Shown: positions 1 through 64,000 of the stretch, one piece after another | How positions within the stretch are numbered: the stretch's first letter is position 1 | Layout of the letters: each line of letters starts with the position of its first letter | Assembly: GCA_039190745.1 (NCBI GenBank) | Contig: JBCCXZ010000014.1 | Span: 186-64,185 of the forward strand | DNA: 64,000 bases | Reading direction: 5' to 3' | DNA from: Planctomycetota bacterium | GTDB lineage: Bacteria; Planctomycetota; Planctomycetia; Pirellulales; Lacipirellulaceae | Program-made: the position numbers and the translations under genes | Notes under the pieces: generated by a model | Database searches by the model: none | What the model saw: only the letters and a program-made list of their open reading frames with translations | Told to the model about the DNA's origin: nothing

Positions 1-207
1 CCGGGTGAGCTGCCGGAGGTGCCGACCGTCTCGGGGGTGTGGAGCACGGCGGACTGGCACGAGCGTGAGGCGTTCGACCTGTCGGGCGTGAGCTTTACGG
101 GCCACCCCAACCTGCGGCGGATCCTCTGCCCCGAAGACTGGGTCGGCCACCCGCTCCGCAAAGATTACGAAATGCCGCTGGAGTACCACGGCATCCGCGG
201 ACGCTAA
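1..207 (+). CDS. nuoC: NADH-quinone oxidoreductase subunit C, C-terminal fragment (gene starts upstream of window)
   Basis: Open frame from base 1; translation ...[43 protein letters not shown] is the conserved NuoC/30-kDa C-terminal block; sits directly upstream of nuoD. Confidence 0.85.
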
Positions 208-220
208 GTATTGCGCATTT

Positions 221-248
221 CGGAATGCGGAATGCGGATTGCGGATTG
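221..248. repeat. 7-bp tandem repeat x4 (CGGAATG CGGAATG CGGATTG CGGATTG) in nuoC-nuoD spacer
   Basis: Read directly from sequence at 221-248, starting 14 nt after the nuoC stop codon. Confidence 0.9.
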
Positions 249-317
249 GAGAAGACGCAGGACGCCGCTTCAAGACAACGGACCACTGACAACGGACGAC
301 GGACAAAGAGTTAAACC

Positions 318-1520
318 ATGGCCACAGTCGAAGACCCACGCGTCATTGAGTTCGACGTCCGCACCGACGAGATGCTCGTCAACATGGGCCCGCAGCACCC
401 GAGCACCCACGGCGTGCTGCGGCTGGTGCTGCGTACCGATGGCGAGATCGTCTCGGAGATCACGCCGCACGTGGGGTACCTGCACCGGTGTGCGGAGAAG
501 ATCGGCGAGAACCTCACCCCCCGGCAGTGGGTGCCGTACACCGACCGCATGGATTACCTCGCGGCGATGAACATGAACCTGGGCTGGGCCCTGACGGTCG
601 AGAAGCTGCTCAAGTTCAACCCGCCGGAGAAGGCTCGCCACCTGCGGGTGATTATCGCCGAGCTCGGCCGGATCGCGAGCCACCTGGTCGGCATGGGCAC
701 CTACGGGCTCGACCTGGGCAGCTTCAGCCCGTTTCTCTATGCGTTCCGCGAGCGTGAGAAGATCCTGGACCTCTTCGAGGAGGCCTGCGGCGCTCGGCTG
801 ACTTACAGCTACCTGACCGTAGGCGGGGCCACGGCCGACCTGCCCGTCGGTTGGACCGAGAAGTGCGAGGAGTTCCTCGACCAGTTCGAGCCGGTGATCC
901 AGGAGTACCACACGCTGCTGACAACCAACGCGATTTTTATCGCCCGCACGGCCGGGATCGGCGTGATGCCGGCCGCGATGGCGATCGACTACGGCTGCAC
1001 GGGCCCCGTGCTCCGCGGCAGCGGCGTCGATCACGACCTCCGTCGCGACGGCGAAGAGATTTACACCTCGATGTACGACGGGTACGCCTTCGAGGTGATC
1101 GTGGAGAAGGACGGCCACTACCCGAAAGACCACAACTACCCGGCCGTGCCCCAAGAGGCGGTGCTGGGCGACGGCTGGCACCGCTTCTATGTCCGCATGT
1201 TGGAAGTGATCCAGGCGATGGACCTCATCCGGCAGGGCATCGAGAATTACCGTTCCGCAACCGATGGCTACGGCGAGCCGCTGAAGCTGAACCAGAAGCT
1301 CCCCAAGGGCGAAGCGTACCTGGAGACCGAGTGCCCCCGGGGTCAGATGGGCTTCTACCTCGTGAGCGAAGGCGACTCGATCCCGTGGCGTGCCCGGGCG
1401 CGAAGCAGCTGCTTCTGCAACCTGTCTCCGATTACCGAGCTGGGCCGCAACTGCCTGATTGCCGACATCCCGGCGATCGTTGGCTCGCTCGATATCGTGA
1501 TGGGCGAGATCGACCGCTAG
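318..1520 (+). CDS. nuoD: NADH-quinone oxidoreductase subunit D (49-kDa subunit)
   Basis: 400 aa; GPQHPSTHGVLRL near N-terminus, CPRGQMGFYLVS, C-terminal SLDIVMGEIDR, all typical NuoD blocks. Confidence 0.95.
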   Translation: MATVEDPRVIEFDVRTDEMLVNMGPQHPSTHGVLRLVLRTDGEIVSEITPHVGYLHRCAEKIGENLTPRQWVPYTDRMDYLAAMNMNLGWALTVEKLLKFNPPEKARHLRVIIAELGRIASHLVGMGTYGLDLGSFSPFLYAFREREKILDLFEEACGARLTYSYLTVGGATADLPVGWTEKCEEFLDQFEPVIQEYHTLLTTNAIFIARTAGIGVMPAAMAIDYGCTGPVLRGSGVDHDLRRDGEEIYTSMYDGYAFEVIVEKDGHYPKDHNYPAVPQEAVLGDGWHRFYVRMLEVIQAMDLIRQGIENYRSATDGYGEPLKLNQKLPKGEAYLETECPRGQMGFYLVSEGDSIPWRARARSSCFCNLSPITELGRNCLIADIPAIVGSLDIVMGEIDR

Positions 1521-1798
1521 CGGTCGCGTGGGGTCGTTAGAATTGGCCGCGGCGGCTGCCTGCTTTTGCTCGAATTTCGCCGCCGGGGCTTGTGGGTCCG
1601 GGGGCCCTCGTGCAGAATTTCACAAACTCGGCGATAGCGTGGGTAAACGCCTGTGAGCGAAGCCCTTGCGGCCATCCCCGGCGGTTGCCAGGGCAACAAC
1701 GATCGCACGCCGCCGACCCATAGCAAAAGACATTAGCCGGCCTGTTTTCGGGATCTCTCGGGAGTAGAGAACAGGCCTGGTTCAGGAAGAAAACGCAC

Positions 1799-3025
1799 GT
1801 GGCGGTCTTCTTTCAGCAATTCATGTGGTCCTGGCTGGCGTACACCATCGCCGGGCTTATCCACATTGGCTTGATCATCAACCTGGTCGCGGTCGGCGCG
1901 CTCGTATTTATCTGGCTGGAGCGGAAGATCTCCGGCCGGATCCAAGACCGCCTCGGTCCAACGCGCACGGGCGGCAAGTTCGGCTGGCTGCAGACGCTCG
2001 CCGACGGTCTGAAGCTAATCACCAAGGAAGACCTCATGCCGGCGGGCGCCGACGGCATGCTGTTTAAGCTTGCGCCTTACGTGAGTTTCTGTGCGGCGAT
2101 CGCCGCGTTCATCGCGATCCCGTTCGCCGGCGGCGACTACCCGTGGATTGCTCAGCACATCAACGCGGGCGTGTTCTTTGTTCTGGCGGTGCTGGGGCTG
2201 GAGGTGTTCGGCGTGATCCTCGCCGGGTATTCGTCCGCCTCGAAGTGGTCGCTCTTCGGGGCGATGCGTGAGGCCGCTCAGGTGGTCAGCTACGAGGTGC
2301 CGCTCGGCATGTGTGCCGTGGTGCCGGTGCTGCTGGCGGGCTCGATGGACATGGTGGTGATCGGCGACAAGCAAGCCGGTCTGTTCACCAACTGGTACGT
2401 CTTCAACGACCCGTTCACGTTCATCATTTTCTGGGTCTACTTCACCTGCGCAACCGCCAGCGTGAACCGGGCCCCGTTCGACCTCGCGGAGGCCGAGAGC
2501 GAGCTGGTCGCAGGCTTCCACACCGAATACTCCGGGCTCCGGTGGAGCTTCTTCTTCATGGCCGAGTACGGCTCGATGTTCTCGGTGAGTCTGCTCGCGG
2601 CGATCCTGTTCCTGGGAGGCTGGAACGGCCCGATCCCGATCGCCTCGATGCTGGGGCTCACCTCGGAAAACCACGCCGTCCTCGGCTACCTCGGCAGCCT
2701 GCTGGGGCTGATGAACGTCATCGGCAAGGCCGTGATCGGCGTGTGCGTGATGATGTGGATCCGCTGGACCGTGCCGCGGCTGCGGATCGACCAGGTGATG
2801 ACGACCTGCCTGAAATACTGCACGCCGATCGCCGCGGCGATGTTCCTCGGCGCCACGGTCTGGCGTTTAGGCCTGCCCGGCAAGAATTTCTTTGGCCTGC
2901 AGAATTCCCCCGCCTCGGTGTACGAAGTCAGCGAAGGCTGGGAACGCATCGCCGAACCCGCGGCCGAGAGCGAGGAACCGATCATCGCCGCACTGCCGGG
3001 ACGCACCGCTGAGGGGGCACAATAA
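1799..3025 (+). CDS. nuoH: NADH-quinone oxidoreductase subunit H, with ~60-aa non-membrane acidic C-terminal extension
   Basis: 408 aa; WLERKISGRIQDRLGPTR and EAESELVAGFHTEYSG motifs of NuoH/ND1; polytopic hydrophobic profile; GTG start. Confidence 0.95.
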   Translation: MAVFFQQFMWSWLAYTIAGLIHIGLIINLVAVGALVFIWLERKISGRIQDRLGPTRTGGKFGWLQTLADGLKLITKEDLMPAGADGMLFKLAPYVSFCAAIAAFIAIPFAGGDYPWIAQHINAGVFFVLAVLGLEVFGVILAGYSSASKWSLFGAMREAAQVVSYEVPLGMCAVVPVLLAGSMDMVVIGDKQAGLFTNWYVFNDPFTFIIFWVYFTCATASVNRAPFDLAEAESELVAGFHTEYSGLRWSFFFMAEYGSMFSVSLLAAILFLGGWNGPIPIASMLGLTSENHAVLGYLGSLLGLMNVIGKAVIGVCVMMWIRWTVPRLRIDQVMTTCLKYCTPIAAAMFLGATVWRLGLPGKNFFGLQNSPASVYEVSEGWERIAEPAAESEEPIIAALPGRTAEGAQ

Positions 3026-3027
3026 TA

Positions 3028-3627
3028 ATGGAAGAAGGCATTTACTGGCCGACGTTTTTCTTCCTGCTCTCCAGCGCGGTGGCGTGCTTCTTCGCGTTCA
3101 TGGTGCTGGTGTCGACCAACATCGTGCGGATGGCGTTTTACCTCGTGCTCTCCCTCGCGGCGACCTCGGGGTTGTTCTTCCTGGCGGGGCAGGACTTCGT
3201 GGGCGCCATGCAGTTAATGATTTACGTCGGCGGCACGCTGGTGCTGCTGATCTTCGGCGTGATGCTTACTTCGCAAGAGCGTTTCGTTCGCATGCACACC
3301 TCGGGCGGCGACTGGGTGCTTTCGCTGCTGGTCGGCGGCGGTTTGTGTGCGGTGCTCGTGCTCACCGCGTTGGGGGTGCCCGAGTGGCAGGCCCCCGAAC
3401 GGGCGGCCGTTGAAGCGATCGCATTGGAGAACACGGCCACTCCCATCGGCATGGGCCTGTTGGGGGCGCGTGTTGATACGCTCAGCGTCGAAGACGAAGT
3501 GCAGCGCGGCGGTATGGGCGGCTACTTGCTGTTCTTCGAGATCGTCTCGGTCCACTTGCTCGTGGTGCTCGTCGGCGCCGCGTATCTTGCCCGAGCCAAA
3601 CGCAAACAAGCCGTCGCCACTAGCTAG
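3028..3627 (+). CDS. nuoJ: NADH-quinone oxidoreductase subunit J
   Basis: 199 aa; hydrophobic N-terminal helices, MQLMIYVGGTLVLLIFGVML block typical of NuoJ/ND6; starts 3 nt after nuoH stop and lies upstream of nuoK. Confidence 0.88.
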   Translation: MEEGIYWPTFFFLLSSAVACFFAFMVLVSTNIVRMAFYLVLSLAATSGLFFLAGQDFVGAMQLMIYVGGTLVLLIFGVMLTSQERFVRMHTSGGDWVLSLLVGGGLCAVLVLTALGVPEWQAPERAAVEAIALENTATPIGMGLLGARVDTLSVEDEVQRGGMGGYLLFFEIVSVHLLVVLVGAAYLARAKRKQAVATS

Positions 3628-3646
3628 ATAAGGTTAAGGGACCGCC

Positions 3647-4003
3647 GTGTCGCCGATCTTCGCCAGCCTGCTTACTGAGCCCGTCGGTGTGTTCCACTAC
3701 ATCGCCGTGGGGGCGTTCCTGTTCACCTGCGGCGTCCTCTGCATGGCCACCAAGCGGAACGCCCTGGGCGTGCTGATGGGCATCGAGCTGGTGCTTAACG
3801 GGGCCAACCTCAACTTCATTGCCTTCGGCAGCAAGTACCTCGCCGGCGGCGACGCGCCGCTCGGGCTCGACGGCCCGCTGATCGCGCTGTTTGTGATCGT
3901 GCTCGCTGCGGCCGAGGCGGCCGTGGCGCTCGCCATCGCCCTGAACTTCTACAACAACTTCGACTCGATCGACATCGACCGCGCCGAACAACTGCAAGGC
4001 TGA
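3647..4003 (+). CDS. nuoK: NADH-quinone oxidoreductase subunit K
   Basis: 118 aa, three TM helices, GIELVLNGANLNFIAF and AAAEAAVALAIALN blocks typical of NuoK/ND4L. Confidence 0.9.
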   Translation: MSPIFASLLTEPVGVFHYIAVGAFLFTCGVLCMATKRNALGVLMGIELVLNGANLNFIAFGSKYLAGGDAPLGLDGPLIALFVIVLAAAEAAVALAIALNFYNNFDSIDIDRAEQLQG

Positions 4004-4055
4004 TCAACGTCGGGGCCCGCTCGGCCGCAGGCAGCAAACCGACGCGAAACAACGC

Positions 4056-6536
4056 ATGGAATCTACCGCTACCAACGCCCTGGACCTCCTGCCGCTGCTG
4101 CTCTGCGGCGCGTGGCTGACGCCGCTGGCGTCGTTCGTGGCGATCCTGTTCTTCGGCAAGCACATGGGCGCCCACGGCAAGACGGCCGGGCTGGTCGCCA
4201 CCGGGGCGATCGGCTTCTCGTTCTTGCTGAGCTGCATCGCCCTGTTCGGCGTTTGGCTGCCCGAGCACCCGCTCTCAGGCGGTCACGGCCACGGCGGCGA
4301 GCACTCCGAGGAGCACCACGGCGAAGAACACGGAGACGAGCACGGAGACGGCTCGCACGCGGCCCTTGGCGGGTCGCCTTACCAGCTCACTGCCCTCGCG
4401 GGCGGGGGAGACGGCCACGGCGATCACGCCAACAACCCCGCACCGCCGCACATCAACGGCGAGTGGTACTCGCTGGGTGAGTTCGGCGACCTGAAGCTGA
4501 CGATCGGCTACTACATCGACTCGCTGACCGTTCTGATGTTCTGCATGGTGACGCTGATCGCCACGTGCGTGCACCTGTACGCCACGGGGTACATGCACGA
4601 CGAGCTGCACGACTTCACCGACCCGGAGGTGACGCTCGACAACGGCGAGCTGCTCACCCGCCCGGGCCGCTACTGGCGGTTCTTCCAATACCTGTCGCTG
4701 TTCTGCTTCAGCATGCTGGGCATCGTGATCGCCGGCAACATCGCGATGGTGTTCGTCTTTTGGGAGCTGGTAGGTATTTGCTCCTACTTCCTGATCGGCT
4801 TCTATGTTGAGCGGAAGAGCGCCTCGACCGCCGCGAACAAAGCGTTCATCGTCAACCGCGTCGGCGACTTCGGCATGCTGATCGGCTTGATGGCCTTGTG
4901 GTCGAGCCTGGGCACGTTCTCGTTCGGCGACTTGAAGAACGCCGAGGGCGAGGTGGTTGAGCAGGGTATGTTCAGCCAGCTCCGCACGGAGGAGAACGAT
5001 TACAAGCTCGTGCCGACCGAGTCGATGGCCGTCGAGCAGGCCCGCCTCTCCAGCGATTCTGAAGGCGAGGAAGCGGCCGAAGGCGAGGCCGCCGAAGCCA
5101 CCGAAGAGGATGCGACCGAAGAGACTGACAAGAGCGGCCAGTGGCTGCTGTTCATCGCGGGCGTGGGCATCTTCTGCGGCTGCGTGGGCAAGAGTGCCCA
5201 GTTCCCGCTGCACGTCTGGTTGCCCGACGCGATGGAGGGGCCGACGCCCGTCTCCGCGCTGGTGCACTCCGCGACGATGGTTGCGGCGGGCGTCTACCTG
5301 GTGGGTCGGTTCTTCCCGGTGTTCTCGCCCGAGGCGTTGCTGGTGATCGCCTACGTGGGCTGCATCACGCTGTTCCTTGCGGCGACGATCGCCATCACGG
5401 CCACCGACATTAAGCGTGTGCTCGCGTATTCCACTGTCAGCCAGCTCGGCTACATGATGCTCGCCCTGGGCCTCGGCGCCTGGACGGCGGGCATCTTCCA
5501 CCTGATTACGCACGCCTTCTTCAAGGGCCTCTTGTTCATGTGCTCGGGGTCGGTGATCCACGCCGTGCACACGAACGAGATGACTGAGATGGGCGGTTTG
5601 CGGAAGAAGATGCCGATTACCGCCTACACGATGCTCGTCGGATGCCTGGCGATCATCGGCGCGGGCATCCCGCTCACGAAGATCGGCCTGAGCGGCTACT
5701 ACTCGAAGGACGCGATCATCGAGCAGGCGTTCAGCTTCTTCGGCGAGAACCCCGGCCACTCGCTGCTGCTGGTCGCCCCGGTGATCGGCGCCATGATCAC
5801 GGCGTTCTACATGTTCCGGTTGTGGTACATGACGTTCTGCGGCGAGCCACGCGACGCGCACCGCTACGACCACGCCCACGAGTCGCCCTCGTCGATGACG
5901 ACGCCGCTCTTGATTATGTCGTTCTTCGCGATCGCGGTTGGCTGGCCGTTCTTGGGGCTGGTCGACCTGCTAGAGCAGGGCCGCCCGATCGGCACGCAGG
6001 CGACCACGCAGGGCGTGTTGCTGCCATCGCTGGTGCTGCCCGACGAGCACCTCAGCCACTTGGAGCCGATCAAGACACAAGCCGGCCTGACGGCGTTCAC
6101 CGCCGCGGCGGCGGGGTTGCTGCTGGCGACCGTGATCTACCTCTGGCGGGCCCTGAACCCGGCCGAGATCAAGCAGACATTCACGCCGCTCTACCGGGCG
6201 TTGTGGAACAAGTGGTGGTTCGACGAGCTGTACCACGTGGTGTTTACCTTGCCGACGCTAGCGCTGGGCAAGGTCATCGCGGCGATCGACAAAAACCTGA
6301 TCGACGGCCTGATCCACGCCTCCGCCCGCGGGTCGCGCGGGGTCTCGAAGGTGGTGGAGCTCGTGTTCGATCGGACGGTGATCGACGGCTCGGTGAACGC
6401 TTTCGCCCGCGGCACCTGGGACGTCGGCGTCTGGCTGAAGCGGATCCAGACCGGCAGCCTGCGGCAGTACGTCATGTTCATCGCGGTGGGGACGCTGTTC
6501 GTGTACCTCGCCGCGACGGTGGTGTGGCTCTCGTAG
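4056..6536 (+). CDS. nuoL: NADH-quinone oxidoreductase subunit L (oversized, 826 aa, His-rich and acidic inserts)
   Basis: WELVGICSYFLIGF, KSAQFPLHVWLPDAMEGPTPVSALVHSATMVAAGVYL, C-terminal lateral-helix region; antiporter-like fold signature. Confidence 0.92.
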   Translation: MESTATNALDLLPLLLCGAWLTPLASFVAILFFGKHMGAHGKTAGLVATGAIGFSFLLSCIALFGVWLPEHPLSGGHGHGGEHSEEHHGEEHGDEHGDGSHAALGGSPYQLTALAGGGDGHGDHANNPAPPHINGEWYSLGEFGDLKLTIGYYIDSLTVLMFCMVTLIATCVHLYATGYMHDELHDFTDPEVTLDNGELLTRPGRYWRFFQYLSLFCFSMLGIVIAGNIAMVFVFWELVGICSYFLIGFYVERKSASTAANKAFIVNRVGDFGMLIGLMALWSSLGTFSFGDLKNAEGEVVEQGMFSQLRTEENDYKLVPTESMAVEQARLSSDSEGEEAAEGEAAEATEEDATEETDKSGQWLLFIAGVGIFCGCVGKSAQFPLHVWLPDAMEGPTPVSALVHSATMVAAGVYLVGRFFPVFSPEALLVIAYVGCITLFLAATIAITATDIKRVLAYSTVSQLGYMMLALGLGAWTAGIFHLITHAFFKGLLFMCSGSVIHAVHTNEMTEMGGLRKKMPITAYTMLVGCLAIIGAGIPLTKIGLSGYYSKDAIIEQAFSFFGENPGHSLLLVAPVIGAMITAFYMFRLWYMTFCGEPRDAHRYDHAHESPSSMTTPLLIMSFFAIAVGWPFLGLVDLLEQGRPIGTQATTQGVLLPSLVLPDEHLSHLEPIKTQAGLTAFTAAAAGLLLATVIYLWRALNPAEIKQTFTPLYRALWNKWWFDELYHVVFTLPTLALGKVIAAIDKNLIDGLIHASARGSRGVSKVVELVFDRTVIDGSVNAFARGTWDVGVWLKRIQTGSLRQYVMFIAVGTLFVYLAATVVWLS

Positions 6537-6624
6537 CGGAACCGGCAGCAAACAAACCTGAAGCATCAACAATCAACCGCCGGGCCCATGCCCGCGGCAC
6601 GAACTAAACAGCGAGCGTGAGAGT

Positions 6625-8436
6625 ATGTCCCTGAACGACCCCGCGGCATTCTTGAGCCTGTTGGTCTTCCTCCCGGCATTGGTGGCCCTGGTGCTTGCCG
6701 TGACTCCCCGCTGGAGCGACGAGGCGACCAAGTTCGTCTCGCTCGGCACGACCTTTGTGACGTTCCTGCTCTCGCTGTTCTTGTTCCGCAGCGACATCGG
6801 GCCCGAGTTCGAGGCGGGCGTCGCCGAGATGCAGGCGATGTTTGCCGTGGACTGGATCCCCTCGTTCGGCGTCCAGTACCTGATGGGCCTGGACGGCATC
6901 AGTTTCCCGCTGGTGATCCTCACCTCGTTCCTCAGCGTGCTGGCGATGGCCGCGAGCTGGCCGATCCAGAAGAACGTCAAAGCCTACTGCGTGCTCTACC
7001 TGCTGCTGGTCACCGGCATGCTGGGCGTGTTCATGGCCCTGGACTTCTTCCTGTTCTACGTCTTCTTCGAGGTGATGCTCCTGCCGATGTACTTCCTCAT
7101 CGGCGTCTGGGGCGGGCCCCGGCGTGAGTACGCGGCGATCAAGTTCTTCCTCTACACGCTGCTAGGCAGCGTGCTGATGCTGATCGCGATCCTGATGCTC
7201 TACTTCAACAGCGACCTGACGCGGCTCGACGCGCAGCAGTTGGCCGACTCGGGCGTGTTCCCGGTCGCCGCGGAGCAGTCGGCCGACGAGGCGATGGCCG
7301 CCTGGTTGGAGAGCGATTCGGTGCTGGCCGCCGACTACGCCGCCGGCAAAGAGGCGGGCCGCGAGGTGCACACGTTCAACATCCTGGCCCTGCAGCAGCT
7401 GGGGCAGGACGCCGACTTCAGCGGCTTCGACAAGGAGGCCCTGTTCGGCAAGAGCATCCAGTGGTGGGCCTTCGTGCTGCTGTTTATCGGCTTCATTATC
7501 AAGGTGCCCAGCGTGCCGTTCCACACGTGGCTCCCGGACGCCCACGTCGAGGCGCCGACGCCGATCTCGATGATCCTGGCCGGCATCCTGCTGAAGCTGG
7601 GCGGCTACGGCATCATCCGCATCTGCTACCCGATCTGCCCGGCCGCGGGGTTTGAGCTCGCCAACGTCGTCTGCGGCATCGGCGTGGTCAGCATGGTCTA
7701 CGGCGCCTTCGCGGCCCTGGCTCAGAAGGACTTCAAGCGGATGGTGGCTTACAGCTCGGTGAGCCATATGGGCTACGTCGTGCTCGGGCTGGGCGTGTGG
7801 AGCGCCAACGCCGGCACTGAGTACAACCCCGACTACTGGAAGATGGGCGTCAACGGCGCTATGTTCCAGATGATCGCGCACGGCATCAGTTCGGCCGGCA
7901 TGTTCTTCATGGTCGGCGTCGTCTACGACCGGGTGCACCACCGCAACCTCGAAGAGTTCGGCGGTCTGTTCGGCAAGATGCCGCTCTACACGGGCATGGC
8001 GATCGCGTTGTTCTTTGCCGGCCTGGGCCTGCCCGGTTTGTGCGGGTTCATCGGCGAGGTGTTCGTCGTGCTCTCGGTCTGGAAGTACAGCTACGTGCTT
8101 GCGGTGATCTCCGCTTTTGTGGTTATCCTGACGGCCGGGTATATCCTGTGGGCCATTCAGCGGGTGTACCTCGGCGCCGAGTACAAGGGCCCGCACGGCG
8201 ACGCCCTGACCCCGATGACCATGCGAGAGACGGCCATCGGCGCCCCGCTGGTCGCTCTGGCGATTGTCTTCGGCGTCTACCCGCGGGCGATCCTGGATTA
8301 CATGCAGCCTTCGGTTGACCGGCAGGTCGAGCAACTCGCCGCGTGGACCGAGGGGTATGAGGACCGGCTGAAGACCACGCGGGCGATCATCGACGAAGAC
8401 GACCAGATGGCCTCCGCGCGGCCTACGGTCAACTAA
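6625..8436 (+). CDS. nuoM: NADH-quinone oxidoreductase subunit M (603 aa, with ~85-aa insert)
   Basis: GLDGISFPLVILT, VPSVPFHTWLPDAHVEAPTPISMILAGILLKLGGYG, VAYSSVSHMGYV blocks typical of NuoM/ND4. Confidence 0.92.
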   Translation: MSLNDPAAFLSLLVFLPALVALVLAVTPRWSDEATKFVSLGTTFVTFLLSLFLFRSDIGPEFEAGVAEMQAMFAVDWIPSFGVQYLMGLDGISFPLVILTSFLSVLAMAASWPIQKNVKAYCVLYLLLVTGMLGVFMALDFFLFYVFFEVMLLPMYFLIGVWGGPRREYAAIKFFLYTLLGSVLMLIAILMLYFNSDLTRLDAQQLADSGVFPVAAEQSADEAMAAWLESDSVLAADYAAGKEAGREVHTFNILALQQLGQDADFSGFDKEALFGKSIQWWAFVLLFIGFIIKVPSVPFHTWLPDAHVEAPTPISMILAGILLKLGGYGIIRICYPICPAAGFELANVVCGIGVVSMVYGAFAALAQKDFKRMVAYSSVSHMGYVVLGLGVWSANAGTEYNPDYWKMGVNGAMFQMIAHGISSAGMFFMVGVVYDRVHHRNLEEFGGLFGKMPLYTGMAIALFFAGLGLPGLCGFIGEVFVVLSVWKYSYVLAVISAFVVILTAGYILWAIQRVYLGAEYKGPHGDALTPMTMRETAIGAPLVALAIVFGVYPRAILDYMQPSVDRQVEQLAAWTEGYEDRLKTTRAIIDEDDQMASARPTVN

Positions 8437-8485
8437 CGAACCCAGTTAACGAACCCAGTTAACGAACTCAGTTAACGAACTCAGT
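8434..8485. repeat. 13-bp tandem repeat x4 (TAACGAACCCAGT x2, TAACGAACTCAGT x2) beginning with the nuoM stop codon
   Basis: Units at 8434-8446, 8447-8459, 8460-8472 and 8473-8485, read directly. The first TAA is the nuoM stop; the 13-nt period puts a TAA in all three frames. Confidence 0.95.
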
Positions 8486-8542
8486 CGCGGCCCGGCGCAC
8501 ACCAAAACCTCCCAAGCAACTCAAGCGGCAAGCCCCCCACTC

Positions 8543-10258
8543 GTGAACCTCGAAACCCTCACCAACACGCTCGTCACCGACACCGTCGACGTGAGCCTGC
8601 CGCTCTTCCGGCCGGAGCTCATCCTCTGCGGGACGATCGTGGTGCTCCTGCTGCTCCGCATCCTGCGGATTTCGCCCGCGCTGCCGCCGTTCTGGATGGC
8701 GCTCGCCGGCGCGGTCGCCGCGTTAGCGGCTTCGCTGCCGCTCGACGATGCCAGCGCTTGGAACACGTCCGAGCCGGTCGAGCTGTTCACGGGCATGCTG
8801 ATCTACGACTCGGTGACCGGCTTTATGCGGGTGTTCCTGCTCGCGTTCGCGGTGTTGTTCATCCTGCTGTCCCGGCTGACGGGGCTCGCGGACAACTCCG
8901 ACGGGCAGGACGTGTACACGCTGTTGTTGGGCTCGACGATCGGCATGTGCCTGATGGCTTCTGCGAATCATATGATGACCGTGTTCCTCGCCGTGGAGAT
9001 GGCGAGCGTGCCGTCCTACGTTCTGGCCGGCGTTGTCAAAGGGCGCCGCCGCAGCAGCGAGGCGGCCCTGAAGTACGCCGTCTACGGCGCCGGCGCCGCC
9101 GGGGTGATGCTCTACGGCATCAGCCTCTTGTGCGGCGTGCTGGGCACGGCACACTTGCCGACGATGGCTACGCGGCTCGTTGAGATGAACATCCCACAGG
9201 TCCTCGCCGACGGCGGCGGGGCGATGGTGGGGGCCCTTGCGCTCGGGGGCGTGATGCTCGGCGTCGGGCTCGCCTTCAAGCTCTCGGCGGTGCCGTTCCA
9301 CTTCTGGTGCCCCGACGTGTTCGAGGGCGCCTCGGCCGAGGTGGGCGGGTTCCTCTCGGTCGCGTCGAAGGCCGCCGCGTTGGCGTTGCTGCTGCGGGTT
9401 GGTCTTGGGCTGGGGCACTCGCCCTCGGAGATGGCCGCCGCCCCGGAAGCCGGCGGCGACGCCGTCGCCGTCCAGACGCTCGGCCTCAACGAATCCAACA
9501 CCCCCGCTGCCCGTGCCGTGGCCGATTCGTCAGAAGAATCCGCCGAGGCGCTCGGCACGCCGCTCGACCCGGTCCGCAAGTTCATCGTGATCTTGATCGC
9601 CCTGGTCGCCGCGGTGACCTGCACCTTCGGCAACCTCGCCGCGTACGGGCAGACCAACATCAAGCGGATGCTCGCCTACTCCACGATCGCCCACGCCGGG
9701 TACATGATGATGGCCGCGGCCGCGGCGGTCGCGCTGGTGGGGCAGGACGTGACGCTCGCCCGCACGGCGGTGTCGGGCCTGCTGCTGTACGCCTCGTTCT
9801 ACCTGTTCATGAACCTGGGCGCCTTCTCGATTGTCGCGGTGCTCCGCAACGCGATGCAGAGCGAGGAGATCCAGGACTACGCCGGGCTGATCCGCACCGC
9901 CCCCGCGATCAGCGTCGCGATGGTCGTGATCTTGTTCAGCCTGGTCGGCCTGCCGCCCCTGGCCGGGTTCATCGGCAAGTTCGCGATCTTCCGCTCACTA
10001 GTCCAGGCCGGCGGGCCGCTGATGATCTTTCTGCTGGTCACGGCCGGATTGAATACAGCCGTGTCGCTGGTCTACTACCTCCGTGTTGCGAAGGTGATCT
10101 GCATCGACAGCGAACCGGACACCCGCGGCACCGTCACGGTGGGCTTCCTGCCCGCCGCTTTCGTTCTGTTGGTGGCTTTGCCGGTGTTGGTCTTCGGCGT
10201 CATCCCCGAGTGGATGAGCGACTGGACCGTGCAGGCCGCTTCGCAGCTGTTGGGATAA
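8543..10258 (+). CDS. nuoN: NADH-quinone oxidoreductase subunit N (571 aa, with internal low-complexity insert)
   Basis: KLSAVPFHFWCPDVFEGASAEVGGFLSVASKAAA and MLAYSTIAHAGYMMMA blocks of NuoN/ND2; last gene of the cluster; GTG start. Confidence 0.9.
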   Translation: MNLETLTNTLVTDTVDVSLPLFRPELILCGTIVVLLLLRILRISPALPPFWMALAGAVAALAASLPLDDASAWNTSEPVELFTGMLIYDSVTGFMRVFLLAFAVLFILLSRLTGLADNSDGQDVYTLLLGSTIGMCLMASANHMMTVFLAVEMASVPSYVLAGVVKGRRRSSEAALKYAVYGAGAAGVMLYGISLLCGVLGTAHLPTMATRLVEMNIPQVLADGGGAMVGALALGGVMLGVGLAFKLSAVPFHFWCPDVFEGASAEVGGFLSVASKAAALALLLRVGLGLGHSPSEMAAAPEAGGDAVAVQTLGLNESNTPAARAVADSSEESAEALGTPLDPVRKFIVILIALVAAVTCTFGNLAAYGQTNIKRMLAYSTIAHAGYMMMAAAAAVALVGQDVTLARTAVSGLLLYASFYLFMNLGAFSIVAVLRNAMQSEEIQDYAGLIRTAPAISVAMVVILFSLVGLPPLAGFIGKFAIFRSLVQAGGPLMIFLLVTAGLNTAVSLVYYLRVAKVICIDSEPDTRGTVTVGFLPAAFVLLVALPVLVFGVIPEWMSDWTVQAASQLLG

Positions 10259-10295
10259 GCCACTCGGGACAACGCCCTAGGGACCAAACAACCGT

Positions 10296-10730
10296 ATGGG
10301 ACTCGCTGAGAACATCCAGGCCCTCAACCACCTGCTTGGGCTGCACTGCCGGTCTTTCCCGCAGTACGTCCGCTGGTCGCGGCCGCACATCCCGCCCGGA
10401 CGGGCCGATGTGCTCGAAACGATCGAGGCGATCGTCGACGACCAGGACGGGCTTGCCGAGCGGATCAGCCAAGCGGTGTACGACCTCGGCGCTTTGCCGC
10501 ACACGGGCGAGTTCCCCATGGAGTTCACCGACTCGCACGACCTCGACATTGAGTTCGTGCTGAACCTCGCGGCCCATTACCAGGAACAGGACGTCGAAGC
10601 GATCGCCGGGATCGCCGAGTCGCTCCAAACGCTGCCTTCCGCTCGTGCCCTCACCGAGGAAGCCCTCGGCATGGCTAAGGGGCACCTCGAGTCGCTCCGC
10701 GAGCTGCTCGCATCTCCCACGGCGGGCTAA
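10296..10730 (+). CDS. hypothetical protein (144 aa, predicted helical)
   Basis: ORF with balanced composition and GC-rich third positions; no recognisable motif. Confidence 0.55.
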   Translation: MGLAENIQALNHLLGLHCRSFPQYVRWSRPHIPPGRADVLETIEAIVDDQDGLAERISQAVYDLGALPHTGEFPMEFTDSHDLDIEFVLNLAAHYQEQDVEAIAGIAESLQTLPSARALTEEALGMAKGHLESLRELLASPTAG

Positions 10731-10742
10731 GGCGCCTCAGGC

Positions 10743-11516
10743 ATGCTGTTCGACACGCACGCCCACCTCGATCAGCCGGAGTTCGGCGGCGAGCAGGTGG
10801 CCGTGGTCGAGCGGGCCCGCCAGGCCGGCGTCGCCGAGATGGCGGCCATCGGCATTACGGCCGAAACGAGCGCCGACTGCGTTGCGCTGACCCAAAGGTT
10901 TGAGGGCGTCTACGCCGCGGTCGGCATCCAGCCCAACAGCGTCGCCGAGGCGAAGCCGGACGACTGGGACCGGGTGGTCGCGCTCTCGGCAGAGTCGGGC
11001 GTGGTCGCCCTGGGCGAAACCGGCCTCGACCGCCACTGGGACTTCACCCCGTTCGACCAGCAGGAAGACTACTTCGACCGCCACCTGCGTCACTCGCAGC
11101 AGACGGGCCTGCCGTTCGTGGTGCACATGCGCGAGTGCGAGGCGGACATCCTGCGGATGCTCCGTGAGGCCCGCTCGCGGGGCCCGCTGCACGGTGTGAT
11201 GCACTCGTTCACGGGAGACGCCGCGATGGCAGCCGAGTGCGTCGAGCTGGGCCTCTTCATCAGCTTCGCGGGGATGGTCACTTTCAAAAAGGCCGCCGAC
11301 CTGCGTGCGATCGCCGCGACGGTCCCCGACGACCGCATCGTGCTGGAGACCGACAGCCCGTACCTCTCGCCCGAGCCGCTGCGGGGCAAGAAGCCGAACG
11401 AGCCCGCTAGGCTGGTGCACACGGCTGAGTGCTTGGCGAAGGAGCGGGGTGTTGGTTTGAGAGAGTTTGCCTCACTCACTACAGCGAACGCTAGGCAGCT
11501 ATTCCGGCTCGACTGA
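10743..11516 (+). CDS. tatD: TatD-family metal-dependent hydrolase/DNase
   Basis: MLFDTHAHLD, GETGLDRHWD, VVHMRE, GVMHSFTG, LETDSPYLSP: the canonical TatD/YcfH metal-ligand blocks. Confidence 0.9.
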   Translation: MLFDTHAHLDQPEFGGEQVAVVERARQAGVAEMAAIGITAETSADCVALTQRFEGVYAAVGIQPNSVAEAKPDDWDRVVALSAESGVVALGETGLDRHWDFTPFDQQEDYFDRHLRHSQQTGLPFVVHMRECEADILRMLREARSRGPLHGVMHSFTGDAAMAAECVELGLFISFAGMVTFKKAADLRAIAATVPDDRIVLETDSPYLSPEPLRGKKPNEPARLVHTAECLAKERGVGLREFASLTTANARQLFRLD

Positions 11517-11740
11517 TGCAGCTTGTTTCTGACTGACAATGTGTACCTCCGGCGGGTTTTCACAACTCTGCATTCGTGTATCAGCCGACGCCGCCACGCA
11601 AATATCAGATTCATTGAGGATGAGTTGCGGCGCCGATCTAGACGGGCGACACTTGTTGTGGCGACAGGGCGGGATCACCAGCCGATCTGTTGACCGATGT
11701 CTTTACGGCTCCGTGGCCTTTCTTCTGGGGCATCCGCGTT

Positions 11741-12979
11741 ATGAAGAAACACCTCCTATTGGTTGCTGTGTTGTGTATGGCGATGCACATTGTGGGGTGT
11801 CAGCAGCGGTCCGATACACCTGGCAATGTTCCGTCTGCCTCAACAACCGGGGACGCCAAAACCAGCCAACTTAACTTCGAGACGCTCCTCGAAGCCGTGG
11901 ACAGCTCCATCGGCAAGCGTTACCAGTCTATGCAGATGGAGGGCATGGTTTCGGCGACTTACCAGTACAGCGGGCCGATTGAGAAGGTCGTCGAGATTGT
12001 TGCTCCTCGAGCAGTAGACGCTGGATTTTCGGAGAAGACCGATAGTGAAACCTTCGGTGCGGGTCCGGCAGAGGAAGAAGTCCAGGAGAAGATGGGCTTC
12101 GATATGAAGTCGGTTCAGAAAAGGGTGTTCACGCACCCGAACGGCGACGTCTTGACGGTGATGATGATGAACATCTCAAGCAACGACCTGGAGATGAGTC
12201 TGCTGACCATTCAGTTGATGAACCCCATGTGGATGGCCGCTAATGGCGTTCAGACGAGAGTTCCTCAATCTCAGGCCCCGAGCAGCATCCCGACGGAGTC
12301 TGGCGAGGTTCGGGCGTTGATCGATTCTTGGGGCGGCATGGGGATTTACATGCCTGACAGCGAACAAGTCGAGTTCCTACACGAAAATCTGTCCGATGTT
12401 GGCCAAGAGCTAGAGGCCGCGCTGGAGCATGAGGATTCCGGCGTGAGACAGCGTGCGGCGTATGCGATCGCAAAGATTGGCCCAGATGCTCAAGGCTTTG
12501 GTCCGAGCCTGTTCGAGCAGCTCAAGCAAGAGAAAGAGCAGCTGGTACGGATCTACCTGATCGATGCCTTGGCGGCGGTTCGCTTCAAGGATCGGGAAAC
12601 CCTTGAGTTCCTTCGAGCAGAGTACGACTCCCTAGACGAAGAGAATGTGCCGCCCAGCATGTTCGGGGGCGGCAAGTACTCGGAAGTCGACGAGAAGATC
12701 AATCTGGCTGGCGCACTGTTCGTGCTTGACGACCAAGACTCGAGTCAGCACTACTATGAGTTTGTGACCCGATGGCTCGCCCCGCCGCCTGACGACATGA
12801 ATGCCAGGAACAAAAGCGGTTATTGGGAGCGTCGTTGGATGGCAGTCATTTCACTGGAAGGCATGCGGGGAGCCACGGAAGCAATTCCCTTGTTGGAAGC
12901 AATGCTCAAGGAAGAGAGAGCCAAGAGTTGGGTGCCGATGCACGTGCCGCGTGTGCTTCGTGTGTTGCGAGGCAACTGA
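11741..12979 (+). CDS. lipoprotein with HEAT-like repeats
   Basis: Internal ATG gives MKKHLLLVAVLCMAMHIVGC (lipobox-like signal). C-terminal half has HEAT-like segments (EDSGVRQRAAYAIAKIGPDA..., LVRIYLIDALAAV). The upstream 17 codons of the tracked ORF (11690) are probably not translated. Confidence 0.7.
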   Translation: MKKHLLLVAVLCMAMHIVGCQQRSDTPGNVPSASTTGDAKTSQLNFETLLEAVDSSIGKRYQSMQMEGMVSATYQYSGPIEKVVEIVAPRAVDAGFSEKTDSETFGAGPAEEEVQEKMGFDMKSVQKRVFTHPNGDVLTVMMMNISSNDLEMSLLTIQLMNPMWMAANGVQTRVPQSQAPSSIPTESGEVRALIDSWGGMGIYMPDSEQVEFLHENLSDVGQELEAALEHEDSGVRQRAAYAIAKIGPDAQGFGPSLFEQLKQEKEQLVRIYLIDALAAVRFKDRETLEFLRAEYDSLDEENVPPSMFGGGKYSEVDEKINLAGALFVLDDQDSSQHYYEFVTRWLAPPPDDMNARNKSGYWERRWMAVISLEGMRGATEAIPLLEAMLKEERAKSWVPMHVPRVLRVLRGN

Positions 12980-13096
12980 GCAGTGGCAAAACGCTGAGCA
13001 GTGGCTGCGTGCGTACAGCTCAGCGATTCACCGAGTACAACGCAGCCGCTTCGGGCTTGAAGCCCTCAGTCAGAAGAACGATTCTTGCTCGGGCGT

Positions 13097-13648
13097 CTAC
13101 CGGAACCGAGGCCCGGGTTCGTCGGCCGAACGCAGATCAACTGCGACGTTCCGACGCAGCCTGCTGGGGCGGGTAGCGACCATCGGCTGTTCGTCCAGGT
13201 AGACCTCTCCGCCGGCGTAATGGCCGCCGCCGTAGTTGCCGGCGTAGCCGCCGGTCGAACAGGTATCGCAGCACGTGTCGCAACAACTGTCGCAGCATCC
13301 TCCGCACACGCCGCAGCCGAACATCGTGCCGAGGCAGCGTCCGATGCGGCCGAGGATCGGGCACTCTTGGCCGATCGGGCAGCCGCCCACGCAGCTGCCG
13401 CAGCCGACCGGCATGTAGCAGCCCGGCTCGGGGCAGGCGCAACCCGGTTCAGGGCAAGCACAGCCTGGCTCAGGACAGGCACACCCGGGCTCGGGGCAGG
13501 CGCAGCCCGGCTCGGGGCAGCCGCATTCGGGCACGCCGCACGAGGCGCAGCCGTAGCCGCAGTTCATGCGGTACATGCAGTGGGCGCACCCGACGTGCGA
13601 AAGGCACAGCAGGGACAGGGCCAACAGGCCGGCGCGGTGGCTGTTCAT
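13097..13648 (-). CDS. secreted cysteine-rich repeat protein (CACPEPG heptad repeats, CCDxCC tail)
   Basis: Start at MNSHRAGLLALSLLCLSHVGC (signal peptide); ECGCPEPG then CACPEPG x4; later CGVCGGCCDSCCDTCCDTC and a GGYAGNYGGGHYAGG segment. Repeat units differ mainly at synonymous sites. Confidence 0.75.
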   Translation of the reverse strand: MNSHRAGLLALSLLCLSHVGCAHCMYRMNCGYGCASCGVPECGCPEPGCACPEPGCACPEPGCACPEPGCACPEPGCYMPVGCGSCVGGCPIGQECPILGRIGRCLGTMFGCGVCGGCCDSCCDTCCDTCSTGGYAGNYGGGHYAGGEVYLDEQPMVATRPSRLRRNVAVDLRSADEPGPRFR

Positions 13649-13802
13649 GAGAGTTCCGTTCCTCGGTGAAAAGGCCGTCAAAGAAGAGGGCCCGCGCCCC
13701 GCCGGAGCGCGGGCGCAGTGTGGTCTGTTCCGAGTGGTGTATCGTCACGCCGGGTCGTTCTGATCCAGAAAATCGATAGAATCGTGACAGACGCCGCTGC
13801 CG

Positions 13803-14306
13803 TTGCGGTCGGCGCCAGCACCGACCCGCACGGCACGGCAGAAGCTGATGGAACCCGAGAAAAACCACGCCGCGCCGCCGATGGGGGCGATCAACCACGT
13901 GGCACTCACCACGGCCGACCCCGCCGCCTGCGGCCGGTTCTACTGCGAGGTGCTCGGCTTCCGCGAACTGCCTCGGCCCGGCTTCCCATTCGACGGTCGC
14001 TGGCTCTACCGAGACGGGCTGGGGCTGATGATCCACCTGATTCAGCCCTACGAGCTTATAGGCACACAACCTAGAGAGCTGGGGCCGATCGTCACGCTCC
14101 GCCCGCACCTGGCGATACAGACCGACGACGTCGACCGCTTCGGCGAACACCTCCGCACACACGGTGTCGACTACGTGGAGCGGGTGCTGCCCGACCACGG
14201 CTACCGGCAGCTGTTCTTCCGCGACCCCGACGGCAACCTGATCGAGGTCGGCGAGTGGCCGGAGGTTGTCGAGCAGGCCAGCCAACTCGAAACCGCCGCT
14301 AGCTAA
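13803..14306 (+). CDS. VOC (glyoxalase/bleomycin resistance/dioxygenase) family protein
   Basis: INHVALTTADPAACGRFYCEVLGF ... HLAIQTDDVD ... QLFFRDPDGNLIEV, typical paired beta-alpha-beta-beta-beta VOC modules. True start may be the internal ATG at 13848 (MEPEKNH). Confidence 0.8.
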   Translation: MRSAPAPTRTARQKLMEPEKNHAAPPMGAINHVALTTADPAACGRFYCEVLGFRELPRPGFPFDGRWLYRDGLGLMIHLIQPYELIGTQPRELGPIVTLRPHLAIQTDDVDRFGEHLRTHGVDYVERVLPDHGYRQLFFRDPDGNLIEVGEWPEVVEQASQLETAAS

Positions 14307-14398
14307 CCCCAACGCACGTCTTCCCAAACCGAGTCACCCCAACCCACGTCGCCCCAACCGACCTCGCCCTAACCGACCTCGCCCTAACCCAACGCCCT
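14304..14398. repeat. degenerate 15-18-bp tandem repeats (CCCCAACGCACGTC.. / CCCTAACCGACCTCG x2 / CCCTAACCCAACGCC) starting at the VOC stop codon
   Basis: Read directly; the perfect pair CCCTAACCGACCTCG (14367-14381) is followed by the related unit at 14382-14396, with more diverged units upstream. Confidence 0.6.
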
Positions 14399-14417
14399 TC
14401 AAGGATGGCCCCGCACG

Positions 14418-15479
14418 ATGAACGACAAAGCCAAGCAGTTCTTTCAAGAGATCCTCGAGACGCCGAGCCCCTCAGGGTTCGAGCAGCCCGTGCAGCGGCT
14501 GGTGCGGGAGTACGTGGCCGACTTCGCCGACGAGGTCCGCACCGACCTGCACGGCAATGTCATTGCCTGCTGCAGCCCTGGGTCCGACCTGCGTGTGATG
14601 TTCGCGGGGCACGCCGACCAGATCGGGCTGATCGTCACGCACATCGACGACAACGGGTTCATCTACACCAACACCATCGGCGGCTGGGACCCCCAGCAGC
14701 TGATCGGGCAGCGGATGACGATCCACGCCGCCGAGGGGCCGATCCCCGCGGTCATTGCTCGGAAGGCGATCCACCTGCTCGACCCCGACGAGCGGAAGCA
14801 GGTCGTGAAGCAGAAGGACCTGTGGCTAGACATCGGCGCCAAGAACAAAGAGGAAGCCGCCCAGTCGATCGCGATTGGCGACCCGGTCACGCTGCAGCTC
14901 GGCTACCAAGAGATGCGGAACGGATTGGCGAACTCGCCGGGCATGGACGACAAGACGGGGCTGTGGGTCTGCATCGAGGCGCTCCGCCGGGCGAAGGAGA
15001 AAGGGCTGAACGTCTCGCTCTACGCGGTGGCAACGGTTCAGGAGGAGGTCGGCCTCCGCGGCGCCCACACCAGTTCGTTCGGCGTGGACCCCCACGTGGG
15101 GATCGCCGTCGACGTAACGCACGCGACCGACTGCCCGACGATCGACAAGAACCAAGAGGGCGACGTCAAACTCGGCGGCGGCCCGGTGGTATACCGCGGG
15201 CCGAACTTCAACCCGGTGGTGACGCAGCGGCTCGGCCTGGCTGGGGACGACCTGGACCTGCCCTTGCAGTGGTGCGCGATGGGCCGCCCGGCGGGCACCG
15301 ACGCCAACGCCATGCAGCTTTCCCGCGACGGCGTTGCGACCGGCCTGGTAAGCGTGCCCAACCGCTACATGCACAGTGCGGTGGAGATGATCTCGCTAGA
15401 GGACATCGACCAGTGCGCTGATCTGCTCGCGGGGTTTGCTTCGGCGATTGAGAAGGACGCAGACTTTACGCCGCGTTAG
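14418..15479 (+). CDS. M42 family metallopeptidase (glutamyl aminopeptidase / FrvX-like)
   Basis: ETPSPSGFE, GHADQIGLIV, GMDDKTGL, ATVQEEVGLRGA, DVTHATD, YMHSAVEM blocks of peptidase family M42. Confidence 0.9.
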   Translation: MNDKAKQFFQEILETPSPSGFEQPVQRLVREYVADFADEVRTDLHGNVIACCSPGSDLRVMFAGHADQIGLIVTHIDDNGFIYTNTIGGWDPQQLIGQRMTIHAAEGPIPAVIARKAIHLLDPDERKQVVKQKDLWLDIGAKNKEEAAQSIAIGDPVTLQLGYQEMRNGLANSPGMDDKTGLWVCIEALRRAKEKGLNVSLYAVATVQEEVGLRGAHTSSFGVDPHVGIAVDVTHATDCPTIDKNQEGDVKLGGGPVVYRGPNFNPVVTQRLGLAGDDLDLPLQWCAMGRPAGTDANAMQLSRDGVATGLVSVPNRYMHSAVEMISLEDIDQCADLLAGFASAIEKDADFTPR

Positions 15480-15529
15480 CCCTAGCTCACTTCTGCAGGA
15501 GTTGCTGCCTCCGCGATCGAGCCCTGAGT

Positions 15530-15766
15530 TTAACGCTGCCCAGAAAGCAATCCATGGATGCCCCGGCGGAACCGCCACAGCAGCCACAGGATGGGCGCCG
15601 CGAGCATTAGCCACACGGCCGCGGCCGCCAGGACGGTGTAGCCGCCTGGGACCGCGAAGACGGCGCAGCATACCGTAGTGAGCACCAGAAGGGTGCGGAT
15701 CGAGAACTTGGGGCCGCTTCCGTCTTGGCCCGCTGATCGTTCTTGGCGGTGCTCAACCGGCGCCAT
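15530..15766 (-). CDS. small membrane protein, hypothetical
   Basis: ATG at 15766 preceded by GGAGG; two hydrophobic helices (IRTLLVLTTVCCAVFAV, LAAAAVWLMLAAPILWLLW). Overlaps the upstream gene end by 14 nt. Confidence 0.5.
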   Translation of the reverse strand: MAPVEHRQERSAGQDGSGPKFSIRTLLVLTTVCCAVFAVPGGYTVLAAAAVWLMLAAPILWLLWRFRRGIHGLLSGQR

Positions 15767-16364
15767 CTTCTTGCTCCTCCAAGGCAGGCGGCACATAGGC
15801 GTCCCGCTCGGGGACGTAGCGGAACCGCTCGATGAGGCTGACTACACCTTCGTTCCAAATAAGCAGGACTGTAGCGATTCCCAAGCTCAGACCAAGGTTA
15901 ATCAGGCTATTCAGGTAGGTTGCCCCTCCGGAGATCGTGCCTGTTTTTGCATCCCATGTGATTGGCACTCCCGACCAAACACCTTCGATGACTTTTCCGC
16001 CGGACTGCGCCGCCAGTAGCAACGCATAGACGCCGAGCAACTGCAACCCGATCCTGAGCGGCTTGGTCTCTGTTCCTGAAGCAGAGCCGACTTGAGGCGA
16101 GTCAGCGCCTTTTGGATAGAACCGCAAGGCAATGGACGACGCGAAGAAAAGCAGGAACAGGCCCAAGGCGGTCCGCACCGCGAGCCAGCATAGAGTGATC
16201 AAGGTGTAAGTAGTAGCCTGGCCCATCGAGTTTACCAATGAGAAGAAGAACACCTGGGGAATGATCTCTAGGCACTGGACCAAGAGCCAAACGCCTAGGA
16301 TGCGCAGCGCGAGCGTAAACCAGTCTCTGTTAGTCATGCCGCTCGCTGCTAGTTCATCGCTCAT
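15753..16364 (-). CDS. integral membrane protein, hypothetical (203 aa)
   Basis: Several clear TM segments; no recognised family. Confidence 0.6.
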   Translation of the reverse strand: MSDELAASGMTNRDWFTLALRILGVWLLVQCLEIIPQVFFFSLVNSMGQATTYTLITLCWLAVRTALGLFLLFFASSIALRFYPKGADSPQVGSASGTETKPLRIGLQLLGVYALLLAAQSGGKVIEGVWSGVPITWDAKTGTISGGATYLNSLINLGLSLGIATVLLIWNEGVVSLIERFRYVPERDAYVPPALEEQEDGAG

Positions 16365-16385
16365 CGTTCCTCCTTCATCGCTCCG

Positions 16386-17525
16386 CTAGGCCTCATCCCC
16401 GCGGTGGATCTGCAAGTAGCTCTCGTACCGCCGGGCGTCGATAAACCCGTCGGCCACCGCGTCTTTCACCATGCAATGGTCCTCGTGCGTGTGCGTGCAA
16501 TCGGGGTAGCGGCACTGGCTGACGAACGGGCGGATGTCGCGGAAGTAGCCTGCCACCTCTTCGGGGATCACGTCCCAGATCTGGAACTGCCGGATGCCGG
16601 GAGTGTCGACGATGAACCCGCCGGAAGTGAGCGGAATCAGCTCAGCGCTGGTCGTGGTGTGCCGGCCCTTGTTGGTGTCGCCGCTCACGGTCTGCACGCG
16701 GAGGGCGAGCCCGGGCTCGATGGAGTTCAGCAGGCTCGACTTGCCGACGCCGCTCTGGCCGGTGATCGCGGTCGATCGGCCGGCCGTCAGCTCCCGCAGC
16801 TCGTCGATCCCCCAGCCCTCGGTCGCCGAGAGCATCAGCACCCGGTAGCCCATCTGGGCGTAGACGCCGATGAGCGGCTGCAGCGGCCCGAGTTCGACGA
16901 GGTCGACCTTGTTGATGCAGACGACTGGCTCGATCTCCGCCCGCTCGGCGGTCACGAGGTAGCGGTCGATCAGGTTCGGCTTGATGCGGGGTTCGGCGGC
17001 GCTGGCGACGATGAGCACCGTGTCGATGTTCGTGGCGAGCACCTGCTGCTTGCCCCGGCTGGTGCGGCAGAGCACGCCGCGGCGGGGCTCGACCCGCTCG
17101 ATGATGCCCTCGGTCTCGCCGGAGGGCCGCACCCAGGCCCAATCGCCGACGGCTACGACGTGCCGCTGGTCGGTGCTGAGTGTTTTCAAGAGCCGCCTGG
17201 TCGCGCACTCGCGGAGTGTGCCGTCTGGCGTCTGCACCGTGCTGGCGAGGCCGTGGACGCGGAGCACCCGGCCGAGCACGCACTCCGACTCGTCGATGGC
17301 CGGCAGGAGCACTTCGCCCGAGGCGTCTTCGACAATCTCGGCGCCGGCGACGGTCCGCTTGCGGGTAAGGTCGCCCTTGCCGGAGACGCTCTGCGACTGG
17401 CGCAGATCGTGAATGCGGTCGTCGTCGCCGGCCGCTTCGTACGAGCGGGTGAGGTCTTTCTGCCGCGCGCGGGGGGTGCGGTTCTTCTTAAACTCGGCGC
17501 GGACCTTGTGCTTCTTGCGGGCCAT
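16386..17525 (-). CDS. rsgA: ribosome small-subunit-dependent GTPase A, with basic N-terminal extension
   Basis: NKVDL, GQSGVGKSSLLN, SGDTNKGRHTTT, C-terminal zinc knuckle CRYPDCTHTHEDHC: circularly permuted GTPase order typical of RsgA/YjeQ. Confidence 0.92.
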   Translation of the reverse strand: MARKKHKVRAEFKKNRTPRARQKDLTRSYEAAGDDDRIHDLRQSQSVSGKGDLTRKRTVAGAEIVEDASGEVLLPAIDESECVLGRVLRVHGLASTVQTPDGTLRECATRRLLKTLSTDQRHVVAVGDWAWVRPSGETEGIIERVEPRRGVLCRTSRGKQQVLATNIDTVLIVASAAEPRIKPNLIDRYLVTAERAEIEPVVCINKVDLVELGPLQPLIGVYAQMGYRVLMLSATEGWGIDELRELTAGRSTAITGQSGVGKSSLLNSIEPGLALRVQTVSGDTNKGRHTTTSAELIPLTSGGFIVDTPGIRQFQIWDVIPEEVAGYFRDIRPFVSQCRYPDCTHTHEDHCMVKDAVADGFIDARRYESYLQIHRGDEA

Positions 17526-17622
17526 CAGCAGCGCCCGCCGGCCGAGTCCAGGCCGCGACGACGCCCTGGTTGGACTTGCTGCACGCTGGGGTCGGTCCGT
17601 CCACTGAGCGTCATGCGTCGGT

Positions 17623-18111
17623 TCAGACGGGCTTGTCCGGGAGCTTGATCTGGCCCGCGTCGTTGTCGAGCACGTCGTAGCGCCCTTGGGTGCGTTCGCT
17701 ACGCTTGTCGCGTCCGCCAGAGACGCCGGGGTCGGACGACTGGAGGCCGGCTCGGGACAGAAGCGACTCGCCGAGGATTTCCGCGGAGCGGTCTTCCATT
17801 GGCGGCGGGCCGACGGCGCCCAGCTCGGAGGGCACGTACTCGACCTCGTAGCGGTGCTTGGCGATCGCGATCTGATCGCCGGGGTCGAGCCGCTTCTCCT
17901 GCACCTTGACGTTGTTCACCTTCACGCCGTTGCGGCTCTGCATGTCGCGCACGAACCAGTAGCCGGCGTTGAGGTAGAGCGTGCAGTGGTGTGCGGAGAC
18001 GTTCGCGAAACGTAGCACGATGTCGCAGCTCTCGCGGCGCCCGACCAGGAGTTGTTTCTTCAAGAGCGGGATGGGGTCGCCCCCTCCCAACGGCACTAGT
18101 TCGCCATACAT
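17623..18111 (-). CDS. FHA domain-containing protein
   Basis: LLVGRRESCDIVLRFANVSAHHCTLY...WFVRDMQSRNGVKVNNVKV...GDQIAIAKHRYEV is a canonical FHA core (GR...D, SxxH, NG). Confidence 0.85.
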   Translation of the reverse strand: MYGELVPLGGGDPIPLLKKQLLVGRRESCDIVLRFANVSAHHCTLYLNAGYWFVRDMQSRNGVKVNNVKVQEKRLDPGDQIAIAKHRYEVEYVPSELGAVGPPPMEDRSAEILGESLLSRAGLQSSDPGVSGGRDKRSERTQGRYDVLDNDAGQIKLPDKPV

Positions 18112-18351
18112 GTCGATCTCGTTGTGCGGGCCTGACGTGGCAGGCCCTTAGCTTGGGCGAATAACGCGCACCGACATCGTTTGGGAGTCGCTGCGCGGCC
18201 CCTTATGACTCAATAAATACGAATAAGGACTCGCCGGCCCGCGGGTCCCGCCGTGTATAGCCCTTCACTGTAAGTAAGGGCCGAAGTGGAGTCAACCAAA
18301 CCCCTTACGTCGAGCGTCAGGCGGCGGTTACACGCGGGACGGGCTAGGACG

Positions 18352-18409
18352 AAAAGGGGCCCGACGCAGCGTGGAGCGTTGGGGGAACCGCTCCTGTGCT
18401 GCGTCGGGC
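18352..18409 (-). terminator. putative intrinsic terminator downstream of PEP-CTERM gene
   Basis: 12-bp stem GCCCGACGCAGC (18359-18370) / GCTGCGTCGGGC (18398-18409), followed on the minus strand by CCCCTTTT. Confidence 0.5.
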
Positions 18410-18450
18410 AACCCGCCTGCCGCGGCCGCCTTTGTGGTCACTATCGTCGG

Positions 18451-19137
18451 TTAGCGACGGCGGCGGCCGAGGACGCACGCGGTTAGGCCGGCCAACAGAC
18501 CGAGCGTTCCCGGCTCGGGGATCGCCGTGGCGGCCACCTGGGCCGCTCCGACATCAGCCCCGACCAGGTTGGTCGACGAGAACGAGTTGTCGAACAGGAA
18601 CTGGCCAAACTCAGCCGAGACGAGCAGTTCGCCGTCGATGGTGAGCGCATCGGCCAGGTCGATGACATTCGTCACCTGGATATCGAACAGCGGCGCCACG
18701 ATGCCCGTGGTGCTCTGCACGAAGAAGCCGCTGCGGTCGCCGCCGATGCGGGTTGCGTCGAAGCGGATCGAGAAGTCGCCGACGGTGGCGTCGTTCGCCG
18801 CGTCGCCGTCGGGGGTGTTGAAGCCCACCGTGCCGTTGTGCTCGATCGTGCCGCCGGCCGAGAACGTGTTCAGGAAGTCGCCCGGCGTGTAAGTGAGCGT
18901 CGACGCGGCGTCGATCGGGAACGCGGCCGAGGTCTCGCCCGCGCCGGCGGCGAGGTCGCCGGGAACGATCGTGGCGCCGCCTACTGCATCGAGCGTCAGG
19001 TTCGCGGCCGCGGCCAGCGTATCGGTGTCGAGGATGACGTTCGTCTGCCCGCCGACCACGTCTACGGCACGGGATTGATTCGCGGCAAGAGCGGCGGCGA
19101 GTGCAACGGCAAAGCAGAGGTTCTTGGAGAGTTTCAT
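18451..19137 (-). CDS. PEP-CTERM sorting-domain secreted protein
   Basis: N-terminal signal MKLSKNLCFAVALAAALAA; C-terminal IPEPGTLGLLAGLTACVLGRRRR (PEP motif + TM + Arg cluster). Confidence 0.85.
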   Translation of the reverse strand: MKLSKNLCFAVALAAALAANQSRAVDVVGGQTNVILDTDTLAAAANLTLDAVGGATIVPGDLAAGAGETSAAFPIDAASTLTYTPGDFLNTFSAGGTIEHNGTVGFNTPDGDAANDATVGDFSIRFDATRIGGDRSGFFVQSTTGIVAPLFDIQVTNVIDLADALTIDGELLVSAEFGQFLFDNSFSSTNLVGADVGAAQVAATAIPEPGTLGLLAGLTACVLGRRRR

Positions 19138-19442
19138 ATCGTTTTCCTTCTAGGTCTATCGTTCTTGTGTTATTGGAGAACTCGGGTTTCATCAAAGCAC
19201 GAGCGCGCACCGGGAGCGCAAAACCCTTAAGGAGCTTTTCTTCAAGGCGGTTCCGGAGAGGAAGACGCCTCGTGCAGCGGGCGCGGTGTGCCGAGTATGC
19301 AGGAGGAATGAGCAGCCATTAAGCGACGGCTCAACTCCCAGAAAAACAGGACGCCTGTACGGCGTCGCGACCGTCCGATTGTGCTGGCCGCGTCGCCTCG
19401 GTGCGGCGTGCGGCAAGCGGCTCGGCGGTCTCGGTTACACCA

Positions 19443-20567
19443 TTAGCCCTGCTGCCTCCCGTTGAGGTCTGAGTTGACCAAGACAGGGGGCTGAGCCGTC
19501 GCGGAAGACTGCTCGCCGCCCTTAGTGAAGTGACAGAAACTAGGGCGTACGCTGTCGAGCGTTTGGCCCGGAAGCACGAGCGCCGCGAGGCAGACGAATG
19601 CCAGTGACGGCGTCAGCCCGCCGCCGAGACGCTTCTTGGCGCCCGAGCGGAGGATAGTATTGAGCCTCGAAACCGTGATGTCTCCGTGTTGCACGCCTAC
19701 GACTCCGGACATCGGCCGCAGCCGGCAACGCATCTCTAGCACGCGGATCAATGCCGAGGCGTAGTCGACTGCGCTACAACCAGCGGTCGCAACGACATCG
19801 TCGTCTACGCACCGCTCGGCCGCGTCGGTCGCCTGGCGGCTTGCCCACCACACGAGCGGGTGGAACCAGCATAAGGCAACCGCGAGCACCTGAAGTAGTG
19901 ACAGGAGCGTATCGCCCCGGCGGATATGCAGCAGTTCGTGTGTGATGATCGACCGGAGTTCTTCCCCGCGGGCGACCTCGGAGAGTCTCGTCGGCAGTAT
20001 CAGCCTCTTGCGGAAGATACCCATTGTGGCCGGGCCGTGGTTCTCGTCCGTCAGCAGTACGCGGGGCGCGTGTTTGAGGCCGCACCGACTAGCAACGAGC
20101 CGGATTTCTTCGAGGAGGCCCTCACTCGGCTCGGCGGCGTGGCTCTCCAAGTTGTGCAGCAGACTATGCCGGCGGGTCAGCCAGCAGGCGAACACTGCGA
20201 AGACCCCAACGGCCCAAACCATCAGCAAAGCAACCAACCAAGGGTTGGCTTGAAGACCGAGCCAGGCGCCGAGTGCCGATGGTTCGGCCACGGCGACCTG
20301 GCTCGGTGCGGCTGAATCGAAGCCGAGGGCGAGGCCTTCTTCGGTTGACTGAACACTCGCGGCGGGCGACCAGCTAAACAGGCCGGTGGGGCTTGCAACG
20401 ACGGGCGGGATGATCGCCTTCAGGATCACCAATAGCCACAGGCTGTGGGCAGCGCGGGGGTATCGAGTCCCAAACAGCCGCGTCACCAAGCCAACGACCA
20501 CAATCAGCAGCGTGAGCTGCCACAGGTGGGTCGCGAATAGGCCGACGATCTCGTGTTGGCTGGTCAT
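19443..20567 (-). CDS. BlaR1/M56 family peptidase-type signal transducer
   Basis: Start at internal ATG (MTSQHEIVGLF...), which ends the overlap with the upstream repressor gene; TM helices; zinc-protease motif ITHELLHIRRGD. Follows a BlaI-type gene as in BlaI/BlaR1 pairs. Confidence 0.85.
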   Translation of the reverse strand: MTSQHEIVGLFATHLWQLTLLIVVVGLVTRLFGTRYPRAAHSLWLLVILKAIIPPVVASPTGLFSWSPAASVQSTEEGLALGFDSAAPSQVAVAEPSALGAWLGLQANPWLVALLMVWAVGVFAVFACWLTRRHSLLHNLESHAAEPSEGLLEEIRLVASRCGLKHAPRVLLTDENHGPATMGIFRKRLILPTRLSEVARGEELRSIITHELLHIRRGDTLLSLLQVLAVALCWFHPLVWWASRQATDAAERCVDDDVVATAGCSAVDYASALIRVLEMRCRLRPMSGVVGVQHGDITVSRLNTILRSGAKKRLGGGLTPSLAFVCLAALVLPGQTLDSVRPSFCHFTKGGEQSSATAQPPVLVNSDLNGRQQG

Positions 20568-20602
20568 GCTGGGGCTCCACCGCCTTGCTGCGGGGGCGTA
20601 CG

Positions 20603-21013
20603 CTAGGCCGATGTGTCCGAGTTGGGGGCGTCGCTGGGGTCGTCTTGAAAGTCGTCGAGCATCGCCCGCAGTTGTGCGATCTCTTCGGGTGTGACTCGGC
20701 CTTCGTCGATGAGGTGCCTCAAGAGAGGCAACGATGCCCCGCCGAACAGGCGGTTCACAAAATCGTCGACCGCCTCGCGGATTACCTGGTTGGGCTTTAC
20801 TCGGCTGGTGAAATGCTTCACCCGCTTCTTGAGTTCCGAGGTCACGTAGCCCTTGGTTTCGAGGCGGTTCAAATAGGTTTGAACCGTCGAGAAATCGAGC
20901 TTCCGGGTCTCTCCCATCGCGTCGACCACTTGCCGGACGGTGCCCGTGCCCAGCTCCCACAGGACGCGGGCGACTTCCATTTCGGCTTTCGAGAGTGCGG
21001 GTCGTTTTGCCAC
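20603..21013 (-). CDS. BlaI/MecI/CopY family transcriptional repressor
   Basis: LSKAEMEVARVLWELGTGTVRQVVDAM...STVQTYLNRLETKGYV winged-helix block typical of Penicillinase_R family. Confidence 0.9.
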   Translation of the reverse strand: MAKRPALSKAEMEVARVLWELGTGTVRQVVDAMGETRKLDFSTVQTYLNRLETKGYVTSELKKRVKHFTSRVKPNQVIREAVDDFVNRLFGGASLPLLRHLIDEGRVTPEEIAQLRAMLDDFQDDPSDAPNSDTSA

Positions 21014-21047
21014 GACAACAATGTTCTTCGGAGGGGCTGCCAGGTCA

Positions 21048-21084
21048 ACTACATCTGTGGTTGAAATATAACTACGTTTGTCGT
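21048..21084. promoter_or_regulatory. two candidate BlaI operator half-palindromes (ACTACATCTGTGGT, ACTACGTTTGTCGT)
   Basis: 14-bp ACTAC-N4-TGT-N-GT units at 21048-21061 and 21071-21084, starting 23 bp apart and lying 35-71 bp upstream of the blaI-like start. They resemble the TACA/TGTA dyads bound by BlaI/MecI. Confidence 0.35.
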
Positions 21085-21192
21085 TGGGGCAAGAGTTTTC
21101 TCAGAAAAAATTTGGGATGGGCAGAACGCTCACATTTGCCGCAATGGACGACCGAGAACCGGCGACGCAAGTAACTCCCGGCCCCGCGACGG

Positions 21193-22329
21193 CTAGCCGT
21201 CGATGGTGACGCCGCGGTAAGTCATCTTGTTCTTGGCGCGAGAGAATTTGGCGGCCAGCTCTGGGATGTCATTGTCGTGCCCGAGCACGATCACCACGTC
21301 GCCCGCCTGCAGAACGTAGTCGGTCGAGGGGTTGAGCTCGGTCGCGCCGCCGGCGCAGCGGATGCCGACAACGAGGAAGCCGTGGTTTCCGCGCACTTCG
21401 AGGTCGCCCAGCGTTTTGCCCGCCAGCTCGGTGCCCTCGGCGACTTCGAGTTCGTCGAACTGCAGCCCGAGGTGACCGAGTTCGTCGTTCATATCGCCGC
21501 GGGTGGTGAGCTGTTCGAGCATGCTCTCGGCCGAGGGCCGATTGATGAGCTGAGCGACCTTGGTGGCCCCGATTGCGGTCGGCAGCACCACGCGGTTGGC
21601 GCCGCAACCGAGCAGTTTCTTTTCGGTGCGGGGGTTCTCGCCTCGAGCGATGATCATCAGGTCGGAGTTCATTGCACGTGCGGTGATCGTGACAAACACG
21701 TTGGTCGCGTCCTCGGACAGCACTGACGCCAGGACCGAGGCGTGACGGATGCCCGCTTGTTCGAGGACAAACTCTTCGGTCGAGTCGCCGTGGATGACAA
21801 GGTAGCCTCGCTCTTCGGCTCCCTGCAGCCGCTCGGCTTCGCGGTCGATCACCACGAAGGGCTTGCCCGAGGCGTGCAGCTCCTTGGCGAGGATCGACCC
21901 CATACGGCCGACGCCGCAGACGATGGTGTGGCCGCGGAGCCGTTCGATTTCTTTGGACATTCTGCGTGCTCCCAAGGCCTTGTTGAGTTCTCCGTCGATG
22001 AGCATCTGCATGAAGCCGCCGACGGTGTAGATGACGGCTCCGTAGCCGGCGATGATCACCAGGATGGTTAGCGCCCGCAGCTCGGGCGACTGCACGGGCT
22101 GCACTTCTCCATAGCCGACGCCGAAGATGGTGATGATCACCATGTAGATGGCGTCGTCGAGCCGCCACCCGGCGGCCATGTACCCGACGACGGCGATGAT
22201 GCAGACTGCGGCGAACAGCCCTAAGCCGGTGACGATCTTCCGCAGCGGACCGGAGAAGGCTTCGCCGCGACGCGGTGCGTCTGGGTCGTGCGCGTTCAGG
22301 TCGGAGTCGTCGGGGGGAAGGGCGTTCAC
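21193..22329 (-). CDS. potassium channel protein with RCK (TrkA-N / TrkA-C) domains
   Basis: Selectivity filter TIFGVGYGEV between two TM helices; Rossmann motif IVCGVGRMGS; C-terminal TrkA-C-like segment (LAGKTLGDLEVR...GDVVIVLG). Confidence 0.88.
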   Translation of the reverse strand: MNALPPDDSDLNAHDPDAPRRGEAFSGPLRKIVTGLGLFAAVCIIAVVGYMAAGWRLDDAIYMVIITIFGVGYGEVQPVQSPELRALTILVIIAGYGAVIYTVGGFMQMLIDGELNKALGARRMSKEIERLRGHTIVCGVGRMGSILAKELHASGKPFVVIDREAERLQGAEERGYLVIHGDSTEEFVLEQAGIRHASVLASVLSEDATNVFVTITARAMNSDLMIIARGENPRTEKKLLGCGANRVVLPTAIGATKVAQLINRPSAESMLEQLTTRGDMNDELGHLGLQFDELEVAEGTELAGKTLGDLEVRGNHGFLVVGIRCAGGATELNPSTDYVLQAGDVVIVLGHDNDIPELAAKFSRAKNKMTYRGVTIDG

Positions 22330-22476
22330 AGCTCGGGCCTCGCCGCGCCGTTGCCGGCGGCGAGTACTTGCACCGCGAGGATGGTGAATGCCTGGATCAG
22401 AATCGCGGGGGAATCTCCGCCAAGAGCCCGCGTAGGGACGATCATAGCACGAGTCTGGACGGCCCGCGAACGGGCG

Positions 22477-23715
22477 CTAATCCGCGGGGTTCTCGCGTCG
22501 CAGTTCGTAGGAGAATGCCCCCAGCAGGTCGCCCCGCCGGCCGCCGTGGCAGACGATGCAGCTTTGGTCGGCCCGGACGGCGCCGAGCATCTCGATTAGG
22601 TCCTCGCCTTCATCGACGTAGACGTCGGCGTGCGTTTGGATCTTGGGAAGCGCCTTCGTTTCGAAGTCGTTGAGCGGGCGGTTCGGGAACTCAGCGATCT
22701 CTTCCATCTGCGGGAGCTCGTCGGTCAGGTACACCAACGGTTCGTTGTGCCGCAGGAGGCTCACCAATTGCAGACGGGTGAGTTGCCAGCCATCCGAGGT
22801 ATCGCTCTCCGATGCCCACTTGGGCAGGTGTGTGAAGGCGTGCCCCTCGAACCCGGCGACTTCTTCGATACTGCGGACGTAGCCGATGCGATCCGGATCG
22901 AGGAACTCGCCCATGGCGACGGTGTGGATTTCGTCGGCCTGGGCTCGGTAGCGGTTTGACAGCGGCAGTGGCAGTGCCAACGAACTCGCGGATGGACTCG
23001 CCTCGAGTGGCTCGTATCTCTCGGGGTAAAAGCGATTGATCATTCTCCCGGGCCCAAAGCCCTGGGCTGCCACGAAACGGCGATAGGAATCATCGTGCAG
23101 GTCCTGCAGAAGCCGGTATCTTCCGAAGAACCATGGTTCCGATCGCTCTTGCTGTTCTGACAGGTTCTTCTGCACGTCCTTGGCCAGAGTGCCAAGGCTA
23201 GTTCCGGCGCCCGACGTTTGCCTTAAACCCTCCAAGCGAGGTGTTAGATCAACCATCGGTACTTCGGTACGCAGCCGATCATAGGCCCTGAGGTTTTTAA
23301 TGCCGAAGCCCATCGTCGCTGCGTACGGTACCACCAATGCGGCAGCGATTGACGCAATCACTGTCTTGGCTGCGTGGCGCTTTGCCGCGGAAGACAACAG
23401 TAGCAAGAAGCTGGCCACGGCGTTGACGACAGTGTGGAAGAAGAAGGTCGGAGATAGCATGAGCAGAACGAATCCGACCACTGCTAGACCGAGCGAAACC
23501 GTCAGTCCAAAAGCCGAGCCTCGCGACAAGTGTGCACGTATCGTCAGAAAGGCAACTCCGAGTGAAAAGCAGAGGTTCATCAAGTAACCCATGCCAAAGA
23601 ACCTCGTGGGTGCGAGCAGTACGCACGCCACGGCCATCAACGCCAAAATCGCACGCAAACTGAAACGCGGGAGACGCGGCTGATCTTCTTCGAAGTTGTC
23701 CGATTCTTCGCTCAT
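22477..23715 (-). CDS. membrane protein with C-terminal single CXXCH (Tll0287/DUF3365-like heme c sensor domain, tentative)
   Basis: Four or five N-terminal TM helices; C-terminus ...DQSCIVCHGGRRGDLLGAFSYEL, i.e. CXXCH followed by a GDL-GA-S block as in DUF3365 domains. Confidence 0.6.
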   Translation of the reverse strand: MSEESDNFEEDQPRLPRFSLRAILALMAVACVLLAPTRFFGMGYLMNLCFSLGVAFLTIRAHLSRGSAFGLTVSLGLAVVGFVLLMLSPTFFFHTVVNAVASFLLLLSSAAKRHAAKTVIASIAAALVVPYAATMGFGIKNLRAYDRLRTEVPMVDLTPRLEGLRQTSGAGTSLGTLAKDVQKNLSEQQERSEPWFFGRYRLLQDLHDDSYRRFVAAQGFGPGRMINRFYPERYEPLEASPSASSLALPLPLSNRYRAQADEIHTVAMGEFLDPDRIGYVRSIEEVAGFEGHAFTHLPKWASESDTSDGWQLTRLQLVSLLRHNEPLVYLTDELPQMEEIAEFPNRPLNDFETKALPKIQTHADVYVDEGEDLIEMLGAVRADQSCIVCHGGRRGDLLGAFSYELRRENPAD

Positions 23716-23826
23716 GCCGGAATTGTACCCGCCGAGGCGTTGTTCGATGGCTTAGAACGAGAGGGGCCTACTGGCGAATCGGCCTTGGTAGCCGACGAAC
23801 TACGCGTCGGCGGTTACAATGAAAAT

Positions 23827-24221
<395 letters not shown>

Positions 24222-24312
24222 TTTTTTAGCTGTTAGCTGTGAGCCTTTAGCCGTTAGGCCTCAGCGTCTTTCTGGCTAACAGCTCACAGCTAATGGCTAA
24301 CCGCTAAAAAAA
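24222..24312. terminator. long imperfect inverted repeat built from TTAGC/GCTAA units, flanked by T6 and A7 (bidirectional terminator candidate after rnpB)
   Basis: TTTTTTAGCTGTTAGCTGTGAGCC...GGCTAACAGCTCACAGCTAATGGCTAACCGCTAAAAAAA read directly; the arms pair imperfectly. Confidence 0.4.
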
Positions 24313-24342
24313 GAGCCGCCCCCGACGAATCGAGGACGGCTC
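24306..24342 (-). terminator. intrinsic terminator of the 24379-24948 gene
   Basis: Minus strand reads GAGCCGTCCTCGATTCGTCGGGGGCGGCTC followed by T7, 37 nt after the stop codon. Confidence 0.6.
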
Positions 24343-24378
24343 GTGCTGACGCGCTGACTGTCGTTGCCGAAGGCTGCT

Positions 24379-24948
24379 CTAGAACCGCGGCTGGTTCGGC
24401 TTGAACGGCGGCGGGGTTTGGCCTTCCGGCGTTCGGAGCGGCTGCTGGGGACGGGCCTGCGGGGCCGCAGCGCCCGGCGCCTGGCCGAACGACTGGGGCG
24501 GCTTGGTTGCTGGCGCCGGCGTGACCGGCTTAATAGGCCGCGTACCGTTGGAGCCGGCCCGCTCGTTGGGGATCATTTCCTCGCCGATCACCTGCAGCAG
24601 TTTCGAGATGCACAGCTTGTTCATGCTGGTACGGAGGTCGTGGGCCTCGGTACGCAGGTATTCGTGCATGCTCTTGGGGAGCCGAACGGTGATGACCCGC
24701 GTGGGCTCGGTGTCGGCGTCTGCGGTCGTCCGCTTTTCCCGCAGCTTCACGAGCTGCTTCTGGATCTTCTCAAACTCCTCGCTCTGCTCGAAGGCGGCCA
24801 GCTCGTCAAAGCTGGGGAAAGCCTTGCGGACTGCGCCGTCGATGCCCAGCACCTCGCGGAAGTAGGTGACCCAGTCCGGGTCTTGCCGATAAAGGTTATC
24901 GGCAACGGTGAGGACTTCTTGGTATTTCTCGCTTGTCTGCGTCAGCAC
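24379..24948 (-). CDS. hypothetical protein with ribbon-helix-helix-like segment and Pro/Gln-rich tail
   Basis: GTG at 24948 is 9 nt downstream of AAGGAG. The segment VITVRLPKSMHEYLRTEAHDLRTSMNKLCISKLL looks like an Arc/CopG-type RHH; the C-terminus is low complexity (PAPATKPPQ...). The tracked ORF start (24987, TTG) is less likely. Confidence 0.6.
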   Translation of the reverse strand: MLTQTSEKYQEVLTVADNLYRQDPDWVTYFREVLGIDGAVRKAFPSFDELAAFEQSEEFEKIQKQLVKLREKRTTADADTEPTRVITVRLPKSMHEYLRTEAHDLRTSMNKLCISKLLQVIGEEMIPNERAGSNGTRPIKPVTPAPATKPPQSFGQAPGAAAPQARPQQPLRTPEGQTPPPFKPNQPRF

Positions 24949-25306
24949 GGGTTCAGTCTCCTTACTTGCTCTGCCGGGGAGAACCAACTCGGTGGCCTCC
25001 TTGGACCATCCTGTTGCCTTATCATTCGCTAGCTGACAAGTGCATCACGCAGGTCGTTGCAATGCTTGCACTTAGGGCGATTCGGAGCGGCTGTCTATTT
25101 TCGGGCAGCGGCTGCACGGACGGTGTTCGGCTCGACTGCCCAAAAAACGTGCACGCCTCAATTCCCTTTTTGGGGGGTGTCCACGACTTTTCTTGTGGAA
25201 ATGACTGGAGCCTATAGCGGCGATTACCGAGGCCTCGGTGCATAGAAAAAGACGGCCCGGAGGCCGCCTTTTGAGCGTTGGATTTAGCTTGAGACGGGGC
25301 TCCGAA

Positions 25307-26245
<939 letters not shown>

Positions 26246-26455
26246 GGATTCGGGCTCGGTGAAATAGGGTGACTAGTGGGCTAAGTTCGGTGCCTGGTCG
26301 AGCCCAAAAGTATAAGGACCGCCCCTGGCGCGGGCAAACGATCGCCGGAAGGCTCGGGTTCCGGTTTCAGAGATGCCCGTTCTGCGGCTGCCGGGTGCGG
26401 TCCCGCACTCTTGGGCGGTAGTCCGGTGGACGGGACCCGGTGGGCCGGAGTCCGG

Positions 26456-29400
26456 CTAGAGCCCCAAGATTTCACGCAACCGCTCGGGCTGAAGCGGCTT
26501 TACCAGATGGTGATCAAATCCCGCCTCACAGGCCCGCTCGAGGTCGCGTGCTTGTCCGTAGCCGGTGAGCGCGATCAATACCGTTTCGGCCGGCCCGATT
26601 TCCCGTGCACGCCGGGCAACCTCGTAACCGTCCATCTTCGGCAAGCCGATGTCGATGATCGCCGCGTCCGGTCGGTGCTTCTGGATCAGCTCAAGCCCCG
26701 CCGGCCCGTTCTCGGCGGAGTAGACTTCGACGCCCTCCAGTTCCAGCAACTGCCCGAGCATCACCCGGTTGTCTTCCTGATCTTCGATCAGCACGACGCG
26801 TCCAGCTCGCGGCTTAGGGGCTGCGCCATCGCTTGCTACGGGCTTTACGATCTCTTCGGGACTTTCAGTCGATGCCGCGATAGGCAGGCGTACTTCAAAA
26901 ACGCTGCCGCAGCCGGGCCCGTCGCTCTTGGCCGATACTGTGCCGCGGTGGAGCTCGACCAGCTTCTTGACGAGCGTCAGGCCGACGCCCATTCCGCCGG
27001 CGGCCCGGTCTAGTGTTTCGTCGGATTGGACGAACAGATCAAAGATCCGGTCTAGCACCATCGGGTTGATGCCGGAGCCTTGGTCGATCACGCGTATCAC
27101 GGCGTTGTCGCTGAACTGCGACATCTCCAGGATCACTCGTTCGCCGCCCGGCGAATACTTCACCGCATTGGTCAGCAGGTTTGCCTGCACCTGCTGCAGC
27201 CGGGCCGCGTCGCCCTGCACCCACAACGGGGCATCAGGCAGTTGCATGTCGATAGATACCCCGCAGCTCTCGCAGAGCGATTGGACCGACTGCACCGCGT
27301 CCTCCACGGTTTTCCGCAGGTCTAGCATCTCTTTGTCGAGGTTGATTTTGTCCTGCGTGATGCGGGAGACATCTAGCAAGTCGTCGAGTAGGCGCGTCAT
27401 GTGAGACGCCTGCCGGTCGATCGCCTGACGCGCGTTGACTGTCGTGGGGCCTTCGCTCTGATTACCGTTAAGTATCTGGGTTGCGGTCCGGATCGCGCTG
27501 AGCGGGTTCCGCAACTCGTGCGAGAGCATCGCAAGGAACTCGTCTCGGCTACGGATTTCTTCAGACTTTTGCAGTTCCTCGGTCTTTCGTTGGTGGATAT
27601 CGGCCACCGACCCAGTCATCCGCAGCGGGCGGCCCAACTGGTCGCGGTCGGTGATCGCCGTGTGGCGGAACCACCGGTATTCGCCCGAGCTGTGCAGCAT
27701 CCGGTACTCGAAGTTCTGGTGCAGGTCTACGAAGCACTGCTCCTGACTCGGCACGGTTGTCTGCTCGATCATCGCCCGGTCGTCCGGGTGCACGAGGGAA
27801 AGCCACTTGGAGTGGGTGGCGGAAAACTCCTGTTCTTCGTAGCCGAGCAACTGGTAACACTTCGAAGACCACCACATCGCGTCGCGATTCACGTCGGGCC
27901 AGTCCCAGATTCCGTCGCGGTTTGCGGCGATCACACGCTGGAAACGCTCTTTCTCACGGAGCACGTTTTCTTCGGCGGTAACCAGTGACGACACGTCCAC
28001 CAGCGAGAGCACAACTCCGTCAATGATTTCTCCGACCCTGTAGGGCAGCACACGCAAGAAGTAGTGCCGGCCATCGAGGTCGGAGACCTTGGTTTCACGC
28101 GGCTCTCCGTCCTCGAGCACGGCGCAGAGGTCTTCGGTCAAGCTGTCGTATCGGATCCGGTGCGAGAAAGTGCTGATCTTCCGGCCGACATCCTGTTCCA
28201 CGAGGTCGAACACCTCGGCCACTTGCGGGGTGAACTTGCGGATCGCCAGGTCCTGGTCGAGGAACACGATGGCCACATCGGTGCTCCGCAGCAGGTGCTC
28301 CATGTCCTGGTTCAGCTCGGCCAGCTCTTTGATCTTTTTCTGGTACTCCGCGTTGACCGTATACAGTTCTTCGTTGACCGAGTGCAGCTCCTCATTGGTG
28401 CTCTGCAGCTCTTCGTTTGAGGCTACCAGCTCTTCGTTGGTCGCCTGCATCTCCTCGTTGCTGGTTTCGAGCTCTTCGATCGTCGCTTGCAGATTCTCTT
28501 TGGTGTAGTGGAGCTCCTCCTCGAGATGAGAGACCTGCACCCGCGTCATCTCGCTCGCGTTGACCTCGTCCACCGTAACCCTAGCCGGCGGTTCATCGGC
28601 GACGGCAATCTTCTCGAACGTGATGAGGTAATTGGTCTCGCTCGTTTGCGGGTCTTCGATTGGGTCTATGCTCAGCCGGTACGCCCCGCTTCCTGGGCCA
28701 TCGTCCATGCGTACGCCCGCGAAGCTCAACGCCTGCCCGTGCTTGATGACCCGGTTAAGAGCCCCCGCGATCGAGGTCTTCGCGTCGGTGCGGAGCAGGT
28801 CTAGCAGGTCGTGCGACTGACGGCGGCCTTTCAGGCGTAAGAGGTCCTCGGCGCCACCGAACGTCTCTACGAGCTGGCGCTGATGGTTCACCAGCAGGCT
28901 CGGCGGCATGTGCTTGTCGAGTAGCCGGTCGTAGAGCCTCAGCATTGGGGGGTCCGGCAACGCCGCGTGCGGGCGGGGAACCGCCATATGCACCCGCAGA
29001 GCGTCGGGGCTCCGGTTCAGCGGCACTCGCATCTCCGCGGGCAGCCTGACGTCGCGACGCTTTGCGAAGACCTTGCAGTGCTCGTCCATCACGGCGAACT
29101 CGTCGGAGAGCTCGCCCGGCGTTTCGCTGCCGCCTAGCAGCAGCACCCCAGAGACACGCAGCCCGAAGTGGAACATCGCCAACGCACGCGCCTGAGCCTG
29201 CGGCTGGAAGTAGATCAGCAGGTTCCGGCACGTGATAAGGTGCAGGTTCGTGAAGGGCGCGTCTTTGATCACATTGTGTTGCGCGAAGACGACCATCTGC
29301 CGCAGGTCTTGCGACACCTGATAGCCGTCCTGCCGCTGGATGAAGTGCCGTTTCAGACGTTCCGGTGAGATTTGTGCTAAGCGGTTCTCGTCGTATAGGC

Positions 29401-30514
29401 CATGCCCGGCAAACTCGAGCGACGAGCGGTGGACGTCGGTCGCAAAGATCTTGACGCTGTTCGTGCGTCCCATTCGGCTCAGGGCTTCACGGAAAAGGAT
29501 CGCGAGCGAGTACGCCTCCTCGCCGGTGGCGCAAGCCGCCACCCAAACGCGGATTTCTTCATGCTCGCTTGCCTTCGCGATGAGCTCCGGGATAGCGTGC
29601 GTCTCGAGGTACTCGAACGGCTCGCTGTCCCGGAAGAACTGGGTCACGCCGATCAGCAGGTCCTGGTACAGCGCGTTGAGCTCGTCGGGGCTTGAACGCA
29701 ACCGCTCGACATAAGCGTCTAGCGTGTCGTCGTGCATGAGCGACAACCGCCGGTCGATCCTCCGGCTCACGGTGGTCGGCTTGTAGTGCGAGAAGTCGAT
29801 CTGGTGCTCCAAGCGGAGGAGCTCGAACACGGCCTCGACCCCCTTGAGCTTTTCGGGGTCGCCAACGCCCCAGTCCGACCTCGCCTCGCTGGGTGACCGC
29901 CGATACTCGGCCAGCACGCGCGCGATTTCGGAGGCCCCGAGGACGAGGTCCACCACGCCCGTTTCCTGCGCCGAACGGGGCATCCCGTCGAACTTCGCTT
30001 GCTCTGCGTCCTCGCAGAGCACGAGGCCGCCCGCTTCGTGGATATCCAGTATCCCGCGCGAGCCGTCGCTGCCTGTGCCGGAGAGGATGACACCCACAGA
30101 ACGCTCACCCAAGTCTCTCGCTAGAGATCGGAAGAAGATGTCGATCGGCAGCGTGAGGCCCCGCTGGGGGTCTTTGTCTGTCAGCAGGAGCCGCCCTCCG
30201 ACAATGGCCATTTCTTTTCGGGGCGGTAGGAGGTAGATGTGGTTTGGCTCTACCAGCATTCCGTCGCGTGCCGCCTGGATGGGCACACGCGTGTGACGGG
30301 CCAGCAGCTCGTCCATCATGCTCTTGAAATCGGGCGACAGGTGCTGGATGACCACGTAGGCCATGCCGGTGTCTTCGGAGACCTCGGTAAATAACTGCTC
30401 CAAAGATTCCAGACCGCCGGCTGACGCGCCGATCCCGACGACAAAAAAATCATCGGGGGTTCTAGATGAGGAGACTTCCGCGCGGGCCGGAGAGCCGGCT
30501 AGAGGCACATCCAT
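26456..30514 (-). CDS. CheB methylesterase-CheR methyltransferase-coiled coil-PAS-histidine kinase-receiver hybrid sensor protein (1352 aa)
   Basis: [14 protein letters not shown] (CheB); [17 protein letters not shown] (CheR SAM site); [33 protein letters not shown] coiled coil; PAS segments; H-box [16 protein letters not shown]; HATPase (GMGVGLTLV); receiver [10 protein letters not shown]...[13 protein letters not shown]. Confidence 0.92.
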
Positions 30515-30903
30515 GAGAATCGACTTGCATTTGTAGGCCTGGGGCGGAGCATCGCACCGCCAGCAGGCGGCGTCGCTCTATTCCCCGAATGCCTATGCTA
30601 TCGCTCGTGGACGCAAAAAACCAATTGGTCTTGCCGAATCGGCGCATAGAAAAACTGGTTCAGCGAAAGCCAGTCGGTAAACCGCACAGCGATGCTGCAT
30701 GTTCTAGGCAGTCCCTAACCGACGCCGCTGGGTTTCTATCGCGTAGCCTCGGTTCAAACTCTGAGGATACAGTGAGCCGTGTAGGGTGCGGTCAACCGAA
30801 ACCGCGAGTTTGGAAGGTCAACCAAAAAAGTCTCGATGCGTAGGACGCCCAGGGATGCTGCCCATCCAAGGCGGTCAGTGGACAACCTGACCCCGACCCT
30901 AAA

Positions 30904-31104
30904 TCAACCGAACGCACTTTCCGCCAGAGCTTCCTTGGTCAGCCCTTCCGGCAGAGAACGCTGAGTACGGATCTGTGCCCGGAGCTGCTGACAGTTTTCG
31001 CGTAGCACCTGCATTTCGGTCACCAGTCTCTCGTGTTGAAGCCTGTGAGCGATGAGGGTCGTTCGGAGTTGTTTGAGTTGCTTCAGGGATATCGCTGTTG
31101 CCAT
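30904..31104 (-). CDS. possible small coiled-coil protein (66 aa), weakly supported
   Basis: ORF only; heptad-like Leu/Gln/Arg pattern, weak RBS. Lies in the 1-kb spacer between the hybrid kinase and the CsrA-REC gene. Confidence 0.25.
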   Translation of the reverse strand: MATAISLKQLKQLRTTLIAHRLQHERLVTEMQVLRENCQQLRAQIRTQRSLPEGLTKEALAESAFG

Positions 31105-31580
31105 CTATGAATCATCCGTGAACCGGGAAAATCAAAAACGCCAGCCGGGGCTGATCAATCCATACACCCCAGGCGGGCAACCGTTGGGGCACTAATCTAT
31201 GTATCGGCTGGCCTATGTCAACTGCGGTGAATCCCCCAGTTGAACGAAGTGATGAGCAACACTTCTCGCCGCTTGGAGGCCGTTGATTTCATCTGCGCAA
31301 GCTAGCATGCCGGGCCGCGTATTCCCGTATTGACACACTCCGGCACAATCGAACACATTTGGTGCGCGACCCTCCGAGCTCACGGAGGCCGGCGGGTCGC
31401 TCCGACGCCATGGAATGGCGCTACGGAGTAACGGCACGGACGGGCCGATACAGAATTAAGACCCGCCGAATTGTGCTTTCGCGTTCTAGCTTCTCGCGTC
31501 GCGCACTCCATCGCCGGTCTGTTCGCACCCAAGCGCCCGGTCGCCAGGCGACCCCCGGGGCTGGTAAGGAGACCCAACCG

Positions 31581-32393
31581 ATGCTCGTCCTGTCCCGAAA
31601 CAAGAACCAAAAGGTTTGCTTTCCTGAACTCGGCATCTCGGTCGAGATCTTGGACGTCAAAGGCTCGAAGGTCCGCGTCGGCGTCGATGCCCCCATGGAG
31701 GTCCGCATCCTCCGCGACGAGCTTCAGAAAGGCGAAACCAGCCAGCCCGCCCCGAAGCCGCACGTTATCCGCCTCCCGCAAACCCTGCGGCACGAGCTCC
31801 GGAACGCCCTGCACGAACTCAGCCTGCGGCTGCACGTCTATCAGAAGCGGGCCGAGATCGACCGCAAGGCAGGTAGCGGCGCCGAGCAAAGGGCTCAGTT
31901 CGAGCCCGACGAGATGTTCGAGGCAATCGTCCGCAGGCTGGAAGGCCTCAGTTCTCATCAGGTCTTCTCAAGCGAAGGACTGCTGGCAGGCATTGGAAAA
32001 GCCCCCGACCAACCCGGCGTTGCCCTGGTAGTGGACGACGACGACAACGAGCGTGAGTTGCTGGCCGGTTTCTTGCGTATGTGCGGCTACAGGGTTGCCG
32101 CCGCGGGGGACGGCGTCGAGGCGATCCAATACCTCGAAGACAACGAGCCCCCTCGGGTCATTCTGCTCGATATGCAGATGCCCCGCTGCGATGGCGAGAG
32201 CTTCCTCCGACAGCTCCGCGAGAACCCACGATTCGATGAGACGAATGTCTTCGTCATCAGCGGTACAACGCCGGAAGAGTCGGGTATGACGCCCGAAGAC
32301 GGTTACACCCAATGGTTCGGGAAGCCGCTCGACCCCCGTCGCGTGGTCGAAGCACTCTCCAAAATCGAGGCCGCCTCCGCTTGTGTTGCCTGA
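31581..32393 (+). CDS. CsrA domain - DHp/H-box-like helical linker - response-regulator receiver fusion protein (270 aa)
   Basis: ATG at 31581 preceded by AAGGAG (31566-31571). N-terminus MLVLSRNKNQKVCF..ISVEILDVKGSKVRVGVDAPMEVRILRDEL aligns block for block with CsrA (MLILTRR...[26 protein letters not shown]). Linker contains RHELRNALHEL. C-terminus LVVDDDDNE...ILLDMQMPRCDG...VISG...GKPL carries all the receiver signature residues. Confidence 0.85.
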   Translation: MLVLSRNKNQKVCFPELGISVEILDVKGSKVRVGVDAPMEVRILRDELQKGETSQPAPKPHVIRLPQTLRHELRNALHELSLRLHVYQKRAEIDRKAGSGAEQRAQFEPDEMFEAIVRRLEGLSSHQVFSSEGLLAGIGKAPDQPGVALVVDDDDNERELLAGFLRMCGYRVAAAGDGVEAIQYLEDNEPPRVILLDMQMPRCDGESFLRQLRENPRFDETNVFVISGTTPEESGMTPEDGYTQWFGKPLDPRRVVEALSKIEAASACVA

Positions 32394-32526
32394 GGATCGC
32401 CCGCATGTGGCGCGTGCTCGGGGGACCGTGGAGAAGGGATTCTCACTAAGCACTGCAGGGAGCAGGGCGAGTTCACCGTACAGATCGGCACGCGCCGAGA
32501 GGGCCTGGGGTGCACCCCAGGCCCTC

Positions 32527-33720
32527 TCACTTTTTCTCCGGTTCAGCCCGCCGGGACTCCGAGATTGAAGCCGCCTCGGCTGCTGCGTTACCCCCGGCCA
32601 TCTCCGTGAGGTAAGTGAGTATTGCGTCCAGCTCTGCTTCTGGCACGTGCTTCATCGACGGCATCCGGCAATCGGCTCGGTAGGAAGAGGGGTTGAGGAT
32701 AAACGCCCGCAGATGATCAGCATTCCAGTAGGTCGTTACGCTCACCGGGGAATTCAGCTCTCCCCCCAAGAGCCCCCCGACTCCGTTGACCGCGTGGCAG
32801 GTCGCGCAGTGCTTTCGGAAGCCATCGAAGCCGGCAACCGCCTCGGGTGCATCGTGCGGGTAGGCCGCTTGGTAGAAGGCCGCGTCTTCCACCAGCCGCA
32901 ACCGCACGACGGCGTACGGCCAAGGCAGCTTGCCTGGGGTACCGGTCCTCGACTTCCAGACCACATAGTAAGGGGCCAGCGAAACCCGGTGTCCAGCTTC
33001 CACCGCGTCGACCCAGAGCCGGCCCGGCTTGGCTTCGGTGTCAGCGACCGCCACCCAGCCATCGGCAGCTAGGGCTTCCGACAGCAGCATCGTGGCTTTG
33101 TAGCCGTCGAGGCACTCGAATGCGATGCGTGTCGAGGTCGTGTCGACAGCTTCGAGATCGAACGCACCGCGCAGTACTTGGTCGAGGGGCACAGCCCGAT
33201 AGACTTTCGTTCGGTGGAACACCCCGTCGCGAGGGATCTCGACCTTCTCTGTCTCCGCCGCCCATTCGCTGGCCCGCGCTACTAAATCGTACGAGGCCAA
33301 CCCGGGGCTGGCTGAGGGCGGGATGACCATAGCGTCGAAAGCCTTTGATGCGATCATCCGGTACGAAGAGTCTCCGCCCATCGCCTCACGGAACCTGCGG
33401 TCAGCGTGTGCGAGCTTCTTTTGCGGAACAGCGTTCCAATCGTCGCGAGAGCGCCACTCGATCACTAGCCGGACTCTGCTTTTATCTTCTGCTGAGACCC
33501 AAACACGCTTCCCTAGAAAGCCTTCTTGCGATGCAAGCATCGCGGTCCAGATGTCCGAATCGTGACGCAGAAAGTCGGTCAATCGATTCGGCTCGACCTC
33601 GAAAGTCAGCTCCTCGATAACCGTATTGGTTTCTGCCGCGGCAAGACCACAGGGGTTCGCGAAGAGCGCACACAGGCCGAGCAAACACGCCCGGGCGACT
33701 GACTTGCTGCATGATGCCAT
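32527..33720 (-). CDS. secreted multidomain protein with C-terminal cytochrome c domain
   Basis: Start at MASCSKSVARACLLGLCALFA (signal); N-terminal ~100-aa ABM/dimeric alpha-beta-barrel-like segment; central domain of unclear family; C-terminal FRKHCATCHAVNGVGG...CRMPSM (CXXCH plus distal Met). Confidence 0.7.
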   Translation of the reverse strand: MASCSKSVARACLLGLCALFANPCGLAAAETNTVIEELTFEVEPNRLTDFLRHDSDIWTAMLASQEGFLGKRVWVSAEDKSRVRLVIEWRSRDDWNAVPQKKLAHADRRFREAMGGDSSYRMIASKAFDAMVIPPSASPGLASYDLVARASEWAAETEKVEIPRDGVFHRTKVYRAVPLDQVLRGAFDLEAVDTTSTRIAFECLDGYKATMLLSEALAADGWVAVADTEAKPGRLWVDAVEAGHRVSLAPYYVVWKSRTGTPGKLPWPYAVVRLRLVEDAAFYQAAYPHDAPEAVAGFDGFRKHCATCHAVNGVGGLLGGELNSPVSVTTYWNADHLRAFILNPSSYRADCRMPSMKHVPEAELDAILTYLTEMAGGNAAAEAASISESRRAEPEKK

Positions 33721-34041
33721 CGAGAACTTCCTCAACACATTTAGGAGCACAAGAGAAGGCCCGAACATCCTGCTAAGGGTAGCCCCGCGCGTCGAATAGG
33801 ACAGCTCAGGAGTCCGAAGTTTCCCTTAAGGTAAACAAGCCATAGGGACGTTTCGGCTTACTTCGCTTGCGGCGCTCCCTGCTTCTCTGCCAACTCGGTC
33901 ACGCACCGGCCTTACGATTGGCAGGGTTCTGACTTGCCGTGGCGTTGCGGCGCTGGGCTGCATATCGGACGATGGGGCTGAGCCCCGCCGAGAAAAGAAC
34001 CCGCACAAGAAGTAGAACGCAGTTCTAGATGATATCAAGCT

Positions 34042-35853
<1,812 letters not shown>

Positions 35854-35961
35854 CATCGCGGGAACTAGCAGAGGCAGCGAGTTTCGTTGAGAACAATAGG
35901 CGCCGGCGATCTCTGAGAGAATGTGGGGATGGTCCACTTGCTGCAAGTTCTTGCGAGTGGG

Positions 35962-35985
35962 ACAGTGGGCGATGAGGGACTCGAA
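35962..35985. repeat. att repeat (distal copy): ACAGTGGGCGATGAGGGACTCGAA
   Basis: Identical to 46204-46227, which is the 3' end of tRNA-Val; flanking bases differ on both sides. Confidence 0.85.
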
Positions 35986-36199
35986 TTCAGGCCGAATTCC
36001 CCGGAGAAAACGCGGGTTCTGCTGAAAGCGCTGCACCAGGCGCTGCACTCTTCACCCGATCGCCCCGGGCTCCGGTAGAATCCGGGCGTTCTAACTCAAG
36101 AGACCAACCAGCCGGGTAGCTCCCGGCGTCGGCTCCCCCGCCTGCGGCCTTTTCCTTTCTAGGCTGCGGCGGGCGGGTCGGGTTGGAGAAGGGAATCTG

Positions 36200-36769
36200 A
36201 TGCTGCCGCCACTCCCGCCGTCGTTCGACGAATGGCTATCAATGGCCAAGGAAGCGCTGGCCGAAAACTGCAGGCAGCACGTGGGCGAGCCACTCCAGCG
36301 TGGCTTGCCTGTCATCGCGCACATTGGAAAGCGGTATGTAGTCCTGGACCTGGGCGATGGTTGGCTACCCTATTGCGTTCCCAAGAACGCCCCCGATCAA
36401 GTCGAGGACGCATTTCAGGCGTTCGGCAGCCTGCGTGTGCTTGAGGGCAACTTTCACAAAGGGCCCGGCGGGCTTACCGACTGGGACGTGAGAGTTTCGT
36501 TCGGGCTGGGGCTACTGATGGGGCGGATGCACTTCGCTAGGCCGCTGGAGGAGTTTGCCGGCACGGGAGAGAAGGTCCGTCGCGGCGGGGCCGAAGGCGG
36601 GAAGATGAACGCCGCGGCAAGCGAAGTCGGGCAACAGGCGATCGCCGATGAGTGCCAGAAGCTAGTCGACGACGGCTACAGCATCCGGGCCGCGACTGGC
36701 GAGATCGCCACGAAGCATTGTGTCTCCCAAAGCACGGTCCGGCGCTACTGGAAAGCCCGATACCAGTAG
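36200..36769 (+). CDS. hypothetical protein with C-terminal HTH-like segment (element gene)
   Basis: 189-aa ORF; C-terminus YSIRAATGEIATKHCVSQSTVRRYWK resembles a resolvase/terminase-small-type HTH. Confidence 0.5.
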   Translation: MLPPLPPSFDEWLSMAKEALAENCRQHVGEPLQRGLPVIAHIGKRYVVLDLGDGWLPYCVPKNAPDQVEDAFQAFGSLRVLEGNFHKGPGGLTDWDVRVSFGLGLLMGRMHFARPLEEFAGTGEKVRRGGAEGGKMNAAASEVGQQAIADECQKLVDDGYSIRAATGEIATKHCVSQSTVRRYWKARYQ

Positions 36770-36884
36770 CGCGTCAGATGGCCTTGTGAAGCGCGCTTCA
36801 AACCTCCTTCTGGAGCGCCCTCTGCTCCTACACTGCCCTCAACGCCGCACGTCGCGGCATCTCTGAACCGCAGAGGGCAAACAG

Positions 36885-37094
36885 ATGGAAGCTACCGAAG
36901 GGCGTTTGCTCGTCCCGATCTCTGACGCCGCGAAGCTGCTTGGCGTGTCTGAACGAACCGTCTTCAGCATGACCCAAGCGGGGGAGCTCCCGTCCGTTCG
37001 GGTCCGCGGCCGGCGGATGTACCGCGTGGCCTCGATTGAGCAGTGGATTTCCGATAACGAGTTGCTCGCCTTGGAAACGGAGGGCAACCAATGA
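36885..37094 (+). CDS. excisionase-family / MerR-type HTH DNA-binding protein
   Basis: LLVPISDAAKLLGVSERTVFSMTQAGELPSVRVRGRRMYRVASIEQWI matches the HTH_17 (excisionase) pattern. Confidence 0.7.
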   Translation: MEATEGRLLVPISDAAKLLGVSERTVFSMTQAGELPSVRVRGRRMYRVASIEQWISDNELLALETEGNQ

Positions 37095-37456
37095 AGGCCC
37101 CCTTCGATTCAGCCGAGATCGACAAACGTCACGCAGGCAAGCTGCTGGAGGAACTAAAGAAGGGCGAAGCCCCTCAGCAGTTCTGTGTTGAGCCGGGCTA
37201 CCCAGTCCAGTGGCTCCAACTGGCGGCGGCCTGTCTTGCTCGGCACGCGATAAACGTAGAGCCGATCGAAGAAGGCAGGCCCTCCATGCCGTCTGACTTT
37301 CAGGATCGGTTGGAGGCTGCGGTCCAAGCGGCAACCATGCTGGCCTCGATGTTTGCCGATTCGCATGAGAAGCAAGAGAACTTCGAATGGGCCTACTCAC
37401 GACTGGAATGGAAACCTGGCCGCGTGGTCGTTGACGGTGAGGAGCTGCCGCTCTGA
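37091..37456 (+). CDS. hypothetical protein (element gene, 121 aa)
   Basis: ATGA overlap with the upstream gene and TGATG overlap with the downstream gene indicate translational coupling; no motif recognised. Confidence 0.5.
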   Translation: MKAPFDSAEIDKRHAGKLLEELKKGEAPQQFCVEPGYPVQWLQLAAACLARHAINVEPIEEGRPSMPSDFQDRLEAAVQAATMLASMFADSHEKQENFEWAYSRLEWKPGRVVVDGEELPL

Positions 37457-38982
37457 TGGCCGAAGAACTGCCAAAGGCACCGGAAGCCGAGCAGTACCTC
37501 ATCGGTGCCGCACTGGTCGCCCCGGAGACTATCTCCGCGATGGCCACGATTAGTCCGGCAGACTTCAGCGATGAGGCTCACCGCCTAGCCTTCGCCGCGG
37601 TGCGGAGACGTCACCAGCGGCAAGAACCGGTCGACGTCGTGGCGGTCAAGCATGCACTGGCTGGGCTGCCAAGCTTCCCAGCGGAACCCGCCGTGTACCT
37701 TGCCGAAGTCGGTCAGCAGTTCACGAGCACGGCCCACCTGAGCCACTACGTTGACGAGCTGCTCGAAGCGAGCCGGAAGCGGGCGTTGTTGGAGCTGGCC
37801 GAGACGGCACGCGACGCGTCGCTGAACGGCAAGGGGTCGGACGAGATTCTCGCCGATCTTGGGTCCGGCGTTGAAGACCTGATGCGTGGTCGCTCGAACA
37901 AGCCGCGCTATGGGGTTCTCGACGCACGGACGTTGGCCGGCGGAGATTACCGCGTGCGGTATCTGGTCCCCGGCATCCTAGCCGAACGACAGCCGCAGCT
38001 GATTGGCGGACCGAAGAAGGCACTGAAGACGAGCATCCTCTGCGACCTGCTCTTGAGCCTCGCTATCGGCGATGAGTTTCTCGGTAAGTTCCGCGTCGCG
38101 GGTTCACGCCGCGTGCTGTTCATGAGCGGGGAGAGTGGAACTGGAACCATACAGGAGACCTGCCGGCGGATCGCAACTGCCAAGGGCTGGCAGCTGGAGG
38201 AAGTGCCCAACTTCCACTTCACGGCGGACCTGCCGAAGCTCGGTTCAACGCTCGACCTGCAGGCGCTCGAGGCACTCATCGGCGCCCACGACGTCGATGT
38301 GCTTTGCATCGACCCCGCCTACCTGACGATGCCTGCGGTTGACGCCGGCAATCTGTTCGCCCAAGGCGAGCTACTGCGGAACCTCTCTGCACTCTGCGAG
38401 TCGGCGGAAGCCACCGTGCTTCTCGCCCACCACTTCCGAAAGAACCGAGAGCCCAAGGGCGTCCCTGATCTAGATGACCTCTCATGGGCCGGCTTCGCCG
38501 AATTTGCCCGTCAGTGGCTCCTACTCGACCGACGAGATCCGTACGTGCCGGGAACCGGTGAGCATCGCCTCGTGATGACTGCGGGTGGCTCAGCGGGGCA
38601 CAGCGGTGCGTGGGCGTTAGATATCAACGAAGGGGCGGCAGACGCCGCAGCGGGCCGTATGTGGGACGTGACGGTGCGATCGTTCTCAGAACTAGACGCC
38701 GACGACGCGGACCGCAAGGAGCAACAGCGAGAAGAGAGGCGGCTTGAACAGCTAACGGATGACAAGCAGAAGGTCTGCCGCGTGCTGGCCAAGCACTCCG
38801 AAGGGCTCACGAAGACCGCTCTCCGCGACAGAGTGAGCATCAGCGGCGGGCGGTTCGCGACGGTGCTCGCCACGATGCTGAACGACGGTGAGATTGTGCC
38901 CACTCAGGTCACTGTCTCGAACCAGAAGACACCACGAGAAGGGTTCAAACTCAATGGAAATGACGCTACCCAAGCCGCCTAG
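37456..38982 (+). CDS. replicative protein: DnaB-N-terminal-like domain + RecA/AAA_25 (RepA-like) ATPase + C-terminal winged helix
   Basis: N-terminus APEAEQYLIGAALVAPETI..FSDEAHRLAFAAV (DnaB N-terminal domain pattern); P-loop GGPKKALKTS; Walker B-like VDVLCIDP; C-terminal wHTH-like KVCRVLAKHSEGLTKTALRDRVSISGGRF. Confidence 0.8.
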   Translation: MAEELPKAPEAEQYLIGAALVAPETISAMATISPADFSDEAHRLAFAAVRRRHQRQEPVDVVAVKHALAGLPSFPAEPAVYLAEVGQQFTSTAHLSHYVDELLEASRKRALLELAETARDASLNGKGSDEILADLGSGVEDLMRGRSNKPRYGVLDARTLAGGDYRVRYLVPGILAERQPQLIGGPKKALKTSILCDLLLSLAIGDEFLGKFRVAGSRRVLFMSGESGTGTIQETCRRIATAKGWQLEEVPNFHFTADLPKLGSTLDLQALEALIGAHDVDVLCIDPAYLTMPAVDAGNLFAQGELLRNLSALCESAEATVLLAHHFRKNREPKGVPDLDDLSWAGFAEFARQWLLLDRRDPYVPGTGEHRLVMTAGGSAGHSGAWALDINEGAADAAAGRMWDVTVRSFSELDADDADRKEQQREERRLEQLTDDKQKVCRVLAKHSEGLTKTALRDRVSISGGRFATVLATMLNDGEIVPTQVTVSNQKTPREGFKLNGNDATQAA

Positions 38983-38984
38983 AG

Positions 38985-39135
38985 TGAACCACTCGGTCAC
39001 TCGGGCAAAGCAGTCGGACGATCGTCCGACTGCCCAGGACCATCAGTCGGACAGGACCCCCTATAAGGGGGGTCCGTCCGAGTGGTCCGTCCGAGTGGTC
39101 ACTCGGGCAAAAGCGGAATCTGTCCGAGTGGTCTC
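38985..39135. repeat. iteron and palindrome cluster, candidate origin of replication of the element
   Basis: GTCCGAGTGGTC x3 (39076-39087, 39089-39100, 39122-39133); GGTCACTCGGGCAAA x2 (38995-39009, 39097-39111); perfect 22-bp palindrome CAGTCGGACGATCGTCCGACTG (39011-39032); near-palindrome GGACCCCCTATAAGGGGGGTCC (39054-39075). Immediately 3' of the replicase gene. Confidence 0.5.
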
Positions 39136-39344
39136 TCGACTCGGAGGCAAGCACCAACCGCCGCGAGGTAACGCCTGCCATTACGACCCCAAGCAGGAGC
39201 TGGCCATCGAGCTCGAACGCTATCGAGCGGAGGACCGCTGCTGGGGGCCGCTGCCGTGGTGGTGACCCAAACGTTCATTTTTCGACAAAAAACCCGCACG
39301 CTTTCCGCTACGCATGGCAGTCGCTCACCTACCCACGATCACAG

Positions 39345-39704
39345 ATGCCCCCTATGTCACAACGGCCACTGCAACAGTGCAACTACCCAGGATGTCGGAA
39401 GCTCGTGCGTGCGGCACGCTGCGATGAGCACGCACAGAAGCGATCTAAACGGGCGACTCCGAACGACCCGTTTTACTGGTCGACAGCGTGGAGGAAGCTC
39501 CGCAAGCGGAAGCTGCAAGCTGATCCGCTGTGCGAGCTGTGCTTAGCCAAGGACCGAGTCACGCCTGCCACCGAGGTTCACCACAAGCAGGCGAGGCGGG
39601 TGCGTCCGGAGCTGGAGTTGGTGTTCGACAACCTGCAATCGACGTGCAAGCCGTGCCACAGCGCCGAGACGGCCCGAGAGATACGGGGCCACACGAAATC
39701 GTAG
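39345..39704 (+). CDS. phage-type HNH endonuclease
   Basis: CELCLAKDRVTPATEVHHKQ....NLQSTCKPCHSAET: HNH core with flanking Cys pairs, as in HK97 gp74-type packaging-associated HNH proteins. Confidence 0.85.
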   Translation: MPPMSQRPLQQCNYPGCRKLVRAARCDEHAQKRSKRATPNDPFYWSTAWRKLRKRKLQADPLCELCLAKDRVTPATEVHHKQARRVRPELELVFDNLQSTCKPCHSAETAREIRGHTKS

Positions 39705-39777
39705 GTAGCTGATCGATCTCAGGCGTAGCGAGAGGGACGCACATTTTTTTGAGAAACTTAGTGTTTTGGATTAGGCG

Positions 39778-40035
39778 ATGAACGCCTACCCCCAATGCAA
39801 CCGCTGCCTCCGCGGAACGATGAAGCCCATTTGGTCACGCGCTATCGGAGTCGACTCTCAGCAGCAGCGTCTGTGTTGCAACTACTGCGGCCGACGCCTG
39901 ACGCGAGTGATTCCTAGGTCGCAAATCAAATCCCGAAAAAGTCGGCCGCTTAAAGCGCCAGCCCAAACAAAACCTTTCCCCGATCCCAATAATGAACTCA
40001 TGAGCAACAGCGACAAAGGCGGCCATCATGGTTGA
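39778..40035 (+). CDS. small zinc-ribbon protein, hypothetical
   Basis: CNRC...CNYC pairs; preceded by an AT-richer spacer; overlaps the next gene start by 8 nt. Confidence 0.45.
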   Translation: MNAYPQCNRCLRGTMKPIWSRAIGVDSQQQRLCCNYCGRRLTRVIPRSQIKSRKSRPLKAPAQTKPFPDPNNELMSNSDKGGHHG

Positions 40036-40402
40036 AGAGCACCCAACGTTACTGGTGAAGACACACCCGTCGCGGCTTTCGGACGATGACGTGCTCTCGC
40101 TTCAGCGTGGTGCGTTTCGCCATTGGGGCGAGGCCCCAGCGTTCTTCGGCTGGCTGATTGAGAACCTGCAAGCCGAGAGCCAGCGGCGTGCTTTCGAGTG
40201 GCAAGCTACTCCGAGGGAGCCGCAGTTGTTCGCCGTGCCGCTGAGCTGGTCGAACACGGAGCTAGCTCAGGCGTTGTCGGCGTCGGCAGCGATGACGTAC
40301 GGCGAAGGCGTGAGTTACAGCTTGGGGGAGTTCTTGGACAAGTTGGCGGGCGCGGTGGTCGCGGTGGCCGCGGCCCGCTTGATTCAGACGGGAGGCAACT
40401 GA
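40028..40402 (+). CDS. hypothetical protein (element gene, 124 aa)
   Basis: ORF coupled (TGATG) to the next gene; no motif recognised. Confidence 0.5.
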   Translation: MVEEHPTLLVKTHPSRLSDDDVLSLQRGAFRHWGEAPAFFGWLIENLQAESQRRAFEWQATPREPQLFAVPLSWSNTELAQALSASAAMTYGEGVSYSLGEFLDKLAGAVVAVAAARLIQTGGN

Positions 40403-40626
40403 TGGCTGTTGCAGTATCAGGCGAGAACGCGATTCGTAGGTTGGCTACGAAGGAGCAAGTTTCCGAGCACTTCGGAGTCACGGGGCGGACGATCAACATT
40501 TGGATCGCCCGCGGGTTGTTCCCGGCCCCTCGTCGCATCGGGCGGCGGGAACGGCGTTGGGACGTGGCTGAACTGAACGATTGGATCGAGGCCGGTTGCC
40601 CGGCCGTGAACGAGGGGAGCAAGTAA
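40402..40626 (+). CDS. AlpA-family phage transcriptional regulator / HTH protein (74 aa)
   Basis: Internal ATG at 40402 overlapping the upstream stop; LATKEQVSEHFGVTGRTINIWIARGLFPAPRRIGRRERRWDVAELNDWI matches the Phage_AlpA pattern. Confidence 0.7.
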   Translation: MAVAVSGENAIRRLATKEQVSEHFGVTGRTINIWIARGLFPAPRRIGRRERRWDVAELNDWIEAGCPAVNEGSK

Positions 40627-42086
40627 TGGTTTCGTTATCAGGAACTCAGTCGCCGAAAGCGTTCGGTGAGGCTACGTGGGGCAAGGCCCATCAGATTCGG
40701 CAGAAGGCCGAGGCCGAAGGGCGGCAGTTGTCCGCTTCCGAGCGGGGGGCAGTCGACGCGCTCGAGGGCTTCGGCAAGGCGGTCACCGGCGCCGGGTCCG
40801 CAAACGAACGCATGCCAGCGAGACTTCGCTACACGGTCGGTCAGTGTCGCGATGAAGCCCTCAATCGTGCTAGGGCAATCAACACTGCCGGCGACGAGCT
40901 TTCGGAGCACGAGCAAGGTGCCTTCGATGCGTTGATTGAGGCCGCTGATACGCTGAAGGGCGGCAGCATGGACACATTCGCATCCGGGCAGCCAATGCCC
41001 TCCGGATGGACGCCACCGGGTCACCCTCAGGATCGCAGGTTCCAACTCCTCGACGAACAAGGCCGCTGTGTCCGCACGCTGAGCGGCGACGAGCGTTTCG
41101 AGGATGTCGCCCGCGAACTGGCGGGCCGCATCCATGACGACGTGCCGGACGGCGCGGCGTGGGTCGATGACGGACTGAATCTCGGCGGCATGATGCGGGC
41201 GATGGTACTCGGTCCCCAGACCTCGGCAGAGAAAGCAGCACTTAGCGAGTCCGGTGCTCCCGCGGGCGGGTACAACGTGCCGACTGTCTTGGCTGGTCAG
41301 GTGATCGACCTTTTGCCGCCGAACAACATGCTCTTCCGGGCAGGTTCCGGCAGGCTCGCCCTCACCGGCGCGGAAACTACTTGGGTCAAGGTGGTGGCCG
41401 ATCCAACAGTCGGTTGGCGTCACGAGGAGAACGTGATTGCCGAGTCCAGGCCCACACTGGGCGCCATCGTCATGCGGCCGAAGTCGATGGCCGCGATCGT
41501 GCTTGCGAGCCGCGAGTTGCTTGAGGACGGCCGAAACGTGGGCAACATGGTTCAGCGTTCGCTCACTCGTGCGATGGGCGTGGAGCTTGACCGCGCCGGC
41601 ATGTACGGCACCGGCAGCGTTGAGCCACTCGGTTTGATGAATGAGCCTGGCGTCAGCGGCGTTGTCTCAGTCGGAACGATCGGCAATTACACCAACATCC
41701 TTGACGCTTACAAGCTGCTGCTGGACGACAACGTGATGGACCCAACGGGCCTCATCATGAGCAACCGTGAGTGGCGGACTTATGCCGGCATGGTCGATTC
41801 GACCGGCCAGCCTCTGCGTCGCCCGGAAGCGATTCAAGACCTGCCGTTCTACACCAGCAGCGCCGTGCCAACCGACGAAGGCGACGGCGGAAACGAGAGC
41901 CGGATGCTGCTCGGGTACTTCCCGGACAACGTGTTCGGCATCCGCACGGCGATCCGCCTGGAGGTTCTCCGCGAGCTGTACGCGAAGACGGGCCAGTACG
42001 CATTCGTCGCCCACATGCGCGTCGACCGGCACGTGCTGCGTCCTCAGTCGTTCTGCAAGATCGAAGGCATCACCACGGCCAGCTAG
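40626..42086 (+). CDS. phage major capsid protein, HK97-type, with long N-terminal (delta/scaffold-like) region
   Basis: ATG at 40626 (TAATG overlap). From about residue 200 the sequence (GGYNVPTVLAGQVIDLL...RMLLGYFPDNVFGIRTAIRLEVLRELYAKTGQYAFVAHMRVD) follows the Phage_capsid (HK97 gp5-like) pattern. Confidence 0.85.
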   Translation: MVSLSGTQSPKAFGEATWGKAHQIRQKAEAEGRQLSASERGAVDALEGFGKAVTGAGSANERMPARLRYTVGQCRDEALNRARAINTAGDELSEHEQGAFDALIEAADTLKGGSMDTFASGQPMPSGWTPPGHPQDRRFQLLDEQGRCVRTLSGDERFEDVARELAGRIHDDVPDGAAWVDDGLNLGGMMRAMVLGPQTSAEKAALSESGAPAGGYNVPTVLAGQVIDLLPPNNMLFRAGSGRLALTGAETTWVKVVADPTVGWRHEENVIAESRPTLGAIVMRPKSMAAIVLASRELLEDGRNVGNMVQRSLTRAMGVELDRAGMYGTGSVEPLGLMNEPGVSGVVSVGTIGNYTNILDAYKLLLDDNVMDPTGLIMSNREWRTYAGMVDSTGQPLRRPEAIQDLPFYTSSAVPTDEGDGGNESRMLLGYFPDNVFGIRTAIRLEVLRELYAKTGQYAFVAHMRVDRHVLRPQSFCKIEGITTAS

Positions 42087-42181
42087 GTATCACGTCAGCG
42101 GGGCCGCCTCCGGCCTTTTCTCTAGTTGGGGCCGGGGGCGGTTGTGCTCTTTGAAGACACACCAACCGATAGAGGGTCCAC

Positions 42182-44113
42182 GTGCCAGCAACAGGACGTT
42201 TCATCGGCGGCATCAGCTTCGGCGTTTCGATGGACACGAAGCGGCTTGATCGTTCCGTGCAGAAGACGCGGAAGCAGATCGCAGGATTCTCCCGCGGCAT
42301 GAAGGTCGGGTTGGCTGGGGCGGCGGCAGCCGCTGCCGGGTCCCTGGGTGTGCTCGGGCAGCGGTTTGAGGGGCTCCGCCGCGAGATGAATCGCTCCCTC
42401 GCCATCATGGGCGACGTGACCGATGTCATGCGTAAGGACATGCGAGCGGCTGCCATAGAGGTGGCCCGCACCACGAACGCAAGCTCACGTGAGGCCGCCC
42501 AAGGGTACTTCTTCCTCGCGTCCGCTGGCCTGGATGCTGCAGCGTCGCTTAAGGCTTTGCCACGGGTGGCGGAGTTCGCTCAGGCAGGCAATTTCGAGCT
42601 CGCGCTGGCGACCGATCTTCTGACGGATGCACAGTCAGCGCTAGGTCTCTCAGTCGACAACGCATCTAAGAACCTCGGCAACATGACTCGCGTGAGCGAC
42701 GCACTCGTGAAGGCCAACACGCTGGCCAACGCATCGGTACAGCAATTCACTGAGGCCCTGACCAACAAGGCTGGGGCCGCTCTTAGGCAGGCGAACAAAG
42801 AGTTGGAAGAGGGTCTAGCAGTCTTGGCCGTGTTCGCCGATCAAGGCATCAAGGGGGCTGAGGCTGGTACAGCGCTCGGGATCGTGATGCGAGACCTGCA
42901 GACCAAAGCACTTATGAACGCGGGCGAGTTTCGCAGGGCAGGCGTCGCTGTGTTCGACTTCGCTGGCCGGATGCGAAACTTGGGGAGGATCGTCGGGGAT
43001 CTAGAGGCCGCTCTCGACGGGCTGAGTGTTGCCCAGCAGAAAACCACGCTCTTGCAGCTTGGCTTCACTGACAAGTCGGTGTCGTTTGTCCAATCCCTCC
43101 TTGGTTCGGCGGATGCGATCGCAGGATACGAGACCGCATTGCGGAGTGCGGGCAACACAACGGCCGAAGTAGCGGCAAAGCAACTGACTCCATACGAGAA
43201 GGCAACCAACAGGTTGGATGCCGCGGTCGACCGCCTGGCTACCGGTCTCGGGGACTATGTGGCGCCGAGATTCGACGAATTGGCCGCGGCGATCGGTTAC
43301 GCGGCAGATCAGTTGAGTCGACTCAACAGCGAGTCGGTGAAGTCACAGAGTCTAGGTGAGGCATTCGTCAAAGGCGAGGAGGTTGGCTATGTGCTGAATC
43401 ACTTAGGCAAAGGTTTCGGAGCTCTACAACGCGACATCATCCGCGGGGTGGGTGAGGCCGCTGGTTTCATCGATCGACAAGCAAGGAAGCTTGAGAACGC
43501 TGAGGGGATGCTCAACAAGGTGGACAGCCTCTTCGGTCTGTTGGGAAAGGGGACGGCGGGAACCGCTATTGCGGATGAGGTTCGGGGCATCCGCCAAGTG
43601 CTCACCGCCGTAGAGCAGACGTTCCTCAACAGCCTCAAGCAACCCGGCCCCATTGGCGTCGGCGTCGGCTCAGGAGCGGATGCGGGCAAGCCTTCCGGAC
43701 CAACGGGATCGCTGTTGTCCAGACTTGCCGTTCGGTTTGGCGAGGACGCGGGATTGAACGACCTGGCGAAAGAAATGCGTGAAACGGTCGACCGCTACAT
43801 TCAGGGGACTAGGTCGATCATCGACAACCCCGCGAACCAGCTGCTGCTCAGGATCGCCCCGACTCTGCTAGGAGCTTCCCTGAAGCGAGCACAAGCCGGA
43901 ATCGACCGTAGGGAAAGCGTGATCCGCCAAGGCCAGGAGGCGGGTGTTCTTCGCCTGACGCAGACCGGCTCGGAGGAGTCGTTCCGCCAGAACGCAAGCA
44001 TCCGCCGCCAGTTTAATGTCAGAAAGATCGACCGCCAAAAGTTGCGAGAGCTACGGAGGATTGAGCGCAACACCCGCGGAGGGGGGCTGCAGCTGGCCCT
44101 AGCAAACCTCTGA
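42182..44113 (+). CDS. phage tail tape measure protein (TP901-type core)
   Basis: AAIEVARTTNASSREAAQGYFFLASAGLDAAASLKALPRVAEFAQAGNFELALATDLLTDAQSALGL is the TMP core motif region; the rest is long, helical and Ala/Leu/Gly-rich. Start could instead be the ATG at 42230. Confidence 0.8.
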   Translation: MPATGRFIGGISFGVSMDTKRLDRSVQKTRKQIAGFSRGMKVGLAGAAAAAAGSLGVLGQRFEGLRREMNRSLAIMGDVTDVMRKDMRAAAIEVARTTNASSREAAQGYFFLASAGLDAAASLKALPRVAEFAQAGNFELALATDLLTDAQSALGLSVDNASKNLGNMTRVSDALVKANTLANASVQQFTEALTNKAGAALRQANKELEEGLAVLAVFADQGIKGAEAGTALGIVMRDLQTKALMNAGEFRRAGVAVFDFAGRMRNLGRIVGDLEAALDGLSVAQQKTTLLQLGFTDKSVSFVQSLLGSADAIAGYETALRSAGNTTAEVAAKQLTPYEKATNRLDAAVDRLATGLGDYVAPRFDELAAAIGYAADQLSRLNSESVKSQSLGEAFVKGEEVGYVLNHLGKGFGALQRDIIRGVGEAAGFIDRQARKLENAEGMLNKVDSLFGLLGKGTAGTAIADEVRGIRQVLTAVEQTFLNSLKQPGPIGVGVGSGADAGKPSGPTGSLLSRLAVRFGEDAGLNDLAKEMRETVDRYIQGTRSIIDNPANQLLLRIAPTLLGASLKRAQAGIDRRESVIRQGQEAGVLRLTQTGSEESFRQNASIRRQFNVRKIDRQKLRELRRIERNTRGGGLQLALANL

Positions 44114-44312
44114 TGGGCGTCACGGATTGACCCCGCCCGCGGCCTTCCGCAAGAATGCTGGGGTCTAAGTGAACTGAAAGCGTCAAATGTCAAACCCAAC
44201 TGAAATCAGAGCGCAGCCGCTGCGCGAGTGTCGGATACCGGCGACGGCCCGGGGTGGTTCAGTTCCACCTGACAACACTCGTTCGGCGGCTGCGCTTTCT
44301 TTGCGCGCTCCT

Positions 44313-44386
44313 CAGGTGTCATCCGATGACACCGCCCATCAACTGGCGGAATCAGCCAGTTGGGGCCAACTGGCAACGTTGCCAGT
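44313..44386. promoter_or_regulatory. cluster of nested palindromes (operator-like) between tape measure gene and integrase
   Basis: GGTGTCATCCGATGACACC (44315-44333); CAACTGGC..GCCAGTTG (44340-44362); CCAGTTGG/CCAACTGG (44356-44373); perfect 16-bp CTGGCAACGTTGCCAG (44370-44385). Confidence 0.4.
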
Positions 44387-44418
44387 AGCGACCACGGGCG
44401 TGCAGAAAGGAATCGACG

Positions 44419-44889
44419 ATGTCGACCTACGTTCGTTACACCACGCTGCGGATGCGTCTCTGGGTTGCCTGACTCCTCACGCGGCACCCCAAGTTCCGTC
44501 CGATCTACTCGGCGGACGTCGTTTCGTTTGACCCGCTCTCGCAGGCGGAATTCCTTTGCGACGCTGGATACCACGTCGCCGCTGCGATGCTGGCCAGAGC
44601 GGGCGTAGAGGCCCGCGTGAAGCGGCTGGCGTTGATCTCACCAAGGTGGCGTGAGTGTCGGACCAATTCGCTCGCTGGATTCGCCGGCTTCCTGGTGGCT
44701 CAAGGTGTGCTCTCCAGTAAGCACCGGCGGAAAATATCTTCGTTCTACAAACGGGCGAGCACGGTTTGCCACGGCGACTTCCAGGACCGCAGCCGTTGCG
44801 TCGACCTGCTCTATACGGCCCGGAAGATTCACACCGCGTGCGACACAGCGACCCGTCGACTGCTGGCGGGTGAAGTGGAGCTTGGCTAA
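44419..44889 (+). pseudogene. 157-codon reading frame interrupted by one in-frame TGA (44470-44472); possible nonsense pseudogene or short leader peptide plus downstream ORF
   Basis: ATG at 44419 preceded by AAAGGA; strong G/C third-position bias continues through the TGA to the TAA at 44887-44889. The tracked ORF (44587..44889) is only its tail. Confidence 0.3.
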
Positions 44890-44976
44890 CCCCGATCCCC
44901 GTCGCCTCACCGTGGGGCGGCGGGGGAGTTCTGTGGCTGAATTGATTCAGCCACAACCAAAACGCAGGAGACAACG

Positions 44977-46281
<1,305 letters not shown>

Positions 46282-46362
46282 CCAAGCGGATCGCAGATCG
46301 TAGCCCCGGCCCATGCGGGCGTCAATTCAACCTCGGCAGCCCGGCCCAAAGCGGAACCTGAA

Positions 46363-47277
46363 GTGGACCTCATTCTCCTGCCGATTACGACCCTCCACCT
46401 GCTCGCGGCCAACATCGCGGCGGCGGGCCCTCTGTTTGCGGCGTGGCTCGGTCACCGCTCACGCTCGCGTGAAGCAGCGGCGGGTGCGGTAGGGCTGCAG
46501 CTGGCGCAGCTTTCCCTCGGCGCCCTTGTGGTCTTGGTTGCTACCGGGGTCGCCCAAGTCTTTGCCCCGGGGCGAGAAGCACTCTTCTCCGCGGCGGCTC
46601 GTTTTCCCAGCCGCGACCTCTGGATCGCCTGCGCGGAGGTGCTTTTCTCGTTGGTGATGACCCTTTTGCTTCTCGCCGCTTGGCGGGGCAGTCGCTTCCG
46701 TACCGTCCTGGCCTGGTCGGCGGCCGTGCTTACTGCTTCTAATCTGCTCTACCACTTCCCGCCGCTGATGCTTGTGTTGGCTCGCTTGAAGGCCGACTCG
46801 CTCTGGACGACCGAGCGCGAAATCACCCGAGCGGTGTTCCGTGGTTTGATGACCCGCGGCGAGGTGGTTTCGCTAACGGTCCACTTCGGTTTGGCGTCCG
46901 TCGCAGTCGCGGCGGTGGCGGCGCTGTGGTTGGAAGCCCGCCAGCGAGCGTTTGATACGCCCTCCGACTCTGAGCAGCCAAAGCGGAGCAAGATCGGCCA
47001 AGCCGCGGCGTTGGTCGCCGGCGGGGTGACGGCGGTGCAATTCCCCATCGGGCTCTGGGTGCTCGTCTCGTCACCTACTGCAACGTTCAACGCGCTCGCC
47101 GGCGGCTCTCCGCTGCACGCACTCGCATTCGCGTCCGGGATTGTTGCTTCTCTGCTGCTTCTGCAGCGGCTCGCGGCCTACGTGCTCGATGGTCAAACTA
47201 AAGCGGCCGCCAACAACATCGCTGTTGTGACGGCCGCGGTGGTGGCTTTGATGACGCTCACACTGGGCGCCAAGTGA
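46363..47277 (+). CDS. polytopic membrane protein, hypothetical (304 aa)
   Basis: Seven or eight hydrophobic helices; GTG start; no family motif recognised. Confidence 0.6.
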   Translation: MDLILLPITTLHLLAANIAAAGPLFAAWLGHRSRSREAAAGAVGLQLAQLSLGALVVLVATGVAQVFAPGREALFSAAARFPSRDLWIACAEVLFSLVMTLLLLAAWRGSRFRTVLAWSAAVLTASNLLYHFPPLMLVLARLKADSLWTTEREITRAVFRGLMTRGEVVSLTVHFGLASVAVAAVAALWLEARQRAFDTPSDSEQPKRSKIGQAAALVAGGVTAVQFPIGLWVLVSSPTATFNALAGGSPLHALAFASGIVASLLLLQRLAAYVLDGQTKAAANNIAVVTAAVVALMTLTLGAK

Positions 47278-47305
47278 CTGAGCGCACTCGACGCGTTTGA
47301 GAGTT

Positions 47306-47737
47306 CTACTCCTCTTCGGATTCTGCCTCTTCCTTCTTCTCGGGCTCTTTCTTGAGGTCCTCAAGCTTCCCGCCGGGCAGTTTGCCCTCCGCGATCAGTT
47401 CGCCGTACGTTGGGCTCGACTCGTCGTCTGGGTCGCTGTGCATCGCGGCGACCTTCTTCAAGGCCTCCAAGATCTTCTCCTTATTCTTGGCGTCCTTCTT
47501 TTTGTCGAGCAGGTCTTCTAGATGCTCGCCATAGGGGTTGTGGTGCTTTTTCTTCTTGCCCTGGTGGCAGATGAGGCAGGCCAATCGTTTGCTGCTCGCC
47601 AACTCGGTCAGCTCGGTCTTGCTCTCTTCGTCGACGTACTCCTTAACGAACACGTCCTGGAAAGGCTTGATGGCGGATGCGGATTGAGCTAGCGACATCA
47701 GCAGAGAAGCAGCGAACACAGAACACAACAGGCGCAT
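47306..47737 (-). CDS. small secreted CXXCH protein with Lys/Glu-rich tail (putative monoheme c-type)
   Basis: ATG at 47737 preceded by AGGAG; signal MRLLCSVFAASLLMSLAQSASA; single CLICH motif; C-terminal KKEPEKKEEAESEEE. The upstream 54 codons of the tracked ORF are unlikely to be translated. Confidence 0.6.
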   Translation of the reverse strand: MRLLCSVFAASLLMSLAQSASAIKPFQDVFVKEYVDEESKTELTELASSKRLACLICHQGKKKKHHNPYGEHLEDLLDKKKDAKNKEKILEALKKVAAMHSDPDDESSPTYGELIAEGKLPGGKLEDLKKEPEKKEEAESEEE

Positions 47738-47910
47738 CACAGAGACTCCTGTGGTTGGTTTAATGATTGCAAATGAGACGCGGCAGAGAGCCGCTTGTTG
47801 GCGGACCCGCAGACGCAGGAACGCTTCACGGGCAGTGGGTGTGTCGGGCTCCAGTAGAAGTACGGGAATAGGGGGTGTCAACTCGACCGCTCTCGGCAAT
47901 GGGTGTTCTG

Positions 47911-49146
47911 CTAAGGCGTTCGGCTATTAGTAGGCACTGCTTTATTTGCGTCGGGTGCGATAGTCTGCAGCGACGAGGGGGGCGATTGCTGGCTGGCGTC
48001 GTACGCTGCTAGGCCGGCAGCCCCGAGCAACAAGGCCGCCGCGGGGAGCAACCAGTAGAGATTGCGCTGCAGCCAAGGGTTCGCAGCGGCTGGAGACCGG
48101 TGCTCGAACGTAGTCTTTGGGGCTAGGCCGATGCCCAGGGCGCCGGCAGCCTCTTGCAGTTCTTTGAGCAACTCGACCGGGTCTTGCTGCCGAGCCATAG
48201 GCTGTTTGGCCAGCATGCGTGACAGGACCGCTTGCAGGGCTTGGGGCACGTCGCTCCGCAGCAGCTTGATGTTGGTCGCTTCGCTCTCTTGGTGGCTGAG
48301 CAGCTTCTGAGCAGCGGTCCCCTCCACGAACGGCGGGCGGCCGGCGAGCATGAAGTACAGGGTGCAGCCCAGCGAATAGATGTCGCTGCGGGTGTCGGCC
48401 GACCGCGGGTCGCGGGCCTGCTCGGGGGAGATGTAATCGAAGGTGCCGAGAGTGACACCGGTTGTCGTCAAGTCGTCTGACTGCCCGAGCTCGGCAAACC
48501 GGGCCAAGCCCATGTCGACCAGCTTGGCTTGTCCGTCGGCGACGACGATGTTCGCGGGCTTGATATCGCGGTGGATCACGTCCCGCTGCGAGGCGTGCGC
48601 CAGGGCGTCGGCGATCTGGAAGGTGAAGCGGATCGCCTCGGCGATTGGCACCGGCCCGTGTTCTCGGACCAGGTCGCGCAGGTTCCGGCCGTCGACATAC
48701 TCGAAGACGATGTAGGGCAGCCCGCGGTCGCGGCCGACGTAGTGGACGCGGGCGATGTTGGGGTGGTCCAGCCGGGCGCTGGACTGGGCCTCGACGAGGA
48801 ACCGTTTCTGCAGGTCCTCGAGTGAGACCTGGCGAGAGGCGACCACTTTGACCGCGACGATGCGGTTGAGCGTGGTGTCTTGAGCGCGGAAGACGACGCC
48901 CATGCCGCCGCCGCCGATGTAGTCCAGCAGGTGGAAATGGCCGAGCAGTTCGCCGGTGAGCACGGCGGCGAGTTGTTCGCCCTGCAGGCCGGTTGGGAAA
49001 CTCTCGTCCGATGCCGACGGCGGGGCGCCGAGCACGGTCGCGTCTTCGGCGGTCATCCCGGCTTCGGAGAACTCGTCGGCCGGCGCCGGTGCTCGGCCCC
49101 CGGGCCTGCTTGGGGCGCTCTCAGGATTCTCGTCGGGGCTGTCCAC
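47911..49146 (-). CDS. serine/threonine protein kinase with C-terminal TM anchor
   Basis: GGGGMGVVF, VAVKVV, HRDIKPANIVV, DMGLARF, SPEQARD, SDIYSLGCTLY Hanks-type subdomains; TM helix WLLPAAALLLGAAGLAA. Confidence 0.9.
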   Translation of the reverse strand: MDSPDENPESAPSRPGGRAPAPADEFSEAGMTAEDATVLGAPPSASDESFPTGLQGEQLAAVLTGELLGHFHLLDYIGGGGMGVVFRAQDTTLNRIVAVKVVASRQVSLEDLQKRFLVEAQSSARLDHPNIARVHYVGRDRGLPYIVFEYVDGRNLRDLVREHGPVPIAEAIRFTFQIADALAHASQRDVIHRDIKPANIVVADGQAKLVDMGLARFAELGQSDDLTTTGVTLGTFDYISPEQARDPRSADTRSDIYSLGCTLYFMLAGRPPFVEGTAAQKLLSHQESEATNIKLLRSDVPQALQAVLSRMLAKQPMARQQDPVELLKELQEAAGALGIGLAPKTTFEHRSPAAANPWLQRNLYWLLPAAALLLGAAGLAAYDASQQSPPSSLQTIAPDANKAVPTNSRTP

Positions 49147-49155
49147 GGCTGGTTG

Positions 49156-50619
49156 TTACTCGAGTTCCGCCGCGGCGGCCGCGGGGTCGTAGCCGATTCG
49201 CAACAGGCTGTCTTCCTCTGCGATCAGCAACTCGTCTCTGCCGTTGCCCTGGGCGGTGAGGATGCCGGTTCCTGCGTGCCCCTCGATCCAGCGGCGGCAA
49301 ACAAGCTGGCCGTCGTCGTCAAGAAGGGTCAGCACCCGGAATTTGTTGGGCGCGTCGGCTCCGAAGTCGATGTCTTCGTACTCGACAAGCATCGCGATTT
49401 CGGAGTTGCCGTCGCCGTCGAGGTCGGCGACGGCCATTTCACTGCTTTGGTATTCGCCGAGCATGGGGACCTCCGCGGACCAGACTTCTTCTCCCTGCTG
49501 ATCGAAGAGGTAGATCTTGGCTTGGGTGTACTCGTAGGTCGATTGATCGTAGACGTAGGTGAGGGCAGCGAAGTGCAGTTTTTGCTCGACGACTGCCGCG
49601 GAGACTACTTGCAGGTACGTCATGTCGTCGAGCGGCAGCTCAACGGTCTTGGCGGCTTGCTTGACGGGGACGAGCAGGAGGACCCGGTCGTTGCCGGCAT
49701 CGAGCACGGCGGCCCGCTCACCGGTGACGGGTAGGCTGAACCAAGGGTTCGGCTGCACGCCCTCGAAGTAGAGGCCGTCTTCGACTTCGGTGCGGCTGAG
49801 CTCGACGAGCCTTTCAGGGTGGTGTTCGGCGACCTGCTGCCGAGCTTCGCGGGTTGCTTCTGCTCGCTTCTCGCGGGCTTCGGCTACTTCCTCTTCGTCG
49901 TAGAGCTGGTCGCCGTTGAGCAGCGCGGTGATCTGTTCGGAGAGCGTCGCCTCCAGGTCCGGTGAGAACCCGACGTGGACCGACTGGACGATCCCGCCTG
50001 CGTCGATCAGCACGATCTGGGGGATGCCGGAGACCTCGAACTGGTCGCCCGCTTCCGAGTCGGGGTCGAGCATTTGCGGGTAGGTGTACCCCTTCTCTTC
50101 GAGGAACTCCTTCACTTCTTCGAGGTCTTCGCCCTGGTTGACGCCGACGACGGTCACGGGGTTGTCGGCGAACTCCTCGCTGAGCGTTTGCAGCTTGGGC
50201 ATGGCGGCGACGCACGGGCCGCACCAAGTGGCCCAGAAATCGAGCACGACGACGCGGCCCTGTTCGTCGGACAGCTTCCAGGGTTGCTCGTCGGTGTCGC
50301 TCAGTTCGATTTCGGGGGCGGGCTCGCCGAGGAGCGGGGAGAGTTCTTCTTCGTACGAGTCGAAGTCGCCGGCGTTGATGCCGACGAACTTGCCGAGCAC
50401 CGTTCCCAGGGCTTCGAGTGTGACGCCGGATTCGGGTTCCGCGGGTTTCTCTTCTGCGGTCTGGTCGTTGGTTTCGGCTTCGTCAGCTTCGGCTTTGGCC
50501 TGCGCGTCGGTTTCTTCGGCGCGAGCCGCGCCGTCCGTTGGGAGGGCGGCGACGGACGCGGCGAACAGGATTAGGACGGCGCCCCGTCGTAGACAGTCGC
50601 TTAGCGGGTCGCGTTTCAC
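49156..50619 (-). CDS. secreted TlpA/ResA-like thioredoxin-fold protein fused to FG-GAP/beta-propeller-like C-terminal region
   Basis: Signal peptide; acidic linker; VVVLDFWATWCGPC active site; C-terminal DLDGDGNSEIA (FG-GAP Ca-binding-like). Confidence 0.8.
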   Translation of the reverse strand: MKRDPLSDCLRRGAVLILFAASVAALPTDGAARAEETDAQAKAEADEAETNDQTAEEKPAEPESGVTLEALGTVLGKFVGINAGDFDSYEEELSPLLGEPAPEIELSDTDEQPWKLSDEQGRVVVLDFWATWCGPCVAAMPKLQTLSEEFADNPVTVVGVNQGEDLEEVKEFLEEKGYTYPQMLDPDSEAGDQFEVSGIPQIVLIDAGGIVQSVHVGFSPDLEATLSEQITALLNGDQLYDEEEVAEAREKRAEATREARQQVAEHHPERLVELSRTEVEDGLYFEGVQPNPWFSLPVTGERAAVLDAGNDRVLLLVPVKQAAKTVELPLDDMTYLQVVSAAVVEQKLHFAALTYVYDQSTYEYTQAKIYLFDQQGEEVWSAEVPMLGEYQSSEMAVADLDGDGNSEIAMLVEYEDIDFGADAPNKFRVLTLLDDDGQLVCRRWIEGHAGTGILTAQGNGRDELLIAEEDSLLRIGYDPAAAAAELE

Positions 50620-50683
50620 AGCGGTGCTCCTCGTGCTCGCGGTTCCGGTGGGCGCCGCGCGGCGGCGGCCGGGAGTCGTGGGA

Positions 50684-52033
<1,350 letters not shown>

Positions 52034-53209
52034 CGCTTCGTTCTGCTTCCTACTGAGGGTTGGTTGGGTGCCGTAGTGGCGGGCGACCCAGGATTTTCCG
52101 TTGGTGTGGGGCCGCGGTCAACGGGCGGGCGGCTGGTGGATTTTGGCTTTAGACTCGGATTTGGGTACACGCGGCGATACGCCAAAAGTCGGGTGTTTTG
52201 GCAGGCCTGGCGAGCACTCCGCCAGCGACGCGTAGCGTCGCGGCTATTCGGGGGCGGACGAAACGTGTGGGGGTTTACGTTCGTAGGCGTCGACTTTCTG
52301 AGGACTTATCAGTTGGCCTCTGGCTGTGACTGGTAGATTGCGGCACGCTCCTGTTTATCAGGTTAGGCGGCCATTTCCGAGCGGATTCTCGGGGGTTTGT
52401 TGGCTCGGCCTTGGGAGGTGCGAATCACTCTTGGGAAGCAGTTTTTCAAGGAGGATTCAGTGGCAGCTCTACTGGACGTGTAGGACCTGGATCTTGAACG
52501 AGAATCGCTGATCGATTCGCGATGAGGGGGGCTGGACAGCACCCATTACGTTTTGGTTTCCCCCGTCCTTCTTGGAAGCACCGCGAATGCCTGCGTTGAT
52601 GCAAGTCAAATACTGTGCGGCGGCTCTGTTTGGAATCCGGAAAGAGGTTGGGCTTGTTTGGAAGCTCCTCGGCATAACAGACGCCCGCCCGTTGGACTCG
52701 CATTTGAGATTGGAGCACGGCTAGCGATGGCTGCCGCTTTGGCGGCGTGTTGCTGAATGCGGGCTCTTTCGCGAAGCCATTCGTGACACCGGGCTGTGGC
52801 GAGAAATACCTACTTGAGAAGTTCGACAGCCCGCTCTTCATCTTTTCTTAGGCAGGTCGCAAGCTTAGATGGTCGGAGTGGCGCCACAGCCGACGATGCT
52901 AGCTCTGTTGCTCGCAGGCGTGCTTTGGAGCGTCCTTGGACGGACCCGCTAGCCCGGCATCTTCGGCTGGTCATCGGCGTAAGGCTTTTGCTGGTATGGC
53001 TTTGCCGTGATTCTGCGGGGGTCGTGAATTTTTCATAAACCTGCAGAATACGGTGTCAAATGCTTGATTCACGCCGTTAACACCGGTATTCTCGTGCCAG
53101 GCAGTAAGGGTTGGAGTAGGCCCGTTCTCCGGGTTGCCTTCAGTCCGGCCAGCCAATTCAGCACTGATTGACCTACAACAACGATGTCCGGCACCACGGA
53201 GTCGACCTA

Positions 53210-54067
53210 ATGATTTCCCACGCTTGTCTTCGCCCCTTCGGGCGACTTTCTCTTGTGGCGGCGTTCGCCGTTTCCTGCTCGTTTTCTCACGCGGGCATTA
53301 TCAACTACGACGGTCCAAATCCCGGACCCGGTGGCGCACTCGGCTGGCTTGGTGCCAATGTCTGGTACGGCGAAGTCAGCGAGTCGAACACCGAAGGCAC
53401 CGGCGGCTCCGACGGTCAAACCGCTGAACTCTTTGGCGCCCCGACCGGCATCACCGGCAACGCCATCGACCTCGACCCGCAGAGCTTCGAGGCCAGCTCG
53501 ACCGACGGCGGCTTCGACATCACCGACGGCCAGTTCAATTTCGTGGTGATGGGCATGGGCGGTTCGATTATCGACTCGCTCACCATCCTCGAACGGGGCG
53601 ATACGACCCTCGGCGGCATCCCCATCAACGACAACACATTCACCACGGTTGTGGCCAATGTCTTCATCGACGTCATCGAGGTTGATGGCGCCCCCGTGAC
53701 CACAACCACGAACCTGCCGACGCAGCAACTCGTGTTCACGCCGTCTGGCGGTGATTACAAGCTGCTGGAAGACGGCGGCGGGGCTCCCTTCTTCACCACC
53801 GATTGGGATGGAGCCGGGACGTTCGACATCGGCGCCCTGACCGCGGCCGAGCTTTCGAAGCGGGGCGAGACCTTTGAGCGCGGAGCAACGAAGATCCGCG
53901 TGGCCCTGAACAACATCCTCACGGCCAACAGCGTCGACGGCACTTCTTCGATCATCAAGAAGAAGGACGGCGACATCTCGGTGATCACCGAGATTCCTGA
54001 GCCCGCCTCGGCCGGCTTACTGTTCGCGGGCCTTGTGGCCGCGGGCTGCTTGCGTCGCCGCCGGTAG
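53210..54067 (+). CDS. PEP-CTERM sorting-domain secreted protein
   Basis: ATG at 53210 gives signal MISHACLRPFGRLSLVAAFAVSCSFSHA; C-terminal IPEPASAGLLFAGLVAAGCLRRRR. Confidence 0.8.
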   Translation: MISHACLRPFGRLSLVAAFAVSCSFSHAGIINYDGPNPGPGGALGWLGANVWYGEVSESNTEGTGGSDGQTAELFGAPTGITGNAIDLDPQSFEASSTDGGFDITDGQFNFVVMGMGGSIIDSLTILERGDTTLGGIPINDNTFTTVVANVFIDVIEVDGAPVTTTTNLPTQQLVFTPSGGDYKLLEDGGGAPFFTTDWDGAGTFDIGALTAAELSKRGETFERGATKIRVALNNILTANSVDGTSSIIKKKDGDISVITEIPEPASAGLLFAGLVAAGCLRRRR

Positions 54068-54103
54068 CGGCTTCGGAAGAAGTTTGCTGCGAAAACACGA
54101 AAA

Positions 54104-54135
54104 GGGGCCGCTCGGTGCAAGCGGCCCTTTTTTTT
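54104..54135 (+). terminator. intrinsic terminator after PEP-CTERM gene
   Basis: GGGCCGCT (54105-54112) / AGCGGCCC (54120-54127) stem followed by T8 (54128-54135). Confidence 0.7.
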
Positions 54136-54447
54136 GTTGGTGCGGAAACCATTTCTAGAAAGGCCGTTCGGGCGGATTCGCTCGAATCGTTCGATTTGCT
54201 TGACGCTGCTGCCTGGACGGGTCTAATCGCGGTCATGGGGGTTTGTCTGGTGTGTACGAGGCCGCCGGGCAACGCTTGGTATTCATCTTATGATTTGCAG
54301 CTACTGAACCGTCCCGCGGCCCCCGTTAGCGTCGTACGCGGGGCAGACCGGGTGGATCGGAACGAGGCGGGGCAGCGGATCGGATCTCGCGGCTCCCTTG
54401 CTCAACACCACTCTGCTCAACACCACGGGCTCAAGCGGCTCCGAAAA

Positions 54448-54486
54448 CGGCCTCGGTTCACTGGACGAACCGAGGCCGCTTTTTTT
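54448..54486. terminator. bidirectional intrinsic terminator (12-bp stem, T7 on plus strand, TTTT on minus strand)
   Basis: CGGCCTCGGTTC (54448-54459) / GAACCGAGGCCG (54467-54478), then CTTTTTTT. On the minus strand it lies 24 nt after the TauE stop and is followed by TTTTCGG. Confidence 0.6.
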
Positions 54487-54509
54487 ATGCGCGTGCGTCA
54501 TTGTCTCGG

Positions 54510-55229
54510 CTAGCCGATCAGCCAAGGGCCGGTGATCGACGCGACGGCGATGGCGGTGATCAGGCCGTAAGTGATGCGGCGGAAGCGTTGCTTGTCGAGA
54601 CGGTGGCCGAGCCGGAGCCCGATGGCCAGGCACGCGGCGATGATCGGCAGGACGAGCAAAGCAGCGAGCGTTGCCGGCAAGAGCGTGCGGCCAAAGCGGT
54701 AGGCGAATAGCGCCGCGAGCGGCGGGATGCAAACCGCCGAGCAGAAGAACAAGAAGCCGCGGCTCTTCTGCGCCGACCAGGTGAGCGCGTTGACGTACAT
54801 GACCATCGGGGCGCCGCCGATGGCGGCGAAGCCCATCAGGAAGCCGGAAGAGCTGAAGGCGGCCAGCCTCCATCCGAGGCCGAGGCGGTCGCGCGGCTGG
54901 AGGCGCACGCCGCGGAGCATCGCCACGGATGCCAAGAGAACCGCACCGACGATCTGGCGGACGGTCGCCGGTTGGAGCCCGCCTGTGAGACCGAGGGCGG
55001 CGACCCCGACGGGGAGCATGGCGATGCGGACGACGGTGGGGAGGAGCAGGTCCTGCCGATCGAGGTGCGGGGCGAGCTTCCAGGCTCCGGCGGCGTTTTG
55101 GATGCTGGTCGAGATGAAGTTGATGGCGGCGGACTCGGGCAGGCTGAAGCCGGCCATCACAAGGAGCGGGACGCCCAGGAGGCCCGAACCGAATCCGACG
55201 GCGCCCTGCACGACGGCTCCGAAGCCCAT
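54510..55229 (-). CDS. TauE/SafE family sulfite/anion exporter membrane protein
   Basis: GAVGFGSGLLGVPLLV N-terminal and GFAAIGGAPMVMYV second-half motifs with about 7-8 TM helices. The N-terminus may be slightly truncated by start-codon choice. Confidence 0.8.
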   Translation of the reverse strand: MGFGAVVQGAVGFGSGLLGVPLLVMAGFSLPESAAINFISTSIQNAAGAWKLAPHLDRQDLLLPTVVRIAMLPVGVAALGLTGGLQPATVRQIVGAVLLASVAMLRGVRLQPRDRLGLGWRLAAFSSSGFLMGFAAIGGAPMVMYVNALTWSAQKSRGFLFFCSAVCIPPLAALFAYRFGRTLLPATLAALLVLPIIAACLAIGLRLGHRLDKQRFRRITYGLITAIAVASITGPWLIG

Positions 55230-55483
55230 GATGAGGGCGATCTCGGTGAGCTGTGTGGCCGAGTAGTCGACGATAGGGTTACCTGGTTCCGTTTGGGAGT
55301 CGATTGACGGAGAGGGGATGGGGAGATGTTTGGGGATACGGGGGATGGAAGTGAAGAGCTATGCGGGACGGCTCTTTGAGCCCGATTAAGGTTTATCATG
55401 CAAGCGGGTATCGACCTCGAAGAGGCCTCCTACAAACATCCTGCTTCCTCATCCCCTTTCACCCCCATCATCCCCTCATCTCC

Positions 55484-55918
55484 TTAGTTTTCAGTGCGGC
55501 TTGCTTTAACAATTTGCTGAGCGAGTTTGCGGAGGTCGTCGCTGGTGTGGCCTTTGCGTTCGGCCTCGGCCAGGAGGCGGCGTTGGTCGGCGTGGGGCAG
55601 GCGGGCGACGGCGGCGTGGGCCGACCAGGAGAGGGCGGGGCGGCGGTTGCGGGGCGGCACGCGGCGGGCGACCGAGGCGTAGCGGCTGACCATCTCGGTG
55701 GAGAGCGTCTCGCCGCAGACCTCGCCGAACTCCTCGCCGAAAAGGTCTTCGCCGGCGTTGATCATGTCGCCGATCCACCACGGGCTGGCGCGTTGGCACC
55801 AGAGTGCGAACTGTAGCGGGCCGCGCCACTCTTCCAGGGGCGGTTTGCCGGCGACGCGGGCGTCTGCGGGCCGGAAGGCGAAGCGTCCGAGGTTTATCTT
55901 CGGCTCTTGGGTTGCCAT
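55484..55918 (-). CDS. hypothetical protein (144 aa)
   Basis: ATG at 55918 (MATQEPKINLGRF...); balanced composition; no motif recognised. The start codon lies inside a 14-bp tandem repeat. Confidence 0.5.
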   Translation of the reverse strand: MATQEPKINLGRFAFRPADARVAGKPPLEEWRGPLQFALWCQRASPWWIGDMINAGEDLFGEEFGEVCGETLSTEMVSRYASVARRVPPRNRRPALSWSAHAAVARLPHADQRRLLAEAERKGHTSDDLRKLAQQIVKASRTEN

Positions 55919-55951
55919 GATGGGGTTGCCATGATGGGGTTGCCATGATGG
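55910..55951. repeat. 14-bp tandem repeat x3 (GGTTGCCATGATGG) spanning the start codon of the 55484-55918 gene
   Basis: Units at 55910-55923, 55924-55937 and 55938-55951, read directly. On the coding strand each unit carries ATGGCAACC, i.e. three copies of the start context. Confidence 0.9.
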
Positions 55952-55959
55952 TGGATTAG

Positions 55960-57072
<1,113 letters not shown>

Positions 57073-57083
57073 GCAAGGTGGAG

Positions 57084-58064
57084 TCAAAGGAAAGGAGCGA
57101 GTTGCTTCCAGAAACAGAGGAACAAGAGCGTCGCCGTGGGGATGGCGTAGGCGGCGGCGGTGGTGAATGAGACAGACCTCCGAGTTGCCAGCCATAGCGC
57201 GAGGGCGATCGGCAAGCTGACGATGAAGATCTGCACCGCCGCAACGTAACCGAGGTAGGCGCCGATGAGGATCGGGCTGAAGACGGTCGCGGGGTAGCTG
57301 CCGCGCAATTTTTTCGCGCGTTGATAAGGCGGCGTAAGGCTTAGCAATAAGCCGAAGACCATGCTAAGGATGACGCCGCCGCCATAGAGTAGCGGGGCGT
57401 ATGGGATGTCTTTTTCCGACCAGGCGAAGAAGAGTTTCGGCCACCAAGTCAGTTGGGACGCAACGCCGACCGCGACGCCTGCGGCAAGGAACGGTTTTGG
57501 GGTTCTGACTCGATCAGAGTCCATCAACGCGATCGTTACCAGTAGAGCAAGCAGCGTGCAGTGGTAGAGGTAGGCCCCGATCAACGGCCAGCGAGGGTAC
57601 CAGACGTTGAGGGCTGCCCCGGGGAAGAAGTTGATCGGTCTTCCCGGTAGATTGGCGCCGCCGGAGAAGAGCTCGGCGTAGGCGAGCATGAAGAACATCA
57701 GGCCGACCGCGACTTCGACCAGCACGTAACGGGCTGGGATCGGGGCGCTGCAGTCGCGGCACTTGCCGCGGAGGATCAGCCAGCTCACCACCGGCACGTT
57801 GTGTTTGGCGCGGATGGCGTGGCCGCACTGCGGGCAGGCTGAACCGCCCCTGACGACCGACTCTCCCCTGGGCACGCGGTAGGCGACGACGTTGAGGAAG
57901 CTGCCGATGCAGGCCCCGACGGAGCCGAGCCAGGCGGCGGTCAGGAAATTGAGGATGGCTTCCTGGTACGGCATTCGGTGCGGCTCAAATTGCGGGGCCC
58001 GGTGGGGGCGCCTATAATCGTCGGCTCGCGGCTGGACGCTGACGACGCGTGGGTCGTCGGCCAT
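57084..58064 (-). CDS. type IV prepilin peptidase (A24 family)
   Basis: CPQCGHAIRAKHNVPVVSWLILRGKCRDCSAPI zinc-finger-like loop after the first TM, followed by a polytopic membrane domain. Confidence 0.88.
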   Translation of the reverse strand: MADDPRVVSVQPRADDYRRPHRAPQFEPHRMPYQEAILNFLTAAWLGSVGACIGSFLNVVAYRVPRGESVVRGGSACPQCGHAIRAKHNVPVVSWLILRGKCRDCSAPIPARYVLVEVAVGLMFFMLAYAELFSGGANLPGRPINFFPGAALNVWYPRWPLIGAYLYHCTLLALLVTIALMDSDRVRTPKPFLAAGVAVGVASQLTWWPKLFFAWSEKDIPYAPLLYGGGVILSMVFGLLLSLTPPYQRAKKLRGSYPATVFSPILIGAYLGYVAAVQIFIVSLPIALALWLATRRSVSFTTAAAYAIPTATLLFLCFWKQLAPFL

Positions 58065-58125
58065 AGCGAGGGGTCGTCCTCGGGCCCGGCCGGGTTACAC
58101 AATCATAAGCTCAAGCCGATGCGGC

Positions 58126-58836
58126 TTGTCGAGAGGAGGGGCGGCGATGCGCGGGTTCCTGGTGGTTTTGCTGGCTGTTGCGGCTGTGGGCTTTGTTGCG
58201 AGTCCTTCGTTGGCTGACGACCACAGTGGCGAGGAAGGATTCATCGACTTGCTCGCCGACGGCGGGCAGCAGCACTGGCAAGGGTACCGCAAGGAAGGCT
58301 GGCCCGAGGGGTGGAAGGTGGAAGACGGCGTGCTGGCGTGGGTCGCGAGCGGCGACGACCTGATGACCAAGGCCCACTACGCCGACTTCGACCTGCGGCT
58401 GGAATGGAAAGTCGATCCGGGCAGCAACAGCGGCATCATGTACCGCGTGAGCGACGGGATGGAGCACCCTTGGCTTACCGGTCCGGAATACCAGATCCTC
58501 GACAACGAGGGCCACGGGGACGGCAAGAACACGAAGACCTCTGCGGCGGCGCTCTACGGCCTGTACGCGGCGAACGATCCGGTCATCAAGCCGGTTGGCG
58601 AATGGAACGAGACCCGGATTGTGGTCGAGGGCGAAAACGTTCAGCACTGGCTCAACGGGCAGAAGGTGGTTGAGGCCCGGATGGGCGGCGACGAGTGGAA
58701 GATGTCGGTTGCGCGGAGCAAGTTCAACCGCATGAAGGGTTTTGGCAAGAACTCAGACGGCCACATCGTGCTGCAGGATCACGGCGACCCCGTGTGGTTC
58801 CGTAACGTGCGGATCAAGCGGCTCGGCGGCGAGTAG
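58126..58836 (+). CDS. DUF1080 (3-keto-disaccharide hydrolase-like, concanavalin fold) secreted protein
   Basis: Signal peptide; DFDLRLEWKV..GSNSGIMYR, GPEYQILDN, WNETRIVVEG..VQHWLNG, GHIVLQDHGDPVWFRNVRIK blocks characteristic of DUF1080. Confidence 0.85.
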   Translation: MSRGGAAMRGFLVVLLAVAAVGFVASPSLADDHSGEEGFIDLLADGGQQHWQGYRKEGWPEGWKVEDGVLAWVASGDDLMTKAHYADFDLRLEWKVDPGSNSGIMYRVSDGMEHPWLTGPEYQILDNEGHGDGKNTKTSAAALYGLYAANDPVIKPVGEWNETRIVVEGENVQHWLNGQKVVEARMGGDEWKMSVARSKFNRMKGFGKNSDGHIVLQDHGDPVWFRNVRIKRLGGE

Positions 58837-58866
58837 GGCCGCACGCGGAGGCGGGCGCGTATCGGC

Positions 58867-61800
58867 ATGCCAACGGACATGAGCACCGGCTCACCACGTT
58901 CTTCGAACGAAGCTCGGCAGGGGCGGCTGCTCTCTCCGAGCTTTGTTGGTTTGCTGGTGACGCAGTTTCTGGGCGCGGCCAACGACAATATCCTGCGTTG
59001 GTTGGTCATCGGGGTCGGCAAGCAGTACGTCTCTGAGGAGAGTGCGGCGACGATCCTCTCGCTCGGCAGCGCGGCGTTCGTGCTGCCCTACGTCTTGCTG
59101 GCCGCCCCGGCCGGGTATCTGGCGGACCGCTTCCCGAAGCGGAACGTGATCGTCGGCTGCAAGGCGGCCGAGTTCGCCATCATGGTGTTGGCCGTGCTCT
59201 CGGTGGTGCTAGGAAGCGTGACGCTCATGCTGACGGTCGTGGCCCTGATGGGCGCACAGAGCGCGTTGTTCGGCCCGGCGAAGTTTGGCAGCATCCCCGA
59301 GATTGTGAGCGAGTCGCGCATCTCGTCGGCCAACGGCGTGATGGAGCTGGTCACGGTGGTCGGCATCACGCTGGGGACGGTGGTCGGCAACTGGCTGGCT
59401 GCCGCGACGGGCGTGAAGGGGCAGGAGCAGTGGTGGCTGATCCCGATCGTGCTGCTTTCGGTTGCGGGCGTCGGGTTCCTGGCGAGCCTGATGCTGCGTC
59501 GGGGGCCGATCGCGGACCCGACGCGACCCTTCCCGTGGGACGCCGCGCGCCAGACGGTGCGCGATCTGCGGACATTGGCCGCCGACAGGGCGATGCTCCG
59601 AGTGGCGCTTGGGCTGATGTTCTTCTGGTCGCTGGCGATGCTCGCGAGCGTGAATATCGACCAATTCGCCTTCCAGGGCGGAGCGACCAGCCAGACGCAG
59701 GTGGCCCCGTTGTTGGTCGGATTGGTTGTGGGGCTCGGCGTGGGGAGCGTGCTGGCCGGCTATTGGTCGAGCGGCCGGGTGGAGCTGGGGATCCTCCCGC
59801 TGGGCGCCGGCGGCGTCGCCTTCTGTGCGGTGATGCTGTTCACGGTCGAAGGCGAGTTGGTGAGCCCCAGCGAGGACTGGACGTTCAGCTTCTTCCTGGC
59901 GATCGCCTTCCTGGGGGGGCTGGGGATTTTCGCGGGGCTGTTCAACGTGCCGCTGCTGGCCTATGTGCAGCGGTACAGTCCGCCAGACAAGCGGGGTTCG
60001 ATCCTGGCCGCGAACAACTTCCTGACCTTCGCGGGGATGCTGGTCGCCTCGGGCGCCTTTCAGGTGATGAGCAACCGTCCGCTGAATTGGTCTGCCCGTG
60101 AAATCTTTCTCGTGTGCGGCGTGATGACCGTGCCGGTGATGATTTACATCCTGGTGCTGATCCCGCAGGCGTCGCTGCGTTTCTTGGCGTGGTTGGTGAC
60201 GCACACGGCCTACAAGGTACGGGTTCATTTTCGCGAGCGGTTGCCGGAGGAGGGGGCGGCGCTGCTCGCGCCGAACCACGTCTCGTGGCTGGACGGTTTA
60301 TTCTTGGTGGCGATCTCCCCGCGGCCGGTGCGTCTAGTCGTGTCGGGCGACCTGGTGTCGAGCTGGTGGTCGCGGGGGCTGGCCCGGATCATGGAGGCCA
60401 TCCCGGTGCCGAAGTCTCCGAAGGCGGCGCGGGCCGCGATCGAGACGGCCCGGCAGGCGCTGCGCAACGGGGAGCTGGTTTGCATCTTCCCCGAAGGGGG
60501 CATCACGTCGTCGGGCCAGCTGCAGGCCTTCCGCCCGGGCAGCCTGGAGATTCTGCGAGGGACGGGCGCGCCGCTGGTGCCGGTCTACCTCGACGAGTTG
60601 TGGGGCAGTATCTTTACGTACCGCACGGGCCGCTTTACGTGGAAGAGGCCGCGGGTGTGGTCGCGGAGCGTTTCGGTCTGGTTTGGCCGGCACATACTGA
60701 AGCCGGAGAGTATTCATCAGGTCCGGCAGGCGGTGCAGGACCTCGGGGCCGAGGCGGTGGCAGGAAGGAAGTCGAGGGCGATGGTGTTGCCGAGGCTGAT
60801 GCTGCGGAAGTGCCGGAAGGCAATGTTCCGCAAGAAGATTGCCGATTCGAGCGGCGCGGAACTGACCGGCGGGGAACTGCTGACGCGCACCCTGGTCCTG
60901 CGGCGGCTGTTGCTGCGTGAGCTGCTCGAGCCCGACGAGAAGTACGTCGGCGTGCTGCTGCCGCCCTCGGTGGCGGGCGTGGTGGTGAACGCGGCGGTGA
61001 CGCTCGCCGGGCGGGTTTCGGCGAACCTGAACTACACCACCAGCAGCGAGGTGCTCAACAAGTGCATCCAGACCGCCGGCATCCGCCGGGTGCTCACGAG
61101 CCGGCGGGTGATGGACAAGCTGGACCTGGAGATCGACGTCGAGGTCGTGTACCTCGAGGACTTCCGCGAGAAGGTGACCAAGGCGGACAAGGCGATCTGC
61201 GCCGCGCTGGCGTTTGCGACGCCGCTGGTGCTACTGGAGCGGATCGTCGGCGTGAGCCGCATGAGCGGCGACGACGAGCTGACGGTGATCTTCACCTCCG
61301 GCTCGACCGGCACGCCGAAGGGCGTCGTGTTGACGCAGCACAACATCGGCTCGAACGTCGAGGCGATCGACCAGGTGGTTCACCTGCGGAGCGACGACAC
61401 GCTGTTGGGGATCTTGCCGTTCTTCCACTCGTTTGGCTACACGGTGACGTTGTGGACGGTGCTGGGGCTCGACCTGCGGTGCGCGTACCACTTCACGCCG
61501 CTGGACGCGAAGCAGGTGGGTAAGCTGTGCCGGGAGCAGGACGTGACCGTGATGCTCTCGACGCCTACCTTCCTGCGGAGCTACTTGCGCCGTTGCGAAA
61601 GAGAAGACTTCGCGAAGATGGAGATCGTGGTCGCGGGCGCGGAGAAGTTGCCGAGCTCGTTGTGCGACGCCTTTGAGGAGAAGTTCGGGGTGCGGCCGGT
61701 GGAGGGCTACGGGGTGACGGAGCTCTCGCCGTTGGTGTCGGTGAACGTGCCGCCGCGGCGTTCGCAGACCGACGACGTCGACTGCAAGGAAGGGAGCGTC

Positions 61801-62367
61801 GGGCGCCCCGTGCCGGGCGTGACGGCGAAGATCGTCGACCCCGACACGGGCGAGGACATCCCGATCGGCGAGCCGGGCATGCTGCTGGTCAAAGGCCCCA
61901 ACGTGATGCGCGGCTACATGGGTATGCCGGAAAAGACGGCGGAGGTAGTCCGCGAGGGCTGGTACGTGACGGGCGACATCGCGCGGATCGACAAGCTGGG
62001 CTTCATCGAGATTACGGGCCGGCTGAGCCGGTTCTCGAAGATCGGCGGCGAGATGGTGCCGCACGTGAATATCGAAGAGGCGGTGCAGACGTTTGTCCAA
62101 GGGGAGGACGACGAAGAGGTCCGTGCGGTCGTGACGGCGGTGCCCGACCCGAAGAAGGGCGAGCGGCTCGTAGTGATGCACCTGCCGATCGAGAAGACCC
62201 CGCAGGAGGTCTGCGACCACCTCGCCACGCTGGGGTTGCCGAACCTCTGGATCCCCGGCCGGGACAGCTTCATGGAGGTCGACTCGATCCCGCTGCTGGG
62301 CACGGGCAAGCTCGACCTGAAGGGCCTGTCGGACCTGGCGAAGGAGCGTTTCGCGCCGGCGAGTTGA
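58867..62367 (+). CDS. aas: triple fusion: MFS lysophospholipid transporter (LplT-like) + PlsC-type acyltransferase + acyl-ACP synthetase (Aas-like)
   Basis: About 12 TM helices at the N-terminus; acyltransferase HX4D (PNHVSWLDG) and FPEGG; AMP-binding motifs TSGSTGTPKGV, GYGVTE, TGDIARIDKLGFIEITGRL. Confidence 0.9.
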   Translation: MPTDMSTGSPRSSNEARQGRLLSPSFVGLLVTQFLGAANDNILRWLVIGVGKQYVSEESAATILSLGSAAFVLPYVLLAAPAGYLADRFPKRNVIVGCKAAEFAIMVLAVLSVVLGSVTLMLTVVALMGAQSALFGPAKFGSIPEIVSESRISSANGVMELVTVVGITLGTVVGNWLAAATGVKGQEQWWLIPIVLLSVAGVGFLASLMLRRGPIADPTRPFPWDAARQTVRDLRTLAADRAMLRVALGLMFFWSLAMLASVNIDQFAFQGGATSQTQVAPLLVGLVVGLGVGSVLAGYWSSGRVELGILPLGAGGVAFCAVMLFTVEGELVSPSEDWTFSFFLAIAFLGGLGIFAGLFNVPLLAYVQRYSPPDKRGSILAANNFLTFAGMLVASGAFQVMSNRPLNWSAREIFLVCGVMTVPVMIYILVLIPQASLRFLAWLVTHTAYKVRVHFRERLPEEGAALLAPNHVSWLDGLFLVAISPRPVRLVVSGDLVSSWWSRGLARIMEAIPVPKSPKAARAAIETARQALRNGELVCIFPEGGITSSGQLQAFRPGSLEILRGTGAPLVPVYLDELWGSIFTYRTGRFTWKRPRVWSRSVSVWFGRHILKPESIHQVRQAVQDLGAEAVAGRKSRAMVLPRLMLRKCRKAMFRKKIADSSGAELTGGELLTRTLVLRRLLLRELLEPDEKYVGVLLPPSVAGVVVNAAVTLAGRVSANLNYTTSSEVLNKCIQTAGIRRVLTSRRVMDKLDLEIDVEVVYLEDFREKVTKADKAICAALAFATPLVLLERIVGVSRMSGDDELTVIFTSGSTGTPKGVVLTQHNIGSNVEAIDQVVHLRSDDTLLGILPFFHSFGYTVTLWTVLGLDLRCAYHFTPLDAKQVGKLCREQDVTVMLSTPTFLRSYLRRCEREDFAKMEIVVAGAEKLPSSLCDAFEEKFGVRPVEGYGVTELSPLVSVNVPPRRSQTDDVDCKEGSVGRPVPGVTAKIVDPDTGEDIPIGEPGMLLVKGPNVMRGYMGMPEKTAEVVREGWYVTGDIARIDKLGFIEITGRLSRFSKIGGEMVPHVNIEEAVQTFVQGEDDEEVRAVVTAVPDPKKGERLVVMHLPIEKTPQEVCDHLATLGLPNLWIPGRDSFMEVDSIPLLGTGKLDLKGLSDLAKERFAPAS

Positions 62368-62373
62368 GGCGGT

Positions 62374-63258
62374 CTACCGCCGGGTTGCGGTCGCCGATTG
62401 CCCGAGACGGGAGCGGGCCAATTCGGCGTCGCGGCTGGCCAGCAGCAGCCGTTGCAGCTCGCGGCGCTGCCCGACGGAGACGCCGGGGAGTTCGGCTGCG
62501 AGGCTGTTGAGGTTTGCGTACCGAACCTGCGCGGCCTGGGACATCTGCCCGATGAAGTGGACCGAGTCGACAAAGTTCTTGTCGGCCATCTTGCCGAGCA
62601 GCGGGTGGGCGGCCTTGGCGAGCAGCTGCACGCTCGCGTTGTTCAGCCGGATAAACGAATCGAGCCGGGCGGCGACGTAGGTCTTGCTGTCGGTCTCGGT
62701 GATCGATCCGGAGCGGAAGAGGAACACGCCCTCGGCGGTGAGCGGCTTGCGGAAGGGGCGGCCGCTGTAGGAGGCGTCGGCGAACAGGACGATCCGGTTC
62801 TGGGCTCCAGGCTTGCATTGCTGCTCGACGATGCGGAGCACGCCGCTGGTGCCGTAGCCGTCTTCGAAGCGGAAGACGCCGTCGCCGGTTCGGTCGAGCC
62901 GCACCTGCGTGATGCCGAGCTGCCGCCAGACCGCGACGAGCGCGTCGGGGTTGGTCGAGAGGAAGGTGAACAGGTCGGGGTGGCACTCGACCGCCTCAGT
63001 GGGCAGCCGGCGGTAGAGCGAGGGCCGTTCCACAACCTTCCGGACGCGTGCACGGTAGGCGGGAAAAACGCGGTCGAAGGGGATCGCCCCGGCGGCTTCG
63101 TTCCGGCAGCGTCGCGAGGTGGTGGCCTCGTGCCGCGTATCTTCAGCGGCCGCGGCGTACTGGCTGCCAGCAGCGAGCAGCAACGCCGTGGCGGCTCCGC
63201 AGAGCCACCGCGATCGACCGCGCACCATATGCGCGCGGGTCCCCCCGATTCGTAACAT
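62374..63258 (-). CDS. hypothetical secreted protein (about 284-294 aa)
   Basis: Natural composition compared with the Arg/Gly/Ala-rich plus-strand mirror ORF; signal-like WLCGAATALLLAAGSQYAAAA. Start may be the internal ATG at 63228. Confidence 0.6.
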   Translation of the reverse strand: MLRIGGTRAHMVRGRSRWLCGAATALLLAAGSQYAAAAEDTRHEATTSRRCRNEAAGAIPFDRVFPAYRARVRKVVERPSLYRRLPTEAVECHPDLFTFLSTNPDALVAVWRQLGITQVRLDRTGDGVFRFEDGYGTSGVLRIVEQQCKPGAQNRIVLFADASYSGRPFRKPLTAEGVFLFRSGSITETDSKTYVAARLDSFIRLNNASVQLLAKAAHPLLGKMADKNFVDSVHFIGQMSQAAQVRYANLNSLAAELPGVSVGQRRELQRLLLASRDAELARSRLGQSATATRR

Positions 63259-63482
63259 GCATCCCCCCTGTCGCGTCGCCCGCCGGTCGGTTCGCCGACC
63301 GGTTAGGCTTTGACGGTCAGAGAGAGTTTTCGGCGTTTGGGGCCGCGGGTCTGAAGCGAATTCGGTCGGCCGCAGTCCCCTGCTAGCGTTGCAGGCGTGG
63401 CGTCGGCCTTGCTGCGATCCGGGCGTTACCTCAGAATCTGGCCGCTTCTGTCTTCTCTGAACGCACTGGGAAGGACGCCGCG

Positions 63483-64000
63483 ATGCGGTCTACGGGATTC
63501 GGCACGACGCTGTGGCGCGCCTGTGTGGTCGGGGCGTTGGTCTGCGCCGCGGTTGCAGCGTCGCCAACGCTGGTGGCCTGGCACCGTGCTGGGCTGGCAC
63601 GCGGCCTAGCGGAAGAGCTCCCGGCCCAGGAAGCTGCTCAAGCGAAGCGTACGGTCCGGAGGATCGCGGCGCTCGACCTCGCTGGGCTGCCGCAACTGTT
63701 GGACGCTGCGGCTTCGCCGCGTGAAGCGGTTGCTAGAGAAGCCCGCGTTTCGCTGAGCAGGATGCTTGCTGCGTGGCAGTCGAGGTACGCCGGTGAGCCT
63801 TTGGGCGAGCGGCTGACGGCGTTGATCGTTGGCGTCGAACAGCGGGTTGAGCAGATGAGCGACTCCGGCCGTGGGTGGGCGGAGCTGACCGCGCTGCGGG
63901 TCGTAGAACTGGCAGACCAGGTGCCTGCGAGGCAATCGGCTGTGTTGGTCCAGGCCGGCGGTCAGGTGCTTGCCGCAACACCGCCCAGCGGGCCGCGGCT
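63483..64000 (+). CDS. hypothetical membrane-anchored protein, N-terminal fragment (continues past window)
   Basis: ATG at 63483 opens a stop-free frame to the window end (my own translation: MRSTGFGTTLWRACVVGALVCAAVAASPTLVAW...). GC-rich third positions; not in the ORF track because no stop is reached. Confidence 0.4.
   Translation, partial: MRSTGFGTTLWRACVVGALVCAAVAASPTLVAWHRAGLARGLAEELPAQEAAQAKRTVRRIAALDLAGLPQLLDAAASPREAVAREARVSLSRMLAAWQSRYAGEPLGERLTALIVGVEQRVEQMSDSGRGWAELTALRVVELADQVPARQSAVLVQAGGQVLAATPPSGPR

Follow-up and report, generated by a model that had tools for sequence, protein, structure and literature searches.

A CsrA domain fused to an H-box hairpin and a receiver in Planctomycetota, predicted to be a phospho-regulated and self-regulating RNA-binding protein

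A gene from a Planctomycetota bacterium codes for a 270-aa protein in which three modules follow one another in a single chain: a CsrA RNA-binding domain (residues 1–50), a helical hairpin with an H-box (residues 67–124), and a receiver (residues 147–270). Comparative analysis suggests, with a probability of roughly 60%, that this protein is a dimeric, phospho-regulated, and self-regulating CsrA placed at the end of a phosphorelay. The large Planctomycetota family to which it belongs probably puts translation under the direct control of a neighbouring sensor kinase. Few post-transcriptional regulators of bacteria are as widespread as CsrA. In its canonical form it is a stand-alone protein of 60–75 aa controlled by decoy sRNAs, FliW or CesT; to our knowledge, the characterised mechanisms of CsrA control all work by titration (sRNA sponges, FliW, and CesT). 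The features discussed below, all of them from the same 64,000-nucleotide stretch of DNA (the window), are listed in Table 1.

Table 1. Coordinates of the fusion gene, its modules, and the neighbouring elements in the window
Feature	Position	Strand	Basis and remarks
Hybrid histidine kinase, 1352 aa, CheB-CheR-PAS-PAS-HisKA-HATPase-REC, no Hpt	26456..30514	-	Pfam; divergently transcribed
Small ORF, 66 aa, coiled-coil-like; SD with ACGGAU hexaloop-type site	30904..31104	-	Divergent; no Pfam match
Conserved block TATTCCCGTATTGACA with TTGACA (-35-like) hexamer	31320..31335	+	Identity to L001
Structured part of the 5' leader, with four AYGGA motifs (31382, 31410, 31423, 31436)	31370..31470	+	MFE -52.4 kcal/mol, z = -5.3
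SD hairpin GGU-AAGGAG-ACC (GGUAAGGAGACC hairpin): 3-bp stem, A-N-G-G-A-G hexaloop, 9 nt before ATG	31563..31574	+	Covariation; predicted CsrA-type site on own RBS
CsrA / H-box hairpin / receiver gene, 270 aa	31581..32393	+	ORF and sequence; stop codon included
CsrA RNA-binding domain (residues 1–50; beta1 MLVLSR, beta5 EVRILRDEL; R6, R45)	31581..31730	+	Pfam, PDB sequence matches, fold search
DHp-like helical hairpin (residues 67–124: helix 67–96, turn, helix 109–124), no ATP-binding domain behind	31779..31952	+	AF2 secondary structure, hhalign, Pfam HisKA in relatives
H-box RHELRNAL (residues 70–77); His71 codon 31791–31793; Asn75 at H+4	31788..31811	+	Conservation, alignment to kinase His
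Receiver (residues 147–270): acidic pocket D152–D155, phospho-acceptor D197 (codon 32169–32171), S227, switch aromatic W245, K248	32019..32390	+	Pfam, conservation, fold
Intrinsic-terminator-like hairpin (14 bp, 11 GC) followed by T-run	32497..32528	+	Terminator scan; 104 nt past stop codon

Modules of the fusion protein and their conservation

The sequence-only reading of this DNA had placed the gene at exactly this position, and had described its product as a CsrA fold with a counterpart of the E. coli R44, a helical hairpin containing RHELRNALHEL, and a complete receiver; this description was confirmed in all its parts. An identical protein is present at NCBI under the label "MAG: response regulator [Planctomycetota bacterium]", and database labels on the proteins of this family read either "response regulator" or "CsrA". 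Among the 120 best protein clusters, at least 119 have the three-module layout, and at least 516 species-level genomes encode full-length relatives, so that chance does not account for the fusion. The relatives inspected belong without exception to Planctomycetota (80/80), and the carriers include cultured strains, for example Aeoliella mucimassa (CP036278.1, 4628514–4645311), Blastopirellula marina DSM 3645 (NZ_CH672376.1, 1261443–1276189), Bremerella cremea, and Novipirellula herctigrandis. The conservation counts given below refer to 82 species-level members. A second CsrA gene was not found within the 64-kb window, and in at least one other genome (L086) a canonical-type CsrA coexists with the fusion.

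Pfam domain assignment, also proposed earlier, placed both terminal domains above their cutoffs. For residues 1–50, the CsrA profile (PF02599) scored 49.7 bits against a gathering score of 27 (E 3.6e-13), and the same profile was matched by the 45 relatives tested (45/45). A sequence search of the PDB found proteins of the CsrA/RsmA/RsmE group (2BTI at 1.8e-6, then 1Y00, 1VPZ, and 2JPP), and a fold search with an AF2 model of residues 1–128 returned only CsrA-family chains among its top 15 matches. The monomer model superimposed on CsrA chains with TM scores of 0.66–0.71 and an rmsd of about 2 A over 47 residues. R45, the counterpart of the E. coli R44, is invariant, as are M1, L2, R6, A37, and P38 (82/82 members each); G34 is kept in 81/82 and E47 in 79/82, and L4, V41, and I43 are conserved hydrophobics. 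In these alignments the residues known to contact RNA in CsrA/RsmE (L2, L4, R6, V41, I43, R45, E47, and the A37–P38 loop) are thus invariant or conservatively replaced across 82 species; in E. coli CsrA, the contact residues of beta1 and beta5 are L2, L4, R6, V40, V42, R44, and E46/I47. The N-terminal 50 residues therefore resemble CsrA, RsmA, and RsmE (1Y00, 2BTI, 1VPZ, and 2JPP) both in fold and in RNA-contact residues, whereas the fusion differs from these proteins in its length of 270 aa, in the H-box hairpin and receiver covalently attached to the domain, and in scores below the NCBIfam equivalog cutoffs.

The second module is a predicted helix–turn–helix in which RHELRNALHEL occupies residues 70–80. 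Within it, H71 and N75 are each kept in 80/82 members, L77 in 79/82, and R74 in 75/82, while an acidic residue at H+1 is found in only 45/82. As far as conservation tells, the H-box is under strong selection, above all at His71, Asn75, and Arg74. The sequence-only reading had noted that this segment echoes the H-box of histidine kinases and that the neighbouring kinase bears a matching one. The 11-residue segment is indeed present in that kinase, and hhalign matched the hairpin with the DHp of the partner kinases at 96% probability (E 4.8e-9), with His71 placed on the phospho-His; the match covers the first helix only, and the second helix of the hairpin does not align to the kinase DHp. The HisKA-like Pfam check proposed there came out divided. 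The window protein has no match to HisKA (PF00512) at E<=1, whereas 31/45 relatives matched at this threshold, the best at 6.5e-6. When the hairpin alone was used for a profile search of the PDB, no match was significant (the H-box of CpxA appeared at E 0.78), and with the N-terminal model Foldseek reached the DHp of HK853 at no better than E about 4. The hairpin has no HATPase_c domain behind it, only 22 residues separating it from the receiver; by its domain content, the fusion protein is not a histidine kinase. In summary, the likeness to a HisKA DHp lies in the H-E-L-R-N-x-L segment, aligned His-on-His with that of the partner kinases, and in the Asn kept at H+4, and the differences lie in the missing HATPase_c, the relaxed acidic H+1, the absence of a Pro after the Asn, the diverged second helix, and a Pfam match of the window protein below threshold. 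In HisKA kinases, phosphatase activity is determined by T/N at H+4, and autophosphorylation requires E/D at H+1. A relaxed acidic H+1 with kept H and N fits the loss of autokinase chemistry and the retention of phosphotransfer or phosphatase chemistry.

The third module matches PF00072 over residues 149–259 with 62.4 bits (cutoff 30.2), and contains the four motifs on which the claim of a complete receiver had been based (DDDD, LLDMQMP, VISG, and GKPL). D153, D197, W245, K248, and S/T227 are found in 82/82 members. The model of the receiver shows the (beta/alpha)5 fold, with a pLDDT above 90 and a Foldseek TM of 0.88 to RR468 and CheY; when the full-length model was used for the fold search, only receiver matches were obtained. 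The linker between CsrA and the hairpin (residues 48–65) is variable and of low model confidence, so that a conformational signal would have no rigid route through it, and whether the RNA-binding surface would be controlled by occlusion or by tethering is a guess.

Neighbouring kinases and the proposed role of His71

The hybrid kinase next to the fusion gene is not peculiar to the window. Of the 42 loci with full flanks, 29 have a hybrid kinase of the CheB-CheR type no more than 7 kb from the fusion gene, in arrangements that are upstream on the same strand, convergent, or divergent, and the other 13 lack one. Loci without this type still have an adjoining hybrid kinase, with the exception of L076, which has no kinase next door. 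Hybrid kinases with a C-terminal REC make up 45/52 of the neighbouring kinases. An Hpt domain was found neither in the partner kinase nor in nearby genes, the exception being the separately annotated locus L087, where the nearest hybrid kinase, at a distance of 3.6 kb, bears its own Hpt. In genomic terms, the fusion gene has a conserved neighbour in a hybrid (HisKA-HATPase-REC) histidine kinase, usually of the CheB-CheR-PAS type. The proposal of the sequence-only reading that CsrA is wired to a phosphorelay has therefore been strengthened as to the genes (29/42 with the CheB-CheR type), and as to function it keeps the standing of a prediction. A full-text literature search returned no experimental paper on CheB-CheR-fused hybrid kinases in planctomycetes.

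From the near-invariant His, the missing CA domain, and the hybrid-kinase neighbours devoid of Hpt we infer a role for the hairpin as the second histidine site (H2) of a relay, and His71 is likely either such an H2 or a phosphatase site. Residues 67–124 are proposed to take, between D1 and D2, the place of Spo0B and ChpT, dimers built on a helical hairpin that have a His able to accept phosphate but lack an ATP-dependent autokinase. On the other hand, Spo0B and ChpT are separate proteins with a degenerate CA-like alpha/beta domain, whereas the hairpin of the fusion has no CA-like domain, is directly followed by the receiver, and is fused to both the terminal receiver and the output.

The second possibility for His71 leads to a different scheme, in which the hairpin would be a dimerisation and docking platform and a dedicated H-x-x-x-N phosphatase for the fused receiver instead of a phosphotransfer intermediate. 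Asp197 would then receive its phosphoryl group directly from the DHp of the kinase or from acetyl phosphate, leaving the hairpin to set only the lifetime of the signal. Such a role agrees with the conservation of N75 at H+4, which equals that of the His (80/82), together with the relaxed acidic H+1, with the existence of loci that have no hybrid kinase next door, and with the Hpt carried by the nearest hybrid kinase in L087. It is less easily reconciled with the hybrid nature of 45/52 neighbouring kinases, which are without Hpt, so that a relay needs an H2 somewhere; moreover, a pure phosphatase could presumably keep the Asn without an invariant His. This scheme is considered rather unlikely.

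Another gene of the neighbourhood is the small ORF, whose homologues occupy the same position in L001/L005, L006, L007, L008, L017, and L021. A C-A(C/U)GGA-N-G motif is found at its SD in 6/7 distinct loci, and its product may be a co-regulated partner that is confined to the closest subclade. Homology of this ORF to the hairpin was considered and rejected (hhalign 0.4%). Downstream of the fusion gene, the terminator-like hairpin implies a monocistronic unit; a weak Rfam match to BjrC68 corresponds only to this terminator hairpin.

Leader, Shine–Dalgarno hairpin, and start codon

The AAGGAG sequence upstream of the ATG (31566–71) contains the GGA core bound by CsrA proteins, and the sequence-only reading had for this reason considered autoregulation possible. 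That possibility now has real support in a predicted site, an ANGGAG hexaloop that covaries on the SD of the gene itself, and in an ANGGA-rich leader. Over 75 loci, the pairs (-3,+4), (-4,+5), and (-5,+6) covary above all of 1000 permutations, whereas shifted registers remain at chance; for example, the pair (-3,+4) occurs as UA in 11 loci, AU in 10, CG in 8, and GC in 3. A stem of at least 3 bp is formed in 61% of the loci versus 38% in controls, and GGA is present at -18..-5 in 95% of the family genes versus 34% of control genes. The predicted target of the fusion is, as for CsrA, RsmA, and RsmE, an A-N-GGA hexaloop over the Shine–Dalgarno sequence. The leader of E. coli csrA also carries CsrA sites, which serve autoregulation.

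Further upstream, ANGGA occurs 2.13 times per family leader between -250 and -25, versus 0.70 times in 323 control genes (p 1.5e-20), a threefold enrichment confined to about -200..0. In the window, where the background of AYGGA is about 1 per 890 nt per strand, the structured part of the leader is the best-conserved intergenic block relative to L001 (a relative with 85% identity) and includes the hairpin GCGCCAU-GGA-AUGGCGC at 31405–31421. MFE folding of the leaders shows no preference of GGA motifs for unpaired positions (25% versus 37% overall), and the description "GGA in loops" is therefore limited to the covarying SD hexaloop. The canonical-type CsrA that coexists with the fusion in L086 means that leader sites could serve that protein instead. 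An Rfam scan of 30400–32600 detected no known RNA family in the leader. Another conserved element is the block with the -35-like hexamer, whose core TTCCCGTATTGACA(C) is shared unchanged by the window and L001 inside a spacer that has otherwise diverged; this block is a possible promoter of the fusion gene, and a scan of the + strand for the sigma-70 consensus gave no complete promoter.

The site on the SD bears also on the direction in which the signal flows. CsrA might be an input domain, with occupancy by RNA (an mRNA leader or an sRNA) altering the hairpin and receiver, and the protein would then serve as a phosphate sink or connector that responds to RNA and tunes the output of the neighbouring hybrid kinase, not as a translational repressor. 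The order of an N-terminal "sensor", a DHp, and a C-terminal REC does mirror a hybrid kinase minus its ATPase domain, and a C-terminal receiver is unusual for a response regulator. Nevertheless, CsrA and the hairpin are joined by a long and variable linker with predicted disorder, in contrast to the helical linkers through which sensors signal to DHp domains. In addition, a search with residues 1–125 against 1.84 billion cluster representatives found no CsrA-DHp-CA kinase among the best 150 of 171 clusters, all of them of <=335 aa, and the conserved CsrA-type site on the gene's own SD fits the role of a repressor. An input role of CsrA is thus quite improbable.

More improbable still is a CsrA-like domain that has lost RNA binding and whose sole task is interdigitated dimerisation, the receiver acting through a different output that binds protein. 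In favour of such a loss, the NCBIfam CsrA equivalogs NF002469 and TIGR00202 score below their cutoffs (42.4 versus 73 and 40.8 versus 70.1), and the family has an invariant F14–P15 motif of its own that is absent from E. coli CsrA; against it stand the invariance or conservative replacement of the known RNA-contact residues in 82 species and the conserved GGA sites in the leader and SD of the gene. Finally, the notion of an artefactual fusion (through misassembly, through a frameshift between two genes, or through a wrong start codon), for which nothing was found beyond a longer ORF from TTG 31359, is already refuted by the comparative data, the same continuous ORF being present in the at least 516 species genomes, complete chromosomes and cultured strains among them. 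This TTG-started ORF was rejected as non-coding, the upstream stretch having indels of 1 and 4 nt relative to L001. The true start of the protein does not lie downstream of the CsrA domain, a doubt raised by the sequence-only reading: the N-terminus of every family member is M-L-V/I-L-S/T-R, and a conserved SD precedes the MLVLSR start.

Proposed mechanism and its relation to known systems

In the preferred reading, that of a phospho-regulated CsrA at the end of a relay, the hybrid kinase would autophosphorylate (H1) and transfer the phosphate to its own receiver (D1), from which it would pass to His71 of the hairpin, a Spo0B/ChpT-like dimeric phosphotransfer site (H2), and then to Asp197 of the fused receiver (D2). 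Asn75 at H+4 would give the hairpin a reverse, phosphatase capacity. Phosphorylation of the two receivers of the dimer may alter their packing on the hairpin and on the CsrA dimer, and the RNA-binding faces would be opened or occluded. The protein would in this way repress or release the translation of mRNAs whose ribosome-binding sites bear GGA hairpins; these would include its own mRNA, with negative autoregulation as the result. The kinase signal would act directly on translation, with no decoy sRNA or FliW-type antagonist. In its most complete form, the proposal is that two genes make up a complete four-step phosphorelay, in which the CheB-CheR hybrid kinase supplies H1 and D1, and H2 (His71) and D2 (Asp197) lie in cis with the CsrA dimer; that phosphorylation directly gates the RNA-binding faces; and that this is a third mode of Csr control, beside decoy sRNAs and protein antagonists (FliW and CesT), used by most Planctomycetota and often in several paralogous copies. 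This complete form is put forward tentatively.

A comparison can be drawn between the CsrA fusion and the ANTAR regulators (AmiR, EutV, NasT, and PdtaR), in which two-component receivers also control an RNA-binding output and the kinase signal also acts post-transcriptionally. ANTAR regulators dimerise via a helical segment between receiver and output. They differ from the fusion in an unrelated RNA-binding fold, in acting by antitermination at paired hexaloops and not by occlusion of the RBS, in the N-terminal position of the receiver, and in having no H-box. The combination of domains has been catalogued before: a paper of 2007 (PMC2222644) cites a census (Galperin, 2006; J Bacteriol 188:4169) for CsrA and ANTAR as RNA-binding output domains of response regulators. 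As far as that citing paper conveys the census, its response regulators with CsrA output have the same domains (REC plus CsrA) as the fusion, and the accessible literature is silent on an H-box hairpin, a linkage to hybrid kinases, leader sites, or experiments. The sequence-only reading had called the architecture uncharacterised, which agrees with the full-text search, in which no experimental paper on a CsrA–receiver architecture was found; the combination itself is not new, REC plus CsrA having been listed in the 2006 census, known here through the citing paper. No description seems to exist of the H-box module, of the kinase linkage, or of the leader sites.

If the proposal is right, several consequences would follow. 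The H-box retained without an ATPase domain would be a natural case of a putative module of the DHp type, for phosphotransfer or as a phosphatase, in one chain with the receiver that it serves, and the protein as a whole would be a compact, engineerable switch from signal to translation. The phosphorelay hypothesis is directly testable, because all partners appear soluble and the family is large and has cultured carriers. A CsrA set by phosphorylation would link two-component signalling directly to translation, and part of the high prevalence of CsrA genes reported in Planctomycetota (PMC13443453) would be explained.

Domain identity of the fusion protein

The product of the fusion gene is assigned by Pfam to CsrA in residues 1–50 (49.7 bits, E 3.6e-13, with a gathering score of 27) and to the receiver in residues 149–259 (62.4 bits, E 5.2e-17). 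The CsrA assignment is independently backed by a PDB sequence search, which retrieves Yersinia CsrA 2BTI (1.8e-6), E. coli 1Y00, RsmA 1VPZ and RsmE–RNA 2JPP, and by the AlphaFold model of residues 1–128, whose 15 best Foldseek matches are all CsrA-family chains (TM 0.66–0.71, rmsd about 2 A over 47 residues). In the full-length model, the receiver (pLDDT >90) matches the folds of RR468 and CheY with a TM of 0.88. Both domains had been proposed by the sequence-only reading, and the motifs quoted there are all present at their places. The start codon can be considered secure and does not lie downstream of the CsrA domain: AAGGAG is found 9 nt 5' of it, the N-terminal M-L-V-L-S-R is invariant across the family, and non-triplet indels in an 85%-identical relative interrupt the longer, TTG-started ORF that begins at 31359. 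An artefactual fusion is excluded. Judged by its domains, the protein may be likened in its working to both CsrA and a response regulator; in contrast to canonical CsrA, however, it is not stand-alone and its NCBIfam CsrA equivalog scores fall well under the cutoffs, so by these measures it is not a canonical CsrA.

Features of the fusion locus and of related loci (L-numbers denote loci of relatives in other genomes)
Feature	Position	Strand	Remarks
Partner hybrid kinase	26456-30514	-	CheB-CheR-PAS-PAS-HisKA-HATPase-REC, 1352 aa, soluble; divergent, about 1 kb from fusion gene
Small ORF	30904-31104	-	66 aa, coiled-coil-like, no Pfam match; divergent, just upstream of fusion gene
Conserved block with TTGACA hexamer			about 250 nt upstream of fusion gene
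Four clustered AYGGA motifs	31382-31440		leader of fusion gene
Fusion ORF	31581-32393	+	270 aa
Strong terminator hairpin	32497-32528		14-bp GC-rich stem and T-run, 3' of fusion gene
Small genes (83-112 aa) in some loci	L009 6511-6765; L086 6508-6759; L004 7485-7823	+	between CheB-CheR kinase and fusion gene

Conservation was counted in 82 species-level members of the family. In the CsrA module, all of them share M1, L2, R6, A37, P38 and R45 (E. coli R44), 81 have G34 and 79 have E47, the hydrophobic positions of beta1 and beta5 are conserved, and F14-P15 is a nearly invariant, family-specific pair. The receiver has a complete phospho-switch, with D153, D197, S/T227, K248 and the aromatic switch residue W245 all invariant. 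The linkers (48–65 and 125–146) are variable and of low confidence. The middle module is predicted by AF2 as a helical hairpin (helices 67–96 and 109–124), whose first helix bears R-H-E-L-R-N-x-L, with H71 and N75 each in 80/82, L77 in 79/82 and R74 in 75/82; at the position following the His, an acidic residue occurs in just 45/82. The window protein has no Pfam HisKA match; among 45 relatives, 31 have one at E<=1 (best 6.5e-6). Searching the PDB with the hairpin profile gave nothing significant. The hairpin profile aligns with the DHp profile of the neighbouring kinases, over the first helix only, with 96% probability (E 4.8e-9) and its His on the phospho-His, which upholds the proposed H-box-like helix. 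The hairpin is not followed by an ATP-binding domain and the protein, unlike a histidine kinase, lacks a CA domain; therefore, it is not a histidine kinase. None of the best 150 of 171 related clusters (search of 1.84 billion representatives) exceeds 335 aa; no kinase version was found among them.

The two exceptions to His71, both with a degenerate box, are each one copy of closely placed fusion pairs. Such same-strand genes are adjacent in L047 (5652-6470 and 6992-7774, both +); in L048 about 6.5 kb separates them. In the first copy the box reads RKRLHTAAEEL, the CsrA domain and receiver being intact, so that the His has been lost in a subfamily.

Family spread and kinase linkage

The proposed domain-architecture census showed the CsrA–hairpin–receiver fusion to be a family, not an accident. 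Both Pfam domains are present in 119 of the 120 best protein clusters (233–318 aa), and scanning GTDB with a single genome for each species yielded at least 516 confirmed full-length relatives. From these, 80 were kept, nearly all Planctomycetota by record title (two bear generic names only), covering Pirellulales, Planctomycetales, Gemmatales and Isosphaerales and including the cultured strains Blastopirellula marina DSM 3645, Bremerella cremea, Stieleria tagensis and Novipirellula herctigrandis. The gene also occurs in Aeoliella mucimassa and a Posidoniimonas strain, several genomes have at least two paralogues, and the identical NCBI protein is named 'MAG: response regulator [Planctomycetota bacterium]'.

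The architecture is neither rare nor unseen before; the REC + CsrA combination is listed in a census (Galperin 2006, as cited in PMC2222644). The claim that it is uncharacterised stands, as no experimental study of the CsrA–REC fusion was found in the literature, although the combination had been catalogued. In a 2025 review (PMC12471899), a table gives E. coli CsrA as an 'orphan RR with a C-terminal RNA-binding domain', apparently by misreading census tables in which CsrA is listed among response-regulator output domains. A 2026 survey of CsrA diversity (PMC13443453), with sequences trimmed to the Pfam model, reports high prevalence in Planctomycetota, and no mention of fusions was found in it. 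The H-box module, the coupling to hybrid kinases (especially CheB-CheR), the Shine-Dalgarno (SD) hexaloop with its ANGGA-rich leader and the accessory small genes appear undescribed in the accessible literature.

Linkage between kinase and fusion gene is conserved far beyond synteny. Of 42 loci whose flanks reach 6.5 kb or more on each side, 29 have a CheB-CheR kinase within 7 kb (15 upstream on the same strand, 9 downstream and convergent, the rest otherwise arranged), and 45 of 52 neighbouring kinases have a directly fused C-terminal receiver. In the loci examined that lack the CheB-CheR type, a hybrid kinase is still adjacent, for example DUF4118-HisKA-HATPase-REC in B. marina and PAS-HisKA-HATPase-REC in L043, L058, L083 and L085 (gap of just 10 nt in the last); L076, where no kinase adjoins the gene, is an exception. 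The partner kinase has no Hpt domain, and in the annotated neighbourhoods Hpt occurs just once, on the hybrid kinase of L087, which lies 3.6 kb from the fusion gene. CheB-CheR-PAS-HisKA-HATPase-REC in one protein recurs next to the fusion gene across Planctomycetota; no functional study of a CheB-CheR-fused hybrid kinase was found in the literature.

Among the small genes beside the kinase, that of L009 is a stand-alone hairpin copy without the His (hhalign 95.7%, E 1e-8), which could heterodimerise with the H-box hairpin; that of L086 resembles it by eye, and that of L004 is linked by position and ORF clustering only.

The leader and its CsrA-type sites

The sequence-only reading had pointed to the GGA core in the gene's own RBS, and this site is widely kept: GGA at -18 to -5 occurs in 95% of family genes vs 34% of the controls (323 genes taken from these loci). 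Over 75 loci, the SD consensus is Y-n-G-G-A-A-A-GGA-G-A-C-C-C around GGA, with A at -2 in 69. In this fixed register, pairs (-3,+4), (-4,+5) and (-5,+6) are more frequent than in any of 1000 permutations (U-A 11, A-U 10, C-G 8 and G-C 3 for the first), and in registers shifted by one pairing is at chance. The covariation describes a 3-bp stem closing the hexaloop A-N-G-G-A-G, a geometry known from high-affinity CsrA/RsmE sites such as that of the RsmE–hcnA structure 2JPP. The RBS is therefore a conserved, predicted CsrA-type site.

Further upstream (-250 to -25), ANGGA averages 2.13 per family leader vs 0.70 in controls (Mann-Whitney p 1.5e-20), the excess being limited to about -200 to 0. The leader segment holding the four AYGGA motifs has a folding z of -5.3, and no other intergenic block is as well conserved; upstream leader GGAs are not preferentially unpaired in MFE folds. 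Over the window, AYGGA is clearly under-represented (144 observed vs 228 +/- 13 expected), and three ACGGA motifs form another tight cluster at 278-303 (+). In the closest subclade (L001/L005, L006, L007, L008, L017, L021), homologues (41–79% identical) of the divergent 66-aa ORF always occupy the same place. The SD of this small gene bears a C-A(C/U)GGA-N-G site of hexaloop type in 6 of 7 distinct loci; the gene is therefore a possible co-regulated target or partner.

In L086, the fusion gene is followed at a distance of 1.4 kb by a gene (9154-9537, +) for a 127-aa CsrA of canonical type (MLVLTRKQNEKIRIGD...), which has a long tail of low complexity. Classical and fused CsrA thus coexist in one genome, and with a canonical-type CsrA in at least one such genome, its cross-regulation of the leader is not separable from autoregulation.

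The fusion gene appears monocistronic. The terminator hairpin sits between it and a convergent ABM/cytochrome-c gene (32527-33768, -) and probably terminates both; a weak Rfam BjrC68 match at 32468-32535 is merely this hairpin.

Proposed route from hybrid kinase to RNA

In the most likely scheme, the hybrid kinase would supply the first His and receiver Asp (H1 and D1), His71 would act as a Spo0B/ChpT-like H2 passing the phosphoryl group to Asp197 (D2), and Asn75 would account for the phosphatase direction. Depending on the state of the two receivers, the RNA-binding faces of the CsrA dimer would then be accessible or not, which would control repression of GGA-hairpin mRNAs, the protein's own included. 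By established HisKA structure-function relationships, retention of H, R and N with a relaxed H+1 position fits a DHp that has given up autophosphorylation and still exchanges phosphoryl groups with a receiver.

The main rival differs only in denying the hairpin an H2 role: it would serve for docking and as a phosphatase platform. The disordered CsrA–hairpin linker and the CsrA-type SD site both speak against a reversed flow in which RNA would be the input. Loss of RNA binding by the CsrA-like domain is disfavoured as well, given its invariant contact residues.

The fusion gene is genetically tied to hybrid kinases and combines an intact CsrA, an ATPase-less H-box hairpin and an intact receiver. 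A phospho-gated CsrA is an attractive idea, and one open to direct test.
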